From contig JAEOTA010000038.1 in the NCBI GenBank assembly GCA_016840085.1, positions 1-23,001 on the forward strand: a DNA stretch of 23,001 bases. Direction: 5' to 3'. This stretch comes from Promethearchaeota archaeon (lineage in GTDB: Archaea; Asgardarchaeota; Lokiarchaeia; Sigyniarchaeales; SOKP01). Numbering within the stretch: the first letter of the stretch is position 1; each line of letters starts with the position of its first letter. The notes under the pieces are model-generated. The model did no database searches. It worked only from the letters and a program-made list of their open reading frames with translations, and was not told where the DNA came from. Made by a program: the position numbers and the translations under genes. Below are positions 1 to 23,001 of the stretch, one piece after another.

Positions 1-278
1 CTTACCTATTATTTTACGGTACGTGAATGTCCCTTGATCTTGAAAGAAGTCTTAGATGAATTGTCTCTTTCCCCTCAAATGCTCCATAAAACTTCATATA
101 AATTACTGATTTGACTTAAGAAAATAAGAAAATAATGTCGGATTAAAATTTAAAGGTGATTGAAGATTTAAAAAAAGAAGGTAAATTAAAAATTATCGTT
201 TCAAACATAAAAATTATATTCTTATAAATTAAATAGTTAAACAAGAATATGTTATCTGAAATCCAAAAGAGGTAAACT

Positions 279-1235
279 ATGATAATTAATGTTCATGCTC
301 ATCTTGATTGTAAGGAATTGTATTCAAACAAATATTGGAATGCTGTCGCATATGGTTTAGCAAAAAGATTAGGAATGTCTCAAGAAGAAACTATGGAAAA
401 TATAATAAAACCATTCTATTCTTCTAAAAATTATCATGCTGAAGGTTTTGTAAAGGTTTTAGATGAAGTAAGGATAGATAAAGCTATAATTACAGCAATG
501 GATTTTGGTTTGTCAAAAGCAGGTGAACCTCAATGGACCATAGAATAAATTAATCAATGGATAGCAAGTCAAGCAGAAGAATTTTCTGATAGACTGATAT
601 CCCTTTGTGCTGTAGATCCCAGAAGAGGTGAGCGTGCTATTAAATTACTTGAAAAAGCTGTATTAGAATGGAACATGAAAGGTGTTAAATTACATCCCAC
701 AGTAGGATTCTATCCCGACAATCCTGACTTTTATCCATTTTATAAGAAGTAAGTAGAACTTGATATTCCCATTTTTTCTCATGTCGCTGCCTTAATTCCT
801 TCTTTAGTAGAATCTAAATATGCAGATCCTATGTATCTTGAAAGCGTAGCTACTAATTTTCCTGAGTTAAAAATCATCTTTATTCATTTTGGAGGATTAT
901 CTTGGACCAATAAATGTGTGGAACTTATGTGTTCAAGGGCAAATATTTATGCAGAAATATCATCTCATCAGATAAATGTACTAACGAATCCACAACAATG
1001 GTTAACTAATTTGAGAGGATTTCTTGACATTACTCCGATGTTTGGTGCACCGCTTAGTGATAGAATAATGTTTGGCTCTGATTGGCCATATCTTGAATAC
1101 ACGATGAAAGAAGAAGGATGGATCGAATGGGTTAAAAATATCCCTGAAGAGGGTAAAAAATATGGCTTGAAGTTTAGGAGAAAAGAAATAGATAAAATTC
1201 TTGGAGATAATGCACAAAATATTCTAAAACTTTAA
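279..1235 (+). pseudogene. Amidohydrolase family protein (Amidohydro_2/LigI-like), interrupted by two in-frame TAA stops
   Basis: ORFs 279..548 and 831..1235 are in the same frame. The intervening sequence reads INQWIASQAEEFSDRLISLCAVDPRRGERAIKLLEKAVLEWNMKGVKLHPTVGFYPDNPDFYPFYKK*VELDIPIFSH. Stops are at 546-548 and 750-752. Motifs: HAH, GVKLHP, IHFGG, IMFGSDWP. SD-like GAGGT lies upstream. Confidence 0.9.
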
Positions 1236-1322
1236 GAAGAGTCAGAAAGAGCATTAATTCAACATAAAAATCTTAAAACGACTAAAGCATAAATTTTAGT
1301 AATTTAACGGTTTAGTAAAAAT

Positions 1323-1352
1323 AAAAAAAAGCTGTGATAAAGTTATCACAGC
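1323..1352 (-). terminator. Perfect 10-bp inverted repeat followed by a U-tract on the minus strand
   Basis: GCTGTGATAA-AG-TTATCACAGC at 1331-1352, preceded on + by A8 (1323-1330). It lies between convergent genes. Confidence 0.5.
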
Positions 1353-1582
1353 AAAATCAAAAAATAAGAAAGATAGAATAATACATCCAATAAGATATCA
1401 AATAACATTTCGATTTAAATATTAAGATTTAGATTTCTAACAAGAAGTAGAAAAAAGATTATATTTTATTTGTATTTTAAAAGTAAGATTTTGATCGTTT
1501 AAAAAGAAGGCTATTTCACAAGGGATTATATTGTTGAAGAATTAATCCATAAATTATCTTAAATTTCTCTGAGTAATTTTTT

Positions 1583-2095
1583 TTAATTCAATAATTCATT
1601 TATTAGATTGCATATTTCCTGTGGATTTCTTGTAGAGAAAACAAATGGTCTACCATTTTGAAAGGTTAGTTTTACAGCCTCTCCGAAATCTGTGTTATAA
1701 GCCCATGAACCATCTGATCCGAATCGAATTCCTACTCCCCCATATTTTCTAAAATTTGCTTTAGTTATTTCACATCCGGTTATTTTTTTTATGTGAATTT
1801 TTCTATGGTTAAAAATTCCATATTCTACATCAAGTTGATTTTTGGTTATGGTAATTTTTAATCTTCTATAGTTCCAATATACAAGAAGAATAAATAGACT
1901 AAAAGCACCGAATATAATACCTATGAACGCCAATTCTTTGGGGTTGAACGCAGTAATTATAATACCGAGAGAAAAAATTAATAAACATACAAATAACACC
2001 ATAACTTTTACAAATTTTCCCGTGGGAATCCATTCTCTATATAATAATTCTTCATTTTTTTGGATATCATTTTCATTACTTATTTTAATCACCAA
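1583..2095 (-). CDS. Membrane protein with two TM helices and a C-terminal bacterial PH-like domain (DUF3093/DUF6141-like)
   Basis: Two hydrophobic helices followed by the YGGVGIR...AYN...GEAVKL...FVFSTRNP pattern typical of these families. Confidence 0.7.
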   Translation of the reverse strand: MVIKISNENDIQKNEELLYREWIPTGKFVKVMVLFVCLLIFSLGIIITAFNPKELAFIGIIFGAFSLFILLVYWNYRRLKITITKNQLDVEYGIFNHRKIHIKKITGCEITKANFRKYGGVGIRFGSDGSWAYNTDFGEAVKLTFQNGRPFVFSTRNPQEICNLINELLN

Positions 2096-2239
2096 TTTAA
2101 GCTTGCTTCTTTCACCATAGTAACCATAACCATACGATTTAATAAATTTTTTGATTATTAAATGTATTAATTCTTTTGTTATTCCCTTTTTTACAAAGTG
2201 GAAATATTATTAGGTACTTCTATGTTCCTTTTCATTATT

Positions 2240-2419
2240 ATGAAACAAAAAATTATTTTTGGTATACCATTTGTCTTAGGGATAATATTTGCGTTAATAG
2301 CGACCTTTATTATGTTATTCGCCGGTGATGAGTTTTTACCCTTGTCAATAACGTTTCTCATAGTTGGAATAGTTTTAATTTCTGCATCCCCAGTTCTTAC
2401 AAAACGCTTGAAATCCTAA
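2240..2419 (+). CDS. Small two-TM membrane protein
   Basis: In-frame ATG at 2240 gives MKQKIIFG..., two hydrophobic stretches and a basic tail (KRLKS). The ORF track start at GTG 2198 is less likely. Confidence 0.6.
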   Translation: MKQKIIFGIPFVLGIIFALIATFIMLFAGDEFLPLSITFLIVGIVLISASPVLTKRLKS

Positions 2420-2500
2420 TCAATGTTATATTTTTAAGATCTCCATTATAACAAAGGTATAGTTTTTAATACGGGATAAATTATTTTAAGACATTCTAAA

Positions 2501-4975
2501 ATGATAATAAAGATAATTAAGATGAATGAAAGTTCAAAAATTAAGTTCGAAGACATTATAGTTAAGATATCAGATGATATTCAAGCACCAGATTTTAGTG
2601 ATCTTTTTACTGAAAAAAGATTATATACTTTTTTAGTAGGAGCAGGAATTTCGATGGATCCACCCTCCTCTGTTCCTTCTGCGAGGATGTTTGTGAATGA
2701 ATTATTAAAGTACTATGCGCCTGAAGAGGAAATACAAAATCTCTCTGAATTAAAATCTATGAGATATGAATTTTTGGTAGAAAAAATCCAAAATCTATTC
2801 GATAAGGAATTAACGTTCTTAGATTATCTAGATGAAGCAAAAGAGCCAAATGCTATTCATATTTTCTTGGCAAATATGATAATGCGGTATAATTATGTAG
2901 TTACGACAAATTTTGATTATCTCATTGAAATGGCGCTGAAGAAAAATCTCGATGGATATCCTGCGTTTCATAGTCATCATAAAAAAGTTATGGTTATCAT
3001 AACAAAAGAAGATTATCAAAAGAAGGTCTCTTTCCAATTCCCAATCATAAAAATTCATGGTTCTAAATATGATGCGATAAAGGGAAGATCAACAAAGGAT
3101 TCTTTAGTCACTACCATAAGTGCTCTTGGACGGGAAAGGGAAAAGGGTGAAACTTTTGCTATTGAACCATACAAAAAACCATTAATCAATGAAGTAATGA
3201 ATGGAAGAGATTTAGTTATAATGGGTTATTCTGGTAGTGATGATTTTGATATCAGTCCAATGTTAAAAGAATTACGCAATATGAAGAGAGTAATATGGAT
3301 AGATCACGACCAAAATATAGTCACAGGTAAAGAAGAAATTTACAAATATAAACCCATAAAAAATATCTCAAAAATATCATCTAGTTTAGACTTGTCTAAT
3401 TTAGATAAAATGCTGGTGGAGATTGCTTCGAGCAGAAATCTTGAAGTTTATAAGATTAGAGCAAAAACTATAGACTTTGTAAAGGATCAATTAGCCCCGA
3501 TATATAGAGAATCATTTGAATTCCTAAAAAAAGATACTCAGGACAAAATTTTAACTTTTAGCGAATATATGAAGGAAATCCATATTGAAGCTCCGATGTC
3601 TCAAAAATATAAGCTAGCTCATGAAATTTTTTATAATTTAGGTGATATAGAATCAGCGGAAAGGACAGCAGCGCAAGGACTGACGTTTTCGAAACAAGAA
3701 AATGATGAGCCAAATGTAAATTATTTTACGAATGCATTGGGATTAATTAATTTTTCGAAAGGAAATTATGATGAAGCACTTGAAAAATTTGAAGAGAGCC
3801 TTGATTTAACTGAAAAATTAAACCAAATTAACGAAAAAATGGGAATTTTGCTAAATTTGGGGGTACTCTATAGAGAGAAAGGTGACCTAAAAAACGCTTT
3901 CAAATATATCTCAGAAGCTTTAAATTTAATGACCGATGATACTCCGAATTTGATAAAATTTTCTGTCTTTAACTCTCTTGGAGTGGTATATAGAGATAAT
4001 GGGGATATTGTGAATGCAGTAAAAAGTATTGAATCTGCTCTTGAGGTTGCAGAAAAAACAGGAGATTTATTTAGAAAAGCATTATGTTACAATAATCTTG
4101 CGGGGATAAGGCTTTCTCAAGGGTTATTAGAGCCAGCATTAAAATTCTCTTCAGAAGCTCTTAAAATCGATGAGCAATTGGGAGATTTAGATGATATGTG
4201 CTCTACACTAAATACTATTGGAAACATTTATAAAATCGCAGGACATTACAATCAAGCTTTACTATACCTAGAGAGAGCATATCAAACGGCAATAAAAATC
4301 CAGAACCTAAATGATAAAGCTCTAGCAGCAAATTCAATTGGAGTGATTTATTATCAAATCGGAAAGCTTAATTTAGCTTCAGAGAAATATAATGAGGCAC
4401 TTACTATAAGAAAAGATATGGGGGATTTATCTGGTCAAGCAACATGTTTAAATAACATTGGGATGCTATATCGCATAAAAAGGGATTATAATACGGCTTT
4501 TGAATATTTTAACCAATCTATAGCACTCACTGAAAAGATTGGAGAGAAAACAAATTTAGGTGTACGCTATGGAAATAGAGCTTCAATCCACGAGGTTAGG
4601 CGTGAATTTGAAAACGCACTTGAAGAATATAAGAAAGCACTGAGTATTGAACAATCACTCGGGAATTTAATGGGCGCAGCAAATCAACTTACTAATATTG
4701 GAGGAATATTAGGGGATTTAGGAAGATATGAAGAAACAATAAAAAATTATGAAAAAGCGTTGAATATCATGGAGAATTTAGGGAATAAACCTGGTATTGC
4801 CCAAGCACTCAATAATCTGGGTGCGATTTATTATAAATACAAGAAAGATTACGAGAAATCCGTTAATTTTTTACAACGAGCAGTCGATATATACAATGAA
4901 TTAAATATGTCCCAAATGGCAATGTCAACAAAGCAAAATTTAGATTTTATCAAAAATCAATTTGAAGCAAAATAA
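2501..4975 (+). CDS. SIR2-like (SIR2_2) domain fused to a long TPR array
   Basis: SIR2 motifs FLVGAGIS, VVTTNFD, IIKIHGS and LVIMGYS. The C-terminal ~450 aa consist of roughly 11 TPR units with ~40-aa period (e.g. LNNIGMLYRIKRDYNTAFEYFNQSI). The start may be one of the downstream ATGs (2522). Confidence 0.9.
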   Translation: MIIKIIKMNESSKIKFEDIIVKISDDIQAPDFSDLFTEKRLYTFLVGAGISMDPPSSVPSARMFVNELLKYYAPEEEIQNLSELKSMRYEFLVEKIQNLFDKELTFLDYLDEAKEPNAIHIFLANMIMRYNYVVTTNFDYLIEMALKKNLDGYPAFHSHHKKVMVIITKEDYQKKVSFQFPIIKIHGSKYDAIKGRSTKDSLVTTISALGREREKGETFAIEPYKKPLINEVMNGRDLVIMGYSGSDDFDISPMLKELRNMKRVIWIDHDQNIVTGKEEIYKYKPIKNISKISSSLDLSNLDKMLVEIASSRNLEVYKIRAKTIDFVKDQLAPIYRESFEFLKKDTQDKILTFSEYMKEIHIEAPMSQKYKLAHEIFYNLGDIESAERTAAQGLTFSKQENDEPNVNYFTNALGLINFSKGNYDEALEKFEESLDLTEKLNQINEKMGILLNLGVLYREKGDLKNAFKYISEALNLMTDDTPNLIKFSVFNSLGVVYRDNGDIVNAVKSIESALEVAEKTGDLFRKALCYNNLAGIRLSQGLLEPALKFSSEALKIDEQLGDLDDMCSTLNTIGNIYKIAGHYNQALLYLERAYQTAIKIQNLNDKALAANSIGVIYYQIGKLNLASEKYNEALTIRKDMGDLSGQATCLNNIGMLYRIKRDYNTAFEYFNQSIALTEKIGEKTNLGVRYGNRASIHEVRREFENALEEYKKALSIEQSLGNLMGAANQLTNIGGILGDLGRYEETIKNYEKALNIMENLGNKPGIAQALNNLGAIYYKYKKDYEKSVNFLQRAVDIYNELNMSQMAMSTKQNLDFIKNQFEAK

Positions 4976-5006
4976 ATATCAAAAATCTCAAAACTGAAGA
5001 TTCTAT

Positions 5007-5600
5007 TTGAAGATGTATGTCAAAGTAAAGAACAAAAAGATCGAAGTTAAAAATGCACAGTTGTACTTAGGCAATATGCAAATTAGAAATATTGATCAAA
5101 TTACTGGATTAGATGCTTTAAGAGAATTGAACGTTTTCAATCTCTTCAATAACCAAATATCTATCATCAAAAATTTAGATTCCTTAATTAATTTGGAAAA
5201 ATTGAATCTTTATGGTAATGCTATAGAAGAAATCACTGGTTTTGACAATTTAAAAAATCTGAAAACTCTTTATCTATCTGACAATCATATAAAGAAAATT
5301 AAAGGGCTTAATCATTTGAAAAAATTAGAAGTTTTATCATTAGAAGATAATTCTATAAAGAAAATAGAAAATCTAAACCATCTAAGAAATTTACGGGAGT
5401 TAAACCTTTTTGGAAACTCAATTTCCGACTTAGAAGGGTTAGAAAGTCTCGATAAATTACAAATGCTAAGAATTGGACAGAATCCAATACCTGATGAGAT
5501 ATTCAAACAAACTGGCGGAATTGACAATTACGGATACGCAATAGATCCTCAAGAATGGGTAAACTATTGTAGAATTAACGAGTCTATAAATAATGGCTAA
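5007..5600 (+). CDS. Leucine-rich repeat protein (SDS22-like 22-aa repeats)
   Basis: About 6 repeats of LxxLxLxxNxIxxIxxLxxL (e.g. LKTLYLSDNHIKKIKGLNHL). The start may be ATG 5013. Confidence 0.92.
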   Translation: MKMYVKVKNKKIEVKNAQLYLGNMQIRNIDQITGLDALRELNVFNLFNNQISIIKNLDSLINLEKLNLYGNAIEEITGFDNLKNLKTLYLSDNHIKKIKGLNHLKKLEVLSLEDNSIKKIENLNHLRNLRELNLFGNSISDLEGLESLDKLQMLRIGQNPIPDEIFKQTGGIDNYGYAIDPQEWVNYCRINESINNG

Positions 5601-5709
5601 AATTAAGCTAATTTCTGTAAATTCATGTATTTACATATTTAAATCATTAACAATTTTAAAATTAAAAAAATAAATAAGAAAAGAAAATTAGATTTTATGG
5701 ATAATTACG

Positions 5710-6882
5710 GTGTTTAATGAAAAAACTTGCCAACGGTGTGGTACGTGCCTTGAGCAATGCCCATTTTTGCAATTACCTATAGAAGATGCTAAAAATGAAA
5801 TTTCTATAATGATTGAGACAAGAAATACACGATCGATACTCAGAAATTGTGCAGGGTGTGGTTACTGCAGTATTGTTTGTCCAACAGTGTCAAATCCACA
5901 TGAACTCATAAAAGAAATACGATTAAGATATACTCGTGAGAAAGGTGTGAGAAGTTTATCACTCATAACTGAGGAGATTCCTTATAATTTAATGTCAATA
6001 AGCTTAGAAAATAATAGGGAGGAAAAGCTACTAGAATTAAATAAATACGAAAATCCCCCAAAAAGCAAGGCAATGTATTATGTGGGCTGTGCAATTCCCT
6101 ATTATTTTCAAGATCTGGCCAAAACTAAATTATTGGAGGATTTACCCTTATTAGGGGGAATGAAGTATTGTTGCGGGGGGTATGTTCATTCAAGGTTTGG
6201 TGAAAATGAAGCGAGAATAAAAGGCTTAGAATTATATGAAAAATTTAAGAAATTAGGGGTAGAAAAACTCATCACCTTCTGTCCTGAATGTGATAACATG
6301 ATTAAAGGTGTGTATCCTTCGATTATCGAAGAATTTGATGTGGAAGGCCAAAATTTCATTGATTACTTTATTGAAAAGTACCATAAGGGTGAGTTAAAAA
6401 TCAAAAACAAAATCAATCAAAGAATTACATTTCAAGATCCCTGTCCTTGGAGAAATTTAGACAAGAAAATCTACAATGGTCCTAGGGAATTTCTTGAAAT
6501 TATTGGTGCAGAAGTTGTAGAAATGAAACACAATAGGGAAAACTCTCTATGTTGTGGAGCTCCTCTTGCAATGTCAAATAGAAATTTAGCAACAAAAATC
6601 GCTAAAGAGAGAATATCTGAAGCAGAAAGTGTAAATACTGATGTCATTGCTTTTATGTGTACGGGTTGCCTTACAACCTTATCTAGATATGCCACTGAAC
6701 GGAATATTAAATCGTATTATGCCACTGAATTAGCCCAAATGGCAATAGGGGAATCACCGGAATTTAAAATCCTTGAAAATGCAAAAATGCTTCAAAAACA
6801 AGTCATTAAAACAATTAGCGAGAATCCAAATATACTAACGGAAAGATTCATAATAAAAAATGGAAAAGTAAGTCGTTTATAA
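5710..6882 (+). CDS. (Fe-S)-binding oxidoreductase, HdrD/GlpC-like (4Fe-4S dicluster plus two CCG domains)
   Basis: CQRCGTCLEQCP and CAGCGYCSIVCP ferredoxin motifs. CCG domains: YVGC..YCCGG..FCPEC and FQDPC..LCCGA..MCTGC. Confidence 0.9.
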   Translation: MFNEKTCQRCGTCLEQCPFLQLPIEDAKNEISIMIETRNTRSILRNCAGCGYCSIVCPTVSNPHELIKEIRLRYTREKGVRSLSLITEEIPYNLMSISLENNREEKLLELNKYENPPKSKAMYYVGCAIPYYFQDLAKTKLLEDLPLLGGMKYCCGGYVHSRFGENEARIKGLELYEKFKKLGVEKLITFCPECDNMIKGVYPSIIEEFDVEGQNFIDYFIEKYHKGELKIKNKINQRITFQDPCPWRNLDKKIYNGPREFLEIIGAEVVEMKHNRENSLCCGAPLAMSNRNLATKIAKERISEAESVNTDVIAFMCTGCLTTLSRYATERNIKSYYATELAQMAIGESPEFKILENAKMLQKQVIKTISENPNILTERFIIKNGKVSRL

Positions 6883-6900
6883 TTTATAATCCAATATCTC

Positions 6901-6910
6901 CTTTTTTTTT
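6901..6910 (+). terminator. Oligo-T archaeal terminator candidate
   Basis: T9 run about 20 nt after the stop of 5710..6882. Confidence 0.4.
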
Positions 6911-7211
6911 ATATAAATTCGGTTATTTTATGTAATTAATCCTATTAATTTGTTTTTAAATATTTAAAATAAAAATCTACTTCAGTTTAAAATAATTTGA
7001 TGAATATATTTGTTTTTAGAGTAAAGAAAGACTCTAAGCCTCATTTTAAATTTAATAATTGTTATAAATCTTAAAAAAAAGTATAGTTTTGAATGAAAAA
7101 AAGTATTCGTATGAGTAGTATAATTCGTTCTTGATTAAAGGTTTCAAGCTCTATATGGGTTATATTATTTAAATAAAAATTTATATGTGATACTATTTTT
7201 TTTAACAAACC

Positions 7212-8228
7212 ATGCTTTTAATATCAATTCCTTTTCTAATAGTAGGGTTTATTGGCTTATATTTTGGCGCTAAATTTGTGATAATAGGACTTGAAAGTAT
7301 TGCAGATCGCTTACATATTAGTCATATAATGGTGGGGTTGACAATATTATCGATAGGGACTAGTTTACCAGAGATTGCGATAAGTATAATGGGTGGTCTT
7401 GATAAGATTTTGGGCATTGATCCTAACATTGATGGAATAGTAATTGGAAATAAGATTGGATCGTTTTTGACTCAAATTACGTTAATCATAGGAATTTTAG
7501 CGGTAAGCCAACCAATTTTCATTAGCAAGTGGGAATTGAGGAGAGAAGGTCCTATGCTCGTTATTTCTGTATTGATTTTTCTTTTTTTCTCCTTAGATGG
7601 TGTTCTTACTCAATTTGAGGCACTCTTGATGATAATAATATATTTTATTTATCTCTCATTAGTAATTTGGAGTGAAAGACGTTTATTAAAGATGAAATCA
7701 GACCTTAAAGTTCTAGAAAAAGAACGTTTAGATTCCGTAAGTTTTGAACCAGTTAAGAGTCCTCATAAAACCTCATCAACCTCTAAAGATATTGGTATTT
7801 TTTTACTGGGTCTTTTAATACTATTATTCGCAGCAGAACTCACATTATTATCAGCACATGATTTATCAAAAGAATTTCATATTCCTGAAAATGTAATTGG
7901 AATCTTAATAGTTGGATTTGGTACAAGTTTACCAGAATTAGTTGCTGATTTAACCGCAATAAGGAGAGAATCCTATGGAATCGCTGTAGGAGATATATTA
8001 GGTTCTAATATATGTGATATCTTATTAGCTACAGGGTCAGGAGCAATCATAATTAATTTTAATGTTCCGAGAATAATTCTGGTTTTTGATATACCGGTTC
8101 TATTTCTGGCGTTAATTATCGCGCTTTATTTCTTATGGAGTCAAAAAACCTTAAAAAGATGGGAAGGAATACTATTAATTAGTTTTTATGGCGTGTATGC
8201 GATGTTTAAAATATTCTTGTTTCACTAA
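7212..8228 (+). CDS. Calcium/sodium antiporter (CaCA family, YrbG-like)
   Basis: Two alpha-repeats, GTSLPE...IGNKIGS and GTSLPE...VGDILGSN, with about 10 TM segments. Confidence 0.93.
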   Translation: MLLISIPFLIVGFIGLYFGAKFVIIGLESIADRLHISHIMVGLTILSIGTSLPEIAISIMGGLDKILGIDPNIDGIVIGNKIGSFLTQITLIIGILAVSQPIFISKWELRREGPMLVISVLIFLFFSLDGVLTQFEALLMIIIYFIYLSLVIWSERRLLKMKSDLKVLEKERLDSVSFEPVKSPHKTSSTSKDIGIFLLGLLILLFAAELTLLSAHDLSKEFHIPENVIGILIVGFGTSLPELVADLTAIRRESYGIAVGDILGSNICDILLATGSGAIIINFNVPRIILVFDIPVLFLALIIALYFLWSQKTLKRWEGILLISFYGVYAMFKIFLFH

Positions 8229-8326
8229 CTTTTTTTAGCTATTAAAATCTAGTTTTTATCATCGAGTTCCTTCTAAATATAAAAAAAAAATAGATTTAAA
8301 GATATTTTTAAAATTTTTTAGTGGGT

Positions 8327-8653
8327 TTATTCTGGCATTTGAAGCCCGATCATTGGCATTGCCTCTACTCCCGCCATGAAGACTTCAATTTCATATTTGA
8401 GACCTTTGACGAGATTTCCAAACATGAGCATCCGTCTATATACTAAATCCAAAGTTTCTTGAAGTTTCCCTCCTTTAACCTCGTCTATGGCAAGACCCTT
8501 AAAACCTTTCTTAGTTGCTTTAACGCAAGCAGACAAAATCGGTTTATATAAAGATCTATCTGCTGGATACTTTTTCATTACTTCAAGATACGCCTTGCCA
8601 ACTTCTTCGGATACACTATGAGGCCACTGAGTGTGAATTACAACTATAGGCAT
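8327..8653 (-). CDS. Hypothetical small soluble protein (possibly ferredoxin-like fold)
   Basis: 108-aa ORF with normal composition and a strong SD (GGAGGT) 7 nt upstream of the ATG. Confidence 0.75.
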   Translation of the reverse strand: MPIVVIHTQWPHSVSEEVGKAYLEVMKKYPADRSLYKPILSACVKATKKGFKGLAIDEVKGGKLQETLDLVYRRMLMFGNLVKGLKYEIEVFMAGVEAMPMIGLQMPE

Positions 8654-9050
8654 ATTTTTTACCTCCTCTCTTTATTTTTAATATAGATAATTCAATTTAG
8701 AAGAGAATTCCCCTTCCTTTTTAATTCAATTTTATTAAAAATGAAAATTTTTTGGAATTATACGTGAGTTTCAATAAGACTAATTTTAATTTAAATCTTT
8801 TCTCTCTTTATTCAAATAGCGAATTTATCGCTAATCTAACATATCAAATATTATATGAAATGCATTGTTTATTGAAAAATCTGTGGAATTACTCTAATTA
8901 TAAGACACAAACTTTCCATTATATTTGAAATAAGAAAATTATTTTAATTAACCAATGCTCCTGAGTAGCAATTTGTATTGATTAGAATAAAAAGTAGGTA
9001 ATTTTGTTTTTATTTTAGATGCTTGAATTCATTGATAATTCAGACAATTT

Positions 9051-11519
9051 CTAACATTGATAATTATCCTCCTTAACTTTCCAATATAATTTTTCACCTA
9101 TTTCAGTAAGCCTAAAGGATCTTTTTTCAGGTTTTGTAAAATCATTTTCCATTAAGTATTTAGTTAATTTCTCAAAGCTAATTTTACTATATGAAGCATC
9201 TTGCATTATAACATTCTTAATAATTGTTGGTTTGTAAAACTTGAATTTTTCAGTACCTCTTTCTCGTTGTTTAAGATACATGCATAACCCGCAAACCTCA
9301 TATTTGTATGGTTCTAAATCGGGGAAATCACTGATCCATTGAATCATAGGTGTTTTTGGACGCTCTAAACTTGGTTGCGTGGAACTTTTCGGTTCAGATA
9401 AATCTTCTTCTATTATTTTTTCTACATAATCTGTGATCCGAGAAGGTTCAGATATAGGAGTTACTAGTGCGATCATTGGTTCTCTTTGTCCTATTCCCCG
9501 ATAAGTAAGATTTTTTATTTCCAATAAAAAACTTTCAATACTCTGACCTAAAATGCCATTTAGTAGTTTCTTAGCTAATATAATATCATTTTGAGGTTCA
9601 TCCCCCAATTTTTTACCTGAAACTTCTTCATAGAGAGCTAGTAGGTACAATATATTTTCTTGGGTTTGTGTTAAAGTTGGTCTTCTTATCCGAGTCGGAT
9701 AATTTCGTTCCAACTGCTTTATTTTTTGCTCTGCATTTGAATCAAGACCTCTGCCAGTTATTATGAAATATATAAAATCAGTGTATCCTTCTTTAAATAA
9801 TTGTAAAGAGGATTTTATCTTATCTAAATGAATGTATGCATTTTGCCCGTAAGTCTTAACTTGAAATTCTACATATCTACGATATTCTGCACCTAAATTT
9901 CCTAATATTTGAACATATACATCTGGTCTTCTTCTTTTCCCAGTTGAGGTTTTAATTATAGGATTGTTCTTAACATCTGTAATTGTGGGGGGATTTTCAA
10001 ACGTTAAGCATTTCCAAGCACTTTCAAGTCCCACTTCAACCGCTGAAGAACGAGCGGCGTTTGATCTAAATTTCAAAGGATCATCAAAATCTTCTCTGAT
10101 ATACTGCCAATCAAACCTTCTTAAATTATCAGGATCAAAACTACTTTTATCAAACTTTAGAACTTCTTGCATACATTCGAATTTAGATTCGAATTTTGGT
10201 ACATTTTTATTATATCTAAAAGTAATCCACATATCTCTGAGAAAGTGTATAGCTTCTCGAAGATCCCTCATTTTATAACGATATATGTATTCAAAAAGAT
10301 TTAACGAAAAAGGATAATTGGGTTCCAATATAAATCGTTCTGAAGAATAATTACTCCAGAATCTATTCATCCGATTAATAAAGACTTGTTTAACATCTTC
10401 AATGCTAAGTTGTTTTAAAGGTAAGGTATACATGAATTCAATTATCTGACTTTCAAGATCAGAATTTTTTTTGATTTCTTCATCAAATTTTGCCCAATCT
10501 GTAGTTGTTGAGATGAATACAAATAAAACATAATTTAATGATTCTCTTAATCTAATAAACAATAATCCTAAATTGTATAAATAATCCCTTGACAATTCAC
10601 GATCTATTTTTGCCGCTTCATCAATACCAATTAATAATAAAGGCTGTTTACCTGTTAGACACGCGTAATATCGCATTAACTTATCAAAATAATTTATTAA
10701 TTCATCATTACTCCTGAATAAGTTATTGCTAGCAGTTAAAATTAATTCTAAATAATCTTCAGGATCATCTTCATCTATAACTCTAAATAAATCTCTTATG
10801 AATCTATTATCTACCCTTTTTAATTCATAAATGTTCCCATATACCTCCGTTCTAAATTTCTCACGAAGTTCCAATTTTTTATCAGCATAATATTTCTGAA
10901 TAGCTTTAACAACAGTGCTCCCTTTATTAATCAATGGTCTTACTAAATCTTGAAGCTCAACATGATCAAGACGATTTGGTCTATTCTCAGGATCCCATAT
11001 GATTCCAGATAATACTTCTGGATCATTTAAGAACATTTTGTAAACAAACAAAATAGCAATATATTCTGGTAAACTTACGTCTAAACCAACTTCAACATCA
11101 AAGCCAGGTCTTAAACCGTCCATCATGGGAATCCATATATCTCTGAATTCAAGAATTTTATCAGGTTTTACAAAATAAGTTGAAAGAATATCAGTATTCC
11201 TTAAAATATATTGAGTTCTAGGGCTCTCGTCAACTCTTTCAGATTCAATAGATTCTTTTAGATAATTAAAAAGTGTCGACTTACCAACACCTCCTGGACC
11301 CTCTAATCGTACGGCACGGCTTAATCTATGATGAAATACAAGATTTAATTGTGATTTTAATTTTGCGAGTTCTTCCCTTCTACCAACAAAATCAGAAACA
11401 CGTTGATTTGGATTATATTGCGCTAATCCAAAAGGATTTAAATCAGTTTCGAATATAATTTTATTTAATCTGACACATTCTCTTCTTGTTGGCCATCTTA
11501 AATTTCTCTGAATATTCAT
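9051..11519 (-). CDS. AAA+ ATPase fused to an Mrr-like PD-(D/E)XK endonuclease domain and a C-terminal winged helix
   Basis: NPF..FVGRREEL pre-Walker segment, Walker A GPGGVGKS, Walker B LLIGIDE, sensor-like VFIST, helical lid YPF...DLREAI. Nuclease-like RPDVYV...VEFQVKTY...FIITGRG. wHTH-like tail FEKLTKYL...FRLTEIG. Confidence 0.8.
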   Translation of the reverse strand: MNIQRNLRWPTRRECVRLNKIIFETDLNPFGLAQYNPNQRVSDFVGRREELAKLKSQLNLVFHHRLSRAVRLEGPGGVGKSTLFNYLKESIESERVDESPRTQYILRNTDILSTYFVKPDKILEFRDIWIPMMDGLRPGFDVEVGLDVSLPEYIAILFVYKMFLNDPEVLSGIIWDPENRPNRLDHVELQDLVRPLINKGSTVVKAIQKYYADKKLELREKFRTEVYGNIYELKRVDNRFIRDLFRVIDEDDPEDYLELILTASNNLFRSNDELINYFDKLMRYYACLTGKQPLLLIGIDEAAKIDRELSRDYLYNLGLLFIRLRESLNYVLFVFISTTTDWAKFDEEIKKNSDLESQIIEFMYTLPLKQLSIEDVKQVFINRMNRFWSNYSSERFILEPNYPFSLNLFEYIYRYKMRDLREAIHFLRDMWITFRYNKNVPKFESKFECMQEVLKFDKSSFDPDNLRRFDWQYIREDFDDPLKFRSNAARSSAVEVGLESAWKCLTFENPPTITDVKNNPIIKTSTGKRRRPDVYVQILGNLGAEYRRYVEFQVKTYGQNAYIHLDKIKSSLQLFKEGYTDFIYFIITGRGLDSNAEQKIKQLERNYPTRIRRPTLTQTQENILYLLALYEEVSGKKLGDEPQNDIILAKKLLNGILGQSIESFLLEIKNLTYRGIGQREPMIALVTPISEPSRITDYVEKIIEEDLSEPKSSTQPSLERPKTPMIQWISDFPDLEPYKYEVCGLCMYLKQRERGTEKFKFYKPTIIKNVIMQDASYSKISFEKLTKYLMENDFTKPEKRSFRLTEIGEKLYWKVKEDNYQC

Positions 11520-11545
11520 ATTTTCTTACATTAAAATATGGTTTT

Positions 11546-12097
11546 TTACCTACGAATGATTCTCCCAATATTATCATGTATCTTTAGCTTAGAACCACCT
11601 TCTGATACATCAAAAAGTTCTTCATCAACTAGATCATCAATAGCTCTACCTAAATTTTCTAATGAAAGAGTTTTGAATTCTTTTATTCGATATATTTCAT
11701 CAATAGTTATTGATTTCCCTGGTTTAATCAAGGATATTATTTTATTCTTTAAGTTTTCATATTCTATGCCACTTATTCCTCTTTTTCCTGATTTCAATTG
11801 TGATATATTTAGTTCTACACTACTTATCTTATCCATGATAAATTTTACTTGCTTTTCAAGTAAATTAACTCTCTTTATTAATGCAGATTCTTTTATAGGG
11901 GGTTTTTTTTTAGCAGTTTTTTTTGGTTTGGAGTATTTATTGAACAATTCTTGTAATCTTTTGTCTACTATTCCTGAATTCATAATTTCTTTTATTTTAT
12001 CTGCTTTTAATCTACCTTTAAGTTTTAAATTGAATTCGTTAGCTAATTGGATCAATTGGCTAACTGTCAAATTATTAAGATCTACTATTGAAAACAC
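11546..12097 (-). CDS. Putative DNA-binding protein: N-terminal HeH/Rho_N(SAP)-like motif, coiled coil, C-terminal winged helix
   Basis: LNNLTVSQLIQLANEFNLKLKGRLKADKIKEI resembles the HeH/Rho_N pattern. Heptads at LIKRVNLLEKQVKFIMDKISSVELNISQL. wHTH-like ITIDEIY...LGRAIDDLVDEELF. GTG start, 26 nt gap to the ATPase. Confidence 0.65.
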   Translation of the reverse strand: MFSIVDLNNLTVSQLIQLANEFNLKLKGRLKADKIKEIMNSGIVDKRLQELFNKYSKPKKTAKKKPPIKESALIKRVNLLEKQVKFIMDKISSVELNISQLKSGKRGISGIEYENLKNKIISLIKPGKSITIDEIYRIKEFKTLSLENLGRAIDDLVDEELFDVSEGGSKLKIHDNIGRIIRR

Positions 12098-12252
12098 CTT
12101 TTAAATTAATGAAAATAGTATGTTAATTATCTTTTGATCTATTCAGATAATAAATATTTAACAGATATATAAAAAACTTTTACTTCTCCATAAAAGATTA
12201 ATAATAGAAAGAGAAATGATTAATTATATAATAAAAAAGAACAGTATTAAGC

Positions 12253-14025
12253 ATGGCAAATTTCCTTAGTAAACCTCCTGTATCGGCTACGAGTGGAGAG
12301 AGAGCGTTTTACAATCGAATTAAACATGTTTATCTCGGGGAAGATCACTTATTAGGATATTTTGAGCCGGATATTGGGGGGCTTCATCCTGATTTTGTTT
12401 TACTTTCTCCCAAATATGGAATAATAATTATAGAAATTAAGGATTATTCTGAGAAATATCTAAAAACAATATCCAAATCGGGGAAATGGGAGAGATTAAA
12501 GGATGATAAGGTAATCTTAATTGATAATCCATTTGATCAGGTATATCAGTATTGGAGAGTGATAAAAGACAGGATTGATTATTGTCATTTTCCTGAAAAT
12601 GTAGAAATTCCAATAGTTCGATTAGTAGCTTTTAATCAAATTTCACAGGAGGGATATATAGCTGAAGAACTTAGGAAAATTGTCCCAACAAAAATCCATC
12701 TATGTTTCAAGGAAACATTAAGTGATAATGAAAAATTTAAAGAATTTTTCTATGATATTATATCATCAAAATCCGAGTTAACCGCTGAATTTTTTAATGT
12801 TCTTCGATCAAATCTTATACCAACTTGTCGATTACCTACATTAAAACAAAAGGATCTACTAAAATATTTAACCCCTAAAGAGAAGATTAAACTATTAGAT
12901 CAAGAACAAGAAAAACTAGCAAGGGAATTAGGAGAGGGACATCGGCTAATCTTTGGAGTGGCTGGTAGTGGAAAAACAATCCTATTAATTGCCCGAGCTA
13001 GAATCCTTGCCAAACGTCATCCAAATTGGAAAATTTTAATTTTATGTTATAACAAATTGCTTAAAACACTACTTTTCAATTTGTTAAATCCTCAGGATTA
13101 TGAAGCTGATATTACAATTAGTACTTTTCATGGATGGGCACGTAATTACATTCTTAACCCTGATAATGAATTCTCTAAATTATACAAAGAAGCAGAGGAA
13201 AGAGCGGAGAAAGAAGATAAAATAACTGAATTCTTTCAAGATTTTGTACCAAATTTATTATTAAAAACGATTGATGCTTTAGGGAATGAGAAAATTACTT
13301 ATGATGCGATTTTAATAGATGAGGCACAAGATTTTGAAGAAAACTGGTTCTTACCTCTTGTTCAAACGTTAAATCCTGAAACAAATTCATTATTAATTAC
13401 TTGTGATGGACTTCAAGGAATTTATGCTAGAAAAAGATTTTATTGGTCGGATGTTGGGATACAAGCAAAAGGAAGAGTAAAAAGATTTTCAAAATCATAT
13501 AGAACACCGATTGAAATTGGCTATTTAGCCCAAGAAACTTTACCGATGAATATTAAAGAACTTATAGGTCAGTTTGATGAATTTATTTCAACAAAAGAAT
13601 TTCTTGGTGATCATGGAACTGTAGAAATTATCATATCAGAAACTCGAAAGGATGAATATAAAACAATAGTTGAAAAAATAGCCCGACTTCTAAAGAATCC
13701 TCAAAATATTTTAGTGTTATTCAGATACAATTTGGAGAAAATGAACTATGATCATCCTTTTTGTAAATGTCTTGAAGAGCATAATATTGAATGGAGAGAT
13801 TTACAAGACTATAATTATATGTCACCTGGATTATTGATTGGGACGCTTCACGGAACTAAAGGTTTAGAGTCCGATATTATAATTATTCCTGAGATAGATA
13901 AATACAAGAATAATGATGATCGCCAACTACTTTATGTTGGGATAACTCGCTCTCGTAAAAAACTAATTTTGAGTGCTAATAAATCAACAGAATTAATAAA
14001 ATCTTTAGAACCCTACCAAACTTAA
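12253..14025 (+). CDS. NERD-domain nuclease fused to a superfamily 1 (UvrD-like) helicase
   Basis: NERD: GERAF...PDFVLL...IIEIKD...NPFDQ. SF1 motifs: LDQEQ, GVAGSGKT, LCYNK, STFH, ILIDEAQD, DGLQ, SYRT, TLHGTKGLE, LYVGITRS. Confidence 0.9.
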   Translation: MANFLSKPPVSATSGERAFYNRIKHVYLGEDHLLGYFEPDIGGLHPDFVLLSPKYGIIIIEIKDYSEKYLKTISKSGKWERLKDDKVILIDNPFDQVYQYWRVIKDRIDYCHFPENVEIPIVRLVAFNQISQEGYIAEELRKIVPTKIHLCFKETLSDNEKFKEFFYDIISSKSELTAEFFNVLRSNLIPTCRLPTLKQKDLLKYLTPKEKIKLLDQEQEKLARELGEGHRLIFGVAGSGKTILLIARARILAKRHPNWKILILCYNKLLKTLLFNLLNPQDYEADITISTFHGWARNYILNPDNEFSKLYKEAEERAEKEDKITEFFQDFVPNLLLKTIDALGNEKITYDAILIDEAQDFEENWFLPLVQTLNPETNSLLITCDGLQGIYARKRFYWSDVGIQAKGRVKRFSKSYRTPIEIGYLAQETLPMNIKELIGQFDEFISTKEFLGDHGTVEIIISETRKDEYKTIVEKIARLLKNPQNILVLFRYNLEKMNYDHPFCKCLEEHNIEWRDLQDYNYMSPGLLIGTLHGTKGLESDIIIIPEIDKYKNNDDRQLLYVGITRSRKKLILSANKSTELIKSLEPYQT

Positions 14026-14321
14026 GAAGTAATTTGACAAATAGGGCAAAGATGAGAACTTATTAATATAAATCGATTTGAAGGCATAATTATATTTGAT
14101 TCGAAAAGTTCTCGGACTATTTCTTTATTCTCAGAATAATCTTTTAAAATAAATTCATTTGGCGAGAGTTCTACTGAATTATGCATTATAGAAAGCTCGG
14201 CTATTGGTGCGCCACCATGATCATAAATATATACTGCAAGTTGACCATTTGAATATTGTTTTGTATAAAGTTCTTTCTTGAATTTTGCTTTATTTTTTAT
14301 CATCTTTTTCATGAAACACAA
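14022..14321 (-). CDS. Hypothetical protein, DUF4313-like
   Basis: The pattern YSNGQLAV...GAPIAELSI...L..NEFILKDYSEN..V..L....II......CPIC resembles DUF4313-type proteins as recalled. Its stop overlaps the helicase stop (TTAA, 14022-14025). Confidence 0.5.
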   Translation of the reverse strand: MCFMKKMIKNKAKFKKELYTKQYSNGQLAVYIYDHGGAPIAELSIMHNSVELSPNEFILKDYSENKEIVRELFESNIIMPSNRFILISSHLCPICQITS

Positions 14322-14418
14322 TCATATCATTATTTATAAATAGAAAAAGAGTATTCAAAAAATGATTTTTCATTATACCTTGAATTCGATCAGAGTATAA
14401 TAATTATAATAATAACTA

Positions 14419-15102
14419 CTAACTCCTTAAATCAAAGGTATATTTACATTCAGGAAATCCAGAGCATCCAACAAATTTTCCATATTTTCCCTCTTTTACA
14501 AATAAAGCTTGTCCACATTCAGGGCAAAAAATATTTTCACGATCTTCAAATTCCGGATTAAATGCAAACCTACATTCTGGATAACTGCTACAGCCTAAGA
14601 AAAATCCATATTTACTTCTCCGCTTTACCAAATCCCTGCCGCATTTAGGACATTGAGGATATACCTGTTTTTTCCCAACTTCTTCTGCGGCATCCCCCCA
14701 ATCAAGTCTAAAATCACATTCAGGATGTCCTGTACAAGCTAAGTATTTTTCACTTTCAGTTTCATTTATTTTCATTTCTAAGACTTTCCCACATTTAGGA
14801 CAGAAAATATCGGGATGCTCTTTAAATTCAGGGTTATAAGCGAATTTACATTCCGGATACCCACTGCAACTTAAAAACCTTCCATATTGACTGCTGCGAA
14901 ATCGTAAATTTTTCCCGCAATCCGGACATTGTATACCAGTAGTTTCAACACTCAAATCATAAGTATATCTACACTCTGGAAAGTTAGTACACCCTAAGAA
15001 TTTACCATATTTACCTTCACGTTCTACTAAGTCGCTACCACATTTAGGGCACTTTTTCGGTACCTCAGATTCGTTTTCATTAGACTCCATAAGTAAATCC
15101 AA
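14419..15102 (-). CDS. Standalone topoisomerase DNA-binding C4 zinc-finger repeat protein (YrdD-like, 5 fingers)
   Basis: Five CPxCG..L....G.F..C..(F/Y/H)PEC repeats and no topoisomerase core. The likely start is ATG 15090. Confidence 0.9.
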   Translation of the reverse strand: MDLLMESNENESEVPKKCPKCGSDLVEREGKYGKFLGCTNFPECRYTYDLSVETTGIQCPDCGKNLRFRSSQYGRFLSCSGYPECKFAYNPEFKEHPDIFCPKCGKVLEMKINETESEKYLACTGHPECDFRLDWGDAAEEVGKKQVYPQCPKCGRDLVKRRSKYGFFLGCSSYPECRFAFNPEFEDRENIFCPECGQALFVKEGKYGKFVGCSGFPECKYTFDLRS

Positions 15103-15233
15103 TTTATCATAATTAAAAAATCTTAAATAAAATCAAGATAGTAAGAAGATTATCGAAAATCGGGAAGAAATTCGCGGGTATCTTTTTCAGAGTAAAAACT
15201 TCATTTATACTTTCCTTGAATTATAATTGAATA

Positions 15234-15695
15234 TTATTTTTTTTCCGTTTTCATTTTTAAACCACGCTTCATCATCAGTTCTAATACATATAATTGTTTT
15301 TCATTGAGTTTTTTTAATTCTGATATAAGATTGTTATCATGATATAATTTAATAAAAATATTTAGATGTTCAATAGCTAATCTATGATTATTTTTTTTTT
15401 TAAGATAATCGACTTCTGCTAGGATTCTACTTATAAGTTCCTTCAAAATAACAATTCTAATTTCCTGAGACAAACCTTCAATTATATTAGAAACCCTCTC
15501 AGCCCTGCCCGCAGTAATCCATGAGCTTATTGCTAAACGGAAAGCTTCATGAATAATTTCTTCATCTAATAACTCTAAGCTTGACCAGCGAGCTGCATTT
15601 TCATACATTCTAGCCACTTCTTCGTATTTACCTCTATTAAATAATCGGTTCCCCTCAATAATCATAGCTTCTGCATAAAGTTTTTCAATATTCAT
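15234..15695 (-). CDS. Hypothetical alpha-helical (TPR-like) protein
   Basis: GNRLFNRGKYEEVARMYENA resembles a TPR helix pair. 153-aa ORF. Confidence 0.55.
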   Translation of the reverse strand: MNIEKLYAEAMIIEGNRLFNRGKYEEVARMYENAARWSSLELLDEEIIHEAFRLAISSWITAGRAERVSNIIEGLSQEIRIVILKELISRILAEVDYLKKKNNHRLAIEHLNIFIKLYHDNNLISELKKLNEKQLYVLELMMKRGLKMKTEKK

Positions 15696-15970
15696 TTTAA
15701 CTTTCCTTTAATTATTTTCTAATTTTTTTTTTTAAACTTTTCTTGAACTATATTTTGGATCTTACCCTTAGGCTTATATAATTCCAATTTATCATAACTA
15801 AAAAATATAGGATAAAATTAAAGCAAGTTCAATCGTATCAAAATAAAAATTAATTCAATGTATTGAATTTTCAATTTCAAAATAACGATTTATAGTTAGT
15901 TTTCCCTTAGCTTGCTTTTTTTACTTTAACTCCTGCCGACACCCTTGATTTGAATCGATTATTATTAACA

Positions 15971-16015
15971 GATTCCCTTATAGATTCTTCTATAAACTAT
16001 CCTATAAAAGTTTTT
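15971..16015. repeat. Array of 3 imperfect 12-bp units (GATTCCCTTATA/GATTCTTCTATA/AACTATCCTATA) overlapping a minus-strand BRE-TATA-like element
   Basis: TATA cores at 15979, 15991 and 16003. The minus strand reads AAAAACTTTTATAGGATAGTTTATAGAAGAATCTATAAGGG. Confidence 0.6.
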
Positions 16016-16105
16016 GTAAAAAATCTCTAATAATCCTTTTTGATTGAAAACACATAAATTTGAAGGTGTTTATTTATTAATTATACCAAAAACGACATAA
16101 AAGAC

Positions 16106-16118
16106 AAAAACTTTTATT
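16106..16118 (+). promoter_or_regulatory. BRE-TATA-like promoter of the PAS gene
   Basis: AAAAACTTTTATT with the TATA-like core about 25 nt upstream of ATG 16139, consistent with a leaderless archaeal transcript. Confidence 0.5.
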
Positions 16119-16138
16119 AGCAATATTTGTGATATAAG

Positions 16139-16681
16139 ATGTCAAGAGTGAGAAGAAATGAAGAATTTACTACTAAATTAAAAGATAAAAATTTTCTCTA
16201 TTTTGCCGATAATTCTAGTTTGGGTGTAATATTAATACAAAGAGGATATTTGAAGTATTTCAATAGAAGATTTGCAGGAATATTTAGATATACTGAAGAT
16301 GAGATACAACAGTGGAAAAAGCGAGAATTTTATAGAATCGTTCATCCTGATGATTTACCAAATCTGTTACATAATTTTAAAATTGAAGATAACAACACTG
16401 TATCAATCCGATTTAGAGGGATAACGAAAGATAAGAAAGTATTTGAGTTAGAAAACTACATATGTGTAATTAAATTTAACAATAAAAACGCTTATCTCTC
16501 AAGTTATGTACCTTTAGAAGAAACTTATGAAGAGAAAGAAATTTATGTTCCCAAATTGATAAGAATTAAAAATGAAAAACTTATAATTTTAGATTATCAT
16601 CCAGATACAATTGAACTCTTAAAGCGTAATAACTTAAAGTTTGAGATTTTTGATCATTGTTCATACCGAGAAGAAGATTAA
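16139..16681 (+). CDS. Standalone PAS-domain protein
   Basis: GVILIQRGYLKYFNRRFAGIFRYTEDEI...IVHPDD...FRGITKDK is a PAS signature. No kinase domain follows. Confidence 0.82.
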   Translation: MSRVRRNEEFTTKLKDKNFLYFADNSSLGVILIQRGYLKYFNRRFAGIFRYTEDEIQQWKKREFYRIVHPDDLPNLLHNFKIEDNNTVSIRFRGITKDKKVFELENYICVIKFNNKNAYLSSYVPLEETYEEKEIYVPKLIRIKNEKLIILDYHPDTIELLKRNNLKFEIFDHCSYREED

Positions 16682-16695
16682 TCTTCTTTTTCTTT

Positions 16696-16854
16696 TTATT
16701 CTTCTGAAACTTCTTCAAAATGGATATTATACATTTTTTCAGGATCAATAACCTTATATTGAATTAGTTTTCTTGGAATAATAAGAACATAATCAGGCCC
16801 CATAGAAGCTAGTTTTTTGTTTTCTAATGTAAAAATCTTCTTCTTTTTATTCAT
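16696..16854 (-). CDS. Small AbrB/MazE/SpoVT-like (swapped-hairpin) DNA-binding protein, absent from the ORF track
   Basis: Manual translation: MNKKKKIFTLENKKLASMGPDYVLIIPRKLIQYKVIDPEKMYNIHFEEVSEE* (52 aa). K..xMG..hhhhIP+.h....h is the AbrB-type pattern. A TTTAAA TATA-like box lies upstream at about 16908-16913. Confidence 0.72.
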   Translation of the reverse strand: MNKKKKIFTLENKKLASMGPDYVLIIPRKLIQYKVIDPEKMYNIHFEEVSEE

Positions 16855-16925
16855 ATTTTTAACCATTAAAAATTGTTTTAAATGTTTTTTATTATGTTTT
16901 ATAGATCTTTAAATTTTCTTGTTAG

Positions 16926-16976
16926 AAAAAACCTTATATGATTCTATAGGGTGCTCTATAAGGATTCCTATAAGAA
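16926..16976. repeat. Array of 4 YYTATA(RR) units upstream of the AbrB-like gene
   Basis: AAAAAACCTTATA-TGATTCTATA-GGGTGCTCTATA-AGGATTCCTATA-AG. TATA cores at 16935, 16945, 16957 and 16969. Confidence 0.6.
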
Positions 16977-17036
16977 ACCAAAAAATAATCAAAATTATCA
17001 ATTAAAGTCTTACAAAGTTCAGAATCATAAAGATTA

Positions 17037-17696
17037 TTATGAAATGTTATAATAGACTATCCAAAAATAAGGTAAAGACTCCATTTCAAAATTTTTAACA
17101 CTAGTTCCAAGAGACTCCATAATTTCTTGTTTAGTGGGAAAATTTTTTAGTATCTCATATTCTTGTCCATCATCTAATTTTCTTATTTGATATGTATTTC
17201 CGTCGCTATCAGTTCGACTTATTGGTGTTGAGCTTCCCTCGCGATATCGGTTATCCATAAATATGATGAGAGCTTCTGGTTGAAATTTTGAATGAAAAAC
17301 ATCAAGAAAGCCTTTTAATTTTGATTTTAATATATGAGACCACCAAGAACCTGCATAGCCCGCGGAAAAAACACCCTGAGTCATATTTAACAAATATACA
17401 TCATCTTGGATAAAGATTACATTTTTTGAATGAATTAACTTATTTTTAGCTATTCGAAGGACTTCATTGTTAATATCCACTGCTGTGATAAATTTAGCAA
17501 CAGAAGCAATAGTTTTAGTCCAAAAGCCAGTCCCACATGCAATCTCAAGGACTCTATGTCCTTTTAGTAGATTTTTAAGTAATAAATGTATTTTTTTAAT
17601 ATCATCTTGACGCTCAGGTCTTAAATAAGTTTTATCATATTCTTTCGCTCGGTTAGCATAGTATTTTTGTATCTTTTTTTCAATTTTTTTGGGCAT
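17037..17696 (-). CDS. Class I SAM-dependent methyltransferase
   Basis: N-terminal YYANRAKEYD, motif I VLEIACGTG, ITAVDIN, FIQDDVY and WWSHI. Confidence 0.9.
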   Translation of the reverse strand: MPKKIEKKIQKYYANRAKEYDKTYLRPERQDDIKKIHLLLKNLLKGHRVLEIACGTGFWTKTIASVAKFITAVDINNEVLRIAKNKLIHSKNVIFIQDDVYLLNMTQGVFSAGYAGSWWSHILKSKLKGFLDVFHSKFQPEALIIFMDNRYREGSSTPISRTDSDGNTYQIRKLDDGQEYEILKNFPTKQEIMESLGTSVKNFEMESLPYFWIVYYNIS

Positions 17697-17964
17697 TTAT
17701 ATAGGTATTTAGATTTGTATTGGTATATAAAATTTGATTATACGACTTATTTAATTCTTTTCATTGTTGAAAGAATAGAATGTTAAAAAATAACCAGAAG
17801 ATACTGTTAAGAGATTGAAAGACTATTTTTCTTTAGAATAGAAACTATAACCTATGATCGGATTTTATTTTATAATTATTAGGCAGAGAGAATAAATAAA
17901 ATATTACAGAAAGTTTCTAAAACTCGAGTTTTTATTTTGTAAATATAAAATAACGAGTTGGGCA

Positions 17965-18789
17965 ATTATTACAGAAGATAAAATAATTTTAATCACAGGG
18001 TCTACAGATGGCATAGGATACCAAACTGCAATTGAACTTGTTAAATCTGGTTTTCATGTAATTGTACATGGAAGAAATCGGGAAAAAGCTGAAGGAACAT
18101 TGGAAAAAGCTAAAGAGATAACTAATAAAAATAATGTGAGTAGCGTTTATGGCGATCTTAGTTCTTTCAATGAAATAAAAGAAATGGTAAATGACATTTA
18201 CAACCGTTTTAATAGATTAGATGTGTTAATTAATAATGCCGGAGTTTATAGATCAACGCGAGATTTAACTCAAGAAGGATTAGAAGAAACTTTCGCGATA
18301 AATTATATAGCACCATTTATTCTCATGAATCTATTAATTGATTTATTGAAAAAAGCTAAATCAAGTAGAATAGCTAATGTAGTTTCTCGAGTTCATTCCA
18401 ATCAATTAAATTTCAATAATTTACAATTTGAAACAGGATATACGGGTGTGAAAGCATATGCTAGATCAAAAACATGTCTTATTATGTTTACATATCTTCT
18501 CGCTGATAAATTGAAAAATACAGAGATCACTGTGAATTGCCTTCATCCAGGGATTATTAATACAAAATTACAAAGAGCAGCTATAGGATCTGGTGGAGCA
18601 TCATTATTGGAAGGGGCTGAAACTCTAGTTTTTGCTGCTACAGCACCAGAATTAAAAAATTTAAGTGGAAAATATTTTATAAATAACAGTCCAAGACCTA
18701 CAAAAGATATTACTTATAATAAAGAGATACAGAACAAACTCTGGAAAAAAACAGAAGAACTTGTTGGAATGGAGTTTAATGAATTTTAG
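17965..18789 (+). CDS. Short-chain dehydrogenase/reductase (retinol-DH/WWOX-like SDR); N-terminus extends upstream of the called ORF
   Basis: The in-frame region upstream of 18100 reads IITEDKIILITGSTDGIGYQTAIELVKSGFHVIVHGRN (TGxxxGIG). Also LINNAG, catalytic YARSK and LHPG. The exact start is uncertain. Confidence 0.88.
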   Translation: MITEDKIILITGSTDGIGYQTAIELVKSGFHVIVHGRNREKAEGTLEKAKEITNKNNVSSVYGDLSSFNEIKEMVNDIYNRFNRLDVLINNAGVYRSTRDLTQEGLEETFAINYIAPFILMNLLIDLLKKAKSSRIANVVSRVHSNQLNFNNLQFETGYTGVKAYARSKTCLIMFTYLLADKLKNTEITVNCLHPGIINTKLQRAAIGSGGASLLEGAETLVFAATAPELKNLSGKYFINNSPRPTKDITYNKEIQNKLWKKTEELVGMEFNEF

Positions 18790-19028
18790 GATAGGAATTT
18801 TATAAACATATTAAATCATTTACAAGCTTGTTCTCTTAAGAATTTAGATAATATCTTATTAAATATAAGGCATAAATTTTTCTCTCTATATTTGTGTTGA
18901 AATAATGGGATAAGAAATTAATCAATTATTTTCTTATTTATAAGATTTTCAAGAATATAACTAATAGGGGATATAGTAAAATTTATAATTACCAAAATAG
19001 GTCAATACCAATCAATAATTGTCCAGAA

Positions 19029-19916
19029 GTGGAACATTGCTGTGAGAATCCATGTGTTATATATGAAGATGGAAATAAGGTCTGTACAAATTGCGGAACC
19101 ATTTTAGGGCAAATTTTTGTAGAAGATGAACGAAGAACTTATACAAAAGAAGAAGTTAATAAGAGAAGACAAACCGAACCTTCATGGAGAGATTTTGGTC
19201 CAAGAACTATTCTTCCAAGTAGTAAAATTGATTCAAAAGGAAAAGTAATAAATAGTAAGAAAGGTGTAATGTTTTCAAGGCTCTCAAAAATTCAAAGGTC
19301 TCTTATAAACTCATTAGAGAGGAATTTTTGGGAAGCAAAACCGAAATTAAAATTGTATGCCTCAAAACTTAATATTCCTGAATATATTATTGAAACTGCT
19401 TGGAGAATATACATTGAAGTAGCTAAGAAAAAACTAACAATGGGAAGATCAATTGATGGATTCATTGCCGCTTCATTATATGCAGCTATAAGAATTCATG
19501 AATTCCCAAAATTACTCGATGATGTATCTGATGCATCAATGATACCTAACCGCACACTATTTCGGTCCTTAGGTATGATTGTTAGGGAAATTCTTCCGGT
19601 TTTAGGTTTAGATTATCATCCAATTTCAGCTGAGCAGCTTGTATTTCTTTTTGGTAACAGGTTAGGATTGCCAGAAGAAATAAAAATCAAAGCTCTAAAA
19701 ATACTTAAAGTAACCTCTAAAAAGGGTTTATCCTTTATTGGAAAAGATCCTAAAGGTTTAGCTGCTGCTGTGCTATACTTGGTTGCTAAAGAAACTGTAT
19801 TTAAGAAGACTCAGGTTGAAGTAGCTCAAGCTGCAAAAGTAACTGAAGTAACATTAAGAAGTAGGGTAAAAGATATTAAAATTCTTTTAGATTACAAGTA
19901 TTTCACAACTAATTAG
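19029..19916 (+). CDS. tfb: Transcription initiation factor IIB (TFB) family protein
   Basis: Zn ribbon CC..(x)..VCTNCG. Cyclin repeats GRSIDGFIAASLY and GKDPKGLAAAVLY. C-terminal HTH TQVEVAQAAKVTEVTLRSR. Confidence 0.95.
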   Translation: MEHCCENPCVIYEDGNKVCTNCGTILGQIFVEDERRTYTKEEVNKRRQTEPSWRDFGPRTILPSSKIDSKGKVINSKKGVMFSRLSKIQRSLINSLERNFWEAKPKLKLYASKLNIPEYIIETAWRIYIEVAKKKLTMGRSIDGFIAASLYAAIRIHEFPKLLDDVSDASMIPNRTLFRSLGMIVREILPVLGLDYHPISAEQLVFLFGNRLGLPEEIKIKALKILKVTSKKGLSFIGKDPKGLAAAVLYLVAKETVFKKTQVEVAQAAKVTEVTLRSRVKDIKILLDYKYFTTN

Positions 19917-19991
19917 ATTCAGTAAATCGAGCTTAGGTCTTGTTCAAATCTATATTCCAAAGAAATCATATAAAGGATTGATTACCCAATT

Positions 19992-22049
19992 TTAAATTTT
20001 TTCAATATTTACGGGTATTTTCTTCAAAGATGGCATACGAGCTAATGGATCAAGAGGATAAGTACTAGTCAATTCATTGAAATTTATAAATTTAAAGAAA
20101 TGTATTGGAGCAAAAACAAAACCCTTTGGAACTTTCATCCCTTTAATTACTTTTATTGGAGAGACGACACTTCCATAAGGAGAATTAATTCTTATAAATG
20201 ATCCATCTGTTAAATGTAATAAGTTCGTATCAGATTCATTTAAAGCTACAAATCCATTTTTAACGTCTTTCGAAGTGATTTTACTTCTTAATGTCATCTC
20301 TCCAGTATTAAATTGCTCGTATAATCTATGAGTGACCAACATGTAAGGAAAATCACTAGTAATTTTAGTATAGGCAAATGGAGGTTTGACAGGATAAAAT
20401 CTTCCCCTTCCATCTTTGAATGAAAATCGATCCATATACAAACGCCTTGAACCTTCATCGTTCTCATTATGGATAGGCCAAAAGAGACCATTTGAGTTTT
20501 TAAGACGAGAATATGTAGCGCCTTTAAAAATGGGAACTATAGTTCTTATTTCATTCCAGATTTCCTCTGTATTTTTGTAATCCCACTTTTGATCCATAGA
20601 ATTAGCTAAGTCTTGAAGGATCTGCCAGTCAGGTTTAGCAAATTTATGAGGATCTATTGCTTTTTCTGTGTATTGTATTCTTCGATGCGCATTAGTAACT
20701 GTACCGCATTTTTCACCTAAAGCTGCTGCTGGAAATATAATATGTGCATATTTTGCAGTCTCTGTTAAAAAAATGTCTTGTACTATCAATAATTCAAGAT
20801 TTTGGAACATCCATTTAACAAAGGCGGATTGAGGTTCACTCAATACTGGATTTTCTCCAATAATATACAATGCCTTTATTTTTCCATCTAAAATTTTATG
20901 AATCATTTCTGTAGCACTAAGACCAGGTTCTTTTGGTAAGGATGTATTCCAATAACCTTCGAAATGAGTCAGGATTCCTTTATCTGTTGTATCATATCCT
21001 CCTGGTAATATGAAGGGAGAACAACCCATATCTGAAGCTCCTTGAACATTATTTTGACCTCTTAGAGGAACAATTCCTGTACCTCTTTTTCCTATATTTC
21101 CTGTTAGCAAAGCTAAATTGCCAATAGATAAAACGGCATCTGTTCCATTAGCATGTTGAGTAAGTCCCATTCCCCAAATAAAGATTGTTTTTTTCTTAGT
21201 AATCAAATTTGCTATTGAATTCAATTGATCAGTTGAAATATTTGTAGTTTTTTCAACAAAATCTTCGTTATAAATGCTCAAACTTTTTTTGAAGCCCTCA
21301 AATCCTATAGCCCTTTCCTCAATAAATTCATGATTGTATAGGTCTCGATCTATAATAATTTTGGACAAACCATTTATCCAGACTAAATCTGTTCCAGGAT
21401 TTGGTCTTAGTTTGATATCTGCCATTGATAATGCTTCAAAGATATCAGCTACTATTAGTATCTTTTTTGTCTTTCTTAATTTATTCCATACACCGGGATG
21501 AGTAAAACGAGTATTAGCTCCAATAAGAATGATAGCTTCGGCTTCTGTAAAATCATCGAAGCATGCTGATACAGCACCATAACCAAATTGCATTCTTAAA
21601 GCTATTTCACTAGGAGAATGACATAATCTAGCACATATATCTATATTGTGAGTTTTTATTACTGTACGTGCAAATTTTTGAGCTAAAAATGCTTCTTCAT
21701 TCAATATTTTGCCTGATGCTAGTATCCCTATAGAGTTCGGACCATATAAGTTGATAATTTCATATAATCTTTCCGCAGCTAATTTAATTGCTTCTTCCCA
21801 GCTTATTTTCTTAAAATCTTCACTCTCTTTATAAAGTGGTGTTTTTAAACGATCTTTATGATTTAAGATATCAGCAACTATTAATCCTTTTATACATATA
21901 AATTTACCATTCAAATCAGGATTTCTCCCTTTAACAACGACCTTTATTGGCTTACCATTACTAATTACCAATTCCGTATTACATCCAACACCACATATTG
22001 GGCAAACAATCGGTACATATTGTTCTTCTTTAGTTTTTTCGAGCGTCAT
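19992..22049 (-). CDS. fdhF: Molybdopterin oxidoreductase, formate dehydrogenase alpha subunit-like (Cys type)
   Basis: CPICGVGC...CIKG 4Fe-4S motif, CARLCH active site (TGT codon), WGMGLTQH, LRGQNNVQG, VQDIFLTETA and a C-terminal MGD-binding domain. Confidence 0.88.
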   Translation of the reverse strand: MTLEKTKEEQYVPIVCPICGVGCNTELVISNGKPIKVVVKGRNPDLNGKFICIKGLIVADILNHKDRLKTPLYKESEDFKKISWEEAIKLAAERLYEIINLYGPNSIGILASGKILNEEAFLAQKFARTVIKTHNIDICARLCHSPSEIALRMQFGYGAVSACFDDFTEAEAIILIGANTRFTHPGVWNKLRKTKKILIVADIFEALSMADIKLRPNPGTDLVWINGLSKIIIDRDLYNHEFIEERAIGFEGFKKSLSIYNEDFVEKTTNISTDQLNSIANLITKKKTIFIWGMGLTQHANGTDAVLSIGNLALLTGNIGKRGTGIVPLRGQNNVQGASDMGCSPFILPGGYDTTDKGILTHFEGYWNTSLPKEPGLSATEMIHKILDGKIKALYIIGENPVLSEPQSAFVKWMFQNLELLIVQDIFLTETAKYAHIIFPAAALGEKCGTVTNAHRRIQYTEKAIDPHKFAKPDWQILQDLANSMDQKWDYKNTEEIWNEIRTIVPIFKGATYSRLKNSNGLFWPIHNENDEGSRRLYMDRFSFKDGRGRFYPVKPPFAYTKITSDFPYMLVTHRLYEQFNTGEMTLRSKITSKDVKNGFVALNESDTNLLHLTDGSFIRINSPYGSVVSPIKVIKGMKVPKGFVFAPIHFFKFINFNELTSTYPLDPLARMPSLKKIPVNIEKI

Positions 22050-22124
22050 GAAGTTAAAAAAGAGTTTTTTGATTATCTAAATTACTTATTTTACTTTAAA
22101 AGGAAAAAGTTAGAAAGAATTTAT

Positions 22125-22415
22125 TTATTTTTCTCCTATTAATTCTTTAACTTCCTCTTTTCCCTCTTCTAATTCTTCTTGTTGTTGAGGATCATGCTTT
22201 AATAAAAGATATTGAAATTCACCTACATGTTCTTTTTCTTCTTTAGCTACGTCTAGAAGTACTACTTTCAAGTTTTTATTATCTGTAAGATTCGCCATTT
22301 GTTCATAAAGATTAATAGCATCTAACTCAGCTAAAATTGCTGTTCTAAGTATTTGTTTATCTAAATCTTCTTTCTTTACTTTTTCTAAGAGAATAGGTAT
22401 TTTTGCTAATGTCAT
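22125..22415 (-). CDS. Small ferritin-like protein (EncFtn/Flp-type, half rubrerythrin)
   Basis: AELDAINLYEQ and EEKEHVGEF di-iron motifs. 96 aa. SD GAGGTG upstream. Confidence 0.88.
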   Translation of the reverse strand: MTLAKIPILLEKVKKEDLDKQILRTAILAELDAINLYEQMANLTDNKNLKVVLLDVAKEEKEHVGEFQYLLLKHDPQQQEELEEGKEEVKELIGEK

Positions 22416-22964
22416 AACACACCTCTCTTGTTAAATTATTATCTATTTGATTTCTTATCTTGAAGATTATTTAGATAATATATAAAGATATTGCAATAAT
22501 TCTGTAGTGAACAGTATCTCAATTTAAGGTAATGAATTAAAACTAAATGATTTTATAATAATATCTTAATTTTCATTTATCTTTTATATGTTTTCTTGAA
22601 AAAAAATTGAATTTGAATAACAGATAAATAAAAATTTCTGAATTTTTGTTATGAGATTAAAGAAATTTCAGCAATTATCATAAACAAGATGAATTTTAAT
22701 ATTAAAAAAAATATAGATCATACAGAAAAAGAAGTAGGAATTTCTTTTGATTTTTGTACTGATAATTCAAAAGAATGTATAAAAAGGAATAAATTTGGTT
22801 AGTTAAAAAATTCAGTGATGGCAAAATGATTGGATTATAAATAATTTCCAATTTCGTGATAATGAGTATTTTCTACTCGAAATAATTAAGTCAGCCTTAA
22901 TTTCTTTCGATAAAAGGATTTTTGTAAAGGAAAGATTTATAGGGAGGTTTCCCATTAATTAATT

Positions 22965-23001
22965 ATGGCAATAACTAAAAATATGGGAAGAAACACTCCC
23001 A
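22965..23001 (+). CDS. Possible 5' end of a gene running off the window (MAITKNMGRNTP...)
   Basis: Open frame from ATG 22965 to the window edge, with GGGAGGT at 22942-22948. Too short to identify. Confidence 0.3.
   Translation, partial: MAITKNMGRNTP

Follow-up and report, generated by a model that had tools for sequence, protein, structure and literature searches.

We consider it fairly probable that the five genes P1 to P5 in this 23-kb window (the whole stretch of DNA that was analysed, 23,001 nucleotides) are a composite: two independent mobile Asgard accessory modules, arranged back to back within a variable region and both most likely acting in nucleic-acid-targeting defence. Module A is the ATPase-nuclease pair P2-P1, which is undescribed, while module B is built on P3, a helicase-nuclease of known type, and its small partner P4. 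P2-P1 and P3-P4 are each a strictly conserved pair, and each mostly occurs without the other.

Organization of the locus

An earlier note on this DNA had listed five consecutive genes; all five ORFs are real and most of its domain calls hold (Table 1). It had also placed two NTPase-nuclease fusions on the flanks of a 155-bp region, which is indeed divergent, but it is P2, not P1, that abuts it. A TATA-like AT-rich element upstream of P3, read by eye, is also present in genomes G021 and G204. P3 and P4 are convergent and lie tail to tail, with a 4-nt overlap at the P3 stop, and P5 is co-directional with P4. The surroundings had been described as metabolic, but they are not only that, as a SIR2-TPR fusion and an LRR protein are encoded 4-6 kb from the five-gene locus. 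That no methyltransferase is adjacent proved correct: a class-I SAM methyltransferase gene is found only at 17037-17696, and its matches are limited to the rRNA dimethylase family and generic methyltransferase families. No ORF among the 22 of the 23-kb window matched a Cas family in Pfam.

Table 1. Coordinates and properties of the genes, domains and intergenic region of the locus.
Feature	Position	Strand	Length or residues	Basis or remarks
Module A (P2-P1)	9051-12097	-		
P1	9051-11519	-	822 aa	ORF; module A effector
P1 winged helix	9069-9341	-	aa 727-817, C-terminal	HTH_45, E 0.0026
P1 nuclease domain, Mrr/MspJI-like	9510-10061	-	aa about 487-670	domain model, pLDDT 85
P1 ATPase domain	10110-11465	-	aa 19-470	structure and profile matches
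P2	11546-12097	-	183 aa, GTG start	module A partner; 26 nt upstream of P1
P2/P3 intergenic region	12098-12252		155 bp	sequence; AT-rich, divergent
P3	12253-14025	+	590 aa	ORF; NERD + UvrD
P3 NERD nuclease			aa about 14-127	D47, E61, K63 invariant in 19 homologues
P3 UvrD-type SF1 helicase			Walker A G235-T242, DExx 356-360	Pfam
P4	ORF 14022-14321; probable ATG at 14312	-	96 aa (14022-14312)	
P5	14419-15102	-	227 aa	five Topo-I-type C4 zinc ribbons

P1 and P2 form a conserved ATPase-nuclease pair

In the AF2 model (pLDDT 87), P1 is composed of an AAA+ ATPase, a PD-(D/E)xK nuclease, a disordered linker (aa 678-724, pLDDT <50) and a winged helix, in that order. Residues G74, G77, G79, K80, S81, D300, R325, E495, P532, D533 and K555 are invariant across 22 homologues. 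The ATPase is matched by AAA_16 of Pfam (E 2.7e-7), and a helical insert of ~165 aa separates its Walker A from its Walker B. Structural alignment of aa 19-470 with VIA-align gave Z 12-14 to ORC1/Cdc6, TnsC, BrxC and RdrA (Foldseek E about 1e-4), with ORC, TnsC, BrxC and Clp proteins fitting about equally well (Z 12-14). P1 has its AAA+ fold in common with ORC1/Cdc6, TnsC, BrxC and RdrA, and Orc1/Cdc6 also carries a terminal winged helix; P1 differs from them in its large helical insert, internal nuclease and patchy distribution, and no partner genes of BREX, RADAR or Tn7 were found near it. We discarded two candidate identities for P1. As an Orc1/Cdc6 initiator it reached 26.6 bits against TIGR02928, whose cut-off is 181.3, and its family is found in 48 of 400 Asgard genomes, far from near-universal. 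As a STAND NTPase of the Avs type it lacks the C-terminal repeat domain, both in the model and in Pfam, and no Avs/STAND model was among the PADLOC matches; nSTAND and NACHT hints were weak (E>0.01) and confined to the P1 paralogue.

The nuclease carries the motif E495 ... P-D533 ... E551-x-Q553-x-K555, in which the Q at position 553 is E in the paralogue. Its Foldseek matches were AF1548 (1y88, E 8e-5), MspJI (4f0p, 6e-4) and AspBHI (1.8e-3), its PD-(D/E)xK fold also matches 4oc8, and VIA Z scores reached 8.5-8.6 with 1y88 and 1xmx. The earlier reading of P1 as an ATPase-Mrr nuclease stood as regards the Walker A/B ATPase, the nuclease motif and the fold, P1 having the PD-(D/E)xK fold and the D...(Q/E)xK motif of Mrr_cat/Mrr_cat_2 (PF04471/PF13156), but not as a Pfam call, where at 12.6 bits it stayed below the gathering threshold. 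Among the homologues, Mrr_cat_2 appeared below threshold in 5/8 and Mrr_cat at E 0.002 in one, and the best Mrr scores, 21.6 bits (cut-off 22) and 18.7 bits (cut-off 21), were likewise below threshold. The type IV enzymes Mrr, MspJI and AspBHI, together with AF1548, are the best structural matches of the nuclease and have the same fold and motif, and like P1 the type IV enzymes are not paired with a methyltransferase. Unlike them, P1 lacks a modification reader (Mrr_N or SRA type), sets its nuclease behind a 470-aa AAA+ ATPase and ahead of a tethered winged helix, and has a separate partner gene. The winged helix itself aligned at VIA Z values of about 8 with a large number of wHTH proteins, among them STIV F93, the MarR/PadR family and the ORC2 C-terminal domain.

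An alignment of 16 homologues divides P2 into a SAP/HeH-like head, a Lys-rich linker, a coiled coil and a conserved C-terminal domain. The SAP match is below threshold (E 8e-4) and coiled-coil matches were obtained in the PDB; from its sequence, P2 is predicted to be a DNA-binding coiled-coil protein. Among relatives the head may be SAP, CxxC..H..H (a C2H2-like zinc finger) or HHH_5 (E 4.5e-12), and the coil and C-terminal domain are kept although the heads differ. In 36 of the 37 loci examined, the gene directly upstream of P1 is of the P2 type, the sole exception being a truncated P1 remnant, and this pairing spans three P1 subfamilies with a mutual identity of 21-27%.

We propose that P2 would serve as an adaptor built on its coiled coil, with a DNA-binding head that can be exchanged (SAP/HeH at this locus, and in relatives a C2H2-like zinc finger or a helix-hairpin-helix), and that P2 and the P1 winged helix would bind DNA. 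The AAA+ domain of P1 would assemble on DNA in an ATP-dependent manner, like ORC, TnsC, BrxC and McrB, and the Mrr-like domain would then cut, making module A a candidate restriction-like system without a methyltransferase. McrBC and other NTPase-plus-PD-(D/E)xK systems resemble the predicted module A in joining an AAA+ motor, a restriction-fold nuclease and a separate DNA-reading module. They differ from it in that the ATPase and nuclease of module A are one polypeptide while the DNA-binding adaptor is separate, and in that the AAA+ domain of P1 is like that of the ORC/TnsC clade and not like that of McrB.

P3 belongs to a described family and is paired with P4

The assignment of P3 as a NERD-helicase was confirmed by its NERD and UvrD domains in Pfam; motifs of both are kept across 19 homologues, and PcrA and HelD are its PDB matches. 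P3 is a member of the described family C3a187 of PADLOC: model PDLC01087, C3a187 'NERD+UvrD', matches it over the full length (E 6.1e-75, positions 10-586), with model span 13-554 of 559 aligned. The note had recognized no named system at this locus, which was borne out for P1, P2, P4 and P5, none of them matched by a PADLOC model (PADLOC-DB, 2023), but not for P3. C3a187 is a candidate associated with type III CRISPR, and we read the number 3 that it carries in the paper's table as three type III cassettes (PMC6546367). P3 departs from that setting in that a type III cassette is absent from the 23-kb window and in its lineage-specific convergent P4, often with P5. Its SF1 UvrD core is common to Gabija GajB and DRT-associated UvrD helicases. 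We rejected Gabija, as the GajB models matched weakly (E 1e-14) and no neighbouring gene matches GajA (ATPase-TOPRIM); as to the DRT-associated helicases, no reverse transcriptase gene adjoins P3, and RTasNERD-Hel (4e-16) scored far weaker than C3a187.

P4 follows the P3 stop immediately in 17/17 loci in which P3 is at least 55% identical, and the motifs YxNGQ, AELS, EFxxKDxSEN and a C-terminal CPxC are conserved in an alignment of 16 homologues. Its relatives form 318 clusters, with a Pfam family in none of the best 120 listed. P4 had been called DUF4313-like, and the resemblance holds in language-model features only (0.93; 26/30 matches); we dropped the family itself (PF14190) since its HMM gave no match at E<=10, either in hmmscan or when the whole genome was searched in six frames. 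P5 is the Zn-ribbon protein it was said to be: PF01396 (Zn_ribbon_Top1) matches it in five stretches (217.5 bits against a cut-off of 32), four of the five ribbons pass the cut-off individually, and the 4.7-Mb genome has no PF01396 match outside P5. The P5 DNA contains repeats of 123-144 nt, which are families D1 and D2. P5 adjoins P4 in three genomes of the genus (this one, G013 and G010), and fused forms exist elsewhere: in locus L015 UvrD is joined to Zn_ribbon_Top1, and in L055 a P3 orthologue carries a double zinc ribbon. Module B would consist of P3 and P4 as an obligate convergent small partner, which may be regulatory; P5 often joins them and probably contributes in trans the DNA-binding ribbons that related helicases elsewhere carry as part of the same protein.

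The two modules are mostly found apart

Of 400 Asgard genomes, 39 contain P3 and 48 the P1 family, 16 have both and in 5 the two are adjacent; within the genus, 7/53 genomes have the P1 family. These figures support the view of the genes as patchy accessory genes rather than housekeeping ones. The P1 family is rare and almost entirely Asgard: a search of 1.84 billion representatives gave only 260 matches at E<=1e-3, and ten clusters were looked up, of which the four that have organism names comprise three Asgard and one bacterial. It is possible, in our tentative judgement, that P2-P1 represents an undescribed Asgard-restricted, ATP-dependent, restriction-like immunity in which an AAA+ assembly of the ORC/TnsC type would bring the Mrr-like nuclease to DNA selected by an exchangeable adaptor head (SAP, zinc finger or HhH), and which would be functionally coupled to NERD-UvrD/P4 in one lineage.

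The note had taken all five genes for one co-regulated module. A single co-functional system, in which the ATPase-nuclease pair and the helicase-nuclease cooperate with P4 and P5 as accessories, now appears unlikely, and it is not supported because the modules are mostly separate and their adjacency is limited to 5/400 genomes, one subclade and varied layouts. What speaks for it is that P3 lies next to a P1-family gene in G000, G021, G233, G245 and G204, with three P1 subfamilies involved, that the five gene families are all found together in G245, and that another UvrD-nuclease fusion is found upstream of the pair in G040. Co-occurrence is also high (16 genomes, where independence would give about 4.7), a figure inflated by shared ancestry. 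Against this, P3-P4 occurs without the P1 family in at least 15 genomes and the P1 family without P3 in 32, and in the complete genome G032 the two families are 230 kb apart. The adjacent cases comprise four layouts that vary in gene order and orientation; G021 and G204 share the same divergent one, and the sister taxa G021 and G233 have unlike P1 subfamilies and unlike layouts. In the P3 tree, adjacency to P1 is restricted to one well-supported clade of six, and it may therefore go back to one juxtaposition in an ancestor, after which cassettes were exchanged. The adjacency exceeds random placement and could reflect real cooperation.

Neighbouring genes and the role of the modules

We infer a defence role for both modules because of their patchy distribution and of their neighbours (pAgo, PRTase, HerA and SIR2-TPR), which are anecdotal cases. 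A pAgo and a Cas4-like gene lie directly upstream of the pair in L031, PRTase III-A is near it in L031 and L032, HerA in L026, and a GajB-like UvrD-Zn-ribbon-GIY-YIG fusion in L015; HRDC-PRTase and DprA-like genes adjoin the paralogous pair on contig C80. Judged on such genomic evidence, both modules are probably antiviral.

We regard as improbable that module A serves a mobile element, for instance as a fusion of a TnsC-like ATPase with a TnsA-like nuclease and winged helix, serving target selection or excision, or by initiating the replication of an integrated element. The best structural matches of P1 include TnsC (7ufi, Z 13.6; 9g0f; 7rzy), and TnsA has a nuclease followed by a winged helix, the order seen in P1, whose nuclease matches the TnsA/TnsC entry 1t0f weakly (Foldseek E 0.045). 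The location of the pair varies between close relatives: here a Na/Ca exchanger gene adjoins it, and in the closest relative, G209, the two are on different contigs. Synteny in relatives is too poor for defining island borders. A TnsA-rve fusion gene adjoins the pair in L027, the only such case among the loci checked, but these Tn7-like genes point away from the pair, and other, unannotated genes continue on that strand. Apart from this case, neither the window nor the other loci checked have a transposase or integrase next to the pair, the window contains no tRNA gene or long terminal repeats, and IMG/VR viral contigs yielded no relatives beyond a Walker A match. A Tn7-like TnsC/TnsA module was also set aside, as the window has no adjoining TnsB (rve) or element ends.

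A housekeeping role in chromosomal DNA repair or chromatin, with an ORC-like ATPase, a repair helicase and a topoisomerase-like zinc-finger protein, is very doubtful, since the resemblances to ORC/Cdc6, UvrD/PcrA and the Topo I zinc ribbon stand against patchiness even in genomes at least 90% complete (11/90 for each family), scores far below the cut-offs of TIGR02928 and of the UvrD/PcrA equivalogs, and degraded copies (four in-frame stops in G204, a remnant in G265).

Immunity in archaea, and particularly in Asgard archaea, is under-sampled, and catalogues have been built from bacterial systems. If the composite of two defence modules is correct, P2-P1 would add an Asgard-specific architecture in which a restriction-fold nuclease is combined with an AAA+ ATPase of the initiator type and with a modular adaptor (SAP, zinc finger or HhH), and the split in two modules keeps a five-gene 'system' from being wrongly catalogued. 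The pair would also offer a testable case of an ORC-like motor that serves a purpose other than replication in the closest prokaryotic relatives of eukaryotes; a homologous P2-P1 pair is present in the cultured strain Promethearchaeum syntrophicum MK-D1.

Genes of the locus

The window corresponds to contig C26 from an Asgard genome of 4.7 Mb with a G+C content of about 30%. Among the relatives of this genome within its order are Promethearchaeum syntrophicum MK-D1 and Ca. Harpocratesius repetitus. Our ORF calls bore out the positions that the earlier note had given for five genes, here divided into module A (the P2-P1 pair) and module B (P3-P4, often with P5).

Features of the window and their positions
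Feature	Position	Strand	Description
SIR2_2-TPR	2501-4975		SIR2_2 + TPR fusion, 824 aa
LRR gene	5007-5600		LRR protein, 197 aa
P1	9051-11519	-	ORF, 822 aa; AAA+ ATPase-nuclease
P2	11546-12097	-	ORF, 183 aa; separated by 26 nt from P1 downstream; coiled-coil partner
P3	12253-14025	+	ORF, 590 aa; 155 bp away from the divergent P2; NERD+UvrD
P4	14022-14312	-	96 aa; 4-nt tail-to-tail overlap with the P3 stop
P5	14419-15102	-	ORF, 227 aa; Topo-I-type zinc ribbon
Repeat, first copy	15094-15136		43 nt, just upstream of P5
153-aa ORF	15234-15695		unannotated
Repeat, second copy	15779-15821		43 nt, upstream of the 153-aa ORF

The two copies of the direct repeat are 84% identical and may represent a promoter element shared by P5 and the 153-aa ORF. 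The SIR2_2-TPR fusion matched the PADLOC TPR model (1e-31) and, weakly, Aga_SIR2; together with the LRR gene that comes next after it, it makes a further pair of defence-like genes, 4 kb away from the locus.

Modules A and B across Asgard genomes

The five genes had been proposed in the earlier note as possibly one defence/DNA-processing system. P3 was present in 39 of 400 Asgard genomes and the P1 family in 48 (including 7 of the 53 genomes of the window's genus); 16 had both, and in most of these 16 the two were not adjacent, the five exceptions being the window's own genome, G021, G233, G245 and G204. The layout is divergent in the window, G021 and G204, while P3 lies downstream of P1 in G233 and P3-P4 lies upstream of P2 in G245; moreover, the P1 genes adjacent to P3 fall into three subfamilies. 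The complete genome G032 has the modules 230 kb apart. All adjacencies fall inside one well-supported clade of six in the P3 tree, within which the sister taxa G021 and G233 differ in P1 subfamily and in layout. These comparisons fit a single ancestral juxtaposition, after which the modules would have been rearranged and cassettes exchanged within a variable island, and not a five-gene system of obligate partners; the modules may cooperate facultatively. We found no convincing inverted repeats around a possible invertible P3-P4 cassette. Around the orthologue of the Na/Ca exchanger gene in six relatives, no gene other than the exchanger itself was conserved, so synteny gave no borders for the island.

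P1 and its partner P2

The Pfam matches on P1 are limited to AAA_16 and a terminal winged helix, both weak. In an alignment of 22 homologues, the Walker A residues (G74, G77, G79, K80 and S81), the Walker B D300, R325 and the nuclease triad (E495, P-D533 and (E551)-x-Q553-x-K555) are invariant. The AlphaFold model of P1 is confident (pLDDT 87) and places between residues 19 and 470 an AAA+ domain carrying a large helical insert, whose top structural matches are ORC1/Cdc6, TnsC, BrxC and RdrA (Z 12-14; Foldseek E about 1e-4). The C-terminal half was also modelled separately (pLDDT 85), and the predicted order is nuclease domain, disordered linker and winged helix. When predicted structures were compared, the nuclease domain matched AF1548/1y88 (E 8e-5, Z 8.5) and MspJI (E 6e-4), as well as AspBHI, VC1899 and Can2. 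A profile of this domain gave no meaningful match among PDB sequences, and five of eight homologous domain segments of the P1 family matched Mrr_cat_2, all below threshold. The earlier assignment of P1 as Mrr-like thus holds for fold and motif but not for HMM family membership, and the term is therefore a valid description in the former sense. No relevant publication on a named ATPase-Mrr system came up in literature searches. Small stand-alone proteins homologous to the C-terminal winged helix also occur, for example in G032 (L028, 18845-19207); they show 39% identity over residues 709-821 of P1, with profile-search matches 76-130 aa long.

Of the 37 loci having upstream sequence, 36 carry a P2-type gene immediately before P1, and the sole exception is a truncated P1 remnant. 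The N-terminal head of P2 is SAP/HeH-like in the window, below threshold; MK-D1 and other homologues have in its place a C2H2-like CxxC...H...H motif, and a paralogue on contig C80 of the window's genome has a helix-hairpin-helix (HHH_5, E 4.5e-12). Despite this swap, the Lys-rich linker, the coiled coil and the C-terminal domain are kept. No relation between the P2 family and the C-terminal half of P1 was found by hhalign. The paralogous P2b-P1b pair on contig C80 (L021, 4116-6997, minus strand), whose P1b has 748 aa and is about 23% identical to P1, has an HRDC-phosphoribosyltransferase gene and a DprA/SLOG-like gene within 1-2.5 kb. Cultured MK-D1 carries a pair with a zinc-finger-headed P2 and a P1 31% identical to that of the window (L032, NZ_CP042905.2, about 93.2-96.3 kb), adjoining LRR proteins and a PRTase-CE gene.

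Module B

The NERD residues D47, E61 and K63 of P3 and its SF1 helicase motifs are intact. The earlier note had recognised no named system in the locus; when checked against PADLOC, P1 matched no model but P3 matched C3a187 'NERD+UvrD' at full length (E 6e-75), a cluster listed as a type III CRISPR-associated candidate (PMC6546367). More than 2,000 proteins are related to P3; the nearest 120 among them all have a length of about 590 aa, and those of the 120 bearing organism names are Asgard. An IMG/VR scan returned two distant relatives (28%).

In all 17 loci whose P3 is at least 55% identical, P4 comes next after the P3 stop and is encoded on the opposite strand. We retrieved 318 P4 clusters, with no Pfam family among the best 120; the conserved motifs of P4 include a C-terminal CPxC, and the P4 profile found no match among PDB sequences. 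The label 'DUF4313-like' agrees with language-model features but not with the PF14190 HMM, which matched neither P4 nor anything else in the genome, and literature searches on DUF4313 found nothing relevant.

In the genome as a whole, Zn_ribbon_Top1 matches are confined to P5, a gene that also adjoins P4-P3 in G013 and G010. Since related helicases in L015 and L055 have fused zinc ribbons, the comparison supports reading P5 as part of a split architecture. Also adjoining P3, in G245, is a 349-aa protein with three Topo-I-type zinc ribbons and a TFIIB cyclin repeat (L024/L040, 5994-7043, minus strand).

Predicted function and neighbours

Defence is the best-supported predicted role of both modules, in view of their patchiness, their variable location, the degraded copies (G204 and G265), the two nuclease-NTPase combinations with intact motifs and the neighbours of defence type. 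It competes with a mobile-element function, with housekeeping repair and with the reading of the five genes as one system.

Searched against 1.84 billion representative proteins, a profile of the P1 family gave only 260 matches at E<=1e-3, of which 72 reached E<=1e-30. All closer homologues bearing names are Asgard; among ten distant clusters examined, four had organism names, two being Helarchaeota or Heimdallarchaeota, one a marine sediment metagenome and one the bacterium Caldisericum exile, a distant relative. A metagenome scan returned one P1 locus only, and IMG/VR nothing beyond Walker A-level matches.

The genes flanking P2-P1 differ from locus to locus without conservation. They include in other genomes a pAgo with a Cas4-like gene, PRTase III-A (twice), HerA, a TnsA-rve fusion and a GajB-like UvrD-Zn-ribbon-GIY-YIG fusion. 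In Promethearchaeum sp. CSMAG_2396 (L031, 6042-9287), the 721-aa pAgo-like gene (PADLOC E 1.8e-29) and the Cas4-like nuclease gene immediately precede the pair and share its strand. Immediately upstream of P2c-P1c in G040 is a fusion of a UvrD helicase with Zn_ribbon_Top1 and a GIY-YIG nuclease (L015, 2-1897), a different helicase-nuclease at the place that P3 takes in G245. In G242, a PLD-like nuclease that carries a double zinc ribbon sits between a P5-like gene and P2 (L023, 982-1695), and an RNase H-like gene recurs next to the modules in L022 and L025.
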